A stretch of 56,327 nt of DNA from a virus (taxonomy: Duplodnaviria; Caudoviricetes). Within the stretch, counting starts at the first letter, position 1; each line of letters starts with the position of its first letter. Below, piece after piece: positions 1 to 56,327 of the stretch. The position numbers and the translations under genes are program-made. Location: positions 1 through 56,327 of IMG/VR virus record IMGVR_UViG_3300030090_002290, one strand, 5' to 3'. A model generated the notes under the pieces. It was not told the origin of the DNA. It saw only the letters and a program-made list of their open reading frames with translations, and searched no databases.

Positions 1-100
1 GCAAACAGCTGCTAAAAGTCCCTTATCACAATAGGAAGTTGAAATATGTCTGAAGCTACTGAAAATACGGAAGCAACCTTCGAAGCAATGCCCGGTGCGG
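1..100. repeat. Terminal overlap of circular assembly (copy at 56228-56327)
   Basis: Positions 1-100 equal 56228-56327 except position 99 G vs 56326 A; the portal ORF ends and the scaffold ORF begins inside the repeat. Confidence 0.95.
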
Positions 101-1092
101 ATCCTGCAGAAGCAGCAGAAGCGCCTTTAGATTTAAACTTTGGGCTTGGTGAAGAGGAAGCGGAAGAAGAAACTGAAGCAGAAGTAGAAACCGAAGCTGA
201 AGCAGAGGAGGAAGTTGAAGATGCCCCCGACGAGTCGGATAGCGAGGATCAAAGCGAGGGAGAACTTCAAGAAGAAGAGGCAGATTCGGAAACTGAAGAG
301 CAGTCTGACGACGGAGAACAGTCAGAAGACGCCGCCGAAGTAGAAGAACCTACAAAAGAACCCGAAAAAAAGCCGATGGTACCTAAATCACGGCTAGATG
401 AAGTGCTTGCTAAGCAAAAAGCCCTACAAAAACAGCTGGATGACATGAAAGCAGCGCAGGAAGTTGCTGAAGATGCGCCTGAAGAGTACGATTTTGCAGC
501 TAAAGAGGTGGAATACCAGACTTTATTGCTAGATGGAGAGGCAGATAAGGCCGCCGCGCTACGCCAAGAGATGCGAACAGCGGAAAAAGCCCAGATTGCC
601 TACGAAATGCGGCAAGAAATGACGCAAACCGTAACTCAAAGCCAGCAAGCTACAGCTTTACAGACTGCTGCTAGTGAGTTAGAGGCAAGTTTCCCTGTAT
701 TTGACCAAAATGCTGCGGAATACAACGCTGATTACACCCAAGAAGTGATTGATTTGCGTGATGCGTTTATTACACAGGGGTATGGAGCGGTTGATGCCCT
801 TAGTAAAGCAGCAAATTTTGTTATTAAGAGTAATGATTTGGTTGGGGCAACGGCAGAAGAAACTTCTACGTTGGCTTCTAAGAAAGCTCCAGCTGCACAG
901 GATGAAGTGGCTAAGAAACGCGCTGAAGTTACTAAGAAACTCAAGGCAGCGGAGTCTCAACCCCCTGAATTACCGGGAGAAAGTTCTGCTGATCGGGGTG
1001 AAAAGGCTTTAGACATAAGTACTATGTCTGAAGAAGAGTTTAATGCCCTTCCCCCAGACACCTTAAAGCGTCTTAGGGGCGACATCCTGTAA
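46..1092 (+). CDS. Putative capsid scaffolding protein
   Basis: Very acidic N-terminus, coiled-coil (VPKSRLDEV motif), C-terminal MSEEEFNAL motif; lies between portal and major capsid in circular order. Confidence 0.75.
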   Translation: MSEATENTEATFEAMPGADPAEAAEAPLDLNFGLGEEEAEEETEAEVETEAEAEEEVEDAPDESDSEDQSEGELQEEEADSETEEQSDDGEQSEDAAEVEEPTKEPEKKPMVPKSRLDEVLAKQKALQKQLDDMKAAQEVAEDAPEEYDFAAKEVEYQTLLLDGEADKAAALRQEMRTAEKAQIAYEMRQEMTQTVTQSQQATALQTAASELEASFPVFDQNAAEYNADYTQEVIDLRDAFITQGYGAVDALSKAANFVIKSNDLVGATAEETSTLASKKAPAAQDEVAKKRAEVTKKLKAAESQPPELPGESSADRGEKALDISTMSEEEFNALPPDTLKRLRGDIL

Positions 1093-1095
1093 TGT

Positions 1096-1323
1096 ATGAA
1101 GGGTACGATCCTAGCTTTTATGCTGATAACGGTAATAGAAGGCAATGTTGTTGACGGCGCTCAGCAAATGGTGTTTAAAGACATCCATCGCTGTCAACAA
1201 TTTGCATATTGGATCGAACACAATTGCAGAGATGCGCTTTGTAGGGGCGGAGTTAAGCAGCAGAACATAACAGCGTACTGTAAACCCGTTATGGCTGCAG
1301 CTAATCAGAAATTTTGGGATTGA
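1096..1323 (+). CDS. Hypothetical Cys-containing protein
   Basis: ORF track; hydrophobic N-terminus, 4 Cys. Confidence 0.6.
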   Translation: MKGTILAFMLITVIEGNVVDGAQQMVFKDIHRCQQFAYWIEHNCRDALCRGGVKQQNITAYCKPVMAAANQKFWD

Positions 1324-1327
1324 TAAT

Positions 1328-1426
1328 ATGAGTGTATATAACGCTTTATTTTATATTCATGAAGAAAAACGATTTGCAAGATGGCAAGAATATATAGAAT
1401 TTTATAGACAACAGAAATTAAAATAG
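1328..1426 (+). CDS. Small hypothetical protein (32 aa, MSVYNALFYIHEEKRFARWQEYIEFYRQQKLK)
   Basis: Read manually; fills the gap between flanking genes almost exactly. Confidence 0.5.
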   Translation: MSVYNALFYIHEEKRFARWQEYIEFYRQQKLK

Positions 1427-1427
1427 A

Positions 1428-1748
1428 ATGGCTAAAAAATTACAACATGATTCAATTTGGGCTAAGTATGACATCGATAACGATGGCACAGTTAGCGATG
1501 AGGAGCTTGAACGGGCTACTCAAATGATTGAATTAGATCTCAGGGAAGAGAAACAGGACAGTCAGCGACGGATTGCTTGGGTGGCGATGTCTTCTATGGT
1601 CGCATACTCTTTACTTCCTCTTATGCCTTTTGTACCAGAGGCTAGGCTGGATACCCTTTCCTCACTGAGTGACATCTTGTTTTTGAGCCAGGCCAGTATT
1701 ATAGGTTTGTATTTCGGCGCAACGGCTTATATGTCACGTAAACCCTAG
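1428..1748 (+). CDS. Membrane protein with EF-hand-like loop (holin-like)
   Basis: DIDNDGTVSDEE EF-hand-like motif and two hydrophobic segments. Confidence 0.6.
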   Translation: MAKKLQHDSIWAKYDIDNDGTVSDEELERATQMIELDLREEKQDSQRRIAWVAMSSMVAYSLLPLMPFVPEARLDTLSSLSDILFLSQASIIGLYFGATAYMSRKP

Positions 1749-1757
1749 AGGTTTATT

Positions 1758-2237
1758 ATGATATTTGAAAGCATTGTGGCCATAACGTCGGCTGTTTCAG
1801 CTATTAATGGTCTTTTCCAACAGGTCGAAGAGGGCACTAAAAACGTCCAGACGTTGTTGGGTCAGCTCGGAGCGATCTCTTCTGGCATTGATAAGTACGA
1901 AATAGAAAGGCGCAACTCACTAACCTCTCCCCTTGATGGGGAGTCGGCCATGAGACTCGCTGCCCAAAAAGCGCGACTCGACAGGTACCATGAGAATTTG
2001 CGATTACTCAGCAATATGAACTCGGATGCGGCGCGTGTAATTGATGCGTACTTTGAGGAGCTGGAGGCTCAGAAGCAGAGGCACAAACAAAGCGTTAAAG
2101 AAGCTATCGAAAAGCAAAAGCGCAGAAAGCAAATGCTTAAAGACATTAGTCAATATGGCATACTGCTCGTTTTGGCTATTGCAGTTGCGGTGGTAACAGT
2201 TACTTTAGTTATCAAATTATTTGGCAAGGGGCTTTAA
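1758..2237 (+). CDS. Coiled-coil protein with C-terminal TM helix
   Basis: RBS GAGG; C-terminal hydrophobic segment. Confidence 0.65.
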   Translation: MIFESIVAITSAVSAINGLFQQVEEGTKNVQTLLGQLGAISSGIDKYEIERRNSLTSPLDGESAMRLAAQKARLDRYHENLRLLSNMNSDAARVIDAYFEELEAQKQRHKQSVKEAIEKQKRRKQMLKDISQYGILLVLAIAVAVVTVTLVIKLFGKGL

Positions 2238-2238
2238 T

Positions 2239-2532
2239 ATGGCACATGAGAATAGAAGAGCAGCTTTACTTAAAAAACATGGGTTAAAAGGCGTAAATAA
2301 ACCTAAAAGAACGCCCAATCATCCTACAAAGTCACACATGGTGTTAGCGGCTGTAGGACACGAAATGAAGCTAATTCGTTTTGGGCAGCAGGGAGTTAGG
2401 GGTGCAGGTAAAAACCCGAAGAGCGCGAAGGACAAAGCCCGTAAGAAGTCATATTACGCTAGGCATAACGCGCAGGATGCAAAGCCTTCTAAGTTAAGCG
2501 CTCGTTACTGGTCTCATAAAGTTAAGTGGTAG
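2239..2532 (+). CDS. Highly basic phage protein (IRFGQQG...YYARH...ARYWS motif family)
   Basis: K/R-rich; likely start at MAHEN (ATG 2239) rather than TTG 2221. Confidence 0.7.
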   Translation: MAHENRRAALLKKHGLKGVNKPKRTPNHPTKSHMVLAAVGHEMKLIRFGQQGVRGAGKNPKSAKDKARKKSYYARHNAQDAKPSKLSARYWSHKVKW

Positions 2533-2539
2533 TACTTAA

Positions 2540-2797
2540 ATGGCTTTAACTTTAGACGGTGACGTTAAATCTATGTTAGATGCCCCCTGCATAGGGTGGT
2601 GTACAACGCGACAGTTTGGCGATGATCGATGTAAAGGATGCGGAAGACAGGAGTGGGAGGTTAGGGACTGGTCTCGACTACCTGATATATACCGCAGACT
2701 ACGAATTATTTCTTTGGCTGAAGAGGGTTTTACTATTAGACATGTTCAGCCACTGGGTTGGAGGCCCACTCCGGGCAAAGATATAGAAGATAAATAG
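2540..2797 (+). CDS. DUF1289-like Cys-rich protein
   Basis: PCIGWCTT...CKGCGR...EVRDW pattern. Confidence 0.7.
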   Translation: MALTLDGDVKSMLDAPCIGWCTTRQFGDDRCKGCGRQEWEVRDWSRLPDIYRRLRIISLAEEGFTIRHVQPLGWRPTPGKDIEDK

Positions 2798-2799
2798 GC

Positions 2800-2828
2800 T
2801 TGTTTATTTAATTTTATATAAGTACTAT
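2800..2828 (+). promoter_or_regulatory. Sigma70-like late promoter upstream of major capsid
   Basis: TTGTTT-17 bp-TACTAT. Confidence 0.6.
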
Positions 2829-2834
2829 CTAACC

Positions 2835-3046
2835 TTCGTACGACTATACGATATTAGTCCGTGCCGTACACGTTAAAACCGTATATCGCCTGTAAAGGCG
2901 TTAAACCTTCCGAGGTCGAACCTCGTTAAAAACCGCTAATACGTCGCCCTACGATACGGGTAACGGATTAGCCGCTCCAAAAGTCGGCTTTTTGTGGCAC
3001 TGGCTTGCCAGTGTGTATTAAAAACAAACGCATAAGGAGGCCTTAA
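2835..3046 (+). ncRNA. Structured 5-prime leader of major capsid mRNA (series of hairpins)
   Basis: Hairpins 2836-2851, 2860-2872, 2887-2900, 2911-2925, 2935-2972, 2970-2989, 2997-3014; three are followed by TTAAA(A)CC. Confidence 0.55.
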
Positions 3047-4204
3047 ATGGCTCTTACTAACTTTGCGTCTCTGACTTCGAATCAATTGACGGCTTGGAGC
3101 AGAGACTTTTGGCAGGTTGCTCGTAACATGTCATTCATCAACCAGTTCGCAGGAACTGGCCAGAACGCGATGGTTCAGCGCATTACTGAACTGACTAAAA
3201 ATGAAAAGGGTACTAAAGCAGTTATCACGCTATTAGCGGACATGACTGGAGACGGTATCACTGGTGACAACACTCTGGAAGGTAATGAAGAAGCGCTAAG
3301 AGCGTACGACATTACTATCGAGCTTGACCAGCTAAGATTCGCTAACAGAATCTCTGGCCGGTTGGCAGACCAGAAATCAGTCGTAAACTTCAGAGAGAAC
3401 TCTCGTGACGCACTTGCTTATGCAATGGCTGACCGTATGGACCAGCTAGCGTTCTTGACTCTTTCTGGTATTGCTTATACTCATAAGACCAATGGTGCTT
3501 TGAGAAATACCTCAAGTACTAGTGGGCATGAGTTAGCTGACCTTGAGTTTGCTTCTGACGTATCTGCTCCGACTGCAGCTCGTCACCGACGAATAGATGT
3601 GTCTGGTGGTACTTCAACTCTTGAAGCGGGTGACACTACTGCAATAGCAGCCACTGATAAGATTGCTTATCGTGACATCGTTAACCTGAAAGCCTACGCT
3701 AAAGATAACTACATCCGTGGTTTGCGTGGTGCTGGTAACGAAGAAGTGTTCCACATGTTCGTAACTCCTCAGCAAATGGCTGATCTGAAGCTCGATTCAG
3801 ACTTCTTGACCAACGTACGTCAAGCGTCTGCACGAGGACCAAACAACCAATTGTTCTCCGGAACAAGCAGCTTGATGGTTGACGGCGTTATGGTTCACGA
3901 GTTCCGTCACGTATTCAGCACAGAAGGTGCTACCTCTGGTACTTCTTCTAACGCTGGCGCGGCTGGATACAAGTGGGGTGCAAACGCTGACGTTGACGGC
4001 GCACGTGCTCTATTCTGTGGCGCTCAAGCTCTTGCAATGGCCGATATCGGTAACCCTGAGATTGTTGAAGATACTTTCGACTATCAGAATCAGGCTGGTA
4101 TCTCTATTGGTAAGATCTTTGGATTGCGTAAGCCTAAGTACAACAGCGACTACAATGGTAGCGTTCAAGACTTCGGTGTAATCGCTCTTGATACAGCTCA
4201 GTAA
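3047..4204 (+). CDS. Major capsid protein (DUF4043 / N4-gp56-like family)
   Basis: GDNTLEGNEEAL motif, size 385 aa, strong RBS TAAGGAGG, highly biased codon usage. Confidence 0.9.
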   Translation: MALTNFASLTSNQLTAWSRDFWQVARNMSFINQFAGTGQNAMVQRITELTKNEKGTKAVITLLADMTGDGITGDNTLEGNEEALRAYDITIELDQLRFANRISGRLADQKSVVNFRENSRDALAYAMADRMDQLAFLTLSGIAYTHKTNGALRNTSSTSGHELADLEFASDVSAPTAARHRRIDVSGGTSTLEAGDTTAIAATDKIAYRDIVNLKAYAKDNYIRGLRGAGNEEVFHMFVTPQQMADLKLDSDFLTNVRQASARGPNNQLFSGTSSLMVDGVMVHEFRHVFSTEGATSGTSSNAGAAGYKWGANADVDGARALFCGAQALAMADIGNPEIVEDTFDYQNQAGISIGKIFGLRKPKYNSDYNGSVQDFGVIALDTAQ

Positions 4205-4223
4205 GGCAAGGAGAATATAGAAA

Positions 4224-4667
4224 ATGGCTACTTTAACTTCTGGCGCAGTATCGGGTAATAGCTCGTTTAAACCCTATCCGCAAGGAAACGTGGGTGTAAG
4301 ACAGGCTACTTATTCTTTAACTGCAGCTTTAGCAGGCTCCGATGTCGTACAAATGGTCGATGTTTTCGCAGGTGAAACTGTTGTTGGTATAGTACTTACT
4401 ACTACTGACCTAGACACCAACGGATCCCCCGCCATTGTACTTGACGTTGGTTATGGCGGTGCAACCGCAGCTTTCATCGATGGTTCAACTATCGGTCAAG
4501 CAGGCGGAACTGCAAGCTCGTTTGCAATTGGTAACGCAACACACGGTTCAACTGCAACCGCTCCCGTTGCTTTTACTGCTGACGACACAATCGATGTACT
4601 TGTTCAGACAGCCCCAGGAACTGGAGCTACTAGCGGTACCATCACTTTGTACGCCTTTATAGCGTAG
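4224..4667 (+). CDS. Putative capsid decoration/minor capsid protein
   Basis: Directly after the major capsid gene, A/G/T-rich beta-type protein, followed by a terminator. Confidence 0.6.
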   Translation: MATLTSGAVSGNSSFKPYPQGNVGVRQATYSLTAALAGSDVVQMVDVFAGETVVGIVLTTTDLDTNGSPAIVLDVGYGGATAAFIDGSTIGQAGGTASSFAIGNATHGSTATAPVAFTADDTIDVLVQTAPGTGATSGTITLYAFIA

Positions 4668-4674
4668 AGTTAAT

Positions 4675-4697
4675 GCCCCCTCTTCGGAGGGGGCTTT
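4675..4697 (+). terminator. Rho-independent terminator
   Basis: GCCCCCTC-TTCG-GAGGGGGC then TTT; C(UUCG)G tetraloop. Confidence 0.8.
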
Positions 4698-4714
4698 CAT
4701 ACGAGGTATCCACA

Positions 4715-5203
4715 ATGTCTTATACTAGGAAGTCGAGAAGAAAAGATCGTAAGATCAAAACACAAACAACAGCTGAACGTAGGAGAGGGGGCAACAGCCC
4801 TGCAGCTCGACGGGCAGCAGCAAACGCAAATGTAAGGGTGAGACCTACAGCGTCTAGGTATACTAAGGTTGACAGTACTCCTAAAAATAGACCTACGTCC
4901 CCTACGACTAAACCTAAGGTAACTAAAACTTCTCCAAGTGAACTGCGCGGAGATAAAAAAGTTACTAAGCCCCGTAACGGTAAGCCAGCAAAAACATCCG
5001 TTCCTAAAAGACCAAGAGTAACTGGTAAGGGGAGCAGGAATGTTTCTACGACAAATCCTAATACAGGTAAAAGAACTTTGGCTAATGTGACACGGGAACA
5101 GCTAATAAAAGCTGGTTTAACTACTGGTCCAAAAGGTCTTCGTAAATACCTTAATTTTATGGACAGGAAGGGTAGACGCCCAACCGCTAAAGATTTTAAG
5201 TAA
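4715..5203 (+). CDS. Highly basic K/R/T/P-rich protein
   Basis: RBS GAGG upstream of ATG 4715 (MSYTRK). Confidence 0.65.
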   Translation: MSYTRKSRRKDRKIKTQTTAERRRGGNSPAARRAAANANVRVRPTASRYTKVDSTPKNRPTSPTTKPKVTKTSPSELRGDKKVTKPRNGKPAKTSVPKRPRVTGKGSRNVSTTNPNTGKRTLANVTREQLIKAGLTTGPKGLRKYLNFMDRKGRRPTAKDFK

Positions 5204-5213
5204 GGAGAGATAG

Positions 5214-5339
5214 ATGCCGGGAAACAAAAACGGTAATGGTAATGGTAAGGGTAAGAAGGCGAAGGGTACCCCCAAGAGACCTGCTTCACCTTATCCAACA
5301 CGAGCGGCTGCTAAAAAAATGATAAAGAAGGATTATTAA
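5214..5339 (+). CDS. Small basic protein (41 aa, MPGNKNGNGNGKGKK...)
   Basis: Read manually; RBS AAGGAG; fills the intergenic gap. Confidence 0.6.
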   Translation: MPGNKNGNGNGKGKKAKGTPKRPASPYPTRAAAKKMIKKDY

Positions 5340-5341
5340 TC

Positions 5342-5743
5342 ATGAGAATTGTTTCTGACACGGAAGTTAGAATTGCCATGTTAAGTGGCGCGGTTATCTT
5401 ATTGCAGCCTGGGCAAGAGCGAGAAGTCTCAGATGAGATTGGCTTAGTCGCTGTGCAGATGGGCGCTAGAGCTTTGTCTGGTATGCCTTCCCCTGAGGAA
5501 GATCAACCTGTTGAAGACGAAGTTGAGATTGAACTGGAAGAAGAACCAGTTGAAGAAGAACCTAAAGCACCTACGTTACGTGAGGGGCTGGTTGAAGCGT
5601 TTATAGAAATTATAAACGAAGGCAACCCCGATGATTTCAAAGCTGACGGGGGCGTAAAAGCCGCTGTTATAAACAAAAAGATGGGGGATACGATTCCTCC
5701 CGAAGAGCGCGAAGCTGCTTGGCAAGAAGCCTTAAACAGATAG
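5342..5743 (+). CDS. Hypothetical virion-associated protein
   Basis: ORF track; structural operon position. Confidence 0.65.
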   Translation: MRIVSDTEVRIAMLSGAVILLQPGQEREVSDEIGLVAVQMGARALSGMPSPEEDQPVEDEVEIELEEEPVEEEPKAPTLREGLVEAFIEIINEGNPDDFKADGGVKAAVINKKMGDTIPPEEREAAWQEALNR

Positions 5744-5752
5744 AGGTTTGAT

Positions 5753-6472
5753 ATGACTGTAACCGTACAAAGCGTTATAGATCGTGTACAGGTAACACTA
5801 CAGGATACTACTGGTATACGGTGGCCTGTTGTCGGGGAGCTGGTTCTATTCGTAAACGACGCTCAGAGAGAAATAGCATTATTAAAGCCCGACGCAAGTG
5901 CTACAACTGCTAATGTACAGTTAGTAACAGGTACTCGACAGACTATACCAGCTGCAGGTAACCGACTCTTAGCATTGGTTAGAAATATGTCTGATACTTC
6001 TGGCGGTGCTACAGGTGGCAGGGCAATTAGATTAGTTTCTGGTGAGGTACTAGATGCTCAAACTCCTAACTGGCATAACGCTTCTGCGTCAGCTGGTACG
6101 GATGCAGCACATACTACTGTTGTTAAACATTACGTTTACGATGAGCAAAACCCTCGCGTTTTTTATGTGTATCCGGGAGTCGCAGGTAATGCATACGCCG
6201 AGATAGTTTACTCAGCAAACCCTTCTACTGTTGCACAGAACGGTAACTTGGACATACCTGATATTTTTGCAAACGCAGTTGCAGATTATGTTCTGTTCCG
6301 AGCGTATACAAAAGATGCAGAGTATGCAGGTAATGCTACAAGGGCAGGTTTACATTATAACCTTTTTATTAATTCTGTTACGGGTAAAGGTCAAATAGAT
6401 GCGATTACTACACCAAATGCTAATGTATCTGGCAATGTCACTTTACCCTCTCAACAAGCTCAATTAGGGTAG
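5753..6472 (+). CDS. Putative head-tail adaptor (DUF6682-like)
   Basis: LQD...RW...EL...VNDAQREI and DYVLFRAYTKDAE patterns typical of podovirus adaptors. Confidence 0.7.
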   Translation: MTVTVQSVIDRVQVTLQDTTGIRWPVVGELVLFVNDAQREIALLKPDASATTANVQLVTGTRQTIPAAGNRLLALVRNMSDTSGGATGGRAIRLVSGEVLDAQTPNWHNASASAGTDAAHTTVVKHYVYDEQNPRVFYVYPGVAGNAYAEIVYSANPSTVAQNGNLDIPDIFANAVADYVLFRAYTKDAEYAGNATRAGLHYNLFINSVTGKGQIDAITTPNANVSGNVTLPSQQAQLG

Positions 6473-6479
6473 TTAACTA

Positions 6480-7160
6480 GTGGCCTCCTACGAGTCCTTA
6501 CTTTCTGAAATTATTCCAGTAGTACCGGGCTGTACTGATACTCTTATTGAACAGAATATTCGTGCGGCTGTTATTGAACTGTGCGAGAAAACGGAAGTTT
6601 ATCAGCAAGAGCTGGACCCTGTTTCTACAGTAAAGAATATATTTGAGTATGATTTAGAACCCCCTAGCGGTACAACAGTCCATAAAATTATATGGATGAC
6701 TTATGATGGGGAAGATTTAGAGGCGATAACAAATGCGTTGCTAGAGCAGCGTAAGCCTAAATGGAGGCAGTCTGGTTATGAAGGACGACCAGAGTACTTC
6801 GTTAAGCAGTCGCCTTCTCTTTTTTATGTAGCGCCTGTACCTAATGAAACAAAGGTAAACGGGTTGCTGTTACGGGTAGCGTTAAAACCTACTCATACGT
6901 CCAGTTCGTGTGACACTGACATAATGAACGATTATAGGGACACTATAATTAATGGCACTATCTTCAGGTTGTTAAGACTTCCAGGCAGAGAGTGGACAGA
7001 CTATGCAGGGGCACAAGTTTATGCAGCGTTGTTTGCTGAAGGGTTAAATGCCGCCGAAAAGCGCGGACGACAAACAGCATCAAGAGTAGCTAGAAAGGTG
7101 AGATACAGTGGAACAGGGCCAAGTTATAGGCTTACACGTACCAAATATTCAAAACGATGA
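6480..7160 (+). CDS. Putative tail/adaptor structural protein
   Basis: VPGC...IRAAVIELCEKT pattern; position after adaptor. Confidence 0.6.
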   Translation: MASYESLLSEIIPVVPGCTDTLIEQNIRAAVIELCEKTEVYQQELDPVSTVKNIFEYDLEPPSGTTVHKIIWMTYDGEDLEAITNALLEQRKPKWRQSGYEGRPEYFVKQSPSLFYVAPVPNETKVNGLLLRVALKPTHTSSSCDTDIMNDYRDTIINGTIFRLLRLPGREWTDYAGAQVYAALFAEGLNAAEKRGRQTASRVARKVRYSGTGPSYRLTRTKYSKR

Positions 7161-7569
7161 GAAAGTTTTTGAGCCGGTTATTGGTAGCATTCGTGAAGAT
7201 TGGGATAGGGTTCGTCCTCATATTCAGTCTCTTCTGGACGACTGCCCGAACTTATCTTTCCGAGTGGAAGATGTCTATGCGGAAGTGGTTGCGGAAAAAG
7301 CCATTTATTGGAAAGCTCCTGAAGGGTTTGTTATTTCGACTACAGAAGTTAATCGATTTACTAACCAAAAGACTTTCTTTATCTGGATAGCGTGTGCCTA
7401 TAAAAGAGGCGATAGGAACATGTTGAAATATTATCCGTTTTTCCAATCGTTAGCGAAAGAGTTAGGCATGGAGGCTTTAGAAGTACAGACCTCTCATGAA
7501 GCGATTAAGCCTATTTTGTTAGGCGCAGGTTGGGAACTAGATACTGTTGTGTACAGACTCGAGGTATAG
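7108..7569 (+). CDS. Hypothetical protein, possible GNAT-like fold
   Basis: Size and position before ejection proteins resemble podovirus acetyltransferase-like genes; start uncertain. Confidence 0.45.
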   Translation: MEQGQVIGLHVPNIQNDEKVFEPVIGSIREDWDRVRPHIQSLLDDCPNLSFRVEDVYAEVVAEKAIYWKAPEGFVISTTEVNRFTNQKTFFIWIACAYKRGDRNMLKYYPFFQSLAKELGMEALEVQTSHEAIKPILLGAGWELDTVVYRLEV

Positions 7570-7571
7570 AA

Positions 7572-8126
7572 ATGGGAAGACCTAAACAACAAGACTATGA
7601 AGCAAGTGAAGAAGAAAAAGTTTCTGCTTCTGTTGCTAAAGCAAACTATGATTTCTTTAAATCAAATTACGCGCCTTTACTTAAACAGATGCGGGATCAA
7701 AGTCAGTCTGATGACAATCGATTAGCTCTTCGTGGTCGGGCGAGTGCAGATACTATGCAGGCTTTAACGTCGCAACCTACTTATATGGCTACACAAGATG
7801 TGGAAGGGGCAGGCGATATTTCTCAAGCTCTTGCAGGGCAGTTAGGGGTGGCTGATAAAGCTGCTAAAAATATACAGAACACAGCTGCTACAAATGTATT
7901 AGGCGTTGCTAGAGGCCAAGCTGCAGATGCTGCATCTGGTATGGCAAAAGCGTCGAGGCTGGCTACTAGTGATGCGTTAGCAAGAGCGCGAGGTAAACAA
8001 CAAGTTAGATCGGCTAGAACTCAAGCCTTAGGAAAGATAGCAGGCGCTGGCATAATGAAATACGGAGAAGAAACTGGGAATGAAGGCATTGGTAAATTCT
8101 TTGACGCAATGGGAGCAGTTGGTTAA
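7572..8126 (+). CDS. Putative internal virion/ejection protein
   Basis: A/Q/G-rich helical protein; RBS GAGG before ATG 7572. Confidence 0.55.
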   Translation: MGRPKQQDYEASEEEKVSASVAKANYDFFKSNYAPLLKQMRDQSQSDDNRLALRGRASADTMQALTSQPTYMATQDVEGAGDISQALAGQLGVADKAAKNIQNTAATNVLGVARGQAADAASGMAKASRLATSDALARARGKQQVRSARTQALGKIAGAGIMKYGEETGNEGIGKFFDAMGAVG

Positions 8127-8128
8127 TT

Positions 8129-8740
8129 ATGGCAAATCCAATGGCAATGCAAAGAAGACGTTCGCGTTTAGGTACAGCGGACGGACTTGAAGGGTACTAC
8201 GAAGCAGATCAGACTATTGATGGGCTACCTGTTGTTTCTGACCCCCAGAAAACATTTGCGGATTTAACCCGTAGAGAGTATCAGGATTATGTTAGGGACT
8301 ATCGTGACTTTGAATTAGATCAGATACAAAAGTCACAAACTGATACTTCTTTAATAGACGCAGCAAGAGAAGACTCTGCTATAGCAAGCCGTCTTGCGGG
8401 GGATTATGCCCAAAGAAATTTAAGTCGTTATGGCGGTCAGTTAACCCCTGCTCAACAACGCGAACAGCAAAGAGGGTTACAGCGCTCGACTACGTTAGGT
8501 TCTATACAAGCTTTAAGTGATGCTAGGATAGCGCAGCGTGAAGCAAACCAAGCCCTATTATCTGATCTTATTAATATTGGACAGGATCTAAATAGGTCTT
8601 CACAGGCTCAATTAGGTAGTGCGGCAGCAGATGCTTCTGCACGTAAACAGGCTTACGACCAAGCTAAAGCTCAATCTAAAGCTCAAACATATTCATTACT
8701 CGGAACGTTGGGTGCAGCAGCACTAATCGCGTTTGTATAG
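8129..8740 (+). CDS. Putative internal virion/ejection protein
   Basis: Q/A-rich, hydrophobic C-terminus. Confidence 0.55.
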   Translation: MANPMAMQRRRSRLGTADGLEGYYEADQTIDGLPVVSDPQKTFADLTRREYQDYVRDYRDFELDQIQKSQTDTSLIDAAREDSAIASRLAGDYAQRNLSRYGGQLTPAQQREQQRGLQRSTTLGSIQALSDARIAQREANQALLSDLINIGQDLNRSSQAQLGSAAADASARKQAYDQAKAQSKAQTYSLLGTLGAAALIAFV

Positions 8741-8749
8741 GTAACTCGT

Positions 8750-10990
8750 ATGGCTACAGACTTTATTAAAGGCGTACTTCAAGGGGGCGTGGGGACAAAT
8801 CGATATTATGATGCCCAAACGTCGCGTCGAATTGCGTCAGCAGATTTAGAGCTTCGACAACAAGAGGCGCGGGAAAGGCAAGCTAAAACTGCTGCAGACG
8901 CTAATCAGAAAGAAATAGATGACCTCTATAGAAATATGAGAGGTGAGGAATATATATCTATTTCTGATAAAGGCATCGTGGAGCTATCTCAAAAATTCAA
9001 AGATGATTTAGATGCCGGGAACAAAGTAGCTGCACAGTACGCCACACGTATAGCCCAATACGGTAAGCTAGATTACGTCCCAGAAAATTTTAATATTAAT
9101 CGGTTAGATCGAGGTACTGATCCGTCTGGTAAATCAATATTTGTTGTCGGTGGTAAATATGCTGACGATAAAGAGGCGGGTACGGAAGGTGCTGTTGGAG
9201 TTATAACTCCTGATGGGGCTAGTGATGATGCTTCTCGAGCTAGACCTTTTACTACAGACGATCTTTTTGGGCAACTTAGGTTAGCTTTCCGTGGCGAAGG
9301 CGGGGTGTTGCAATCGCAAAAAGTATATGATCGTGATGACTTTAGGTTATCCGTAGAATTAGCTCGAGTTCAACGTAACATTCTTAAATCAGCGCCTAAT
9401 CAAGAAGTCCAAAGAGAACTGTCTGCAGTTATAGCGTCTGCAAAAAACCCGTCTGAGGAAGTAGAGATCACAAAGACTATAGCCGACGATGTAGGCGTAG
9501 ATTCTTCAAGCCTTGACTCACAGGAGTTTGATGAGGCAGGTAAAAAAGAAAGTTATGTACCTTCAGAGGCAGAAAAGAACGAAGATCCTGCGCGACTGAA
9601 AATATTAAAAGATGACTTCCGCCAGAAATTTGGTTATGAGATGCCAGCTAATTTAGTAGAACAAGCTATAAAAACTGGTAGGTATGACAACCCGAAGAGA
9701 ATGCCCGGTACGGATGCTTTTGGCAAACCGATTGAAGAACAACTTACTGACGAAGATAGAAAGATACAGGGGGCTTTGGATCACTACCGTAGGACACACG
9801 GTGTTGAAATGCCTAAAGAAGCCTTAGAGCAGTATTTGGAAACTGGTAGGTATGACAACCCGAATTATAAAAGAACCCCCGGCAAAGATAACTCTGCTCA
9901 AATTGCTAAATTAGAGGATGAACTAGCTTCTATTGAGAATCGTAAAACAGGTTCTAGGAGAGCTAACGTAGAGGCAGCAAGAAAAAAACGTGCTGAAATA
10001 GAAAGGTTGAAAAAAGAACAGGAGCCTAGTACAGGTCCACAGTGGCTAGGTTTTGAAGAAGCAACGTTTGCAATGCCTGAACCTTTTGAGCCTGAAGCAG
10101 AACAAGTGGTGAAAGACACAATAGAACCTATAGTTAAGGATGAAGAAGGTAAGTTAGCTTCACCGGGAGAGATCGATAAAAAAGTTGATGCAGGTGTTGA
10201 AGTTACCGAAAACGAGCAACGTGCAATAGCCGAAGATCTACAGAAGCAAGGGGTTAAGACTATCCAAGATGTCCGTAACCTTGATGTGTTTAGGCAGGCT
10301 ATGCTTTATGCAATGGTTACTGCAAGGGCACAACCCGGAGCAGTTCGTGAAGCGACCAGGAAAAACTTTATAAGTTTTATTACTACAGGTAGAACTGAAG
10401 CAGAAGCAGAAGATTATAAAGCAGCTACAGCTCGTATGAACGCCCTTACTAATGTAAATCAATATAAACTATCTCTTTCTAGGTATATGGATGAACAAGC
10501 AGATGATGCTGGTGTATATGTAGACGGTGTGTATAAGAGAATTTATGACAACAACTTTGATACTAATACTGGTGAATTAACTGGTGATTGGGCAGCTGTA
10601 AAACAGCTTGCTAACCAAGAGTTACCCCGTTTGTGGGCTAGAGCTGTGGGGGCTGGAGGAACGCCTGCGGCACGGCAGTTATATGCAAATGGGGCTAATT
10701 CTATTATGCATGTAATTCTGCAACAGTTAGCAGAAAGGGGTGAAAGCGGCGGCATAGTAGACAGTTTTATATCTCTATTTAGAAGTGGTGTTGATGGCAA
10801 CATTTCACCTGATTTATCAAGGATTCAAATATCGGGCGATACAATCTATTACCGAAAACTTAGAGAAGATGGCGAAGCTGAACGCGCAGGAGAAGGCGTT
10901 AGTTATAAAGAGCTTCTAAAGGTTAGCCCAGAAGTTGCTGGACTAATTAAAAATATAGCTGAAACAAATGCGCGACGAGAAGGGGCATAA
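8750..10990 (+). CDS. Putative internal virion/ejection protein
   Basis: 746 aa, charged; contains an internal EMP...EQ...TGRYDNP duplication. Confidence 0.55.
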   Translation: MATDFIKGVLQGGVGTNRYYDAQTSRRIASADLELRQQEARERQAKTAADANQKEIDDLYRNMRGEEYISISDKGIVELSQKFKDDLDAGNKVAAQYATRIAQYGKLDYVPENFNINRLDRGTDPSGKSIFVVGGKYADDKEAGTEGAVGVITPDGASDDASRARPFTTDDLFGQLRLAFRGEGGVLQSQKVYDRDDFRLSVELARVQRNILKSAPNQEVQRELSAVIASAKNPSEEVEITKTIADDVGVDSSSLDSQEFDEAGKKESYVPSEAEKNEDPARLKILKDDFRQKFGYEMPANLVEQAIKTGRYDNPKRMPGTDAFGKPIEEQLTDEDRKIQGALDHYRRTHGVEMPKEALEQYLETGRYDNPNYKRTPGKDNSAQIAKLEDELASIENRKTGSRRANVEAARKKRAEIERLKKEQEPSTGPQWLGFEEATFAMPEPFEPEAEQVVKDTIEPIVKDEEGKLASPGEIDKKVDAGVEVTENEQRAIAEDLQKQGVKTIQDVRNLDVFRQAMLYAMVTARAQPGAVREATRKNFISFITTGRTEAEAEDYKAATARMNALTNVNQYKLSLSRYMDEQADDAGVYVDGVYKRIYDNNFDTNTGELTGDWAAVKQLANQELPRLWARAVGAGGTPAARQLYANGANSIMHVILQQLAERGESGGIVDSFISLFRSGVDGNISPDLSRIQISGDTIYYRKLREDGEAERAGEGVSYKELLKVSPEVAGLIKNIAETNARREGA

Positions 10991-10999
10991 GGACAGGCT

Positions 11000-13900
11000 G
11001 TGGCTGAACCTTTTGATGACCCGGTTTATGATTATCTATACGGTTCTCGAAGCGCAGCACCGACACCTTTAGATGACTATGATCCTTCTTTACCTGAAAC
11101 ATTCCGCAGAGGGATGGTGGCAGGTGCAGAAGGGTTAGGCGCGGATTTAAATTATTTTGCCGCGCTAGGTAATAGTCTTATAGGGGACGAAGAGGGTGTA
11201 GCAAAACGTATACAAGCGGCTCGTGCTGATGAAACGGCTGCTGCTGATACTCTTGGTTCTTTACAGCGTTTTGATGAATTTTGGGATGAACCCACTTTTG
11301 ATGGGTTTATGACGCAGATTTTTAAAGGTACAGGCCAGCTTGTACCTTTTGCAATAACTTCTATAGCAGGCGCGGGTGCAGGTGCGCTTGCAGGTGTAGG
11401 CGTAAAGTTAGGTACTGAAGGTACAAAGTACGCTGCAAAAAAGATAATAAAAGATTCGTTAGAAAATACCGCGAAAGGTATAGCTACCCCCGAAGAAAAA
11501 GATATTGCGGAAGGCGCGTTTAACTTAGCCAAACGTGCTCGTTATGGCGCGTACGGTGGAGCAGGTATATCCGAGTTTGCACCTCTTTCTGGTTCTAATT
11601 TTGCTGAAGCACTAGAGTCAGGTGAAGACCCTAATGACCCTGTAGTTGCTTTTAGGGCAGCGGCTTTAGGCATACCCCAAGCTGCAATAGGCGTTGGGGG
11701 TGAAGCCTTAATGGTGCGGCAGATGGCGAAACGAGCTGGTAAATTAGCAGGAGGCAGAAAAGAAACTGTATACGGACGGCTATCTGAAGACTTAACTAGT
11801 GGCTTTTTAAAAGCGGGTACTACAGAAGCAATCGCAGAAACAGCGCAAGAAGGGCTAGCAGTTTTAAACCGCGCTGAAATGGATGACACTTTTACTGCAC
11901 AAGATGCAAAACTGCGATTAGCAGAATCGGCTTTTGCAGCATTCTTTGGCGGCGGCGCTTTTGGCGCGGCAGGTTCTACGGCTGCAGGTAGCGTACGTGA
12001 AATTAGGAACATCCCAGATAATGTTAGTGCAAAAGCTCGAGATTATTTAAACCAAGGTAAAGAGGCAATTACTGAACAAATTATAAACAATCAGTTTTTG
12101 CGTGGTAAAAAACAAGGTTTTCCTGATCCAGAACCTCCTAGCGCCGTAAATGCACAGCTTGACTTAATGTTCAAAGATCGTCACCCGCGAAAAGCAGTGT
12201 GGGTGGCTGGCCAAGAGGCGATGTTTAAAGCTACAGAAACCCCAAGAAAGGTAATACTTTCATCTCCTTCGGGTAATAGAGAAGCGTGGGTTGCATTTGT
12301 CCCTGGGAAAGGAACAATTGTTTCCCCCTTTGTAGACATTGTAGAAGAAGTTGTAGCGGGTAACGCATCTGAAGATGTATTACAGGCAGCGTTAGGCATG
12401 AGCGGGACTAAACCGCCTGATGCAGATAGAGTTGTCCAAGCTTTTGATGGTAAGGGTAATGAGGTTTTTAGTGAAGTAACTAATGCTGATGGGGAGGCAG
12501 GGGCAAAAGTAGCTGCAGAAGCTCAGCGAACAGAAGAAGGTTCTACACGAACTGTCTCACCAGAACAGGCTCTTTCAGAGCGAGCGGAAAAGTACCGAAC
12601 AGAAGTTCCCCCGGAGGTTCTTGAAAACTTGGCAATGCTAGAGGAAGGTACTCGACAGGCGGGGCCTGATGTAACCGACGCTCAACTTGATGCAACTGAA
12701 ACTGTGCAAGACGCAGTTCAAAGAAGAAGAGATAATATTGAAGCGGATAAAGCAGCTCAGCTAGAACAAAATAAAAATACTCTTAGAGATCAAGCACAAA
12801 CAGGTCAGGTAAATGAGGCTTTACTTAGTGATACTGAGGCTTTAGTAGCGGAGATAGAAACTCCTCTTTCTGACGCGTTAGATAAAATCGATGCTGGTTT
12901 AAGGGAACTACAAGAAAAGAAAGGTGAACCAAAAGAATCACCTATGAGACAACGAACAATTCGTGAAAGAGTAAATGACGTTGTTGAATTGATTGAAGTT
13001 TTAACTCCACGCCAAGAAGTTTTAGAGGGCAACAGGCAAGTAAGACAATCTCCTAGATTACTAGCAAGTGGGTTTTTTACAGATCTAACTACGGGTCTTA
13101 CTTTTAGAAGAGTAGACATGCAGGACCAAGAAAGAGTTAGTTCTGTAGAGGAAATTGAAGCGCAGCGTCGTCGCCCTGAGCCTACACCAGAAGCACCTTT
13201 ACAAGCAGGGCCAGAGCTTAGAGCGCAAGCAAGATTATCGGAAGTACGAGAAGAGTTTGGGACTCGCCTTAATGCTTTAGCTAAAGGGGATTCTGATGTA
13301 GCAGCTGTAGCAAAAGCTTATAACAAAAGGTATCAAGCAACTGATGTTGAGGGTAAGAACCTTATCCTTAAAACAATATTTGATATGAAAGAAGAGCTTG
13401 AACGATCTCTTGGGCGGGGGATTGAAGATCGTTTAACTATGCAGGATCTTGAAGCAGAACAAGAAGCAGGGCAGTTTTCAGAAGATGTAGAAGGAGTAGA
13501 ACAGGAAGTAGCTGATCCGACTTCTGGCATGGAAGAGCAAAACTTACGAGTAGTGTTTGAAATGTCTTTCGAGCAAGCCCCGTTAGTAAAACCAAAGTTT
13601 GAACCTGAGCCATTTAATGAAGATGTTGAGGCGCTACAACGCGAATATGAACAGCTATTTGGTAGCGAAAACCCTGCGGATGCGGCATTTGATGCCGCCG
13701 ATGAGGGGCTTGGTTACACTGAAGAGCAGCTCCAATTTTTAGAGGCTAGGGAAGCTAACGAAGTTACAGTAGGCAGACCACCTAATTTGGACAATCTTTC
13801 TACTGGGACAGAAGAAGGGGTAGGTCAAATTAAACTTTACCCCCGTGATATGCCAGCAGCACGAGCTGCTTTTATGGAAGAGTTTGAGGGCAGGTTTTCG

Positions 13901-16900
13901 CCAAACTGGGAGGACGGCGGGTTTTGGCAGCGTATGACTCCTGCAATGCTTAAACAATTAGTTAATCAAAGACGAGCAGGTAAAGAAGTTGAGATAGATC
14001 CACCCGGACCTCTTAACCCTGGCAGATACCTTATAACAGTCCTTTCATCTGATGCTGAATTGTTTAGGCATAAACCAAGAAAAAAACCTGAACAGCTGTT
14101 AACCCTAGACGAATTTTTGTTGGCTGAAGTAAATGCAGCAAAAAGTAGTAAGTTTGCAGCAGAGAGCGGCGTAAGTATTACTGACCCCGATGGCAACATA
14201 GCAAAAGTAAACTTAGTAGATATTATTTCTGCAGGTAAACGGCTGTTGGAAACAAGACTCCAGCAAGATTTTGTTGCCGCTTCAGATGGGCAGGCTTTAA
14301 TGGAGATGTTTAACGAGTTAATAGTTAATGGCTATGACATTTCTTTTGATCTTGAGGGCAGAGATAGAGCCGGTAAAAAAATAATCAAACCAGTATCTAT
14401 AACTAAACAAACAACTTTTACTGCAAAACATATTGTTGATGAAGACAGTATGGCTACCGATTTAGAACAACAAACAAGAACCCGTAGAGGGGCGCAACCT
14501 AATAGATCTCAACTAGAGTTGTTTACTTTAGATGGTAAAGCAGTAGGCGAACAAACTACCTTTAAAAGTACGATTTTAAGAGAGTTAGCTGCTCATCAGC
14601 AAAGAATTAGTAGATGGTTTGTAAGTAACTCGGACGTAGATCCTAACGACCCAACGAGTAGAATTCTTCGGAAGGACGCAAACAAAACAAGACCTGTAGC
14701 CCCTCGGTATTTAAACCCAATACTTAAAACAGCTGCTTCTTCAAAGAGTGACCCTTATCTTAAAGATGATAAAGGTAAAGCGAGGAAGATTCCTTTAAGA
14801 AAAATTATAAGTAAAAACTTAAAGATGTCGCGCGAAGAAGATTTAGGCACAGTAAAAAGACCTACTTCTTTTGCTACAGTTACTGATGCAAACAGGTCTT
14901 ATCTACAAGACCGTGCAGAGGTAAGGCTAGGACGTGAAATACTCGAAGAAGATTTCGAGGCAGAACTTGAAAAAGAGCTAGGGATTCAGGAAGGACTTTA
15001 TGAACGTGAAGTAGCAGGGGTCCCTGGATTAGATGAAAAGGGAGAACCAGAGGGTAGTGGTAGTAGGCTTCTTGACGAATCTCCTGACGTTCCTTACGCC
15101 TACTACGACACAGAAGTACCAACAGTAATAGAAGGGGAAAGGGCAAAGACTTCGTTGTCTTTTATATTTGGGGAACCCGAGTCTACTAATGCGAATGTAA
15201 ATACTGTAGACGTTGTAAAAAGGATGATTGGAACTTTAAGTATAAGAAAGCCCACGGGTGTTATCTTTGCTTCGCAATTAGATGCTTTATCACCAGATCA
15301 AATTAGACAAAGGTTTCGTGATGCTAGAGTAGCCGATAAAATGATCGAGCTAAAAGATGAAATGGCGGCAAGCCAAGGAAGTGATTTAGGCCGAGCTGTT
15401 ACTTATAAAAATTCTCATTTTATTCTTGTAGACGATGTAAATACTGGTAATGAGCTTGGTACGGCTTTAGTACTTGCTCATGAAATAGGTCATCTTTTTC
15501 TAAACGAACAACAATCTGAGCTGTTAAATAAACCTATCTATAGAAAAATAATCCGTGCTTTTAAAAACCGGGATAAGTCTATAGAAGGCTACAGAGGTGA
15601 ACTTGCTTTTGAAGAATGGTTTGCGGATCAAGTAGCTAAATGGGGTAGCCAAGAGTTTATAAAGTCAAAGCCTAAAAATGTTGTAGAAAGCACGTTTAAA
15701 AAGATTGCAGCTAAACTTAGAGCTATGTTTAAAGCATTAGTGCCCTTCTTGCAACGAAGGTTTAAAGGCCCAGTTGAAGTTTCTGTTGAGACATTTATAG
15801 AACAGGTTGTAGAAGCTAATCGTACTAATAACGCAACACTAGTTGCAGATCCAGCTTCTATAGCAACGTGGGAAGAAAAAGCTTTAGTTAAAGCTATACG
15901 CGAAGAAACTGAAAATACTCCAGGGGCAGTAAGTTTTTCTAAGAACCTATTTGAACAAGCAAAACTTGCAATAAACAATAAGGTTAGAGGGATGCAGCCC
16001 TTACGCAATGTGTTCTTTACTGCTAATAAAAACCTTCGAATGATTGGAGATTTTATTAAAGATGCTAAAGGCAAAGAAACAACAACACGTGTAGGGGAAC
16101 TTATTGCAGATATGTTCTACCGTGAAGCGGGTGCTCGTACAGGTGGTAGTAGAATGGGCATGTTGCAAGAAGCTGACGTACAGAATCGTGAAATTGAAGA
16201 GCGATTTAGAAGGGAGATAGGAGCTTTAGATTCACCAGAAGTTATAACTGCAATGGAAGCTGCCAGTAGTGAAACACCTACCACTCAACTTGAAAACGAG
16301 TTAGCCGTTAAGATTCGGGTTTTCTTAGAAGATCTCCATAAGAATTATATCCAACCTTCACAAAAAGGATTTGGACGAAATCAAAAAGGGAGGATTGATT
16401 TCCAACAGAATTATTTTCCTGTTGTTCTAAATCTGCAGGAAATAGCCCACAACGGAGAAGCATTTGCACAACTTCTTCTTAGGGCAGAAGAGCAAAGAAA
16501 ACCGTTTGCTAGTTCTGAGGACAGAATAAAAGCATTAAACGCAATTAGAAAATCACTTGCAAGAATTGTTAAGTATCAAGATGTAGTTGAGAACTCTGAG
16601 TTAAATATAGACGAAGTAGACCCCGCAAGTGTAAGAGAAGAGAAACGACGTTTAACAGCTCTTGTATCCAGAGAAGAGTTAATACAAAAGGGCTTTGCGC
16701 TTCCACCTGTTGAAGCCTTTATGATGTACAAAAAACAGTTAGTAAAACGTGTTGAGTGGAATAGCTCAACAAAAAGTGCTACAGGTACTGATCGTTTACA
16801 ACCTCTTTTAGACCAACTTGATGCGAAAGATAGAGCGTACGCTCAAGAAATTATTAATGGTTATTTAGGGTACGGTTATGAACCTATGTCAGAGAAACGT

Positions 16901-17950
16901 CGCAAGTGGCAAAGTAGATTACTGGCGGCTCAGTACACATTACTACTACCGTTTGCAGCTATCGGTTCACTTCCCGAATTAGCTGGCCCGATTATATTCT
17001 CTAAAGAATTTAATGGTTTTGAGATGGCCTTTAGACAATTAAAGCAAGGTCTTTCCCAAGAAGAAGCTCGAAAAATGGCAGAAGAAATAGGGCTTGTACA
17101 AGACGGGGCTATATCTAATGCTTGGATGAGTGTTACAGAACGTGAACACATGGACGAAGCATCTCGTGCTTGGACTGATAAATATTTTAAATATACAGGG
17201 CTAGAGTTCTTTACAAACTTTAGTCGTAGTTTTGCTACTGGCATGTCAGTGCAGTTTTTACTTCATCATGCTGATTTACCTAACTCAAGGTCAGCCCGTT
17301 ACTTGGATTCTTTAGGGGTTACACCAGCCCAGATAAAAGCATGGGATGAAGGTGGACGCACATTTGAAAGCCAAGAAGGTAAAGCAGTTAAGTTTGCAAT
17401 ACAGAAATTTGTCGAAAGTTCCATACTTAGACCAAACGCAGCAGAACGACCTGTATGGGCTTCTGATCCTAGATGGGCTTTAGTGTGGCAGTTAAAGTCA
17501 TACTTCTACGCTTTTTATACAAAAATAATCGGAGGTATAAGAAGAGAGATTGGAATAAGAATGGCTGAAACTGAAGGGCGGCAACGTGTGTACGGAGCAG
17601 CAGGTATGTTGGCACTGTCAGCAGTGGCTCTATTACCTCTTGCTATGGTAGGTATGGAGTTACGTGAGTATGCCAAGACAGGTTTGGCGTTCTTTACTAC
17701 TTTAGGGCAAAGCGAAAAAGATTACTTTAGAACCGATAATATGGAGTGGGGCGCATACCTTGGAGAGGCTCTCGATAAAACAGGTGTATATGGGCCTCTT
17801 TCAATTGTTTCTATGGCGTATCGAAGTGGGCAATGGAACGGCCCTGCGGCAGGTTTAGCCGCTTTATTAGGCCCAACCGCTGAATCAGTCGAAGCAGTCT
17901 TCGGGCGCGGAGAGTTTGATAGGCTCGTTCCTGCTGCAGCTATCTTATAA
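11000..17950 (+). CDS. Giant internal virion (DNA ejection / polyvalent-type) protein with zincin motif
   Basis: 2316 aa; G/A-rich hydrophobic N-terminal region; LAHEIGH...EEWFAD metallopeptidase motif; hydrophobic C-terminus. Confidence 0.7.
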   Translation: MAEPFDDPVYDYLYGSRSAAPTPLDDYDPSLPETFRRGMVAGAEGLGADLNYFAALGNSLIGDEEGVAKRIQAARADETAAADTLGSLQRFDEFWDEPTFDGFMTQIFKGTGQLVPFAITSIAGAGAGALAGVGVKLGTEGTKYAAKKIIKDSLENTAKGIATPEEKDIAEGAFNLAKRARYGAYGGAGISEFAPLSGSNFAEALESGEDPNDPVVAFRAAALGIPQAAIGVGGEALMVRQMAKRAGKLAGGRKETVYGRLSEDLTSGFLKAGTTEAIAETAQEGLAVLNRAEMDDTFTAQDAKLRLAESAFAAFFGGGAFGAAGSTAAGSVREIRNIPDNVSAKARDYLNQGKEAITEQIINNQFLRGKKQGFPDPEPPSAVNAQLDLMFKDRHPRKAVWVAGQEAMFKATETPRKVILSSPSGNREAWVAFVPGKGTIVSPFVDIVEEVVAGNASEDVLQAALGMSGTKPPDADRVVQAFDGKGNEVFSEVTNADGEAGAKVAAEAQRTEEGSTRTVSPEQALSERAEKYRTEVPPEVLENLAMLEEGTRQAGPDVTDAQLDATETVQDAVQRRRDNIEADKAAQLEQNKNTLRDQAQTGQVNEALLSDTEALVAEIETPLSDALDKIDAGLRELQEKKGEPKESPMRQRTIRERVNDVVELIEVLTPRQEVLEGNRQVRQSPRLLASGFFTDLTTGLTFRRVDMQDQERVSSVEEIEAQRRRPEPTPEAPLQAGPELRAQARLSEVREEFGTRLNALAKGDSDVAAVAKAYNKRYQATDVEGKNLILKTIFDMKEELERSLGRGIEDRLTMQDLEAEQEAGQFSEDVEGVEQEVADPTSGMEEQNLRVVFEMSFEQAPLVKPKFEPEPFNEDVEALQREYEQLFGSENPADAAFDAADEGLGYTEEQLQFLEAREANEVTVGRPPNLDNLSTGTEEGVGQIKLYPRDMPAARAAFMEEFEGRFSPNWEDGGFWQRMTPAMLKQLVNQRRAGKEVEIDPPGPLNPGRYLITVLSSDAELFRHKPRKKPEQLLTLDEFLLAEVNAAKSSKFAAESGVSITDPDGNIAKVNLVDIISAGKRLLETRLQQDFVAASDGQALMEMFNELIVNGYDISFDLEGRDRAGKKIIKPVSITKQTTFTAKHIVDEDSMATDLEQQTRTRRGAQPNRSQLELFTLDGKAVGEQTTFKSTILRELAAHQQRISRWFVSNSDVDPNDPTSRILRKDANKTRPVAPRYLNPILKTAASSKSDPYLKDDKGKARKIPLRKIISKNLKMSREEDLGTVKRPTSFATVTDANRSYLQDRAEVRLGREILEEDFEAELEKELGIQEGLYEREVAGVPGLDEKGEPEGSGSRLLDESPDVPYAYYDTEVPTVIEGERAKTSLSFIFGEPESTNANVNTVDVVKRMIGTLSIRKPTGVIFASQLDALSPDQIRQRFRDARVADKMIELKDEMAASQGSDLGRAVTYKNSHFILVDDVNTGNELGTALVLAHEIGHLFLNEQQSELLNKPIYRKIIRAFKNRDKSIEGYRGELAFEEWFADQVAKWGSQEFIKSKPKNVVESTFKKIAAKLRAMFKALVPFLQRRFKGPVEVSVETFIEQVVEANRTNNATLVADPASIATWEEKALVKAIREETENTPGAVSFSKNLFEQAKLAINNKVRGMQPLRNVFFTANKNLRMIGDFIKDAKGKETTTRVGELIADMFYREAGARTGGSRMGMLQEADVQNREIEERFRREIGALDSPEVITAMEAASSETPTTQLENELAVKIRVFLEDLHKNYIQPSQKGFGRNQKGRIDFQQNYFPVVLNLQEIAHNGEAFAQLLLRAEEQRKPFASSEDRIKALNAIRKSLARIVKYQDVVENSELNIDEVDPASVREEKRRLTALVSREELIQKGFALPPVEAFMMYKKQLVKRVEWNSSTKSATGTDRLQPLLDQLDAKDRAYAQEIINGYLGYGYEPMSEKRRKWQSRLLAAQYTLLLPFAAIGSLPELAGPIIFSKEFNGFEMAFRQLKQGLSQEEARKMAEEIGLVQDGAISNAWMSVTEREHMDEASRAWTDKYFKYTGLEFFTNFSRSFATGMSVQFLLHHADLPNSRSARYLDSLGVTPAQIKAWDEGGRTFESQEGKAVKFAIQKFVESSILRPNAAERPVWASDPRWALVWQLKSYFYAFYTKIIGGIRREIGIRMAETEGRQRVYGAAGMLALSAVALLPLAMVGMELREYAKTGLAFFTTLGQSEKDYFRTDNMEWGAYLGEALDKTGVYGPLSIVSMAYRSGQWNGPAAGLAALLGPTAESVEAVFGRGEFDRLVPAAAIL

Positions 17951-17964
17951 GGAGTATAGACAAA

Positions 17965-18360
17965 ATGGCTTTAACTGCTTTAATTGGACCTGTAACTGGA
18001 CTACTTGAAAAGGTAATCCCGGACAAAAACGCCAGAGACAAGATGGCGCATGAGATCGCAACCATGAGTGATAGACACGCTCAAGAGATTGCGCTAGCTC
18101 AGATTGAAGTAAACAAGATGGAAGCTCAAGGGAATTGGTTTCAGTCAAGCTGGAGACCACTTTGTGGCTGGACTTGTGCTCTTGCACTACTCTGGCATTT
18201 TCTTGGGCAACCAGTAGCTTTGTTCTTTATTACTATGTTTGGGGCAGAAGTCCCAGCGTTACCTGAGTTTGATATGTCTACGTTAATGACAGTGCTTATG
18301 GGTATGTTAGGTCTTGGTGGTTTACGTTCATTTGAGAAAACAAAAGGTGTAAATAAGTGA
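17965..18360 (+). CDS. Holin (3TM / GTA-holin-like)
   Basis: WRP..GW motif and MLGLGGLRSFEKTKG C-terminus; adjacent to endolysin. Confidence 0.8.
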   Translation: MALTALIGPVTGLLEKVIPDKNARDKMAHEIATMSDRHAQEIALAQIEVNKMEAQGNWFQSSWRPLCGWTCALALLWHFLGQPVALFFITMFGAEVPALPEFDMSTLMTVLMGMLGLGGLRSFEKTKGVNK

Positions 18361-18707
18361 ACACGTATAAGTATTTTAAGGTAGAAGATTTTGCCTGTCA
18401 GGAAACAGGTGAGAACGAAATACTATCCGAGTTTATTGTAGGACTCGATCAGTTAAGGGAAGAGTGTGGTTTCCCATTTATTGTTACGTCTGGGTACAGA
18501 TCTCCCCGGCATAGTATTGAGGCTAAGAAAGAAAACCCAGGTACTCATGCCCAAGGGATTGCCGCTGACATTAAAGTTGTTGGCGGAGAACAACGCAGAT
18601 TAATTGTAGAAAACGCCTTAGAACTTGGTTTTAAAGGAATAGGCGTTGCAAAAGACTTTGTCCATGTGGACATACGTCAGACCCGCGCTGTACTGTGGGT
18701 ATACTAA
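18357..18707 (+). CDS. Endolysin, peptidase M15 family
   Basis: TSGYR...H..G.AADI...FVHVD motifs. Confidence 0.85.
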   Translation: MNTYKYFKVEDFACQETGENEILSEFIVGLDQLREECGFPFIVTSGYRSPRHSIEAKKENPGTHAQGIAADIKVVGGEQRRLIVENALELGFKGIGVAKDFVHVDIRQTRAVLWVY

Positions 18708-18737
18708 TACATATAGCACGAATATAATGAGGGCACT

Positions 18738-19112
18738 ATGGCATACTCTAACACTTTAAACTACGTTGTAGGCGATACGTTACCAGAGCTTACGGTTACT
18801 TTGAAAGATAAGAACGCCGCTGCTTCTGGACAAACGCTAGATGTTGACAATGACGCAACTTGGGCACCCATTAATGTAACAGGGGGCACTGTAAGATTGC
18901 GTATACGTGAGCTGGGTAGCACTACTATAACTGACACTTTAAGCATGACAATTAGTGATGCGGCAAATGGCGTTTGTATCACTGCTTTTACAACCGATTG
19001 TTTTCCTTCTGCCGGGACTTATGAAGGTGAAATAGAAATTACTTTTTCAGGCGGTGGTAAACAAACAGTTAATGACTTGGTGAAGTTTAAAGTTCGAGAC
19101 GACTTTGACTAA
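18738..19112 (+). CDS. Putative tail/baseplate upper (BppU-like) domain protein
   Basis: GDTLP...AGTYEGEIEITF pattern. Confidence 0.55.
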   Translation: MAYSNTLNYVVGDTLPELTVTLKDKNAAASGQTLDVDNDATWAPINVTGGTVRLRIRELGSTTITDTLSMTISDAANGVCITAFTTDCFPSAGTYEGEIEITFSGGGKQTVNDLVKFKVRDDFD

Positions 19113-19924
19113 TGACTGACTCTATAATTACGACAAGGGACCTAAAAGCTATATCCTCTGCTAGAGATATGCAGGGGGTTGCGACTGCTCGGCTGCTGAA
19201 AGCTGTTGATGTTAGGTTACTTGCGTCTACTCTTAACAGGTACTTTGACGATGTTCAGAGTATGACAGAAGCCGCAGTTATTTCATTTAGTAAAGGCGCA
19301 GCTGATACGTTTTCTGTTGCGGAAGCAGCAGCTTTTGCTATTAGTAAAGGCGCGGCAGATACGGTAACTCTTTCAGAATCACCGTCTATTGTTACAACTT
19401 ATATCCGTGCCTTTAGTGATGCTTCAAGTTTATCAGAAGCTTCTGCAATAGCTTTTGATAAAGTTGTTAACGATACGAATAACGAAACCATGAATATGAC
19501 CGAATCGTCTGTCATGGCTTTTGATAAAGGTGCAAGCGATACGATCTCTATTGCAGAGTCAGCGGTTCAGGCAGTAGAACTAGCTAAGACCGAATCGTTT
19601 ACCGTCACCGAAGTATTTTCCAGGACCGTAACTTTTACAAGGGCTTTTGCCGATGCGTTTGCTATGGATGACGCAGCAACAGTAGATGCTTTTGTAAAAG
19701 ACTACGATGGCAATAAGGCCAATGTTTTTAGCTTTTCTGATTCCGAAGTAATCGGTTTCGAAAAAGCTGCAACGGACAGTTTCTCTTTTGTAGATACACC
19801 CGGTGTGGGTTTCGACAAAGGAGTTATTGCAGATTCAGTGTCAATGTCTGAAAGTTTCAGTTTTACACTGAGGGGTGGTACAACAATTAATGCTGTAGCA
19901 CTTAACGAAAACACACTTAATTAA
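19112..19924 (+). CDS. Repetitive putative tail structural protein
   Basis: About 19-aa K..ADT.S.SE repeats. Confidence 0.55.
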   Translation: MTDSIITTRDLKAISSARDMQGVATARLLKAVDVRLLASTLNRYFDDVQSMTEAAVISFSKGAADTFSVAEAAAFAISKGAADTVTLSESPSIVTTYIRAFSDASSLSEASAIAFDKVVNDTNNETMNMTESSVMAFDKGASDTISIAESAVQAVELAKTESFTVTEVFSRTVTFTRAFADAFAMDDAATVDAFVKDYDGNKANVFSFSDSEVIGFEKAATDSFSFVDTPGVGFDKGVIADSVSMSESFSFTLRGGTTINAVALNENTLN

Positions 19925-19938
19925 TCGAGGAAGCAAAT

Positions 19939-20370
19939 ATGGACATACTACAATCAGGTATGGAAATGAAAGGTCATTTGACCATTGCCTTGAACGGGGA
20001 AGTCGTTCGGGAAGTAGATAACCTTGTCGTTACCGCAGGTAAAGGTTTTGTAGCATCTAGGATGGCAGGGACCAGTGCCAATGTAATGTCACACATGGCA
20101 ATCGGAACCGGCAGTACGGCTGCCGCTGCTGGAGACACTGCACTAGGGAATGAAGCAGCTCGTACCGCATTAACCTCAACTAACGTATCAGGCGCAGTTG
20201 TTACTTATGTTGATACGTTTGCTGCAGGTACTGGCACAGGTGCAATCACTGAAGCTGCAATTTTAAATGCTTCTAGTGGTGGAACCATGCTATGCCGAAC
20301 TGTTTTTTCAGTGGTAAACAAAGGCGCATCAGATTCAATGACCATTACTTGGACAGTAACTGCTAGCTAA
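19939..20370 (+). CDS. Putative tail structural protein
   Basis: NLVVTAG...HMAIGTG...ITEAAILNA...ITWTVT pattern. Confidence 0.65.
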   Translation: MDILQSGMEMKGHLTIALNGEVVREVDNLVVTAGKGFVASRMAGTSANVMSHMAIGTGSTAAAAGDTALGNEAARTALTSTNVSGAVVTYVDTFAAGTGTGAITEAAILNASSGGTMLCRTVFSVVNKGASDSMTITWTVTAS

Positions 20371-20384
20371 TAGGAGGTTAACAA

Positions 20385-20546
20385 ATGGATATCCTTACTA
20401 TAATAAATATAGCGACATTATTAGTTACAGTAGCATCAGCTATTTGTGCTGCGACACCTACACCTAAGGATGACGCTTTTATCGCTAAATATATTTATCC
20501 AGTAATTGAAGCTATTGCGATAAACATCGGTAAAGCTAAACAATAG
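20385..20546 (+). CDS. Small membrane protein (53 aa, TPTPKDD motif)
   Basis: Read manually; RBS AGGAGG; one TM segment. Confidence 0.7.
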   Translation: MDILTIINIATLLVTVASAICAATPTPKDDAFIAKYIYPVIEAIAINIGKAKQ

Positions 20547-20555
20547 GAAAGCTCG

Positions 20556-23243
20556 ATGACTGTAAAATTTACTAACAATGCTAACTCAACTTTAGCGAGT
20601 GGTATTAACTCGTCTGTAACGTCCATGACATTGGCAGACGCTTCCTCGTTTCCATCTCTGTCAGGGGCAAATGATTATTGCTATCTAACTTTGCAAGAGT
20701 CGGGTGGTACTACTCGTGAGATAGTTAAAGCTACAGCACGGTCTAGTAATACTTTTACAATCGTAAGAGGTCAGGACAATACATCAGCGGCTACATGGAG
20801 TAGCGGGATTCTTGTTGAGTTAAGAATAACGTCTGCGTTACTGCAAGATGTAATCGATGGTTTAGGTTCAGGGTCGATGATGGATACCGACATCTTTACA
20901 GGTGACGGGTCCGACACGACCTTTACCCTAAGTCGTCAACCTGACAACGAAAACAATTTGTTGATATTTATCGACGGTGTTTTTCAGGCTCATAATGCCT
21001 ACAGTGTTAGCGGGACTACGTTAACTTTAAGTGCTGCACCTGCAAATGGCCGTGTCATTACAGCCTACCATATGGCTACCACGGTTGGTGGATCTAACTT
21101 AATTAAAGCCACCATGACGGGTGACAACAGTGACACCACTCTTGATGTGGGATCTCAAATTATACATGAGAACAACGTACAAGTTTATTTTGATGGTGTG
21201 TATCAGAGTAAGGGTAACTACTCAGTATCTGGCTCCGTTATCACATTCTCAACTGCACCTCCAACTGGCGTTGCTGTAGAGGCGATTCTTAATACGGCTA
21301 CGAACATAAGTACCGCTGCTCAGGTTTCTGATGCAGATAACGATACCCTGATCCAGGTCGAAGAATCGGCGGACGAAGATACTATTAGAATGGATGTAGC
21401 TGGTACTGAAGTCCTAACACTGACTAATAGTTCTATGACTTTAAAAGGCACTACACCTACTTTAACGATAGGTGATGCTGGAGCAGAAGATACTAAGATT
21501 GTATTTGATGGGAACGCAAAAGATTTTTACGTTGGGTTAGACGATTCAGCCGACAAACTTGTTATTGGAGAAGGTTCGACAGTCGGAACCAACAACATAC
21601 TTACGATCACTGATGACACAGTAACGATTGGCGATGGCGCGGCTGTTGATACATCGATTGTTTTTGATGGCAATGCTCAAGATTACTATATAGGTCTTGA
21701 TGATTCAGCGGATGATCTGGTTATTGGGTTGGGTTCTGCTGTTGGAACTACTCCAGCAATTGTTATAGATGAAAATTTAAACGTGGGGGTAGGCGTAACT
21801 CCTACGGCTCCTTTGCACGTTGACGGTGCTCAAGCCTACGCTTCTTCTGCAACAAACCTTTCTACCACGGTATCTAAAGCTGCTTTCAGAATGCAGGGTT
21901 CAAGTAACGCTTCAACCAGCTTATTTATGGGCGCATTAACTAATGATGCTCAGATGTATGTACAGTCATCAAACGGTGCTGGTGACGCTGCCGACGACAT
22001 AATCTTAAACCCATTTGGCGGAAGCGTTGGCATAGGAGTTGGTAACGCAAGTCCTGACAGAATATTTCATGCTAAAAGATCAGATTCTGGTGGCACTGTA
22101 GCAAAATTCGAAAATAGTGCGGGAACAGTCTATATCGAATTAAATACAAATAATCAAGCCGGTGGAGATGCGGGGTATTTATCTTATGACTCTAATAAAA
22201 AGCTAGGGCTTTGGACGGATGATACACAGCAAGTCACAATAGACACTAACGGCAAGGTCGGTATCGGGATCACTTCGCCGTTGATGAAAGCTCATATTAA
22301 AGGAGCAACGGGGGACGTCCCTTCCAATGATTCAAACCCGCCCGCAAATGGTATTGCAATTTTTGATTCAGGTGGCGGGTACTCGCTGGTCATAGGTACT
22401 GACGATTCAAATACTGGTTCCGCATGGATTCAATCACAGAGCGCAAATGTATCATCATCGGAATATGACCTTTTATTAAATCCCAATGGAGGGCTGGTTG
22501 GCATAGGGACTACGAATGCCTATGACAGATTACATATTTCTAGGACAAGCACGTCGCAAACAGCCGGCATGACTTTAGAAAATTTACAGGCTGGAGGGTA
22601 TGGTACTGGAATAACGTGGGAATCTAAAAGAACAGACTCATCTGCTGTTCAAACAGCGGGTCGGATTTCTGTCCAAGGATATAATTCTTGGAACTCTGAT
22701 GCTACAGCGTCTTCAAAAATGCTGTTTCAACTTCGCCACGGCAATACGCTCTCAGATGTAATAGTACTGCAAAATGGAAATTTAAGATTTGAGCAGTCCG
22801 GTAAAGGAATAGATTTTAGCCAATCGCAGACAAATCATTCTGGTATGACATCTGAGGTTTTGGATTCGTACGAGGAAGGAGATTGGACACCAACTATATC
22901 AGCGGTTAGTGGTACTTCAAATATAAGTTTTACTAATAATCAAGCGAAATACACAAAAATAGGGCGACTCGTTCTTCTCCAAGGGTATTTTACAAATATT
23001 GATATGGCAGATCTAACAAGCGGAAGTTATGTGATTATGGGTGGTTTGCCGTTTACCCCCGCTGACTATGCAGATTTTCACATTGGTTACCATAGAGGTG
23101 GAAATGAATTTACAGGAGGCTATGCCCAAGACGGCGCAGATTACTTGTATTTTGTAAATGCGAGCGGGGTTGAAATAGAGCAAGGAGGCAACCACGCAAT
23201 GACTGCCTTTATGTTGAACGTCACTTACATAACTTCCTCTTAA
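20556..23243 (+). CDS. Tail fibre protein 1
   Basis: N-terminal EIVKATAR...IVRGQDNT attachment domain, DGVFQ/DGVYQ repeats, VGIG fibre repeats, LDSYEEGDWTP and YTKIGRLV C-terminal domain. Confidence 0.8.
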   Translation: MTVKFTNNANSTLASGINSSVTSMTLADASSFPSLSGANDYCYLTLQESGGTTREIVKATARSSNTFTIVRGQDNTSAATWSSGILVELRITSALLQDVIDGLGSGSMMDTDIFTGDGSDTTFTLSRQPDNENNLLIFIDGVFQAHNAYSVSGTTLTLSAAPANGRVITAYHMATTVGGSNLIKATMTGDNSDTTLDVGSQIIHENNVQVYFDGVYQSKGNYSVSGSVITFSTAPPTGVAVEAILNTATNISTAAQVSDADNDTLIQVEESADEDTIRMDVAGTEVLTLTNSSMTLKGTTPTLTIGDAGAEDTKIVFDGNAKDFYVGLDDSADKLVIGEGSTVGTNNILTITDDTVTIGDGAAVDTSIVFDGNAQDYYIGLDDSADDLVIGLGSAVGTTPAIVIDENLNVGVGVTPTAPLHVDGAQAYASSATNLSTTVSKAAFRMQGSSNASTSLFMGALTNDAQMYVQSSNGAGDAADDIILNPFGGSVGIGVGNASPDRIFHAKRSDSGGTVAKFENSAGTVYIELNTNNQAGGDAGYLSYDSNKKLGLWTDDTQQVTIDTNGKVGIGITSPLMKAHIKGATGDVPSNDSNPPANGIAIFDSGGGYSLVIGTDDSNTGSAWIQSQSANVSSSEYDLLLNPNGGLVGIGTTNAYDRLHISRTSTSQTAGMTLENLQAGGYGTGITWESKRTDSSAVQTAGRISVQGYNSWNSDATASSKMLFQLRHGNTLSDVIVLQNGNLRFEQSGKGIDFSQSQTNHSGMTSEVLDSYEEGDWTPTISAVSGTSNISFTNNQAKYTKIGRLVLLQGYFTNIDMADLTSGSYVIMGGLPFTPADYADFHIGYHRGGNEFTGGYAQDGADYLYFVNASGVEIEQGGNHAMTAFMLNVTYITSS

Positions 23244-23265
23244 CCCGGCTCACAAGGAGAAAAAG

Positions 23266-24993
23266 ATGGCACTAACCAAAACCCCATCAGAGTTAACCGC
23301 AGCAGATCTTACGATCACAACTGCGGCACAGCCTAATATTACTTCTTTGGGTACTCTTACGGCTTTGCAAGTTGATAATGTCAACATTAACGGTAATACG
23401 ATTTCCAGTACAGATACGAACGGAAATATAGTTCTAACTGCTAATGGAACAGGAAATGTCAATGTAAATACAGATGTTTTGGCTATACAAGGAACGGAGG
23501 GAGAATCCGCCTCTTTAGCATTACAAGCCGATGAATCTGATGATGCCGGTGATGAGTGGAGAATAACAACTAATACAAACCAAACCCTCAGTATACAAAA
23601 TAACATATCAGGGTCTGGGGTAGACCATATGACTTTTACCCCTCACGCCACGGTAGGTAGTTCAACAGTAAATATGCCAGGTATAGTTTTAATAGGTGCA
23701 GATTCTGGAGATGCTTTTAACGCTGATTCAATGCTCAGATTGCAAAGAACTGGTGATAGAGTTTTTGTTCAAATTAAAACAGATGATGACCAAGATTCAG
23801 GAATTTTATTTGGTACTGCATCTGATGACGTACACCATCAGATATTCCACGATGTGTCAGAAGATATGCTTAAATTCAAGGCTCAATCTGTTGAGACTCT
23901 AGTTCTTGATGCGGGTAGTCATGTAGGTATAAAAACTAGTACGGAAACAGACGGTACTGCAATGACTTTTCCTCTTACTATTAGCGGTGCAAACGATGGT
24001 GGAAATATTCTTGAAGCACACAGAACTGCTAATTCAAAATTTCAATTATATATGTCTAACGCAGGGTTATCTGTTATTGATGTCGGTGGAACTACTCCAA
24101 AACTGTCAATTAGGACAAGTGGCACAGACAGAGTAAATATACATGAGGCAAACGGTTATGTTGGGCTTATAGGTTCAGACGATGTGCGTTTAACTTTAAG
24201 CTCTAATGGCACAGAAGGAGACAATAGCGCAAATTGGGTTCGAGGCAACAGTGCTGGCTGTAGTTTTAATGCGCTTACTAGCGGTAAATTCTATTGGGAG
24301 GTTGGCGGAACCGAAAAAATGCGTCTCGATAATAACGCTTTTCTTTCAATAGGAAATGATGAAGCAGCCACTATGAACAATGCAAGCGGCTATGCGGATA
24401 TATGTGTTGGAAAAGGTGCGAGTGATAATGCTGGAGTAACAATCTATTCAGGAACAAACCACGGAGGTGCTATTGCTTTTGCTGATGGTACTTCTGGAGA
24501 CGCTACTTATAGAGGCTTAATTGAGTACGCCCACGGTTCTGATCAAATGAATTTTAGAACCGCTGCGACAGATAGAATGTCACTTAACTCAGCACGGCTT
24601 CACGTTAATGCTAATGTTTCGTTTTCAGCCACCGCGACTGATGCAAATCGTTATAACGTGTATTGGAACAGTTCAACTGGCGGTTTGATTGTTGTGTCTT
24701 CAGATCAACGGTTAAAAAAAGATTTTGATTATGACCTGTCTGGTATTGAAACAATCAAAAAATTAAAACCTGTTCGATTTACTTGGAAAGAAAGCGAAAA
24801 AAGACAGCTAGGATTTGTTGCTCAAGAAGCTATTACAGCCGATGAACATTTAGCTTGGAATGATACTGAAAATGATCAGTGGGGATTAGACGGCTGGGAA
24901 GGTTATGCTGCAATGCTTACCAAAGCAATTCAAGAACAACAAGCCCTAATAGAAACCCTAGAAGCAAAAGTCAAAGCATTGGAGGAGGCGTAA
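23266..24993 (+). CDS. Tail fibre protein 2 with C-terminal intramolecular chaperone (peptidase S74-like)
   Basis: TAAQPNITSLGTLT repeat; SDQRLKK...LKPVRFTWK...GFVAQE...KAIQEQQ motif. Confidence 0.85.
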   Translation: MALTKTPSELTAADLTITTAAQPNITSLGTLTALQVDNVNINGNTISSTDTNGNIVLTANGTGNVNVNTDVLAIQGTEGESASLALQADESDDAGDEWRITTNTNQTLSIQNNISGSGVDHMTFTPHATVGSSTVNMPGIVLIGADSGDAFNADSMLRLQRTGDRVFVQIKTDDDQDSGILFGTASDDVHHQIFHDVSEDMLKFKAQSVETLVLDAGSHVGIKTSTETDGTAMTFPLTISGANDGGNILEAHRTANSKFQLYMSNAGLSVIDVGGTTPKLSIRTSGTDRVNIHEANGYVGLIGSDDVRLTLSSNGTEGDNSANWVRGNSAGCSFNALTSGKFYWEVGGTEKMRLDNNAFLSIGNDEAATMNNASGYADICVGKGASDNAGVTIYSGTNHGGAIAFADGTSGDATYRGLIEYAHGSDQMNFRTAATDRMSLNSARLHVNANVSFSATATDANRYNVYWNSSTGGLIVVSSDQRLKKDFDYDLSGIETIKKLKPVRFTWKESEKRQLGFVAQEAITADEHLAWNDTENDQWGLDGWEGYAAMLTKAIQEQQALIETLEAKVKALEEA

Positions 24994-26955
24994 ATGTCAA
25001 TAACTAAAATCTCACCTGACTTAGTAGACTTTGATTCGGCTCTTGTTGTTTCGCCCACTCTTACTATTGGCGATGCAACAGCCGAAGACACGAAAATTGT
25101 CTTTGATGGGAATGCCCAGGACTACTACATAGGGTTAGACGATTCAGCGGATGACCTAGTAATTGGGTTAGGAAGCACAGTAGGAACAACGCCAATTATT
25201 TCTATCGATGAAAATAGCGATGTAGCGATCCCTAATGGTGCTATAGCGGTTGGTCAAGCCACCTTTTCAGGTAGTAGCGTTTTAGCTGATTTTCACGGCT
25301 CTGGTAGTGGCGTAGGCGCACAACTTGCGTTCGCTAATGACCACAACACAGATAAGTTTTATGTTGGTATTGAAGGCAATACGACGGGCGATGCTTTTCT
25401 TTATCAACAAGAAGATGCTGATATAAATTTCTATACCAATAATACCTTTAGAGCAAAACTAGATAATTCTGGAAATTTTGGCATAAATGATGCTTCCCCT
25501 TTTGCAAAGTTGCATGTAGAAGATACCAGTTGGAGTAGCGGATCACCTTATGGCGCGGTTGCTTATATACAAGGCGGAGACGTTAACGATTTAAATTGGG
25601 GACACTTATTAGTATCACAATCAGGTACATCAACTGACACAGGCGGAAGAATATCTTTAGGTGCGAATGGTGAAAACCCTATTGCTGGCATCAGAGCTAA
25701 ATATAAAGGTGCTACTTACGGTGACTTAGCATTTTTAACCAGACCGTCTGGCGGCACTAATACTGAGCGTATGGTTATTTCTTCTACTGGAATGGTAACG
25801 ATCACACCAGATTCAGGAGCTACTACCGGCACATTAAGACTCCATAACGGAAATGGAAACGGAACGCTTGGAGCGGTTGAATTCGGATATAGCACTAACG
25901 TAGATCACGGCAGCATTCAATATACGGGTAATATGGATTTCTTTACTGGAGACAGCGACGATTCCAGATTTTTTATTAGTTCGGCGGGACTAGTCGGTAT
26001 TAATACTTCAAACCCAGAACACCATCTTCATGTAACAGAGCCGGGAGACACTAGAGAAGATGGAATTGTTAAAATTGGTGGCAGCACAACCGCTTTGGGT
26101 CTGGAGCTGACATATAACCAAGCAGGGCATACGGTAACAGAAATTGTTGCTAATCCGAGTTATACCAACACGCAATCATTAATGAGGCTTTGCGTTGATA
26201 GAGACGCGAACGCTAATCAACTGTGTCTTCTTGGCGGCGGTTTCAATGGCATGGGAACGGACACGCCGAGAAGCAAATTGGACGTAGTTGTAGATGACGC
26301 GGTTGGCTATGTCATAACTGCTCAGAACGATGGTAATAACCAAAACAGATATGGAATAAAAATTATATGTGGATCTGATGATAGCTCGGGAACTAGCTAT
26401 CTATTAGATTTTTTTGATGGGGATGGTACTAATGTAGGATCTGTGACTAATGCAGGAGGTACGGTTTCTTATGGAGCTTTTACAGCTCATCACCCTTGTG
26501 TAATTCCTGACGAAGATAATAACGAAGAATCAACAGAACCTGCCTATCCCTATGGAACATTGTTAGAAACTACTTCTTTAAGTTATTCAAAGAACAGTGA
26601 TGATTCAGATACCGAAAGGGGAATCATATATAACGTACAAAAATCATCAGGAGCTTATTCAAGAAAAGTATTAGGAGCCTATGGCAATTCTATGAATCAA
26701 GGGCCAGAAGAAGAAACAAATAAACATCAAGCGTTGATATTGGGTGACGGTCATATTCTTTGTAATAACGAAAAAGGAAATATTTCTGTAGGTGATGGAA
26801 TCTGTACATCATCAACGGCTGGTATAGGTATGAAAGCAGACAAAATGGCAATGATTATAGGCATTGCTCAAGAGGACGTAACCTTCTCAGGAAGTGAAAC
26901 AAAGTTAGTGGCTGTTCAATATGGTCTTCAGCAATTCACTCCTTGGGCTGATTAA
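24994..26955 (+). CDS. Tail fibre protein 3
   Basis: Shares the IGDA.AEDTKIVFDGNAQD module with fibre 1; GIN..P..LHV repeats; C-terminal GD.I.TS...G.GMK domain. Confidence 0.8.
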   Translation: MSITKISPDLVDFDSALVVSPTLTIGDATAEDTKIVFDGNAQDYYIGLDDSADDLVIGLGSTVGTTPIISIDENSDVAIPNGAIAVGQATFSGSSVLADFHGSGSGVGAQLAFANDHNTDKFYVGIEGNTTGDAFLYQQEDADINFYTNNTFRAKLDNSGNFGINDASPFAKLHVEDTSWSSGSPYGAVAYIQGGDVNDLNWGHLLVSQSGTSTDTGGRISLGANGENPIAGIRAKYKGATYGDLAFLTRPSGGTNTERMVISSTGMVTITPDSGATTGTLRLHNGNGNGTLGAVEFGYSTNVDHGSIQYTGNMDFFTGDSDDSRFFISSAGLVGINTSNPEHHLHVTEPGDTREDGIVKIGGSTTALGLELTYNQAGHTVTEIVANPSYTNTQSLMRLCVDRDANANQLCLLGGGFNGMGTDTPRSKLDVVVDDAVGYVITAQNDGNNQNRYGIKIICGSDDSSGTSYLLDFFDGDGTNVGSVTNAGGTVSYGAFTAHHPCVIPDEDNNEESTEPAYPYGTLLETTSLSYSKNSDDSDTERGIIYNVQKSSGAYSRKVLGAYGNSMNQGPEEETNKHQALILGDGHILCNNEKGNISVGDGICTSSTAGIGMKADKMAMIIGIAQEDVTFSGSETKLVAVQYGLQQFTPWAD

Positions 26956-26963
26956 TACTTGGA

Positions 26964-27011
26964 GCCAGGTTAATTTGGCCGCAGTTCTGAGTAATGTTAA
27001 CATTAGTGTTT
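26964..27011 (+). repeat. 48-bp direct repeat copy 1 (contains promoter-like TTGGCC-17-TAACAT)
   Basis: 46/48 identical to 27335-27382. Confidence 0.85.
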
Positions 27012-27083
27012 ACCCAACAGATTCTTAGTAATTTCAAACTTATGCCTATTGGACGGTAGGCATGGACACACAAGGAGAAAGCA

Positions 27084-27344
27084 ATGGCTTTAGAAAAATC
27101 AACAAAAGATGACAAGATAGAAATAGTGGATACAGGTGATTGGAAAGTTCTTCAAGTCCGTACAGCGACAATCGTTACTGATGATGGAACTGAACTATCC
27201 AGAACCTTTCATCGCCATGTGGTAGATCCTAATTCGGATTTAACTAATGAATCAGATGAAATTAAAAAACTAGCTGAAATCTATTTTACAGATGACGCAA
27301 AGGCTAAACACAAAGCAGCTATGGAATCACCGGGGCCAGGTTAA
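27084..27344 (+). CDS. Putative tail fibre-associated/assembly protein
   Basis: DKIEIV...QVRTAT...ELSRTFHRHV pattern; follows tail fibres. Confidence 0.65.
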   Translation: MALEKSTKDDKIEIVDTGDWKVLQVRTATIVTDDGTELSRTFHRHVVDPNSDLTNESDEIKKLAEIYFTDDAKAKHKAAMESPGPG

Positions 27345-27382
27345 TTTGGCCGCAGTTCTGAGTAATGTTAATATTAATGTTT
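27335..27382 (+). repeat. 48-bp direct repeat copy 2 (promoter-like TTGGCC-17-TAATAT with extended -10 TG)
   Basis: 46/48 identical to 26964-27011. Confidence 0.85.
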
Positions 27383-27405
27383 CGTAACTAACTAGGAAAG
27401 TTCCC

Positions 27406-27669
27406 ATGGCAGAAGAAAGCATAAATACAGGTTCACCCACTATTACTTTGGATGATACTACATACGAGATAGATGGATTATCTGACAAAAGTAAAGAGTT
27501 ATTAGGGTTATACCAGCAAGCTCAACAAGATATGGTTAAACTTCGTAGAGATACAGTCATAGCAGAGATAGCGGTAAACAGCCTAACTCAAATGGTAGCT
27601 CAGTCTATCAAAGAAGAGAAAGAAGAGGCTCCCGCTGATGAGTCAACTAGTGGCGGATCAGAAGTATAA
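27406..27669 (+). CDS. Hypothetical coiled-coil protein
   Basis: ORF track. Confidence 0.65.
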   Translation: MAEESINTGSPTITLDDTTYEIDGLSDKSKELLGLYQQAQQDMVKLRRDTVIAEIAVNSLTQMVAQSIKEEKEEAPADESTSGGSEV

Positions 27670-27853
27670 CAATACTGATACACGTTTAGCTGCCCATGAA
27701 GCTATGTGTGAGGAAAGATCTAAAACGATTTTTAATCGTTTAGATAAAATTGAGTCTGCTTTAGATACGCTCAACAAAAATATATTTGTAGTAGCGTTAG
27801 CTTTAATAAGCGGTATGGCAGGAATAATTTGGGTACTCTTAACGGGGCAATAG
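27638..27853 (+). CDS. Small coiled-coil plus TM protein (XhlA-like)
   Basis: HEAMCEER...RLDKIE followed by C-terminal TM. Confidence 0.6.
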   Translation: MSQLVADQKYNNTDTRLAAHEAMCEERSKTIFNRLDKIESALDTLNKNIFVVALALISGMAGIIWVLLTGQ

Positions 27854-29572
27854 ATGACATATTTCAAGTTAGAGCGGTTTTCTGGTATTGCCCCCGGAGT
27901 CTCCCCAAGATTACTAGCTGACCAGTTCGGTCAGGTTTCCGAGAATATAGACTTTGAATCGGGGCGTTTAGTCCCAACCAAAGCTAATGCTGATGCCTAT
28001 ACTTTACAGAATACTGCTCGACGTTCTATCTATTACTACCGTGATACTAACTGGTTAGAGTGGTCAGAGGATGGGGTGGACGTTGTTCCTGGCCCTATAG
28101 CTAACGACACTAACGAACGTTTGTATTTTACGGGTGATGATTACCCTCGTGTGGGTACAGTTACTTCTATGATATCTGGCTCATCGGGTTACCCTGTAAA
28201 CACTTATCGACTAGGGGTACCTGCCCCTAGTGCAGCTCCGGGCGTAAGTAAGAGCGGATCCGCAACCGCTACTGAAACTCCTGAAACAAGGTCTTATGTA
28301 TTTACAATAGTGACAGACTTAGGTGAGGAAGGGCCACCTTCTGCAGCCAGTGCAACTATAGATGTGACTAGCTCAGAAACAGTAACCGTTGCTATGCCTA
28401 CTAGTTCAAATCCAAGCGGTAACTACCTGCTTAGTTCAGCTAAGAAACGTATCTATCGCTCTAATACAGGTTCTAACTTTACGGACTTTCAGTTTGTAGC
28501 TGAAGTAAACCTTGCGACTACTTCTTATGCTGACACAATTGCATCTTCTGCACTGGGCGAAGTACTACCTAGTGGTACATGGATAGGTCCACCTGACGAT
28601 GACAGTAGTACTTATCCTGATGGACCTATGTTAGGGCTAACTGCTGTAGGTAATGGTGTAATGGCAGGGTTTTCTGGTAAGCGGTTCTGTTTATCCGAAC
28701 CTTACTTACCCCATGCTTGGCCTATTAACTATCGAATTACTCTTGAAGAAGACATTGTTGACATAGCTTCTACAGGGAACGGGGTTGTTGCTTTAACTAA
28801 CGGCACTCCGTACTTTATTACAGGTACTGATCCAGCAGCTTTAACACCTATTCGAGTAGACCTTGCCCAGGCATGTGTAAACAAAAAGTCTGTTGTAGAC
28901 ATGGGTGAGTATGTTCTATATGCAGCACCAGATGGGCTAGTTGCGGTGTCAGGACCGTCAGGAGAGGTCGTTTCTCGTGGTCTCATTTCAGTTGAGCAGT
29001 GGAATAGTGACTTCCACCCCACTCTCATAAGAGCGTTTAGGCACGAAGGAACGTATGTAGCGTTCTATAACAATAGCGGAACTCTAGGAGGCTGGGTCTA
29101 TGATCCAAGGTCTAGTGAGTCTGCGTTTTCTACACTAACAGTTGCTGCAGAAGTTAGGGGCGGGTACGAAGATCCTAAGAATGGGCAGCTGTACGTTATT
29201 GTAGGTAACAAGATACAAACTTATAGAGCCACTGCTGGTGCTAATAGTACATTAAGGTTTAAAACTAAAAAGTTTCTTACCCCCAAGCCTACCAGCATGG
29301 CTTGGGTTTCTGTCCATGCAGATGCGTACCCAGTTGTTGTTAAAGTCTATGCGGATGGGACACTGATTGCTCATTACACGTTGTCTTTAAGCGGCAGTAC
29401 TTATACACAAGCTACATCAACACCATCTGGTATTAGTAATGCGACTTTACAAGAACCTGTAATGAGACTTCCTGCAACTGTCGGACAAGAGTGGGAGGTT
29501 GAAGTTTCAGGAGCTACGGTAATTAACGAGATTTGTTTAGCTCAAAGCATGGACGAGATTCGTGGCCAGTAA
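27854..29572 (+). CDS. Tail tubular/nozzle-like structural protein
   Basis: RSYVFT.VTDLGEEGPPS and SEPYLPHAWP motifs. Confidence 0.7.
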   Translation: MTYFKLERFSGIAPGVSPRLLADQFGQVSENIDFESGRLVPTKANADAYTLQNTARRSIYYYRDTNWLEWSEDGVDVVPGPIANDTNERLYFTGDDYPRVGTVTSMISGSSGYPVNTYRLGVPAPSAAPGVSKSGSATATETPETRSYVFTIVTDLGEEGPPSAASATIDVTSSETVTVAMPTSSNPSGNYLLSSAKKRIYRSNTGSNFTDFQFVAEVNLATTSYADTIASSALGEVLPSGTWIGPPDDDSSTYPDGPMLGLTAVGNGVMAGFSGKRFCLSEPYLPHAWPINYRITLEEDIVDIASTGNGVVALTNGTPYFITGTDPAALTPIRVDLAQACVNKKSVVDMGEYVLYAAPDGLVAVSGPSGEVVSRGLISVEQWNSDFHPTLIRAFRHEGTYVAFYNNSGTLGGWVYDPRSSESAFSTLTVAAEVRGGYEDPKNGQLYVIVGNKIQTYRATAGANSTLRFKTKKFLTPKPTSMAWVSVHADAYPVVVKVYADGTLIAHYTLSLSGSTYTQATSTPSGISNATLQEPVMRLPATVGQEWEVEVSGATVINEICLAQSMDEIRGQ

Positions 29573-31547
29573 TAGTAGTATCCGAACTAATGATCCTACT
29601 AAGGTACCTGCACTACCAAGGATACCTACTGATATACCCCCTTCATTACGTCGTTATTTAGAGTTATTAGAACAAACTACTAACATACGATTGGGTAGGC
29701 GAGGTGATCCTCGTGATAGAGCAGTAACTCTTAGAGAACTAATTGATAGTGGGTTAGCTACAGAGTTAGCCGAGAAACCTTTTGATTCAAATAGAGGCGG
29801 AGATCCAGGGTTTGTTCAAGGTGGTAATAAGTTACCCGATCTAGCAGTGCCTCCTGCCCCTACGGGATTTAGTGCGACAGGTGCATATAGTACTATTATT
29901 ATTGCGTTCGCTTTTCCTAGTTATTCAAACCATTCTCATACAGAAATATGGAGTCACAGTTCAGACTCTATTGGCGATGCTACATTGGTGGGTATACAAA
30001 CAGGCCGTGTGTTTACAGACCCTGTAGGGTCAGGTGTTACTCGTTATTACTGGGCACGACATGTAAATACAGATTCTGTGGTAGGACCGTTTAATGCAGC
30101 GGCAGGTACAGTAGCTAATACGGCTACTGATGTTGCTCATCAGTTAAATGTTTTAAGTAATGCGATTACATCAAGTCAGTTGGCAACATCTCTTTCAACA
30201 CCAATTGCAAAAATTCCTGGTATTGAATCATTTACAGGGTATACCAGTGGTTATTCTGGTGATTCTTTAATAACCCGGATTGGGGCTGTTGAAACTACTG
30301 CTGGGAATGCAGCGACTTCAGCGCAACTTACTGCTGAAAGTACCGCTAGAACAAATGCTGATAGCGCACTGGCATCAGATATTACGAGCTTAACCACAAC
30401 AGTGGGAAATAATACAACTTCGATTTCGACAAACGCTACATCGATAAATGGAGTTGAGGCTCAGTACACGGTAAAGATTGATAATAACGGTGCTGTTGCG
30501 GGGTTTGGTTTGGCTAGTACAACAAGTGCTGCTGGCAACATAACTAGTGAGTTTATTGTTAACGCAGATCGTTTTGCGGTTATTAATAGTGGTACTACTG
30601 TTACTAATCCGACAGGTTCTCACAATGCGAGTGTTCCTTTTACAGTTGTAAGTTCTCAAACAACTCTCAATGGAGAAACAGTTCCTGCTGGCGTGTACAT
30701 GGCAGATGCGTTTATTAAGAACGGATCACTTGTAAGCGCAAAGATAGGTAGTTTAGCTGTAGATAAGTTATCAGGAACTATGGCTACGTTTGGCTCTACT
30801 GTTACCGGAACACTTGCTGCTAACAAAATAGCTTTAGATGGCTCAACAATAGAAGCTGCAATTATAGGCGGTGTGTCTACAGTCCAGATTAAAAATCTAG
30901 GGGTAGGTGACGCTAAGATTAGTAATTTAGATGCTGCTAAATTAGATGCAGGATCATTAACGGTTTATAACGCCGCAACTTCTAATACGATGGGTAAGTT
31001 GTTTTCTGTTACATCTGGGTATGTAGCAACAACTGCCTACAATACAAACTCAACTACTAATATGAGTTTTGCTTCGGCAGTTTCAGATTGGACAGGGTCT
31101 GGACCTTACCACTATAATCCTTCTACTTCTTTAAATATGCCGGGAAGATTAATTGGAAATGCTAACGGTACTACCCCTGCATCTTTTGTTATTCCAGATG
31201 TAGACGGTAATCAAACCCATGTTGAAGTAACTATTATGTTTGGGTGCCATCCGATTGGTATTTTTAATGGGGACGAGTCATCATTTTGTACAGTGCATTT
31301 ACAGACAACTAATTCATTAGCTAACACTGGGAGTTACTCTACAAACTCTATGGTGTTTGATGGCACTACGTTTGTAGAGGGATCTACATTTGCTTCTGTT
31401 CCTTTAACTGGTGTGCATACAGTTTCGCTAAATCCGGGTACATGGTATGTCTGGCTATACGCATGGAGCCGCAAAGCAGATTTACCAAGTGGAGGATCGC
31501 ATGGGTTTAGCGATGGTTATGTACATGTGAATTCGTTTTACAAATGA
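29562..31547 (+). CDS. Tail tip / host-specificity protein with DUF1983-like (gpJ C-terminal) domain
   Basis: YYWARHVN FN3-like region; AQYTVKID.NG.VAGFGL...FIVNADRFAV...VYM.DAFIKNG. Confidence 0.75.
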   Translation: MASNSSIRTNDPTKVPALPRIPTDIPPSLRRYLELLEQTTNIRLGRRGDPRDRAVTLRELIDSGLATELAEKPFDSNRGGDPGFVQGGNKLPDLAVPPAPTGFSATGAYSTIIIAFAFPSYSNHSHTEIWSHSSDSIGDATLVGIQTGRVFTDPVGSGVTRYYWARHVNTDSVVGPFNAAAGTVANTATDVAHQLNVLSNAITSSQLATSLSTPIAKIPGIESFTGYTSGYSGDSLITRIGAVETTAGNAATSAQLTAESTARTNADSALASDITSLTTTVGNNTTSISTNATSINGVEAQYTVKIDNNGAVAGFGLASTTSAAGNITSEFIVNADRFAVINSGTTVTNPTGSHNASVPFTVVSSQTTLNGETVPAGVYMADAFIKNGSLVSAKIGSLAVDKLSGTMATFGSTVTGTLAANKIALDGSTIEAAIIGGVSTVQIKNLGVGDAKISNLDAAKLDAGSLTVYNAATSNTMGKLFSVTSGYVATTAYNTNSTTNMSFASAVSDWTGSGPYHYNPSTSLNMPGRLIGNANGTTPASFVIPDVDGNQTHVEVTIMFGCHPIGIFNGDESSFCTVHLQTTNSLANTGSYSTNSMVFDGTTFVEGSTFASVPLTGVHTVSLNPGTWYVWLYAWSRKADLPSGGSHGFSDGYVHVNSFYK

Positions 31548-31762
31548 GAACTCCTCCTGCTTTTAATTTTTTACAAGATCTACGGAATACCCGTGATGCT
31601 TTTCTTAGGGAATCTGATTGGACTCAGGTTCCAGATTCTCCGTTATCTGATAGTAAGAAAGCGGAATGGGCTACTTATCGACAGACTTTACGAAATATGC
31701 CTGCTACTTATTCTTCGGAAACCGATCCGTTGAAAGTTGTATGGCCTGACAAACCTGAATAA
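31544..31762 (+). CDS. Tail fibre assembly chaperone
   Basis: R..RD..L.ESDWTQ.PD...WATYRQ.LR...WP.KP motif. Confidence 0.85.
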   Translation: MRTPPAFNFLQDLRNTRDAFLRESDWTQVPDSPLSDSKKAEWATYRQTLRNMPATYSSETDPLKVVWPDKPE

Positions 31763-31771
31763 GGATTTATA

Positions 31772-31873
31772 ATGAAGAATGGACATGGTTGTGGTTTGAA
31801 TGAAAAGCCACGAAAGATTATGAAAATGAAAAAGAAACGTAGAGGGTATACAAAAAAGAAGGAGGCTAAATGA
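31772..31873 (+). CDS. Small basic protein (33 aa)
   Basis: Read manually; RBS AAGGA; ATGA overlap with next gene. Confidence 0.5.
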   Translation: MKNGHGCGLNEKPRKIMKMKKKRRGYTKKKEAK

Positions 31874-32016
31874 AAGTATCAGCACCTAAGGGTTATCATT
31901 GGATGAAGAAAGGTAAGAGTTACAAACTTATGAAAGACCCTAAAGAGGGTTACAAAAAACATGCTGGTTCTAGTAAGTCTGCTAACTTTGAAGTACAGAA
32001 AGTACATAAGAAGTAA
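31870..32016 (+). CDS. Small basic protein (48 aa, MKVSAPKGYHWMKKG...)
   Basis: Read manually; RBS GGAGG; TAATG overlap with next gene. Confidence 0.65.
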   Translation: MKVSAPKGYHWMKKGKSYKLMKDPKEGYKKHAGSSKSANFEVQKVHKK

Positions 32017-32444
32017 TGGCTAGAACTAATGAAAGACTTTGGAAACGAATTGTTGCTGCTGTAAAAGCAGGTGACAAGGGTGGTAAGAAGGGGCAATGGT
32101 CAGCAAGAAAAGCACAGTTAGCAACTCGTCGTTACCAAAAGTCAGGGGGTGGATATACTAGGTCTAGGAGCGCGGGTCAAAAAGCCCAGGCTAAATGGAC
32201 TAAAGAAAACTGGGGTACTAAATCAGGTAAGCCTTCTACTCAAGGGAAGGATGCAACTGGTGAAAGATACCTTCCAAAGAAAGCTAGGGATGCTTTAACT
32301 AAAAAAGAATATGCTGCAACTTCTGCTAAGAAACGTAAAGATACTAAAGCAGGAAAGCAGGTTTCAAAGCAGCCTAAGAAGATAGCTAAGAAGACTGCTA
32401 AATACAGGCGTGGTGCTACAGGCCGCTACAGGAAAAGGAAATAA
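32016..32444 (+). CDS. Basic phage protein (GQWSARKAQL family)
   Basis: K/R-rich; WSARKAQL and ERYLPKKA motifs. Confidence 0.75.
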   Translation: MARTNERLWKRIVAAVKAGDKGGKKGQWSARKAQLATRRYQKSGGGYTRSRSAGQKAQAKWTKENWGTKSGKPSTQGKDATGERYLPKKARDALTKKEYAATSAKKRKDTKAGKQVSKQPKKIAKKTAKYRRGATGRYRKRK

Positions 32445-32611
32445 TGCCGACTATAATGATTGAAGACATGGAACCAGGCACAACGATTACAGTTATATAT
32501 GATGGATTACACGTAACTCCGGAGCCTGATCCAGGGTTGGAGCATGTTGCAGCGGAAACAAAAAGGAAAAAAGTAAAACTTGTAGGGAAAAACGGAACTG
32601 ATAATGACTGA
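32444..32611 (+). CDS. Small hypothetical protein (55 aa)
   Basis: Read manually; TAATG coupling with the upstream gene. Confidence 0.55.
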   Translation: MPTIMIEDMEPGTTITVIYDGLHVTPEPDPGLEHVAAETKRKKVKLVGKNGTDND

Positions 32612-32813
32612 AATATCTACTGTACCAAATCAATCTTATGTATCTTGGAAACAAATAGCAGTTACTAAGTATGAAAAACTAAGAGGCGTAGAAGAAGGTG
32701 TGCCTATTAAAGAAGTTATTGAAACTATAAAGCCAGTTTTATATATAGCTAAAAATGGGAAAGTTGAAATTGAATCTAAAGGCACAGTTCAAAACATAAA
32801 CATATTAGCTTAG
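32604..32813 (+). CDS. Hypothetical protein, last gene of the + arm
   Basis: ORF track. Confidence 0.55.
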   Translation: MTEISTVPNQSYVSWKQIAVTKYEKLRGVEEGVPIKEVIETIKPVLYIAKNGKVEIESKGTVQNINILA

Positions 32814-32947
32814 TCATCGTGTTCCCACATGTAGTCTAAAACTGCGAGTTGAAAAGTAACCATTAAAACCCAGAACAATATAAATGCTATCAATCCAAAC
32901 TCCTGGTAGACGTAGTAGCTATACCCGAATAGTACATAATATTCCAT
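32810..32947 (-). CDS. Small membrane protein (45 aa, MEYYVLFG...)
   Basis: Read manually; RBS GAGG; one TM; stop overlaps the convergent + gene stop. Confidence 0.5.
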   Translation of the reverse strand: MEYYVLFGYSYYVYQEFGLIAFILFWVLMVTFQLAVLDYMWEHDD

Positions 32948-33152
32948 TTAGAACCTCTGTAAATCTATTGAGTGTAGCAGTAGTTGAATCAATTGCTTGC
33001 ATGTTCTAACTCAACGTATTTTAACCTGCGTAGAAAAAACACGCTGAGCTTGTAGGGACAAGGCTTCATCGATTCTCTTTTTAATTTAGACTCCTAATAC
33101 GCTAGGAGCGGAGTTAGCGCCTGATGCTACTGCTCACCTGGCCATCACTTCC

Positions 33153-33425
33153 CTACGACTTCGATTCTTTGAATGTAATTTCTCTTACATTAGTTTCTTC
33201 CAAATGACTTATCATTTCTGCTAAGTACCACCCTGCTTTTTTGATACAGGTTACTTGTTCCTGTGTGGTATCGTGCTTGGAATCCCATCGCCATAAGTAT
33301 TTAAGAATGTTTCCTTTGAGGTATCCTAAGTATGCCTCTTCGGTCATGCTTTCTTTTATGGCTTCTATAGCCTCAATGTTTCCACGTTTGTAGTGGTCAG
33401 GGTTTATTTTGTCTTGTGCTTCCAT
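33153..33425 (-). CDS. DUF3310 (SaV / T7 gp1.7-like) protein
   Basis: INPDHY...IEAIEAI...GNILKYLWR...KAGWYL. Confidence 0.85.
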   Translation of the reverse strand: MEAQDKINPDHYKRGNIEAIEAIKESMTEEAYLGYLKGNILKYLWRWDSKHDTTQEQVTCIKKAGWYLAEMISHLEETNVREITFKESKS

Positions 33426-33798
33426 GTCTCATCCTATCTAAACCTTGTTTCGATACATTACCTTGCCCCCATGTTTCTGTTTTTAGGTGGCAAGTCCCAC
33501 ACATAACCATTAAATTTTCGTAACGGTTATCTCTTCTGTCTCCATTTATATGGTCTATTTGAAATGCTTTAGGATTTGAATCTGTGTACCCGTTAAATGC
33601 GTGACAGGTAGGGGATTCACATCTTAACCCTCTGAGATTAAGTATGTACTTTCTCATTGCATTACTAAACTTAGTGTCAAGTTTAAATTTGCTTTTGAGT
33701 ACAAAGTCTCCTTGGCATCGGTTTGAACAGTAAATTCCTTTTTGATGTGATGGTGTAAATGTAAATTCTTTTTGGCAGTTACGGCATGTTGCTTTCAT
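33397..33798 (-). CDS. HNH endonuclease with N-terminal Zn finger
   Basis: CRNC...YCSNRC; IDHINGDRRDNRYENL..MCGTCH; probable start MKATC. Confidence 0.85.
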   Translation of the reverse strand: MKATCRNCQKEFTFTPSHQKGIYCSNRCQGDFVLKSKFKLDTKFSNAMRKYILNLRGLRCESPTCHAFNGYTDSNPKAFQIDHINGDRRDNRYENLMVMCGTCHLKTETWGQGNVSKQGLDRMRHGSTRQNKP

Positions 33799-34177
33799 TG
33801 ATTGATCTATAAATCCAGTTGGATAGTTGTTTTGTGTCGAGGGCATACTCAAAATCCTTTAGTCTTAGTTTTTTGTACCATTCCTGGTCGGTAAGTATGA
33901 TACCGCCTATAGCGGTTCCAATTATAACAGCTGGTGTTGCGTCATAGTTAAGCATGGTATCCAGCCATTGTAGTTGCAAGGCACTTAATCCTGTTTTTAT
34001 CACAGTTGTTTCCTTTTTTGGCAACTTTAAATACTTGTACTCAACGAACAGAATACGGGCGGGGCCAGCATACATAGCATCTGGTACCCCGCCTGTAAAC
34101 GTATCGTGGATTTTCCAGCGGAAAGTATCAGCTGGTAAATGACGATGCACAGATTTAATAAACCCGTGCTCGTTCAT
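33779..34177 (-). CDS. VRR-NUC-like nuclease / Holliday junction resolvase
   Basis: GVPD...FVEYK...LSALQ..WL. Confidence 0.75.
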   Translation of the reverse strand: MNEHGFIKSVHRHLPADTFRWKIHDTFTGGVPDAMYAGPARILFVEYKYLKLPKKETTVIKTGLSALQLQWLDTMLNYDATPAVIIGTAIGGIILTDQEWYKKLRLKDFEYALDTKQLSNWIYRSINESNMP

Positions 34178-34183
34178 TATCCA

Positions 34184-34849
34184 CTAGGCGTGAGATTCAT
34201 AAACAGCTTCCGCTGCCTTGTAATCTTCTTCCTGCGCCCAACCTTCCCAGTCGATCTTAATATTAAGATAGGTTGCGCCAGCTCGGTTCTCTACAGAAAC
34301 TGTAGATAGTTTCCATAGCCCGGCAAAACGATCACCGCCTTTGCTGGTTATTTGAGTGTTCCAGTTCTTGGAAACACTTAGCTTTGAGTTAGCAAAGTCA
34401 AAGATCGCAGGCAAAGAAAGTACACCTGTTTCTGGATCCTTAATCATCATTAGATGACTATGGGTTTCTGAAACTTGGAACTTATCAGGCGAGTCCTCCT
34501 GTTCTTCCACAAGTGCATTTGCTGCCGCTGCAGTATCAGCAGTACCTATGTACCCTCCGCCAGCTTCTCGAGTACGCCAAACAACGTGCTCAGTTTTGAA
34601 GTTAACACTGACTACATATAGTACGTCCCCTAACAGTTCATTACTGATACTGTTGATAAACATGCCTGGGTCTGCGCCCTCAACATATTTAGGGTGGTGC
34701 TTGTCCACTTCATCAGACATCTTTTGAAGCTGTTTGATTCGTGGTATAGCTAGGGCCGTAGCAACGTTTTCGTTACCTCGGTTTCCTGGTTTGATGTAGT
34801 CAGGTACATTGCTGCCTGTTAGTGCTAGTTGCGTTTTTTCATTCGCCAT
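34184..34849 (-). CDS. Putative ssDNA-binding/annealing protein
   Basis: IPRIKQLQKMS.EV pattern; position between helicase and nuclease. Confidence 0.5.
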   Translation of the reverse strand: MANEKTQLALTGSNVPDYIKPGNRGNENVATALAIPRIKQLQKMSDEVDKHHPKYVEGADPGMFINSISNELLGDVLYVVSVNFKTEHVVWRTREAGGGYIGTADTAAAANALVEEQEDSPDKFQVSETHSHLMMIKDPETGVLSLPAIFDFANSKLSVSKNWNTQITSKGGDRFAGLWKLSTVSVENRAGATYLNIKIDWEGWAQEEDYKAAEAVYESHA

Positions 34850-34870
34850 TGGTTTACCTCTGGGTTATTG

Positions 34871-35233
34871 TTAAAGAGATCGAAAGTTTAGTTTTGTAAG
34901 CTCACGTGTCTGTACCCCTGGCACATCCTGTGTCTGGGCCAGCTCTCGAAAAGCTGTAGCAGACACGCGCTTGTGCAACAATTCAAATGCTTGATTGTCT
35001 GATATGAATGCATAGAACGCATCCCAGTCAGTTACATCAGGCACATTTTCTGTTGCTACGGAGATAGTTGCGTTATCGTTAGCCATTCGTTTTAGGCCAA
35101 CCTCACCCATCTCTCGTATTAAATCACGGGCGATCTCATCCTCCCGCGCTTTAATTTCTTTGAGTGTTTCGTTTAAGTCTTTGATCTGTTGTTTGACTTT
35201 TTTTAGTTCGTCAATTTTTTCATCAAGCGTCAT
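34871..35233 (-). CDS. Conserved replication-module protein (coiled-coil; DWDAFYAFI...VPGV)
   Basis: ORF track and context. Confidence 0.65.
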   Translation of the reverse strand: MTLDEKIDELKKVKQQIKDLNETLKEIKAREDEIARDLIREMGEVGLKRMANDNATISVATENVPDVTDWDAFYAFISDNQAFELLHKRVSATAFRELAQTQDVPGVQTRELTKLNFRSL

Positions 35234-36585
35234 GCTATTTTCCTGAGTTTGTTTAGGTTATTGAGTATTGTTAATAACTCTTCCATCCGTCCTAGTTTAC
35301 CTTCCAGCTTGGCATACACATCAGGTTCCCATGTACCTTCAGCAGCTATGCGTATTACTTCTGTGCGTTTTGTTTGCCCAGCTCGATAGATTCTACGATT
35401 GAATTGTTGATAGTGTTCAGCATTGTAAGTAGGCGAGGCCCAGATTACAGACGTTGCTGTGGTCATTGTTAAGCCGTGACCTGCAGACTGAGGATGACAG
35501 AACACAACTTGTAGTTGTCCTGCTTGCATCCTATCAACAATATCATTACGTTTATGTCCCGGTGTACTACCGTCTATTACCCCATACTTAATTTTTCTTT
35601 TCTCGCATTCTTGAACCATGTGGTCTCTTTCATGTGTCCAATTAAATGCAACTAAGCTATGCGGTCTTTGTTGTACTAACTCCAGGACTAAGTTGTATCT
35701 ATCCTCATGTACTCCAACTATGTTTCCTTCGTTGTCATACAGTGCGCCTGTACACATCTGTAAAAGCTTTTTAACTTTAGCTCCTGCATGTACAGCATTG
35801 ATTGTTGCTTTATCTGTATGTAGTACTGAGTCGTTAACCATATCTGAGTACTGCTCCATAACTTTTCTGGGGAGCTGTGTAGTTAGGGTAGATACAGTTT
35901 GTTCTGGCATGTCGATGCATTCTTCTAGGCTGTATCGAATGTTTATATCTAGTAATGCACTCGCTACTATTTCTTCAGCATCTTCTTTGTCTACCCATTC
36001 ATTAGCAAAGCCATTGAATCTGCTGGTACATACTGCGTTACGGAATGAGTAGAACCTTCTGCCCAGACGTTCACCATCGTCTATGAGATATGTTGGATGC
36101 CATATATCTACGATTGAATTACTGTTGGGAGTACCTGACATACCTACACGGTAGTCAAAGTGTTCTATAAGTTTTGCAATTGCTTTACTACGTTGAGTGT
36201 CTTTGTTTTTAAACGCAGTAAACTCATCAATGCAGATAGTATTAAAGCCTTCAAGAAACTGTGGGTTTTTGGTTACCCATTTAACTGCATCGTGATTAGT
36301 CAGTACAACAGGCACGTCTTCTTGAAAAGCCTGTTTACGGTTTTTTGCATAAGCAACAGAATACTTTAAATCCGGTTGGAACTTTTCAATGTCATCTCCC
36401 CAACTAGCTTGTAGTATGGAGAGAGGAGCAACCACTAACATACGTCCTTTGTTTGATGGTAACTCTGAGTAAGCGTCAATAACGCTGCGTGTTTTTCCCG
36501 TCCCTGGATCTGAAGTAATTAAGCATTTGTGTTTGTTTAGTATAAATTCTGTTGTCTTTGTTTGGTGTTCAAATGGTTGTTGCAT
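35230..36585 (-). CDS. SNF2-family DEAD-like helicase
   Basis: DPGTGKT, IDEF, SGTP, HGLTM, QFNRRIYRAGQ. Confidence 0.9.
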   Translation of the reverse strand: MQQPFEHQTKTTEFILNKHKCLITSDPGTGKTRSVIDAYSELPSNKGRMLVVAPLSILQASWGDDIEKFQPDLKYSVAYAKNRKQAFQEDVPVVLTNHDAVKWVTKNPQFLEGFNTICIDEFTAFKNKDTQRSKAIAKLIEHFDYRVGMSGTPNSNSIVDIWHPTYLIDDGERLGRRFYSFRNAVCTSRFNGFANEWVDKEDAEEIVASALLDINIRYSLEECIDMPEQTVSTLTTQLPRKVMEQYSDMVNDSVLHTDKATINAVHAGAKVKKLLQMCTGALYDNEGNIVGVHEDRYNLVLELVQQRPHSLVAFNWTHERDHMVQECEKRKIKYGVIDGSTPGHKRNDIVDRMQAGQLQVVFCHPQSAGHGLTMTTATSVIWASPTYNAEHYQQFNRRIYRAGQTKRTEVIRIAAEGTWEPDVYAKLEGKLGRMEELLTILNNLNKLRKIA

Positions 36586-36632
36586 AGTTATTTTGTTAAA
36601 GTTGGAAAGCGATTCTACTGTAACCTATTACT

Positions 36633-36890
36633 TTATAGCAAGCGTGAGTTTGCTTTTTTCTTAGGTTTTGTTGTTCTTATGTTTGGCTCGTGTAGAAATA
36701 TGTCATTGAGTATAGCTTCTCTCATTTGAGCTTTTTCAGAACGATCCATAGGAGTTAGAATAACGATGTCAGATTTTTGCAATTTGTATGTGGACCAATA
36801 CGCACCCTCGGGTGGTTCAGTTTTTAAAGTAAACTCAACAATTATTGGTTCCCCAGTGTCGGGGTCGTTGTATCCATAGTACATTTGCAT
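36633..36890 (-). CDS. Hypothetical protein
   Basis: ORF track. Confidence 0.6.
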   Translation of the reverse strand: MQMYYGYNDPDTGEPIIVEFTLKTEPPEGAYWSTYKLQKSDIVILTPMDRSEKAQMREAILNDIFLHEPNIRTTKPKKKANSRLL

Positions 36891-36902
36891 CTGTTTTTAC
36901 CT

Positions 36903-37106
36903 TTATGATTCATCGTTATTTGTAAAATTTCTTTCTGTTTTCTTTAATATCTTTGATAGTTCTTTCTTTTTAATAGCTATGCTATCTATTTTTCCTTGAA
37001 CATAATCCTTTAGATCAATGCCAAAAGCATAACAGGCACTTTTTACAAAGGGATCTAGTTTATCGATTTGTTTTTGTATGCGACGTTGTTTTAATTCGTC
37101 GATCAT
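36903..37106 (-). CDS. Hypothetical protein
   Basis: RBS AGGAGG. Confidence 0.6.
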   Translation of the reverse strand: MIDELKQRRIQKQIDKLDPFVKSACYAFGIDLKDYVQGKIDSIAIKKKELSKILKKTERNFTNNDES

Positions 37107-37117
37107 TGCCCCTCCTG

Positions 37118-37184
37118 AAAAATGGCCCCGGTTAGTTTGGTGCCTTAGGGGATGAGGGATATAGAGAGTAAACTAACCAGGGCC
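37118..37184 (-). terminator. 15-bp hairpin with 31-nt loop and U-tract (terminator-like / antisense RNA element)
   Basis: GGCCCTGGTTAGTTT pairs with AAACTAACCGGGGCC (one G-U on the minus strand), followed by ATTTTT. Confidence 0.65.
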
Positions 37185-37193
37185 GAAGACTTA

Positions 37194-37940
37194 TCAAGAA
37201 ACTCCCCAAGCGCATTCAGGGAAGTCCCCTTTCCTATATGAACACCATTTACAGTTATTTTTACTTGGTTTAGGTTCATAGTCAACACAAGTTGTCATAG
37301 CTACTGCACGTTTGTAAAACCCTGGGGCAAACGTCATAGCTTCTTCTCGCGTAAATTGTTTCTTAGTTGTTAGTCCTTTATCTAAGTACCACAACTCTGT
37401 CTGTACAAACTGTAGTTCTGAATATCTAAAGAAGCTACCTATTGCATAGAGTAAACATTGCTGTGAATGTCCTATTTCGTTACCCCACTTCTGTCCTGTC
37501 TTGTAATCAATGACTCTTGCGGAGTTATCATCCTCATGTACGAGAGCATCTAGTTTGATTCGTGCCCAGGTTTGTGGAGTCATCCATCCAACTGGCTGCC
37601 AATCTAAGTCAAACCCCCATTCACCTTCGAGTTCAACTTTAGCATCAGCATACAGGGTTCGTAGTTCTTCGAACTCATCTTCAAATTTTTTAAGAGTCTC
37701 GGGCATCTCTCCTAATACACCTGCTACATAGTCTTCTGCTTGTTGGTGTATCTCAGAACCGCGACTTGCTGCTGGGCTAGAAGGCTCAGCAATTTTTTTG
37801 ACACGGCTGATGTATGTTCTGTATGGACATTCTTCAAAAACTTTTAATGCAGAGTAAGACCATGCAGGAGTTAAACCTAACTTCTCTGGTTTCATTGTAA
37901 GCTTTTCTAAATCAGGTCGATCTTTTTGGGTTAATTGCAT
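37194..37940 (-). CDS. PD-(D/E)xK exonuclease (Cas4/RecB-like)
   Basis: WSYS....FEECP, RGSEIH, LDA...VIDYKTG, Q..LYA, CKWC. Confidence 0.85.
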   Translation of the reverse strand: MQLTQKDRPDLEKLTMKPEKLGLTPAWSYSALKVFEECPYRTYISRVKKIAEPSSPAASRGSEIHQQAEDYVAGVLGEMPETLKKFEDEFEELRTLYADAKVELEGEWGFDLDWQPVGWMTPQTWARIKLDALVHEDDNSARVIDYKTGQKWGNEIGHSQQCLLYAIGSFFRYSELQFVQTELWYLDKGLTTKKQFTREEAMTFAPGFYKRAVAMTTCVDYEPKPSKNNCKWCSYRKGDFPECAWGVS

Positions 37941-37962
37941 AAAGCTAACCCTCCTTAAATAT

Positions 37963-40464
37963 TTAAGCGGTTAATGCTTGTTTGTCTTTATCGGAAAAAT
38001 AAGTGTTGACTAACTCTCGCTGTATATCTTCTTCTACTTGCCACTTAATTTCAATGCCTCTTATGGCGTTAGAATCTCGACCTGCGTTTAGTTCCCGCTT
38101 ACGAACTTTAGCTAACCCGTTACGACCTAATCGTTTAGAAAATTCTTTTGAGTTTATTCTTGGAGTTTGTTCTGTTAATGCATGAAACACTGTACGCAAA
38201 TGCTCAGTAGGTACAATTGAATACTCTTCATGGGCATTAGCTATCCAGTTCTTTACGAATCGTTGTGCGTTCATTATCTCTCCGCTACCCATTAATGCAG
38301 TAGCATCTATCTGTAGTACATCAGCAAAGAAGTTTACATCTCCTTCTTTAATTGCCTGGCAGAACTCTTCAAATACTGACATAGATACATGTCGCATTTC
38401 TGTCTTAGCATCATTGTTGAATGAGGTTCTTACTAAGCGTTCAACTACTTTGTATGTACTTAGTACACCTGCAAATTGTTTAAGTTCTTCTTCTACTTTA
38501 TCTAAGTTGTCTAGGACTTCGGGATGAGTTTCTTCGATCTTGAACTCTTGTCTAGGGGCTATGTTGTATCGTCTATCTCCATCTTCTATTTTCACCGCGT
38601 CAGGTCTGTTAGTTAAGAAGATGAAGTTAGTAAAGCTTTTTACTTCCGCCTGGTTACTACGCATTGCCCGGATAGTCATTGTGTTTTCTGTTATCTGATT
38701 CTTTAATTTGTCGGCAATCTTAATAGTTCCTTGCTGAGCAGAACCCATGTGGAACTCATCAACAATCAGGAATAAAGCAGTACGCATGTAAAGATTGAAC
38801 TGTTCTTCTATATTCTGTAGCGCCTTCATTGGTACGTGTGACTCTCCGAACAAAGGTCTAAGGATTCGACTATAGAATAAACCTTTACCTGTTCCCGGCA
38901 CTCCAGTTAGTACCCAAGCTGTCCCTGCTTTGCGTTTGGTTTGATATATGTATGCAAGCCAGTTTACAAAACGCTCTAGTTCTTCGTCTCCGTTGCCCAG
39001 GATATGATGCATAAGTGTGTATGTTATTGGGCATATGTCCTTTAGCTTTATGCCATCGCCTAAGGTCAAGGGTCTAGGGGGTGGCGTAGCTTCTAACATG
39101 TAGGGCGTTTGCCTATACATGTTTATGTAATATGGAGGAGAGTTAAGTTGTATAGGTTCTTTGTCCTGCGTTGGATCAAAGATTACACTAGCGTCCGGGA
39201 TAAAATCTGGCACTGGTCTACCGTGGCTTAACATAAAGGATTCGATTGAACCTTTTGCTAGTGGTGTTAACGGGAAGTCATCAGCAAACTGGTTTAAATT
39301 TGGGTCGAACACACCGCAATAATATATGTCGGTGTAGAAATCTCGTATTGCTATGGGTCTTCTTGCTTGGCCTGATTCACTTATCTCTTCTTCAAACATT
39401 TCAAAGATGCTTAGATAGAAATCAGGATCTGCTTTTTCTATTTCAAAGATAGGTTCGTCTTTGAAGTTGTACATATAAGTAGGAGCTTGCAGATTAAAGT
39501 AGTAAGCGTTGCTATCTCCTCCATTTATATTGCATCGAATGAAAGGGGTGGAGCTGTCATCAGATACAGTAATTGAAACTTTATCTGGGTTAGTAAGTAT
39601 CTCTTCGTTTGAGTATCCAACTTGCGCTATCTGTATGCGTTCTTTCTTTGATGACATACCTGCTGTTTTACGCAGCTCATTCTTTTTAGTTCTCGATATC
39701 TCAAAGCAAACTTCTCTGCTGATACCGCCCATTAAAGCAGCTAGATCTAATTGATTATGTTCTTTCTTGATTAGAGTTGTTCGTTCGTCATCATTTTTAA
39801 AAGGATTAGTTGCTCCGTTTATAAAAGTTGGCGGAGCAATAAATATTAATTTACCGTTGTCTGCTACTGAAGTGTCCAGGACATACTTCAGTGAGTGCCC
39901 GTTAACTGATAGCTCTATCTGTTCTTCAAAAAGATCACACGTATGATTTGTATGTTGCAGCCATAACTTAATTGTTTTGGGCGGCATGGGCACAGCAAGC
40001 ATAAAAAATATATGTAAAGAGTAAGTGGGCTTTAGTCCAAAAGAAGAAGAGGCTTGTACTATGTGGCTTACTTTCTGTAGAGGTTCAGGCAGTTGGGATA
40101 AGATCATATTAGATATATGTTCTACGTGGAGTTTTGTTAATCCTCCATTGTCTGAGGTGACTCCAAAAGGCATTTGAGGTAGCGACAAGTTGTCTATGTC
40201 TAATACCAACAAATCACTATATGCATTACGATCTGTTTTTCCTTTTCGGGATTCGTCTTCTAGTTCTTTTTTAAGTGAACCTTTGAGTAGGCAATGACCT
40301 TGTGTTGATTGGTTTTTAATTAGGTCAAACAGATCTTCAATTGTTTGTACTTCGAAATGGTGGCTGCTTACTTCTTTGACTAGGGGATAAGGTTTAGAGC
40401 TATCTTTACTAAAAGTTTTGGACAGGGACAGTCCATTACTTGCAGATAAAAAGTTTAGCTGCAT
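37963..40464 (-). CDS. Primase-helicase (N-terminal AEP-like domain, C-terminal DUF5906/SF3 helicase)
   Basis: LVLDID and SLHIFF motifs; Walker A GVPGTGKG, VDE, FLTN, DRRY. Confidence 0.85.
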   Translation of the reverse strand: MQLNFLSASNGLSLSKTFSKDSSKPYPLVKEVSSHHFEVQTIEDLFDLIKNQSTQGHCLLKGSLKKELEDESRKGKTDRNAYSDLLVLDIDNLSLPQMPFGVTSDNGGLTKLHVEHISNMILSQLPEPLQKVSHIVQASSSFGLKPTYSLHIFFMLAVPMPPKTIKLWLQHTNHTCDLFEEQIELSVNGHSLKYVLDTSVADNGKLIFIAPPTFINGATNPFKNDDERTTLIKKEHNQLDLAALMGGISREVCFEISRTKKNELRKTAGMSSKKERIQIAQVGYSNEEILTNPDKVSITVSDDSSTPFIRCNINGGDSNAYYFNLQAPTYMYNFKDEPIFEIEKADPDFYLSIFEMFEEEISESGQARRPIAIRDFYTDIYYCGVFDPNLNQFADDFPLTPLAKGSIESFMLSHGRPVPDFIPDASVIFDPTQDKEPIQLNSPPYYINMYRQTPYMLEATPPPRPLTLGDGIKLKDICPITYTLMHHILGNGDEELERFVNWLAYIYQTKRKAGTAWVLTGVPGTGKGLFYSRILRPLFGESHVPMKALQNIEEQFNLYMRTALFLIVDEFHMGSAQQGTIKIADKLKNQITENTMTIRAMRSNQAEVKSFTNFIFLTNRPDAVKIEDGDRRYNIAPRQEFKIEETHPEVLDNLDKVEEELKQFAGVLSTYKVVERLVRTSFNNDAKTEMRHVSMSVFEEFCQAIKEGDVNFFADVLQIDATALMGSGEIMNAQRFVKNWIANAHEEYSIVPTEHLRTVFHALTEQTPRINSKEFSKRLGRNGLAKVRKRELNAGRDSNAIRGIEIKWQVEEDIQRELVNTYFSDKDKQALTA

Positions 40465-40499
40465 CTCATCCTCCTAAGTTTCTAAAGCGGTCTTGGATA

Positions 40500-40691
40500 T
40501 TATCGTTGGTTGTTTGTCGGGTCAACTTTTTGTCGTTCGGGGCGCTCAATTTTTACTTCAGTTGGCGCATCAAAGAGTAAACGTACTTGGTTCCTATCAA
40601 TACGAGCGACTGTAACTAGCACAGTTGTATCGTCATCTAATGACACAGATACCTGTTCATTAAGTTTTCTTGTTAAGACTAGCCTGCTCAT
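40500..40691 (-). CDS. csrA: CsrA/RsmA-family RNA-binding translational regulator
   Basis: LVLTRK.NE...VTV...NQVRL.FDAP.EVKI.R aligns by eye with E. coli CsrA. Confidence 0.85.
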   Translation of the reverse strand: MSRLVLTRKLNEQVSVSLDDDTTVLVTVARIDRNQVRLLFDAPTEVKIERPERQKVDPTNNQR

Positions 40692-42491
40692 CTATTTACT
40701 ATAGCATTTATCCCATCCACCTTCTGCATCTAAAGGTAAACCGAGCGCCCAAGATGGAGGTTCTCGCATCATAAATAGCATTTTGTCTAATTTACTTTTG
40801 GGATTGTCTTCATCACTTATAGCAATGATCTCATCATGTACTGTAAGCACAACTTCAAAATCTTTTTCTTGTTGTATGGCAAGCATTTGTTCACATATAA
40901 CAATTCTTGATAGTGCTTGAATAATATTCTCTGTTATTTTTCCACCGTAGGTATACTCAATTTTATTATTTGATTCGTATTGAAGTTTACCGTCGCCTAA
41001 TAAATTAAGGTTGTGGTATTTGAGGGCCATGCCATTTGGCAAAGTGATTGAATTAGGTGCAGCTTCCAGACACTTATAGGAATAGGTAAAACGATCCTCA
41101 TATCCCAGGGATAAAGCCTGTCTAAGAATACGTTCTGATCTTTCCCAAAGTGCTGGGATAGCTGCGTAAGTGCTACGGTAAGTGTTTACTGCCGATAAAC
41201 ACTCTTCAAAGGGGAGTTCAATTCCAGCCGCTTTTAGTGTGGCTTTAAATTTATGCGCCCCCATGCCGTAGCCCAAACCTAATATAGCAGTTTTTCCAAC
41301 GAAGCGTTCTGTTTCATCTTCTTTTGTTATGGTACGCCCGTATAAATTACTGGCGAAGGATGAATAGACATCCGCTCCATGTGAATACAACTCTAATAAA
41401 TTATCTTGATCTGCTAGCCACGCTAACATTCTTGATTCAATGTTAGATAAGTCAGCTACAAACATTAACTTACCTTCTGGTGCTTCTAATACTTTACGAA
41501 GCTCACTGTTCCTGGGCAGGTTTTGTAGGTTTATCTTTTCAGTACCGCCGAAACGTCCTGTGTGGGCAGCATAATATTTAAGGGGAGCAGGGATGCAGCC
41601 TTCGGCATTGACACTATCGATGAAGCGTTGTGCCCGAGTCTCATTCAGACGGCTCTTAACTGCCTCTCGTCCAGCAAACACATGGGCATACTCTGGGTGT
41701 TGCTGTTGCCATTGCCGATAGGCCGCATCATTTTTACCAAAGGCAGGAATGGTTTTGCCTGTGGTAGGACTGGTCTTGGTTGGTATAACCAGCCCCTCCC
41801 CTTCCGCCCAAGCGGAAAACTTTTGGTTGCTTGCAAGCACACTGCGTTCTAATCCAGAAGCTTCTATGGCTTCTTTGCTTTTTCTTTTCTCTTCTTCGAG
41901 GAACTGTTTTGTTTTACTGATGTTAACTTTGATCTTGGGTTCACAAAACATACGGGTCGTCATGTCAATGATTTCCCATTCAACTTCAGGTAGTTCCAGG
42001 CACAACTTCATGTAGATTGCATAAGTTAGCTCAACATCTTGTATGCAGTAACGGGCTATAGCATCTTCAATATCAGGTGGAAGTTCGTATATACCTTTAG
42101 CAGTTATTAGCTCCTCGCCTTTACGCATTGTTTCATCGTTAGGGAAACATCTTTCTGCTGTGTTCTTTAAGCTGGCAGATTGCCCAGGCCAAAGTCCACG
42201 AGATATAGCAGCGGTATCTAAGTAACGCTTGGGTGTATGTCCGTAGAGTTGGGTAAGTAAGTACCCATCAAAGGGTGTGTTATGGCACAACAGTTCTGCA
42301 TTGTCCCAATCTATATCATCGAGAGCATCTTCGACTTCATATTCACCGAACCATTCTGTTTCTTCGCCTTCGACTTTTATACCTACTCCCCACACTTTGA
42401 ACAGTGGGTCCTTGATATACTCCATAACGGTGAGTTTTGTTAGAGATACTTTGCTGTCAAAGTAAGTCTCAAAATCGAGGGTTATTAACAT
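40692..42491 (-). CDS. DNA polymerase family A with 3-5 exonuclease
   Basis: LDFET, HN..FD, YCIQD; TGRFGG, NLQNLP, DLSNIESR, KTAILGLGYG, TVHDE; probable start MLITLD. Confidence 0.92.
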   Translation of the reverse strand: MLITLDFETYFDSKVSLTKLTVMEYIKDPLFKVWGVGIKVEGEETEWFGEYEVEDALDDIDWDNAELLCHNTPFDGYLLTQLYGHTPKRYLDTAAISRGLWPGQSASLKNTAERCFPNDETMRKGEELITAKGIYELPPDIEDAIARYCIQDVELTYAIYMKLCLELPEVEWEIIDMTTRMFCEPKIKVNISKTKQFLEEEKRKSKEAIEASGLERSVLASNQKFSAWAEGEGLVIPTKTSPTTGKTIPAFGKNDAAYRQWQQQHPEYAHVFAGREAVKSRLNETRAQRFIDSVNAEGCIPAPLKYYAAHTGRFGGTEKINLQNLPRNSELRKVLEAPEGKLMFVADLSNIESRMLAWLADQDNLLELYSHGADVYSSFASNLYGRTITKEDETERFVGKTAILGLGYGMGAHKFKATLKAAGIELPFEECLSAVNTYRSTYAAIPALWERSERILRQALSLGYEDRFTYSYKCLEAAPNSITLPNGMALKYHNLNLLGDGKLQYESNNKIEYTYGGKITENIIQALSRIVICEQMLAIQQEKDFEVVLTVHDEIIAISDEDNPKSKLDKMLFMMREPPSWALGLPLDAEGGWDKCYSK

Positions 42492-42699
42492 CTTGTTCGT
42501 CCTTAGCATCCTGCTCTTGTCGGTGTGCGTACACACTTGCTTCGATCTGCTGAAAGTTTTTGACTATATCATTGTGCAGCTCGGGCATTCTACTTTTTAA
42601 CCAGACAAATGTGTACTGCAGTTTTTCGTAAGAGTTAGAATCCTGGTCAAGATGAGGTTCAATCTTGTTAGATTCTTCTAGGTATTCTTTTTTGTCCAT
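42469..42699 (-). CDS. Hypothetical protein
   Basis: ORF track; probable start MDKKEY. Confidence 0.6.
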   Translation of the reverse strand: MDKKEYLEESNKIEPHLDQDSNSYEKLQYTFVWLKSRMPELHNDIVKNFQQIEASVYAHRQEQDAKDEQDVNNPRF

Positions 42700-43190
42700 T
42701 AGTAATCGCTTCTCCAATAAGTGTTGTTGTAATCCGGGTCTTGTATTTCTGTTGTATCGATGTCTCCGATAGTGAAAGCTTCATCGGTACATTCTAAATC
42801 GTATGAAAATATTTCAAGCCCTCCTCCTTCTTCCCCTGTGTCTATGTAAACCAGGAGTGTATCTACACCTTGTAGCTCCCATGTTTCCACATCCTCTGGT
42901 GAATAACCTTCTGGCAAAGTGATCTTTGTTGTGGCGTAAGATGTTGCTCGATGCTCAACAATAACTTCATAGTTCCTGGATCTGTCAGTAGGTGTGCGTA
43001 TAGCAAACATCGAATGATTAGTTTGCTTTGATGGTATGAATGTTGATTCACAATCCGGGCATATTAAGAATCCATCCCGGCTGAAAAAATCTAAATCACA
43101 CTCAACAAATGTTGGACCCATATCGTAGCCGCATTCACGGCACATCCATTCAGATAGTTCTTTGACTGCTACTGTTCTACCCACATCCAC
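42699..43190 (-). CDS. Zn-ribbon protein with acidic C-terminus
   Basis: CREC and CPDC pairs. Confidence 0.6.
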   Translation of the reverse strand: MDVGRTVAVKELSEWMCRECGYDMGPTFVECDLDFFSRDGFLICPDCESTFIPSKQTNHSMFAIRTPTDRSRNYEVIVEHRATSYATTKITLPEGYSPEDVETWELQGVDTLLVYIDTGEEGGGLEIFSYDLECTDEAFTIGDIDTTEIQDPDYNNTYWRSDY

Positions 43191-43453
43191 CTCCTATATG
43201 GAAACTTTTTGATTTTAACTAGCTCAAGTTTTTGATGTCGCATCGTACGTTTCATAATGAACAGTACAATGGACACGATTAATCCGCCGAATAATGCAGC
43301 CATCATGCCGCTGAATGTACCTGCTAGTGCAAGCATTAGTAGTACAGTAATAACTACATCAAAGAATATGTCGTAGGTTATTACTTTGCGTACGCCGAAC
43401 TTGAACAACAGGAACAACATTCCTGCTGCTGCAACAAGGCCTGCTGTCATCAT
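43169..43453 (-). CDS. Small membrane protein (about 3 TM)
   Basis: Hydrophobic; RBS GAGGAGG. Confidence 0.7.
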   Translation of the reverse strand: MMTAGLVAAAGMLFLLFKFGVRKVITYDIFFDVVITVLLMLALAGTFSGMMAALFGGLIVSIVLFIMKRTMRHQKLELVKIKKFPYRRWMWVEQ

Positions 43454-43468
43454 GGTTTATCCTCCTCT

Positions 43469-43657
43469 TCAATTTGGGTTAGTATTTTTTCCATCTTCTC
43501 TAACAGATTCTGGATGTTTGTGAAGATCTCCAGGTATGTGTTGATCTCCTCCTCGTCCAGAGTCAGTTTCAGTTCTAACTGTTTCATCTTTAACTTCCTC
43601 AATTATTCTTCGTATAGTCAAAAAGGTGACTATGAATTCAACTAGTTTCATGAACAT
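43469..43657 (-). CDS. Hypothetical protein downstream of the E2-like gene
   Basis: ORF track; starts 2 nt after the E2 stop. Confidence 0.45.
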   Translation of the reverse strand: MFMKLVEFIVTFLTIRRIIEEVKDETVRTETDSGRGGDQHIPGDLHKHPESVREDGKNTNPN

Positions 43658-43659
43658 AA

Positions 43660-44610
43660 TTAACCTGCTGCTTGTTGTGGTTCAGCCCAACTCTCTTCGT
43701 TACGATCTTTGTCGTACCATCGAAACCAGTAATAGCCTGCGCCATCTTGAGAATCGACTTGCTTGAGGAACAACTCAAAGATCGTAACTGCTGTTGGTAT
43801 ATCAAAGTCTGTTATAGCTTCGATTACCGGGCCTTCGAAATCACCAAGACAAGGTACAGTCATACTAGTTTGATGAGGATGTAGTTGACCTCGTGATACA
43901 TAACCTGCCACGCGGTCTGCACTGTCTACGGCACGAAACCTAATTACTATAGATCCGCTTGCGTACCGTGTCATATCGATGTACATCGCAGGTATGTTGA
44001 TGAATACTTCTTCACCGTACTCATCAACAGGGTATCGTTCTTCATCGATGTTGTTTACTCGTGCACGAGTTGGTTTGGTTTTGATAGAGAACTTGTATCT
44101 GTTGCCACCCTGGTCAGGGAACTCTCTGACTTTTAGGCTGTTAGATACATACAGCTCACTGTTACGCATTTGATGATCCCAGACGTCAGTAGCATAGATA
44201 GTAGATTCGTTGGCTTTTGCTCGGAGCCGTTCAAGATTCTTTTTAACAAAGAATAATTGTTGTTTGTATTTTGCTTGTTCGTTTTCTATCGAGCTTATGC
44301 GTCTGATTGTATCTGCTAGATCATCTGAGACGTTATGAACATTACGTTCTAAACAGGCTTCTAATGATTCAGCAAGCTCTGCGTTTCCGCCTGCTATTTG
44401 TAATAGCTGCCAACGTAAACGATTGTTAGTTTGGAAAGTTTGAGCTGCAATAATCTCCCTGTTTAGCTGCCGTCTTTGTATACGTTCAAAACGTACATTG
44501 TTGTGCAGTCTTGTATAAGATCGTTGCGCTGCTTTAAGTTTTTCTTCTTCAGTAGTTATCAAAGAAGCATTGGGAAAAATCTCAAAAGTTTTTACTAGTC
44601 TGCCAGCCAT
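43660..44610 (-). CDS. Prokaryotic E2-like (ubiquitin-conjugating fold) protein with N-terminal coiled-coil
   Basis: LHPHQTSMTVPCLG resembles the E2 HPN/HPH...CL catalytic motif; in an operon with JAB, E1 and Ubl. Confidence 0.7.
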   Translation of the reverse strand: MAGRLVKTFEIFPNASLITTEEEKLKAAQRSYTRLHNNVRFERIQRRQLNREIIAAQTFQTNNRLRWQLLQIAGGNAELAESLEACLERNVHNVSDDLADTIRRISSIENEQAKYKQQLFFVKKNLERLRAKANESTIYATDVWDHQMRNSELYVSNSLKVREFPDQGGNRYKFSIKTKPTRARVNNIDEERYPVDEYGEEVFINIPAMYIDMTRYASGSIVIRFRAVDSADRVAGYVSRGQLHPHQTSMTVPCLGDFEGPVIEAITDFDIPTAVTIFELFLKQVDSQDGAGYYWFRWYDKDRNEESWAEPQQAAG

Positions 44611-45512
44611 TATCTAAAACCCCCTTTGTTTTCTAAATGGTGTTGTCTGTTGTACTCCTCTTCGAAGAGTGTTCTTTCTTCAGTGTCCATCTCATCTATC
44701 TCAGTTTGAGTTATCTCAATGACATCTCCTGTTGCAGGGTTTCTGAAGATCAGATCCTCTTCATCTGCTGCGCCCCAGTAGCTGCTGTAATAATCTGAAG
44801 TATCTATGAGAGTTGAACCAGGAGTATTCTGATTGTTGAACGTCATGTTTACTTGCTGGTTTAGTGCAGGCTTTTTTACAGTAGAGAAAGATGCTTTCTT
44901 TACGTTGGCCTTTACCAGTTTGTCTATGCGTTTGCGTAGTTCTTTATTTACCGGAGCAGGCATAGGTCCGTTCCATACACACTGATGAGAGCAGTTGTTA
45001 TCTACGTCATATACATCAACCTTGGAATGTCCTTGCTTGTTGTATATGCCACGGATAAATAACTTACAGCCATTGTCCAGGAACTCTTCTACTTGCATTT
45101 CGTCCTGGGCCGAGGGGCTAACGCTCATGTTTACATGTGAGTGTCCCCAATAGATTAGCTTCTCTGATTCTTTACCTGATTCTTCCAGCTCAACAGCTAG
45201 ATCACATAAAGTTTCAGCAGCTATATCGGTCTCTGCTCCATGTACCTTTTGCTTAGGTATGTAGATGTTAGTGATAGTAAAGGAAGTAATTACTCCTTTG
45301 TCGTTTGTTTCAGTCTCAACCAGACCGAGCCAACCAACTTCTGTAGATACAGAATCTACAAGGTATCGAATAGTTTCCCAGGCACTGTCTGTGTAAAACA
45401 CTTTCGGTGCTTCCGGGTATTGGTATTCGAACAGTTGCTCAGTCTCAGGAGAGTCTGAAGTTGTATCAAAGCTAGCGCGTTTGGAAGCTTTGTATTGAGT
45501 ATAAGAAATCAT
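44610..45512 (-). CDS. JAB/MPN (JAMM) metallopeptidase
   Basis: EVGWLG...WGHSHVNMSVSPSAQD fits E-xn-HSH-x7-S-x2-D. Confidence 0.85.
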   Translation of the reverse strand: MISYTQYKASKRASFDTTSDSPETEQLFEYQYPEAPKVFYTDSAWETIRYLVDSVSTEVGWLGLVETETNDKGVITSFTITNIYIPKQKVHGAETDIAAETLCDLAVELEESGKESEKLIYWGHSHVNMSVSPSAQDEMQVEEFLDNGCKLFIRGIYNKQGHSKVDVYDVDNNCSHQCVWNGPMPAPVNKELRKRIDKLVKANVKKASFSTVKKPALNQQVNMTFNNQNTPGSTLIDTSDYYSSYWGAADEEDLIFRNPATGDVIEITQTEIDEMDTEERTLFEEEYNRQHHLENKGGFR

Positions 45513-46201
45513 ATGTTGTCCTTAGTCGAAAACATCATAGGTTTAAAGAACACATCCAGTTGAGCTGTGGCACACCCGTCATCCAATAGGAAGTTCATGA
45601 ACTCCCATACTGCTAGGTTTGCAATGAGCGATGCGGTAGGGCCAACTGATATGCTGGTTCCACATGGAGACATTTCCCCTTCGTCATCGCTGATTAGTGA
45701 GTCGTACCACCGTTGTAACTGAACGCTGTTTGTAGGTGAGAAGTGATATACGTTACCGTGCGTCGATGCCATGCGAGTCTCAAAGATTTGAAACAGCTCA
45801 CTGTTTGGTCCTTTGTCCTGTGCATCTACAATCTGACGGCGTGATGCCATTGTGTCAGTCAGCAGGAAAAGGAAGCCATTGAACTTGCGTTGATCTATAC
45901 GCTCGTTGACGAACTGCATTGGCAGCTGGTCTTCGGCTATGCCTAGTTTCATAGAAGCCAAACTCTTGAGAGCTTGAACTTTAGGCACACCGATATGCTC
46001 ATGCATGTATGCCTGGTTAGCTAGGTTGTGTGCTTCTACTTTGTCGTAGTCATACACGCTGATGTTAGTCAGACCTAGCTCGATAAGCGACATGAACACT
46101 CGTGACCCAGTTGCACCTGCGCCAACGATATGTATTGGGTAGTTGCTGTACTCCCCAGCACGGAATACGGAATCGTGTCGAATGGTCGAGAGTAAAGTCA
46201 T
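45509..46201 (-). CDS. ThiF/E1-like Ubl-activating adenylyltransferase
   Basis: IVGAGATGS, DYDKVEAHNLANQ, K, LTD...R, candidate catalytic SPCG; start MTLLS after RBS GGAGG. Confidence 0.9.
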   Translation of the reverse strand: MTLLSTIRHDSVFRAGEYSNYPIHIVGAGATGSRVFMSLIELGLTNISVYDYDKVEAHNLANQAYMHEHIGVPKVQALKSLASMKLGIAEDQLPMQFVNERIDQRKFNGFLFLLTDTMASRRQIVDAQDKGPNSELFQIFETRMASTHGNVYHFSPTNSVQLQRWYDSLISDDEGEMSPCGTSISVGPTASLIANLAVWEFMNFLLDDGCATAQLDVFFKPMMFSTKDNI

Positions 46202-46231
46202 ATAACCTCCGTTTGTTATTGGGTTGAAAAA

Positions 46232-46393
46232 CAAACCTTCCCCGCACAGAAGAAAGAAAGATTGGATTCCCTGTACTACAGTTGATAGGAGTCTAGGCCT
46301 GCAGTCAGGGCAGTCTAACTTCTGTACGAAGAAGGCTTGACCTCCCCATGCACCTTGCAAAAGAGGGAGATGAATACCTCTTGTGCATGGGGA
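46232..46393 (-). ncRNA. Tandem long hairpins between Ubl and E1 genes
   Basis: 21-bp stem 46339-46319 / 46252-46232 that is fully paired only with G-U wobbles on the minus strand; second stem 46393-46383 / 46353-46343. Confidence 0.65.
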
Positions 46394-46414
46394 AGGAGAC
46401 GGTACGGTCAGGTC

Positions 46415-46630
46415 TTAGTTACCCTTGGCACCTTGCGAGATAACTACTCGGTCTCCATCAGTCAGGGTATAACCCTGGTCAACGGTTTCAGCGCCGACTT
46501 TGATGGCTTCCGAACCAGTTGGCTCGATGCTTGCTGCACTAAGTGCATCAGCAACCGTAGCCCCCGCAGACAGAGCAACCTCTGTCACCGCACCTGGGAT
46601 GCGGATTACTTTGACGAATATTTCGTCCAT
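46415..46630 (-). CDS. Ubiquitin-like beta-grasp protein (ThiS/MoaD-like), 71 aa, C-terminus GAKGN
   Basis: GATVADAL and L.DGDRV motifs; penultimate Gly; RBS AGGAGG before ATG 46630. Confidence 0.85.
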   Translation of the reverse strand: MDEIFVKVIRIPGAVTEVALSAGATVADALSAASIEPTGSEAIKVGAETVDQGYTLTDGDRVVISQGAKGN

Positions 46631-46633
46631 GGT

Positions 46634-46696
46634 GACACCTCCTGTGTCTTGTGGCAGGTTGAAGGACCCATAGCTAGTTGCCACGGACTAGCTATG
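46634..46696 (-). promoter_or_regulatory. Ubl leader: H-type pseudoknot plus SD-containing GGA hairpin
   Basis: CATAGCTAGT/ACTAGCTATG stem; loop GTGGCA pairs with TGCCAC; GACAC-AGGAG-GTGTC hairpin. Confidence 0.6.
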
Positions 46697-46912
46697 AATG
46701 TTTTGGTTTAGAAATAATCTTGCATCTTTTAGAGCATCTTTCATGTCATTGGTCATTTCTTTTTCAGGTATATCTGCCATGGTTTGCATGACTACATCAG
46801 ACAGTCTAACGATTGCTTTCTTTTTTATTTCTTCAGAACGAATGAGTTGTGAGTTAGATATATCCAACTTACGATTAAAATAGTCCAGCATAAATTCAAA
46901 CGGTTTGTTCAT
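46688..46912 (-). CDS. Hypothetical protein
   Basis: ORF track; RBS AGGA. Confidence 0.6.
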   Translation of the reverse strand: MNKPFEFMLDYFNRKLDISNSQLIRSEEIKKKAIVRLSDVVMQTMADIPEKEMTNDMKDALKDARLFLNQNIHS

Positions 46913-46920
46913 AATTAATC

Positions 46921-47085
46921 CTATATCTTATGAGCACGTTGTCTTTTCGCTACTAATGACACAACATTAGCTGCTACAGGGATATGTTTCTGTATGTCAG
47001 AGAACGCTACGTTTTCAACGCTTAGGTGTTCGCACTTTCCATTTAGTTTAAACACTACTTCAATGTTGAATAGTCCTCTTTCCAT
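46921..47085 (-). CDS. Small hypothetical protein (54 aa, MERGLFNIEV...)
   Basis: Read manually; RBS GAGGGAG. Confidence 0.55.
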   Translation of the reverse strand: MERGLFNIEVVFKLNGKCEHLSVENVAFSDIQKHIPVAANVVSLVAKRQRAHKI

Positions 47086-47287
47086 GTTCATCTCCCTCGT
47101 TTACAGTATGGAACTGCCCCGTTGCTGACCACAGGTGGGGCTGACCTGTAGAACGAGTGACTAGCTCGCTCTGAGAACTAAGAATTTGGAGCGTTTCAGT
47201 CCAAAACTTTCTTGACCACGTCCTCAAGTTTCTTTGGTCTAGTATTTTCTTTACGTTTTCTATCCGTCGCTGATTATTAAAAGTCAT
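47060..47287 (-). CDS. Hypothetical protein
   Basis: ORF track. Confidence 0.55.
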   Translation of the reverse strand: MTFNNQRRIENVKKILDQRNLRTWSRKFWTETLQILSSQSELVTRSTGQPHLWSATGQFHTVNEGDEHGKRTIQH

Positions 47288-47642
47288 AGCTCTGTTTCTC
47301 CCAGTGTTCGTATGCTTCCTCTGGTGTTACGAAGGTTATTAACCTTTTCAGATAGTCTAAATGTATCCAAGGTGAAGTTAATTCACCAGTGTCTATGATT
47401 GTACCGAGGCACAACGCTTTGCCTGGCACAGGATCTGCTTTGTGTTCAAGCACGAAGAAACTTTGTCCTTCGTTGTATAGGCCTTCGTCTTCAACGAATA
47501 ACGTATCCCACTGACTGTTGAATACCACACCTTCTACTCGCTCGAACCCTAATAGATTCTTTATGTCTTCTAACGAAGGGTTCTCTGGTGCAAGTACACT
47601 GTCAATGGTTCTTTGACTAGGGTCTATCAGGAATGCTTTCAC
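47277..47642 (-). CDS. DUF3846-like protein
   Basis: MKAFLIDP...LFVEDEGL...GKAL pattern. Confidence 0.6.
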   Translation of the reverse strand: MKAFLIDPSQRTIDSVLAPENPSLEDIKNLLGFERVEGVVFNSQWDTLFVEDEGLYNEGQSFFVLEHKADPVPGKALCLGTIIDTGELTSPWIHLDYLKRLITFVTPEEAYEHWEKQSYDF

Positions 47643-47833
47643 TTCTTGTCTCCCTCTGGATTTAACACAATCTTTTCTTTGTGAAATCCTGGTCTGTTTC
47701 TACTGGTTAAACCAAACAGTTTTGTTTTTTCGCTGAGTGGTCGTTCAGTACTGAGTCCACCAGGGATCCGTTTTATTTTGCCGCCTTTCTTTAAGAAAGC
47801 CTTGATGTCTTTGTCGATGTCGTCAGAGTTCAT
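47639..47833 (-). CDS. Small protein with FLKKGGKI motif (SutA-like RNAP-binding motif possible)
   Basis: I.AFL..GGKI..IP.G.S pattern. Confidence 0.5.
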   Translation of the reverse strand: MNSDDIDKDIKAFLKKGGKIKRIPGGLSTERPLSEKTKLFGLTSRNRPGFHKEKIVLNPEGDKK

Positions 47834-48020
47834 ATTGTCCTTCCTCTTCTTTCTTTACTAGCATGGCTAGCATTTGAGTACGACTTAACTGTATACCAAG
47901 TTCGGCTTCTTTTTTATTCCTTAATGCATCGAACCTAGCTATCAATTCTGCTCCCACTGTAAAGCCGTAGTAGTGAACGTCATCGTTTGTTCTTGGGCGT
48001 CCCGGTCTATTTCTAGGCAT
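47823..48020 (-). CDS. Small putative DNA-binding protein (AT-hook-like GRPR, possible RHH)
   Basis: MPRNRPGRPRT...LSRTQML; probable start 48020. Confidence 0.5.
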   Translation of the reverse strand: MPRNRPGRPRTNDDVHYYGFTVGAELIARFDALRNKKEAELGIQLSRTQMLAMLVKKEEEGQYEL

Positions 48021-48237
48021 TTTTAGTCTCCATCCATTGTCTAAGATCATCGGTATCCGGGGCACATCGTAAGAACTTTTCCAATGCCCCCCAGCTATCG
48101 CATGTGAATTTAACAACTACTAAGTTGTCTCCTGAAGTTCCTCCTCGTGGGTCATACAACACTTCTGCTTTATCCAATGCATCGATTGCCTGGTCGATGT
48201 TCTGGAAGTCATCCATGTTTAAGTATAGTCCTGACAT
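48013..48237 (-). CDS. Hypothetical protein
   Basis: RBS AAGGAGG before MSGLYL. Confidence 0.6.
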   Translation of the reverse strand: MSGLYLNMDDFQNIDQAIDALDKAEVLYDPRGGTSGDNLVVVKFTCDSWGALEKFLRCAPDTDDLRQWMETKNA

Positions 48238-48392
48238 TCTCAGCCTCCTTTGTTGATGGGATATGTAGGTGCACAGTTCCCCAGCTGGAAGAACCATGCT
48301 CCGTTGTAAGTATGATACGTCGGGTGGCTCCTGCATCGTGTTACTACAGGACGCCTATTTATTTGTACGGCACAACGATTCCCCCTCCGGGG

Positions 48393-48436
48393 AAAAAAAT
48401 AGAGACTCTCAACAACCTAAGTCGTCGAGAGTCTCT
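48393..48436 (-). terminator. Rho-independent terminator
   Basis: AGAGACTCTCGACGAC-TTAG-GTTGTTGAGAGTCTCT then ATTTTTTT. Confidence 0.8.
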
Positions 48437-48451
48437 TTGGGCTAGAAGAGC

Positions 48452-49054
48452 CTACATGCCACGTTGATCTTTCATACGTCGAAGATTCTCCAGAACGTTG
48501 GACGGCTTCGCTGCATTGAGCTGCTCTGCTATCTCGTTCATATGGATCTCTGCATCACCGTATGTGTCTGCTCCGTGGATGTTCACCCACTCCCCACTAT
48601 CGTTCTTGGATGATGGGTTAAAGAAGCGGAACTCCCAATCCCATGTGATGTTTTGCTCTGGATCAAAGTTCATCATCATGGAAGTGAGTATGTATAGCTC
48701 GTCATACTCTTTGGTGATCTGCTCTACGACATGCTCGGCTTCCATGCTGAACCCGAACTCCTCGACGATCTCTGCTGCAGGGTCAACACCATAGATGGGA
48801 GACTCTGCATCCAGTGCCTTGCGATAACGCCTGGCTAACCAGCAGCTACGATCCATCAGCGTCTGGCAGAAGCTCAAGAACTGGATCGGCTTATACACCG
48901 GCTCGTCTTCGAATCCTGTCGAGAAAGCCTCGATGATCTTGTCGTCCAGCTCACCGCCGAACTTGTCGATGTATCGAGCGACGTTACCGAAGTAACCCTT
49001 GCTCTCTTTTGCAGTCAGTCTTTCGAACGCAACGTTTACGAATTGATAGGTCAT
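48452..49054 (-). CDS. Early hypothetical acidic protein (200 aa)
   Basis: RBS AGGAGG before MTYQFV; own terminator. Confidence 0.7.
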   Translation of the reverse strand: MTYQFVNVAFERLTAKESKGYFGNVARYIDKFGGELDDKIIEAFSTGFEDEPVYKPIQFLSFCQTLMDRSCWLARRYRKALDAESPIYGVDPAAEIVEEFGFSMEAEHVVEQITKEYDELYILTSMMMNFDPEQNITWDWEFRFFNPSSKNDSGEWVNIHGADTYGDAEIHMNEIAEQLNAAKPSNVLENLRRMKDQRGM

Positions 49055-49192
49055 GTTTTGGTACCTCCTGTACCTGTAGTTAAATAAATGTTTGGGTGTA
49101 GACTTCCACAATCGGCAGCCCACCCAAACAAAACCGACAATTATGCCCGACTTTGGAGGGCAAGCATGTCGTATCTAAGCTGATCTTTTAAA

Positions 49193-49336
49193 CTAATCAG
49201 CGTCGAATATGAATACCTGGTCAAACCATTTTGTGTCAGATACCTGCTCATCGTTGTCGAAGTATGCATGAGTATCTTCCTCGGGGGCAAACCAAGTTGA
49301 ATCATTAAAGTCTAGTTCCTGATGGTCATCTGTCAT
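49193..49336 (-). CDS. Small very acidic early protein (47 aa)
   Basis: Read manually: MTDDHQELDFNDSTWFAPEEDTHAYFDNDEQVSDTKWFDQVFIFDAD; RBS GAGGAG. Confidence 0.6.
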   Translation of the reverse strand: MTDDHQELDFNDSTWFAPEEDTHAYFDNDEQVSDTKWFDQVFIFDAD

Positions 49337-49451
49337 ATTGACTCCTCGATAGTCTTTTGTCTAAGGTTCTTTGCTTAGTTTTACGAATCTTTTTATTGAC
49401 TCGTTTCTCTCCCAAGCTGAGAGTTTCAACGTTATATCTAATCTCTCTCAT
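49326..49451 (-). CDS. Small basic early protein (41 aa)
   Basis: Read manually; RBS AAGGAG. Confidence 0.45.
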   Translation of the reverse strand: MREIRYNVETLSLGEKRVNKKIRKTKQRTLDKRLSRSQYDR

Positions 49452-49605
49452 CTCCACTCCTTCGTAGTCGAAACCAGATAACGGCAGATCCTACCAGTAG
49501 TAAGACCGTGCCTATGTAGAAAGCTGCTGTTAAAACACCAGCTAGTAGGGGTAGTAACAGTATTGAAACTGCTACTACAGTGATAAACACAAGGGCTTGT
49601 TTCAT
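49438..49605 (-). CDS. Small membrane protein (55 aa)
   Basis: Read manually; two hydrophobic segments; ATGA overlap. Confidence 0.55.
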   Translation of the reverse strand: MKQALVFITVVAVSILLLPLLAGVLTAAFYIGTVLLLVGSAVIWFRLRRSGDERD

Positions 49606-49862
49606 GATCGTCTCTTCTCCCTGTTGTCAGTTAGTTTAGCTGCTCCGAATGTCGTACCAATAAGTAGCATGATGGGTAATACAAACATCCCAAGTACTTT
49701 AACTATTGATACGAACATGTCGTAAGCATTTGTGATCTCCACGTATGGGTCATGACTCATGAGAGACACGCCCATTAGTAAGGTTGCAGCAGCCATTAGC
49801 CAAATGCCTGCAAGTAAGGTTAAGACGCCAAGGTCTATGTAAGAGTATCTATTTAGTCTCAT
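49602..49862 (-). CDS. Membrane protein (2 TM)
   Basis: Probable start MRLNRY. Confidence 0.6.
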   Translation of the reverse strand: MRLNRYSYIDLGVLTLLAGIWLMAAATLLMGVSLMSHDPYVEITNAYDMFVSIVKVLGMFVLPIMLLIGTTFGAAKLTDNREKRRS

Positions 49863-50067
49863 GTCGGTCTCCGAAAGTTTGTTTAAGCCAGTCGATATGC
49901 TTCGCAATATCTATAAGTGTTGGCCAAGTAGTGTTGTCATGTGCCATCAACTTCAATACATCTTGAATGGTTGAGGCGGATTGTCCTACCCGTAACCATG
50001 TACGGATACGAGTAGGGGTTAGGTAGTAATACGCAATGATGAATGCGTAACGTAGTCTTGTGGTCAT
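49849..50067 (-). CDS. Hypothetical protein
   Basis: RBS AAGGAGG. Confidence 0.55.
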   Translation of the reverse strand: MTTRLRYAFIIAYYYLTPTRIRTWLRVGQSASTIQDVLKLMAHDNTTWPTLIDIAKHIDWLKQTFGDRHETK

Positions 50068-50087
50068 GTTGCCCTCCTTAGGCAGAT

Positions 50088-50404
50088 TGTGTGTCAGATA
50101 TGGGCATGTGTGTCAGATTCTTCAGCCTGTGTGTCAGATTGTGTGACAGGTAAAAAAGTATCTAAGTCATTGATCCATAAATGAATAGTTAAATGTGTGT
50201 CATGTGTGTCAGGTAATTTAAGGTTCTCTAAAAAAGAACTGTTAATCTTTGTTTAAGGTCTAGTGTAAAACAAAGGTAGGTTTTACCTGGCACACATGGC
50301 ACACAAGGTTAAGATGTAAGCAATTGTTTAAGGAAATCAAATGCTTAGGTGTGTGTCATGTTTGGAGATAGTAGCTGGCACACACGTGGCACACACGGCA
50401 CACG
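50088..50404. repeat. Candidate replication origin with iterated TGTG(T/C)CA motifs in inverted arrangement
   Basis: About a dozen GTGTCA/TGGCACAC copies; 23-bp inverted pair 50194-50216 / 50283-50305 around an AT-rich core. Confidence 0.6.
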
Positions 50405-50476
50405 CATGGCGTTGGGTTGAGGGCGAAGAGCACCTCGTCAAGGCACTGGGGCACTACGCACCCTGGCCCTTGGGAG

Positions 50477-50502
50477 AAAAAAAGGAGGCCCGAAGGCCCC
50501 CT
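50477..50502 (-). terminator. Rho-independent terminator
   Basis: AGGGGGCC-TTCG-GGCCTCCT then TTTTTT on the minus strand. Confidence 0.8.
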
Positions 50503-50508
50503 AATCGC

Positions 50509-50790
50509 TTAGTAGCGGTGATTGATGTATGCATCTGCATCTACGAGTGCTGATACTGCTGTTGCGTCTTCGATGGATTCGATTGAGTCGTCCATGTCCA
50601 TTACCATGAGGGTGATGAGACCTACCATGATGTCGGATGGATTGTCCTTGGCGTACTGAAGGGCTTGTTTGCCGTATTTCTTCGCGTTGTCCATGTTGAT
50701 GTCGGGCATGTTGCCTGCAGTATTGACTACTGTTTCGATGGCCTTGCCGGTTAGTACGTTTGCTTTTGCTTTTAGTTCTTCGAATTTCAT
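50509..50790 (-). CDS. Early hypothetical protein
   Basis: RBS AAGGAG. Confidence 0.7.
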   Translation of the reverse strand: MKFEELKAKANVLTGKAIETVVNTAGNMPDINMDNAKKYGKQALQYAKDNPSDIMVGLITLMVMDMDDSIESIEDATAVSALVDADAYINHRY

Positions 50791-50793
50791 CGG

Positions 50794-50973
50794 TTATTCT
50801 CCTTCACACATGTAGATGTTGTTCATTGGATTGTGGACACAGTGTAGATTGGCCGGGATGTCTTGTGACTGAAGCTCCGTTTGTAGGATGACTTCTGCGA
50901 AGACTGATCCAATCATCAGAACCGCCATAATGATGACGGGGATTGCTATTTTGTTAGGTACTAAGTCGTTCAT
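50794..50973 (-). CDS. Small early membrane protein (59 aa)
   Basis: Read manually; RBS GGAG; one TM. Confidence 0.55.
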   Translation of the reverse strand: MNDLVPNKIAIPVIIMAVLMIGSVFAEVILQTELQSQDIPANLHCVHNPMNNIYMCEGE

Positions 50974-50987
50974 ATGTTTCTCCGTTG

Positions 50988-51176
50988 TTAAATTAGTTTG
51001 CCGTCTGAAGTTCGTAGAGCTTGTTCATGCTCTCTCATCTCGAATTCGTCGAACATGTCTTGGACTGCTCGGTTGGATACGATTTCCTGGATGTAAGGGA
51101 CCAAGGCCAGTAGCTCTTCCGATGAAAGAAGAGCCAGTGTGATTGGTTGATATTGCGTGTTGTATGTCAGTTTCAT
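50988..51176 (-). CDS. Early hypothetical protein
   Basis: RBS AGGAG. Confidence 0.6.
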   Translation of the reverse strand: MKLTYNTQYQPITLALLSSEELLALVPYIQEIVSNRAVQDMFDEFEMREHEQALRTSDGKLI

Positions 51177-51179
51177 GCA

Positions 51180-51497
51180 TTACTCTCCTGAGTAGATTGA
51201 AGTTATGGTCTGGATTGCTGTTGGAGCAGCGGCGATTGCCTTTCCGGAGTAGACAGCGTGGATCTTCTGGAAGATATTGCTTGTCTTGGGAGCAGGCTTG
51301 GATTTGGAAGGAAGCTTGGTCCAATGTCGGACGTCGATCTTCCCTCGTTTTTTGATAGCCATCAGTCGGCTTCGGGCGTCGGTCGGGTTGTGGCACTCGT
51401 TGTTCCAGCGGTAACGATTACCGGAGGAAGAGAGTACATATACCTGAAGGGGGTTGAGTTTGCCAAGGCCAACTGTTAGTACGTTTGCGTATGCCAT
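51180..51497 (-). CDS. First early gene, basic hypothetical protein
   Basis: RBS AAGGAG. Confidence 0.65.
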   Translation of the reverse strand: MAYANVLTVGLGKLNPLQVYVLSSSGNRYRWNNECHNPTDARSRLMAIKKRGKIDVRHWTKLPSKSKPAPKTSNIFQKIHAVYSGKAIAAAPTAIQTITSIYSGE

Positions 51498-51746
51498 CGT
51501 TTTATCTCCTTTTGTTTAATGACACAAATACCACCGACTCTTAGGCCGACCTTGGAGGCCGTTGCTTAGGTTAGAAGGATGATTTTGAATACAAGGTTCC
51601 TGTTTCTAATTCGAAAACAAGGTTCCAGTCTGGGATTCCGGGGATGGGGGGAATGCAGTCTGTAACCGGGGAGATAGTGCCTCAGCGATTCTGAAGTGTT
51701 TTTTCAAAAAAATTTCTGTAAAAAATTTTCGGCAAAAATTTGCCCC

Positions 51747-51775
51747 TTGTGATTGGCTACCACAAGCTATACTAT
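51747..51775 (+). promoter_or_regulatory. Sigma70-like promoter for packaging operon
   Basis: TTGTGA-17 bp-TACTAT, 6 nt before ATG 51782. Confidence 0.6.
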
Positions 51776-51781
51776 TCCGCA

Positions 51782-52033
51782 ATGAGTTATACCAAGATGT
51801 TGTCCATTGATGGCCTGGAATACGCAATACTCGGCACAGGTCACAGAGGCGAAGGCCCCGAAGTATTAGTCTATGATGGTTACAAAGTTGAAGAGATATG
51901 TTCTTTAGAAGAGTACCGAGAAGAATTAGAGGGTGCAGGGTTATTACACATGGCACCCATATTCGTTTACTTAGACGACACTGTACGTGACGAAATTGGC
52001 AGAAGCAGAAAACAAGAGCGAACCATCCACTGA
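51782..52033 (+). CDS. Hypothetical protein preceding terminase
   Basis: DG.E.AILG...LVYD...APIFV pattern; probable start MSYTK. Confidence 0.65.
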   Translation: MSYTKMLSIDGLEYAILGTGHRGEGPEVLVYDGYKVEEICSLEEYREELEGAGLLHMAPIFVYLDDTVRDEIGRSRKQERTIH

Positions 52034-52505
52034 CGTACTGGAGTTCCAATCTCATATGCCCTACATGGGCTTGAGTTTAGGGGACTTAACAGTACAACAA
52101 GAAAAACTGGTTATGCTGGTTTTGAGCGGCATGAGTATCGCTGCTGCTGGTAGGGGCGCAGGCTATTCCAATACAAACGCTGTATATGACGCAATTAAGC
52201 GTCCGAAGGTCGCCCAGGCCTTAGAATACTTCCGTGAACAAATGCGAGAGGACGTTAAGTTCACCCGCTCGAACGCTCACCTTATGTATATGGACGCTTA
52301 CCAAGCATCCGCGACGGCTACCGAGATGAAGAACACTGTCGATAGTTTAGTCAAACTGCATGGGCTAGGAACCCCCGACAACGCAACACAGGTTAATATC
52401 AATATAGATACCACCCCCAAACAGTTAGAAAGAATGTCTGACGAAGAACTATTAAAAATTGCTGGCAAGGACGCTGAATATTTAGAACCTACGTCAGATG
52501 GCTGA
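51987..52505 (+). CDS. terS: Terminase small subunit
   Basis: LT.QQEK...AAGRGAGYS HTH; KLHGL; MSDEELLK; precedes TerL. Confidence 0.8.
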   Translation: MTKLAEAENKSEPSTDVLEFQSHMPYMGLSLGDLTVQQEKLVMLVLSGMSIAAAGRGAGYSNTNAVYDAIKRPKVAQALEYFREQMREDVKFTRSNAHLMYMDAYQASATATEMKNTVDSLVKLHGLGTPDNATQVNINIDTTPKQLERMSDEELLKIAGKDAEYLEPTSDG

Positions 52506-54141
52506 AGTAGCCCAGATCCAATGCAAGCGTTGTAAGAACCTTCACCCCGAAACATTATATTCAGGGAAGGATGGTTTCTGTGTATACTGCAAGGCAGATG
52601 AAGCAGAGTCTATTCCTGCACCTGCATCACCCGTGGTAGAAGAAGCACCACAACAAACAGTAGAAGAAAAAGCACGAGCCGAGTTAGCTTTACGGTTTTT
52701 AACCCGCAAGAGGCTGCTGCCTTTTGTGGAAAGATTTAACGCAGATTATCAAGCAGGATGGGTACATAAAGATGTTTGCAAAAGACTTGAAGAATTTAGT
52801 AAAAGAGTTGTGGCGAAAGAGTCGCCTCGACTTATGCTATTCCTACCTCCGAGACACGGTAAATCGACTCTCGCTTCAGTGGCGTTCCCAGCATGGCACC
52901 TTGGGCGTAATCCCCAACATGAATTTATTTCTTGTTCGTATTCAGGGTCACTGGCTATGGGATTTAGCCGTAAGGTACGCGGACTCCTTAGGGAGCCAAC
53001 CTATAAGACTGCATTTGAAACTAGGCTCGATCCTGAATCTCAGTCAGCGGAAGCTTGGCTTACTACTAATGGCGGCGGGTTTGTTGCTGCTGGTGTGGGT
53101 GGTGGTATTACTGGTAAAGGTGCTCATATACTTGTCATCGATGATCCTGTAAAAAACCGTGAAGATGCTGAAAGCCAGAATAACCGTGATGCTAACTGGG
53201 ATTGGTATACGTCTACGGCGTATACGAGACTCGCTCCCGGTGGCGGTGTATTGGTTATTCTTACTCGTTGGCATGATGATGATCTCGCAGGCAGGTTATT
53301 AAAAGCCACTACTGAAGGCGGCGATGAATGGGAAGTAGTTCGATACCCTGCTATTGCCGAAGAACCAGAAGAATTTAGAAAAGAAGGCGAAGCCCTTCAC
53401 CCTGAACGCTACAGCTCCGAGTCCCTAGACCGTATACGAAAGGCGGTTGGCCCTAGAGATTGGTCAGCGTTATACCAGCAAAACCCTGTGGCAGATGACG
53501 GTGAATACTTTACCAGAGACATGATTCAGTACTACGACCCTGAAGATGTTGATATGGATGAGATGCGTTACTACTGTGCGTGGGACTTAGCCATCGGTAA
53601 AAACGACAGAAACGACTATTCAGTAGGCATGGTTATTGGCGTTAACGAGTGGGACGAACTGTTCATTGTTGACGTGGTTCGTGGTAGATTTGACGGTTTT
53701 GAGATCGTTGAACGGATACTAGACCTTTACGAAGAGTGGAAACCTTCGATGATCGGCATAGAAAAAGGACACATTGAAATGGCTCTAGGGCCATTTCTTG
53801 AAAAACGTGTACGAGAAAGAGGGCTTTATGAGGCTTACATAAAAGACCTCCGTACCGGAAGGAGAGACAAAGAAGCCAGAGCAAGGGCCATTCAGGGAAG
53901 GATGCAGCAAGGCATGGTTTACTTCCCAAGGGATGCGATATTTACCGGGCCGCTGGTAGCTGAATTACTGCGGTTCCCCGGCGGTGTTCACGATGACCAA
54001 GTGGATGCTTTGGCATGGTTAGGTTTGATGATGACTGAGTTTGCGACTTATCAAGCGCCCGTTATCAGAGAACCCTCATGGAGAGACAGGTTAGACTATT
54101 TAACGGCCACTCCTAAAAATAAATCTGCAATGAGCGCGTAA
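52498..54141 (+). CDS. terL: Terminase large subunit
   Basis: PPRHGKS, ITGKGA..LVIDDPVK, TRWH.DDL, WDLA, HDDQVDA. Confidence 0.95.
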   Translation: MAEVAQIQCKRCKNLHPETLYSGKDGFCVYCKADEAESIPAPASPVVEEAPQQTVEEKARAELALRFLTRKRLLPFVERFNADYQAGWVHKDVCKRLEEFSKRVVAKESPRLMLFLPPRHGKSTLASVAFPAWHLGRNPQHEFISCSYSGSLAMGFSRKVRGLLREPTYKTAFETRLDPESQSAEAWLTTNGGGFVAAGVGGGITGKGAHILVIDDPVKNREDAESQNNRDANWDWYTSTAYTRLAPGGGVLVILTRWHDDDLAGRLLKATTEGGDEWEVVRYPAIAEEPEEFRKEGEALHPERYSSESLDRIRKAVGPRDWSALYQQNPVADDGEYFTRDMIQYYDPEDVDMDEMRYYCAWDLAIGKNDRNDYSVGMVIGVNEWDELFIVDVVRGRFDGFEIVERILDLYEEWKPSMIGIEKGHIEMALGPFLEKRVRERGLYEAYIKDLRTGRRDKEARARAIQGRMQQGMVYFPRDAIFTGPLVAELLRFPGGVHDDQVDALAWLGLMMTEFATYQAPVIREPSWRDRLDYLTATPKNKSAMSA

Positions 54142-54143
54142 CT

Positions 54144-56261
54144 ATGAAAAACACCCTACACAAGAAAAGATCGATGTCCCCTGAAGAAGAAGGCCGCATT
54201 GCTTCTAACCAGTGGGATCGGTATGAACGCGCTAGAGATAACGGACATCTTGAGTATATCGAGATGGCTAAAAAATGTGATGCGTACTATCAAGGCGATC
54301 AGTGGGAGATAGAAGACGTTTCTATTCTTGATGCAGAAGGACGACCTGCATTAACGGTTAATACAATACTTCCAACTATTAATACGGTGCTGGGGGAGCA
54401 GTCCACCCGCCGTGCAGATATTCAGTTCAAGCCCAGAAGGGGCGGGAATGAAGAGGTAGCAGATACGTTAAACAAGTTGTACATGCAGCTTGCCGACAAT
54501 AACAAGCTGGATTGGGTTGAGCAACAGGTGTTCAGCGACGGTTTGATTATGGATGGGCGTGGGTATTTCGATGTGCGTATGGATTTTTCAGACCATGTTG
54601 AAGGTGAGATACGGATCACGGCTAAAGATCCTTTGGATATATTGATCGACCCTGATGCAAAAGAGTACGACGTAAAAACGTGGAACGAGATATTTGAAAC
54701 TAAATGGATGACCTTAGACGATATCGAAGAACTATACGGAAAGGACAAGGCTGAAGATCTAAGGTTTATATCCGAGAACGGTAATTCATTTGGGCGGGAT
54801 TCAGTTGAGTATGAAGAAACTCGATACGGTGACACAGAATCTACGGACGATTATCTAGGGGGTGCGTATGACTCTGACGAGTATAAGTCGGTACGCGCTT
54901 TACGAGTTATAGAACGTCAGCATCGTAAGTTGACCAGAGTTCAGTGTTTTGTCGATCCTAATACTGGAGACTCTCGCCCAGTGCCTGAAGCATGGGGTGA
55001 TCGAAAGGTTAAGAAGTTTGCGAAGGACTATGGCTTAGAGCTTATTAGCAAGATGTCCAAGCGAGTCAGGTGGACAGTAACCTGCGATAAAGTGGTACTC
55101 CATGATGATTGGAGTCCCTATGCCAACTTTACCATCGTTCCTTATTTTGCATACTTCCGAAGGGGCAGACCTTTTGGAATGGTTAGGAACTTATTATCTC
55201 CACAAGAGCAGCTCAACAAGATCAGTTCCCAAGAGCTGCATATTGTAAACACTACAGCTAATAGTGGTTGGATGGTTGAAAGCGGATCCTTAGTTGGTAT
55301 GACCACTGACGATCTGGAAGAGCATGGAGCCGAAACAGGTCTGGTCGTTGAGTATGCCCGAGGTACTACTCCACCTATGAAGATCAGCCCTAATACGATA
55401 CCTACTGGTTTGGATCGAATTGCCCAGAAAGCAGCGGCAAACATCCAGTCTATTAGTGGTATCAATGAGTCGATGCTCGGTACAGATAGTGCCGAAGTAT
55501 CTGGTATAGCGATACGGGCTAAACAGAATCGTGGCGCGATAATGATCCAAGTTCCCTTGGACAACTTGCGTAAAACTAGACATTACTTGGCTGAGGCTAT
55601 ATTGAGCCTTATTCAAACTTTTTATACCGAGCAGCGGGTTATTCAGGTTACTAACGAAGCTGATCCAATGAAACCTAGAGAGCCGATGGTTATAAACCAG
55701 ATGACTCCAGAAGGAACAATTGTTAATGACTTAACACTTGGTGAGTACGATGTAGTGGTATCGACTGCACCCGCTCGTGATTCATTTGACGAAGTTCAGT
55801 TTGCTGAAGCCCTTAACCTGCGGCAGGTGGGCGTGGCAGTTCCTGACGATGCGATCATTGAGTACAGCCACCTCGCTAGAAAAGGTGAGTTGGCCAAACG
55901 TATTCGTATGATGACGGGCGTTGAGAAAACACCGCAACAGATGGAGGCTGCAGCAATGGTCCAACAAATGCAGATACAAGAAGCGCAACTTGAGCTTGAA
56001 AAGCTGCAAGCTGAAGTACAAAAGATTAGTTCAGAAGCGGCAGTAAACATGGCTAAGGCGCAGACAACTGCTACTGGCCCTGATATTCAAATTGCTGAGC
56101 TTCAAGGTAAGATCGAAATGAAGATGCAAGAGTTGCAGCTTCGAAGAGAGTTGGCAGATTTGACTAACGAGACTAGGGCAAATCAGCAACAAACCCAGGC
56201 GGCAGCTAAGATTGCTTCTACAGCAATGCAAACAGCTGCTAAAAGTCCCTTATCACAATAG
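54144..56261 (+). CDS. Portal protein (P22-like)
   Basis: YQGDQW...GRP.LT.N, DPDA, G.VRNL..PQ...NK, SG.AI motifs; C-terminal coiled barrel. Confidence 0.9.
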   Translation: MKNTLHKKRSMSPEEEGRIASNQWDRYERARDNGHLEYIEMAKKCDAYYQGDQWEIEDVSILDAEGRPALTVNTILPTINTVLGEQSTRRADIQFKPRRGGNEEVADTLNKLYMQLADNNKLDWVEQQVFSDGLIMDGRGYFDVRMDFSDHVEGEIRITAKDPLDILIDPDAKEYDVKTWNEIFETKWMTLDDIEELYGKDKAEDLRFISENGNSFGRDSVEYEETRYGDTESTDDYLGGAYDSDEYKSVRALRVIERQHRKLTRVQCFVDPNTGDSRPVPEAWGDRKVKKFAKDYGLELISKMSKRVRWTVTCDKVVLHDDWSPYANFTIVPYFAYFRRGRPFGMVRNLLSPQEQLNKISSQELHIVNTTANSGWMVESGSLVGMTTDDLEEHGAETGLVVEYARGTTPPMKISPNTIPTGLDRIAQKAAANIQSISGINESMLGTDSAEVSGIAIRAKQNRGAIMIQVPLDNLRKTRHYLAEAILSLIQTFYTEQRVIQVTNEADPMKPREPMVINQMTPEGTIVNDLTLGEYDVVVSTAPARDSFDEVQFAEALNLRQVGVAVPDDAIIEYSHLARKGELAKRIRMMTGVEKTPQQMEAAAMVQQMQIQEAQLELEKLQAEVQKISSEAAVNMAKAQTTATGPDIQIAELQGKIEMKMQELQLRRELADLTNETRANQQQTQAAAKIASTAMQTAAKSPLSQ

Positions 56262-56327
56262 GAAGTTGAAATATGTCTGAAGCTACTGAAAATACGGAAG
56301 CAACCTTCGAAGCAATGCCCGGTGCAG
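56228..56327. repeat. Terminal overlap of circular assembly (copy of 1-100)
   Basis: Direct sequence identity with window start. Confidence 0.95.

What the first reader, a model, noticed from the sequence alone, without database searches (positions are those of the whole stretch)
43660..46630. Phage-encoded complete ubiquitin-like conjugation operon (Ubl - E1 - JAB - E2)
Seen: four co-oriented genes. They encode a 71-aa beta-grasp protein ending GAKGN, a ThiF/E1 (GAGATG, DYD..NL.NQ, SPCG), a JAMM peptidase (E...HSH-x7-S-x2-D) and a protein with HPH-x6-CLG. E1/JAB overlap as ATGA and JAB/E2 as TAATG, so they look translationally coupled. No thiG, moaE or other sulfur-transfer genes are present. 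Established: this four-part set matches bacterial Ubl conjugation operons such as the anti-phage Bil system and the Cap2/Cap3 machinery of CBASS, which are known on the host side. Inference: a phage carries its own ubiquitylation machinery in the early/middle arm next to the replication genes. It may tag host proteins for takeover, counter host Ubl defences, or exclude competing phages.
Basis: partly seen in the sequence, partly recalled or inferred. Interest (0 to 1): 0.93.

Follow-up and report, generated by a model that had tools for sequence, protein, structure and literature searches.

The report
Phage ubiquitin-like protein-tagging gene set
A marine phage carries four adjacent genes that look like a complete kit for attaching a small ubiquitin-like tag to other proteins, machinery that the papers I could search describe only as a bacterial defence against phages.

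Summary
On the minus strand of a near-complete phage genome lie four genes. They encode a 71-aa Ubl ending QGAKGN (46415-46630), a 230-aa single-domain ThiF/E1 (45509-46201), a JAMM peptidase (44610-45512) and a 316-aa protein (43660-44610). E1/JAB overlap as ATGA and JAB/E2 as TAATG.

E1 passes Pfam's cut-off, and its 'SPCG' cysteine is invariant in 68 of 68 relatives. The JAMM motif is invariant in 36 of 36. The fourth protein matches no sequence family. It models confidently (pLDDT 94-95) as a coiled-coil hairpin plus a globular domain. That domain's best solved-structure matches are almost all E2 enzymes, at modest scores (Z up to 6.4). Its HPH-x7-C motif is kept family-wide.

The E1-JAB-E2 trio recurs, adjacent and co-oriented, in 104 of 118 viral or MAG loci. 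The conserved Ubl glycine is never the last residue, so trimming appears obligatory.

The set fails the membership tests for Bil, CBASS Cap2/Cap3, Bub and PRTRC. Seven literature searches found no description. Earlier notes of this scan report similar phage operons on other DNA.

Verdict: probably a real conjugation system of a new, phage-borne family (confidence 0.65). Its targets and role are unknown.

The parts
46415..46630 (-). Ubl precursor, 71 aa, ending Q-G-A-K-G70-N71
   Evidence: The ATG at 46630 lies 7 nt after AGGAGG. All 18 of 18 aligned relatives end QGAKGN. Sub-threshold beta-grasp hits: ThiS in 14 of 18 members, DUF348 14, RnfH 12, Mut7-C 10, SAMP2 4. The best solved-structure sequence hits are archaeal SAMP2 (E 0.08).
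46236..46256 (-). Terminator-like hairpin followed by a T run, in the 213-nt gap between Ubl and E1; a possible attenuator (inference)
   Evidence: Consensus scan. It is a pattern match only: 7 such sites were found in the region against 3.4 expected.
45509..46201 (-). Minimal single-domain E1 (ThiF-type adenylation domain, 230 aa) with invariant Cys180 in 'SPCG'
   Evidence: Pfam ThiF 70.7 bits against a cut-off of 28.1. Profile against PDB: UBA5 2.8e-16, ThiF 2.1e-14, Uba1 3.5e-14. Invariant in 35 sequences: G27, G29, D51, D53, N59, N62, Q63, K74, D116, R143, S178, C180. The Cys is present in 68 of 68 distinct relatives. The ATG at 46201 follows GGAGG.
44610..45512 (-). JAMM/MPN+ metallopeptidase, 300 aa: catalytic part about residues 1-180, then a variable tail
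   Evidence: E58, H124, S125, H126, S134 and D137 are invariant in 36 of 36 sequences. Pfam Prok-JAB gives only 13.7 bits against a cut-off of 25; 14 of 36 family members hit it weakly. PADLOC JAB E 0.009. The start overlaps the E1 stop as ATGA.
44215..44610 (-). E2-like protein, residues 1-132: antiparallel coiled-coil hairpin, hypervariable
   Evidence: AF2 model with pLDDT 95.2; helices at 15-61 and 77-132. Only coiled-coil structures match it. It is 28.8% identical to the sister phage L004, against about 90% for PolA, primase and E1.
43660..44214 (-). E2-like protein, residues 133-316: UBC-like domain with H244-P245-H246-x7-C254-L-G256
   Evidence: AF2 model of the domain alone: pLDDT 94.4, pTM 0.88. 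VIA-align against 48,161 chains: 35 of the 50 rows shown are E2 enzymes by title; the best are Pex4p, a 'novel ubiquitin-conjugating enzyme', UbcH10 and UbcH7 at Z 6.4 with 121-132 residues aligned. The second look puts UBE2D3 (Z 6.0), UBE2F, Ubc9, CDC34 and UFC1 on top. P245, H246, C254, G256, D289 and G292 are invariant in 65 sequences. His and Cys are each present in 111 of 112 rows of the wider family. The start overlaps the JAB stop as TAATG.

Best explanation
The four genes encode a self-contained ubiquitin-like protein conjugation system carried by a phage. None of the steps below has been shown biochemically; all are inferred from sequence and models. (1) The 71-aa Ubl is made as a capped precursor, and the JAMM peptidase removes Asn71 to expose Gly70. 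(2) The minimal, probably dimeric, UBA5-like E1 adenylates Gly70 and takes the Ubl onto its invariant Cys180. (3) The Ubl passes to Cys254 of the E2-like protein, where the HPH motif occupies the place of the HPN motif of classical E2s. (4) The E2 transfers the Ubl to lysines of target proteins without a separate E3. Its fast-evolving N-terminal coiled-coil hairpin chooses the target or sets the oligomeric state. (5) The JAMM peptidase may also reverse the tagging. The set lies in the replication arm, not among the virion genes. Its E2 coiled coil and JAB tail diverge far faster than the rest of the genome. I therefore think the targets are more likely host proteins, competitor proteins or replication-stage proteins than virion parts, but the role is open.
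For: The window is a 96%-complete virus record with terminase, P22-like portal, capsid and tail genes and a minus-strand replication arm. E1 scores Pfam ThiF 70.7 bits (cut-off 28.1); its nearest solved relatives are UBA5, ThiF and Uba1; Cys180 is present in 68 of 68 relatives. The complete JAMM motif is invariant in 36 of 36. The Ubl gives consistent beta-grasp hits. In 55 loci its conserved Gly is never the last residue: 30 end GN, 12 have GN plus 1-3 residues, 6 are of a G-A type and 7 are other. That pattern fits obligatory trimming and explains the constant JAB partner. The E2-like domain models with high confidence. E2/UBC-fold entries dominate both VIA-align lists. Its His and Cys are each kept in 111 of 112 family rows. 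The best local hhalign alignment to 25 Asgard UQ_con E2s places HPH..C.G on HPN..C.G. Linkage is strong. E1 and JAB co-occur in 77 of 80 viral loci and 37 of 38 genome loci. An E2-family gene is found in 108 of 118 loci after local profile iteration. All three genes share a strand in 104 of 104 loci, and the E2-JAB gap is <= 200 nt in 98 of 104. The overlapping stop and start codons suggest translational coupling. No sulfur-transfer family was found among 51 window ORFs.
Against: There is no biochemical evidence of any kind. The E2 assignment is structural only and modest. Z <= 6.4 is below the tool's own caution line of 8. Foldseek found nothing at E <= 1e-3 in PDB. None of 65 family members hit an E2 family in Pfam or, among the 25 of 54 NCBIfam families listed, in NCBIfam. 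hhalign gave a probability of only 4% (E 0.01), and that comparison is not independent of the motif because I picked the templates by HPN..C. I could not see a residue-level superposition, so the claim that Cys254 sits at the UBC active site is inferred from motif spacing and secondary-structure order. The Ubl and JAB fall below Pfam's cut-offs, and neither was modelled. Ubl + E1 + JAB trios also occur in sulfur-carrier pathways (Iyer 2006, Table rows 4a-4e, passages seen). A conserved E1 cysteine is also found in ThiF-type enzymes (recalled). The E2-family count of 108 of 118 comes from profile iteration within a small local set. Many loci are near-duplicates, so the counts are loci, not independent lineages.
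Confidence: 0.65

Rival explanations
1. Sulfur-carrier system. The JAB peptidase trims the Ubl, the E1 adenylates and thiocarboxylates it, and it delivers sulfur to a small molecule or nucleic-acid modification, as in ThiS/MoaD/CysO/PdtH pathways. The HPH-Cys protein would be the sulfur acceptor or transfer enzyme.
For: Ubl + E1 + JAB trios are classic sulfur-transfer sets (Iyer 2006, Table rows 4a-4e, passages seen). The Ubl's best family hits include ThiS. The E1's close solved and curated relatives include ThiF and MoeB.
Against: No rhodanese, cysteine synthase, ThiG, MoaE, PP-loop or desulfurase family appeared among 51 window ORFs. The E1 is a bare 230-aa adenylation domain with no fused rhodanese. 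The constant third partner has a UBC-like model, not a known sulfurtransferase fold. The Ubl ends KG-N rather than the free GG of ThiS/MoaD (the GG ending is recalled). A phage could borrow host sulfur enzymes, so this rival is not excluded.
Confidence: 0.1
2. The E1, JAB and Ubl work together, but the fourth protein is not a thioester-forming E2. It would be a non-catalytic UBC/RWD/UEV-like adaptor, the main substrate of tagging, or a cysteine enzyme of another kind. The E1 would then conjugate directly.
For: Non-catalytic RWD, UEV and FANCL domains score nearly as well as true E2s: Knl1 RWD Z 6.2 and RNF25 RWD Z 5.5, Tsg101 UEV Z 4.5. No sequence model calls the protein an E2. Iyer 2006 describes an inactive E2/RWD-like partner in operon type 6e.
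Against: Inactive UBC-like domains have as a rule lost the cysteine (recalled). Here the Cys and the His eight residues before it are each kept in 111 of 112 rows across very divergent sequences (15% mean column identity). The HPx-x7-C spacing equals that of classical E2s (the spacing in classical E2s is recalled; the alignment agrees).
Confidence: 0.12
3. MccB-like chemistry. The E1 acts on the C-terminal Asn itself, through succinimide formation and nucleotidylation as in microcin C maturation. This would yield a modified Ubl-nucleotide product rather than a protein conjugate.
For: Asn follows the conserved Gly in 42 of 55 Ubl tails and is the last residue in 30 of 55. MccB and PaaA are among the E1's solved relatives (7.8e-12 and 4.2e-12). 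That MccB needs a C-terminal Asn is recalled.
Against: In 12 of 55 loci further residues follow the Asn, and in 6 an Ala replaces it, so Asn is not always terminal. The E1 matches MccB only over its Rossmann-type part (query 21-94), and at 230 aa it has no room for an extra N-terminal peptide-binding domain. A JAMM peptidase and a UBC-like partner have no part in that chemistry. UBA5, ThiF and Uba1 score better than MccB.
Confidence: 0.04

Closest known systems
Bil systems, type I and II (BilA Ubl, BilB E2, BilC JAB, BilD E1); Hor et al. preprint 10.1101/2023.09.04.556158 and Chambers et al. preprint 10.1101/2023.09.26.559546 (passages seen); summary in PMC11601596 section 5
   Same: It has the same four kinds of part (Ubl, E1, E2, JAMM peptidase) and no E3. 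In type II Bil the Ubl also carries residues after the conserved Gly, which the JAB removes. The E2 is thought to pick the target directly.
   Different: Bil is a bacterial anti-phage defence; this set is in a phage. BilD is a multidomain E1 (inactive plus active adenylation domains and a mobile Cys domain), whereas this E1 is one 230-aa domain with the Cys in it. The Bil gene order is Ubl-E2-DUB-E1; here it is Ubl-E1-JAB-E2, or E2-JAB-E1 in relatives. The solved BilB chain (8tyz_C) scores lower (Z 4.9) than eukaryotic E2s (Z 6.4). This E2 has an N-terminal coiled-coil hairpin.
UBA5, the minimal E1 of the eukaryotic UFM1 pathway
   Same: It is the nearest solved relative of the E1 by sequence (2.8e-16; 4.2e-5 for the single sequence). 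Both are short E1s with the cysteine near the adenylation core (the position of UBA5's catalytic Cys is recalled).
   Different: The match covers only the N-terminal 125 or so residues. This E1 has just two cysteines and no CxxC pair (read from the sequence). The partner E2 is not UFC1-like in rank order: UFC1 scores Z 4.5 against Z 6.0 for UBE2D3.
Type II CBASS Cap2/Cap3 (Iyer 2006 types 6a/6b)
   Same: It has E1, E2 and JAB activities. The E1 hits PADLOC 'E1-E2' models (best 1.8e-9), the NCBIfam 6A-MBL cap2_3 model (8.9e-14, far below its cut-off) and solved Cap2 (2.5e-10).
   Different: In Cap2 the E2 and E1 are fused and the substrate is a CD-NTase; there is no free Ubl. Here the genes are separate, a Ubl is present, and no nucleotidyltransferase was found in the window.
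PRTRC cassette (ParB-Related, ThiF-Related Cassette; NCBIfam TIGR03734-03742), named as closest known in earlier notes of this scan
   Same: It is a mobile-element-borne set with a ThiF-type E1, a JAB, an E2-like protein and a small Ubl-like protein (as those notes describe it).
   Different: The E1 reaches only 32.1 bits against the PRTRC_ThiF cut-off of 144.75. The Ubl, JAB and E2 gave no PRTRC model at E <= 0.1. No PRTRC model is among the 25 of 54 families listed for the 65 E2 relatives. No ParB was found in the window.
Lambda/T1 tail assembly proteins I and K (Ubl domain plus JAB-NlpC/P60), row 5 of Iyer 2006
   Same: It is the only phage-borne Ubl/JAB pairing in that survey (passages seen).
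   Different: It has no E1 and no E2, and it lies in the tail gene cluster. The set here has both enzymes and lies in the replication arm.
Bub systems (Iyer 2006 type 6e / DUF6527), PMC11601596
   Same: They contain Ubl, E1, E2 and peptidase functions. BubCD is a distant solved relative of the E1 (3.7e-9).
   Different: Bub proteins are fused (Ubl-E2, JAB-E1 or E2-E1), their E1 lacks a catalytic cysteine, they work through oxyesters and they add a DUF6527 serine protease (abstract, outline headings and section 5). Here the genes are separate, the E1 and E2 cysteines are invariant, and the scan of 51 window ORFs returned no DUF6527.

Membership tests
E1 / ThiF superfamily | Match to the ThiF adenylation-domain model above the curated cut-off | tested here: met
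   Pfam PF00899 scores 70.7 bits against a cut-off of 28.1. Every NCBIfam equivalog is far below its cut-off, for example ThiF 58.1 against 159. The protein therefore belongs to the superfamily but to no curated subfamily.
E1 / ThiF superfamily | Glycine-rich nucleotide-binding loop and conserved acidic and basic ATP/Mg residues | tested here: met
   G27, G29, D51, D53, N59, N62, Q63, K74, D116 and R143 are invariant in 35 sequences. Assigning these to ATP/Mg contacts is inference.
E1 / ThiF superfamily | Conserved cysteine able to take the Ubl as a thioester | tested here: met
   Cys180 ('SPCG') is present in 68 of 68 distinct relatives. Thioester formation itself cannot be tested here.
UBC / E2 fold | UBC-like three-dimensional fold | tested here: met
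   The domain model has pLDDT 94.4. Of the 50 VIA-align rows, 35 are E2 enzymes by title and about 10 more are RWD/UEV/FANCL-type domains. The best Z is 6.4, rmsd 3.4-4.4, with 121-132 of 184 residues aligned, and the second look gives the same picture. The scores are modest (below 8), and Foldseek found nothing at E <= 1e-3.
UBC / E2 fold | Catalytic cysteine preceded by an HPN-type motif | tested here: met
   The motif is H244-P245-H246-x7-C254. In the wider family His is present in 111 of 112 rows, Cys in 111, Pro in 98, and the first position is H (59) or N (47). The third position is His, not Asn. hhalign places the motif on the HPN..C of Asgard E2s, but at a probability of 4%.
UBC / E2 fold | Match to a sequence model of E2 (Pfam UQ_con, Prok-E2_A-E; NCBIfam PRTRC_B) | tested here: not met
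   In one search, 0 of 52 relatives had any Pfam family at E <= 1e-3. In one search the 65 members, scanned at E <= 10, gave only coiled-coil-type families among the 25 of 183 families listed. In one search no E2 model is among the 25 of 54 NCBIfam families listed.
UBC / E2 fold | Forms a Ubl~Cys thioester | not testable with these tools
   This needs biochemistry.
JAMM / MPN+ metallopeptidase | E ... H-S/T-H-x7-S-x2-D zinc and catalytic motif | tested here: met
   E58, H124, S125, H126, S134 and D137 are invariant in 36 of 36 sequences.
JAMM / MPN+ metallopeptidase | Match to the Prok-JAB/JAB model above the cut-off | tested here: not met
   Pfam Prok-JAB scores 13.7 bits against a cut-off of 25. 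It is the only recurrent family, hit weakly by 14 of 36 members (best E 0.011). A profile against PDB sequences gave no peptidase. No structure was modelled because both fold jobs went to the E2.
Ubiquitin-like beta-grasp modifier | Beta-grasp fold | tested here: inconclusive
   Only sub-threshold hits were found, all to beta-grasp families: ThiS 14 of 18, DUF348 14, RnfH 12, Mut7-C 10, SAMP2 4, and SAMP2 chains at E 0.08-0.97. The protein was not modelled.
Ubiquitin-like beta-grasp modifier | Conserved C-terminal glycine at or near the end | tested here: met
   G70 is invariant in 18 of 18 sequences. A Gly lies within the last four residues in 48 of 55 loci and is always capped by 1-4 residues.
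Bil system (type I/II) | Multidomain E1 (inactive + active adenylation domains + mobile Cys domain), per PMC11601596 section 5 | tested here: not met
   The E1 is 230 aa with a single ThiF domain.
Bil system (type I/II) | Gene order Ubl-E2-DUB-E1 | tested here: not met
   Here the order is Ubl-E1-JAB-E2. Relatives show E2-JAB-E1 (74 loci) or E1-JAB-E2 (29 loci).
CBASS Cap2/Cap3 | E2-E1 fusion protein acting on a CD-NTase | tested here: not met
   The genes are separate, and no nucleotidyltransferase family was found among 51 window ORFs.
Bub system | DUF6527 protease; fused Ubl-E2 / JAB-E1 / E2-E1; E1 without a catalytic Cys | tested here: not met
   The genes are separate, the E1 Cys is invariant, and the scan of 51 window ORFs returned no DUF6527.
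PRTRC cassette | Matches to TIGR03734-03742 above their cut-offs, with ParB | tested here: not met
   PRTRC_ThiF scores 32.1 bits against a cut-off of 144.75, and the Ubl, JAB and E2 gave no PRTRC model at E <= 0.1. No ParB was found in the window.

The most novel reading that the evidence does not exclude
This is one member of a large, virus-borne class of ubiquitin-like conjugation systems, distinct from Bil, CBASS, Bub and PRTRC. It has a minimal Cys-bearing E1, a JAMM peptidase, an always-capped Ubl and a previously unrecognised E2 family (HPH/NPH-Cys, with variable coiled-coil or larger N-terminal regions). The class spans marine podovirus-like phages, Xanthomonas/Erwinia jumbo phages, Flavobacterium phages and gut phages, including crAss-like ones. 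Phages would use it offensively, tagging host proteins, perhaps defence proteins, through the fast-evolving E2 recognition region. That would mirror the host's Bil defence.
Probability: 0.3. Interest if true: 0.92.

Novelty: new variant of a known kind. Interest (0 to 1): 0.8.

Why it matters
The papers I could search describe prokaryotic ubiquitin-like conjugation as a host defence (Bil, CBASS Cap2/Cap3, probably Bub). A complete, conserved set on the phage side would mean that viruses of bacteria also use protein tagging, as many eukaryotic viruses exploit ubiquitin.

It would also add a new E2 family and an unusually small E1 to the history of the ubiquitin system.

The question is directly testable. 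Cultured phages carry relatives: Xanthomonas phage PhiXhv-12 and its kin, and Flavobacterium phage FpV4 and its kin. There the E1 is annotated only as 'thiamine biosynthesis protein ThiF'. The Ubl ends ...A-K-G, so tryptic digestion should leave a single-glycine remnant on modified lysines (inference from the sequence). That gives a mass-spectrometric handle for finding the targets.

Tried and rejected
**Nucleotide and protein searches of the 'phages' collection.** Neither the whole region nor the E2 protein gave a match. The JAB protein gave one weak hit, in an unannotated faecal phage.

**PHROGs and PADLOC.** Neither gave anything for the Ubl, and PHROGs nothing for JAB or E2. PADLOC gave only coiled-coil-type noise for the E2 and a weak JAB hit (E 0.009). 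The E1 hit three PHROGs of unknown function and PADLOC's CBASS 'E1-E2' models.

**Fold searches with the full-length E2 model.** Only coiled-coil proteins came back, so I modelled the C-terminal domain alone.

**Foldseek of that domain against PDB.** Nothing at E <= 1e-3.

**BFVD.** Only uncharacterised phage proteins.

**Profile against PDB sequences.** The E2 profile gave only coiled coils. The JAB profile gave one chance hit.

**Complex prediction.** Two copies of E1 plus the full-length E2, each with its alignment, returned 'no answer' (scores 0.30, 0.45, 0.28 against a mark of 0.32; controls not run). I draw nothing from it.

**E2 C-terminal glycine.** I asked whether the E2's own C-terminal glycine, invariant in 7 close relatives, marks it as a conjugated substrate like the CD-NTase of CBASS. 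Across the wider family the last residue is A in 23 and G in 7 of 65, and E 22, A 21, G 10 of 100. It is therefore not a family feature, and I dropped the idea.

**ESM Atlas for JAB.** Only viral hypothetical clusters came back; in one of them 19% of members carry Prok-JAB. No structure is held for this protein.

**Earlier notes of this scan.** No notes exist for this genome and no look-alikes of the E2 sequence were found.

Full report
**Observation.**
- The Ubl runs from ATG 46630, seven bases after AGGAGG, to a stop at 46415. It is 71 aa and ends QGAKGN.
- The longest E1 frame is 283 aa, but the likely start is ATG 46201 behind GGAGG, giving 230 aa.
- The E1 stop overlaps the JAB start as ATGA, and the JAB stop overlaps the start of the fourth gene as TAATG.
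- The quoted motifs are all present. One miscount: the fourth protein reads HPH, then seven residues, then CLG, not six.
- A terminator-like hairpin lies in the 213-nt gap between the Ubl and E1 genes. It may hold enzyme expression below Ubl expression, but it is only a pattern match.

**Context.** The window is a whole IMG/VR virus record, linear and 96% complete by CheckV.
- It encodes a small and large terminase, a P22-like portal, SU10-type adaptors, a capsid protein, tail fibres, a 2316-aa virion protein, a holin and an M15 endolysin on the plus strand.
- The minus-strand arm carries a helicase, a PD-(D/E)XK nuclease, a primase and a family A DNA polymerase.
- The Pfam scan of 51 ORFs returned no integrase family and no sulfur-transfer family (ThiG, MoaE, rhodanese, cysteine synthase) at E <= 1e-4.
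- The four genes lie about 1.1 kb from the polymerase gene, which follows them in the direction of transcription.

**E1.** It passes the Pfam ThiF cut-off (70.7 against 28.1 bits).
- It reaches no curated NCBIfam cut-off: ThiF 58 against 159, PRTRC_ThiF 32 against 145.
- A profile of 35 relatives finds UBA5 first among solved structures (2.8e-16). Then come ThiF, Uba1, MoeB, MccB, Cap2 and BubCD.
- The nucleotide-loop glycines, several acidic and basic residues, and S178/C180 are invariant.
- The cysteine is present in 68 of 68 distinct relatives.
- The protein has only two cysteines and no CxxC pair. It is a bare adenylation domain.

**JAB.** It falls below Pfam's cut-off (13.7 against 25 bits). 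The full JAMM motif, E58, H124-S-H126, S134 and D137, is invariant in 36 of 36 relatives. Prok-JAB is the only family that recurs among them (14 of 36). I did not model it.

**Ubl.**
- All 18 of 18 close relatives end QGAKGN.
- Family hits are sub-threshold, but all are to beta-grasp families. The best solved-structure hits are archaeal SAMP2.
- After local profile iteration, 55 of 118 loci show a Ubl. Of these, 30 end GN, 12 have GN plus one to three more residues, 6 have a G-A type ending and 7 differ.
- In none is the conserved glycine the last residue.
- The variable cap after a fixed glycine is what a precursor trimmed by the ever-present JAB would look like. It parallels type II BilA, which carries up to nine residues after its glycine.

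**The fourth protein.** No Pfam, PHROG, PADLOC or NCBIfam family matches it.
- An exhaustive profile search found 224 relatives at E <= 1e-3, most matching only the HPH-Cys region. None of the 52 I scanned has any Pfam family.
- In 65 diverse members, P245, H246, C254, G256, D289 and G292 are invariant.
- AlphaFold2 with that alignment gives pLDDT 95.2: a long antiparallel coiled-coil hairpin (residues 15-132) and a globular domain.
- The full model matched only coiled coils, so I modelled residues 133-316 alone (pLDDT 94.4, pTM 0.88).
- Foldseek found nothing significant in PDB.
- VIA-align against 48,161 representative chains gave a list in which, by entry title, 35 of the 50 rows are ubiquitin- or UBL-conjugating E2 enzymes. 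About ten more are the related RWD, UEV and FANCL domains.
- The top rows (Pex4p, a 'novel ubiquitin-conjugating enzyme', UbcH10, UbcH7) score Z 6.4 with 121-132 of 184 residues aligned. The bacterial BilB chain scores 4.9 and Cap2 4.5.
- The second look at Foldseek's candidates again puts UBE2D3, UBE2F, Ubc9, CDC34 and UFC1 on top.
- The order of elements in the model is that of a UBC domain (recalled): helix, beta-meander, extended HPH loop, cysteine, then three helices. The HPx-x7-C spacing is also that of classical E2s (recalled).
- A local hhalign of the family against 25 Asgard UQ_con E2s, fetched, was not significant (probability 4%, E 0.01). Its single alignment does lay HPH..C.G on HPN..C.G. 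This check is not independent of the motif.
- The Z scores are under the tool's caution line of 8. I therefore treat the fold as supported, not proven.

**Distribution.**
- Using the JAB alignment as bait, I fetched 80 IMG/VR loci and 38 loci from species-representative genomes. All 38 have MAG-type titles, and many lie on phage-sized contigs.
- E1 and JAB co-occur in 77 of 80 and 37 of 38 loci.
- With the starting profiles, all four genes are seen in 31 and 6 loci. After iterating the E2 profile within these loci, 108 of 118 have an E2-family gene.
- In that alignment the His and the Cys are each present in 111 of 112 rows.
- The three genes are always co-oriented. The order is E2-JAB-E1 in 74 loci, E1-JAB-E2 in 29 and E2-E1-JAB in 1.
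- The E2-JAB gap is at most 200 nt in 98 of 104 loci.
- Many loci are close copies, so these are counts of loci, not of lineages.
- One MAG locus (L087) has the same polymerase and primase after the set as the window does.
- Cultured phages have relatives. In Xanthomonas/Erwinia jumbo phages the E1, annotated 'thiamine biosynthesis protein', follows an 892-aa protein with HPH...CLG.
- In the Flavobacterium phage FpV4 group the E1 follows a protein with a JAMM motif.
- BFVD matches to the E2 domain are all uncharacterised phage proteins, including crAss-like ones.

**Evolutionary rates.** I compared the window with a sister phage (L004).

| Protein or region | Identity to L004 (%) |
|---|---|
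| Polymerase, primase, a 94-aa neighbour | 89-94 |
| E1 | 90 |
| Ubl | 97 |
| JAB, catalytic part | 88 |
| JAB, tail | 55 |
| E2 domain | 66 |
| E2 coiled coil | 29 |
| Neighbouring 163-aa protein | 53 |

So the tag and the activating enzyme are fixed, while the E2's coiled coil changes fast. That is what one expects of the part that meets a changing partner (inference).

**Mechanism proposed.** Every step is inferred. JAB removes Asn71. E1 adenylates Gly70 and carries the Ubl on Cys180. The Ubl moves to Cys254 of the E2-like protein. That protein conjugates it to targets chosen through its variable N-terminal region. JAB may also reverse the tagging. The location in the replication arm argues against a role in virion assembly, but nothing identifies the targets.

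**Rivals.** There are three.
- A sulfur-carrier system is supported by the fact that Ubl + E1 + JAB trios are typical of such pathways. It is weakened by the absence of any sulfur enzyme and by the UBC-like partner.
- The fourth protein could be a non-catalytic UBC/RWD-like adaptor or a substrate. This is weakened by the invariant Cys and His.
- MccB-like chemistry could act on the terminal Asn. This is weakened by tails that continue past the Asn.

**Comparison with known systems.** The set works like a Bil system, but it fails the tested defining features of Bil (multidomain E1, gene order). It also fails those of CBASS Cap2/Cap3 (E2-E1 fusion, CD-NTase), Bub (fusions, DUF6527, Cys-less E1) and PRTRC (model cut-offs, ParB). 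In Iyer et al. 2006 the only phage-borne Ubl/JAB pairing is the lambda tail assembly I/K pair, which has no E1 or E2.

**Novelty.**
- Seven full-text searches found no paper describing a phage-encoded E1-E2-JAB-Ubl set. The library lacks most subscription journals.
- I read only passages of the Bil papers and of Iyer 2006. For the Bub preprint I read the abstract, outline and one section. I saw no supplementary tables.
- Earlier notes of this scan report similar phage or prophage Ubl operons on other DNA (e1-867508, e1-5680167, e1-5852365), so the scan has met this kind of system before.
- I checked the PRTRC lead from those notes, and it is not met here.

**Verdict.** The family is new as a variant of a known kind of system. 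Its function and targets are open.

Noticed in passing
window 47639-47833 (-): A 64-aa protein upstream of the set matches the SutA RNAP-binding domain (Pfam PF20661, 32.1 bits against a cut-off of 29.3). It may be a phage factor that binds the host RNA polymerase.
   Followed up: no
window 42699-43190 (-): A 163-aa protein between the E2 gene and the polymerase has two Cys pairs (CxxC...CxxC) near its N-terminus and no family match. It is only 53% identical to its counterpart in the sister phage, where neighbours are about 90%. It is thus hypervariable like the E2 coiled coil, and could be a partner or a target.
   Followed up: partly
window 43660-43674 (-), C-terminus of the E2-like protein: The E2-like protein ends in Gly in all 7 close relatives. 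In the wider family it often ends in a small residue: A in 23 and G in 7 of 65. This is not a family-wide rule, and its meaning is unknown.
   Followed up: yes
L005 (Xanthomonas phage PhiXhv-12, record 140754-145004) and L006 (Flavobacterium phage FpV4, record 63878-66948): Cultured phages carry relatives of the E1, annotated as 'thiamine biosynthesis protein (ThiF)'. In PhiXhv-12 it sits next to an 892-aa HPH..CLG protein. In FpV4 it sits next to a 423-aa protein with a JAMM motif. These annotations are probably misleading.
   Followed up: partly
window 11000-17950 (+): A 2316-aa virion protein whose last 400 or so residues match PHROG 'virion structural protein' families. The rest has no family match.
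   Followed up: no
L087-L124 (genome contigs): All 38 hits among species-representative genomes are in MAGs of very different phyla, including a Thorarchaeota and a horse-faeces archaeon bin. None is in an isolate genome by title. This suggests phage contigs binned with cellular genomes, or prophages. The search patterns could only find close JAB relatives.
   Followed up: partly
window 33397-33852 (-) and 33153-33425 (-): An HNH endonuclease (PF13392) and a DUF3310 protein lie at the end of the replication arm.
   Followed up: no
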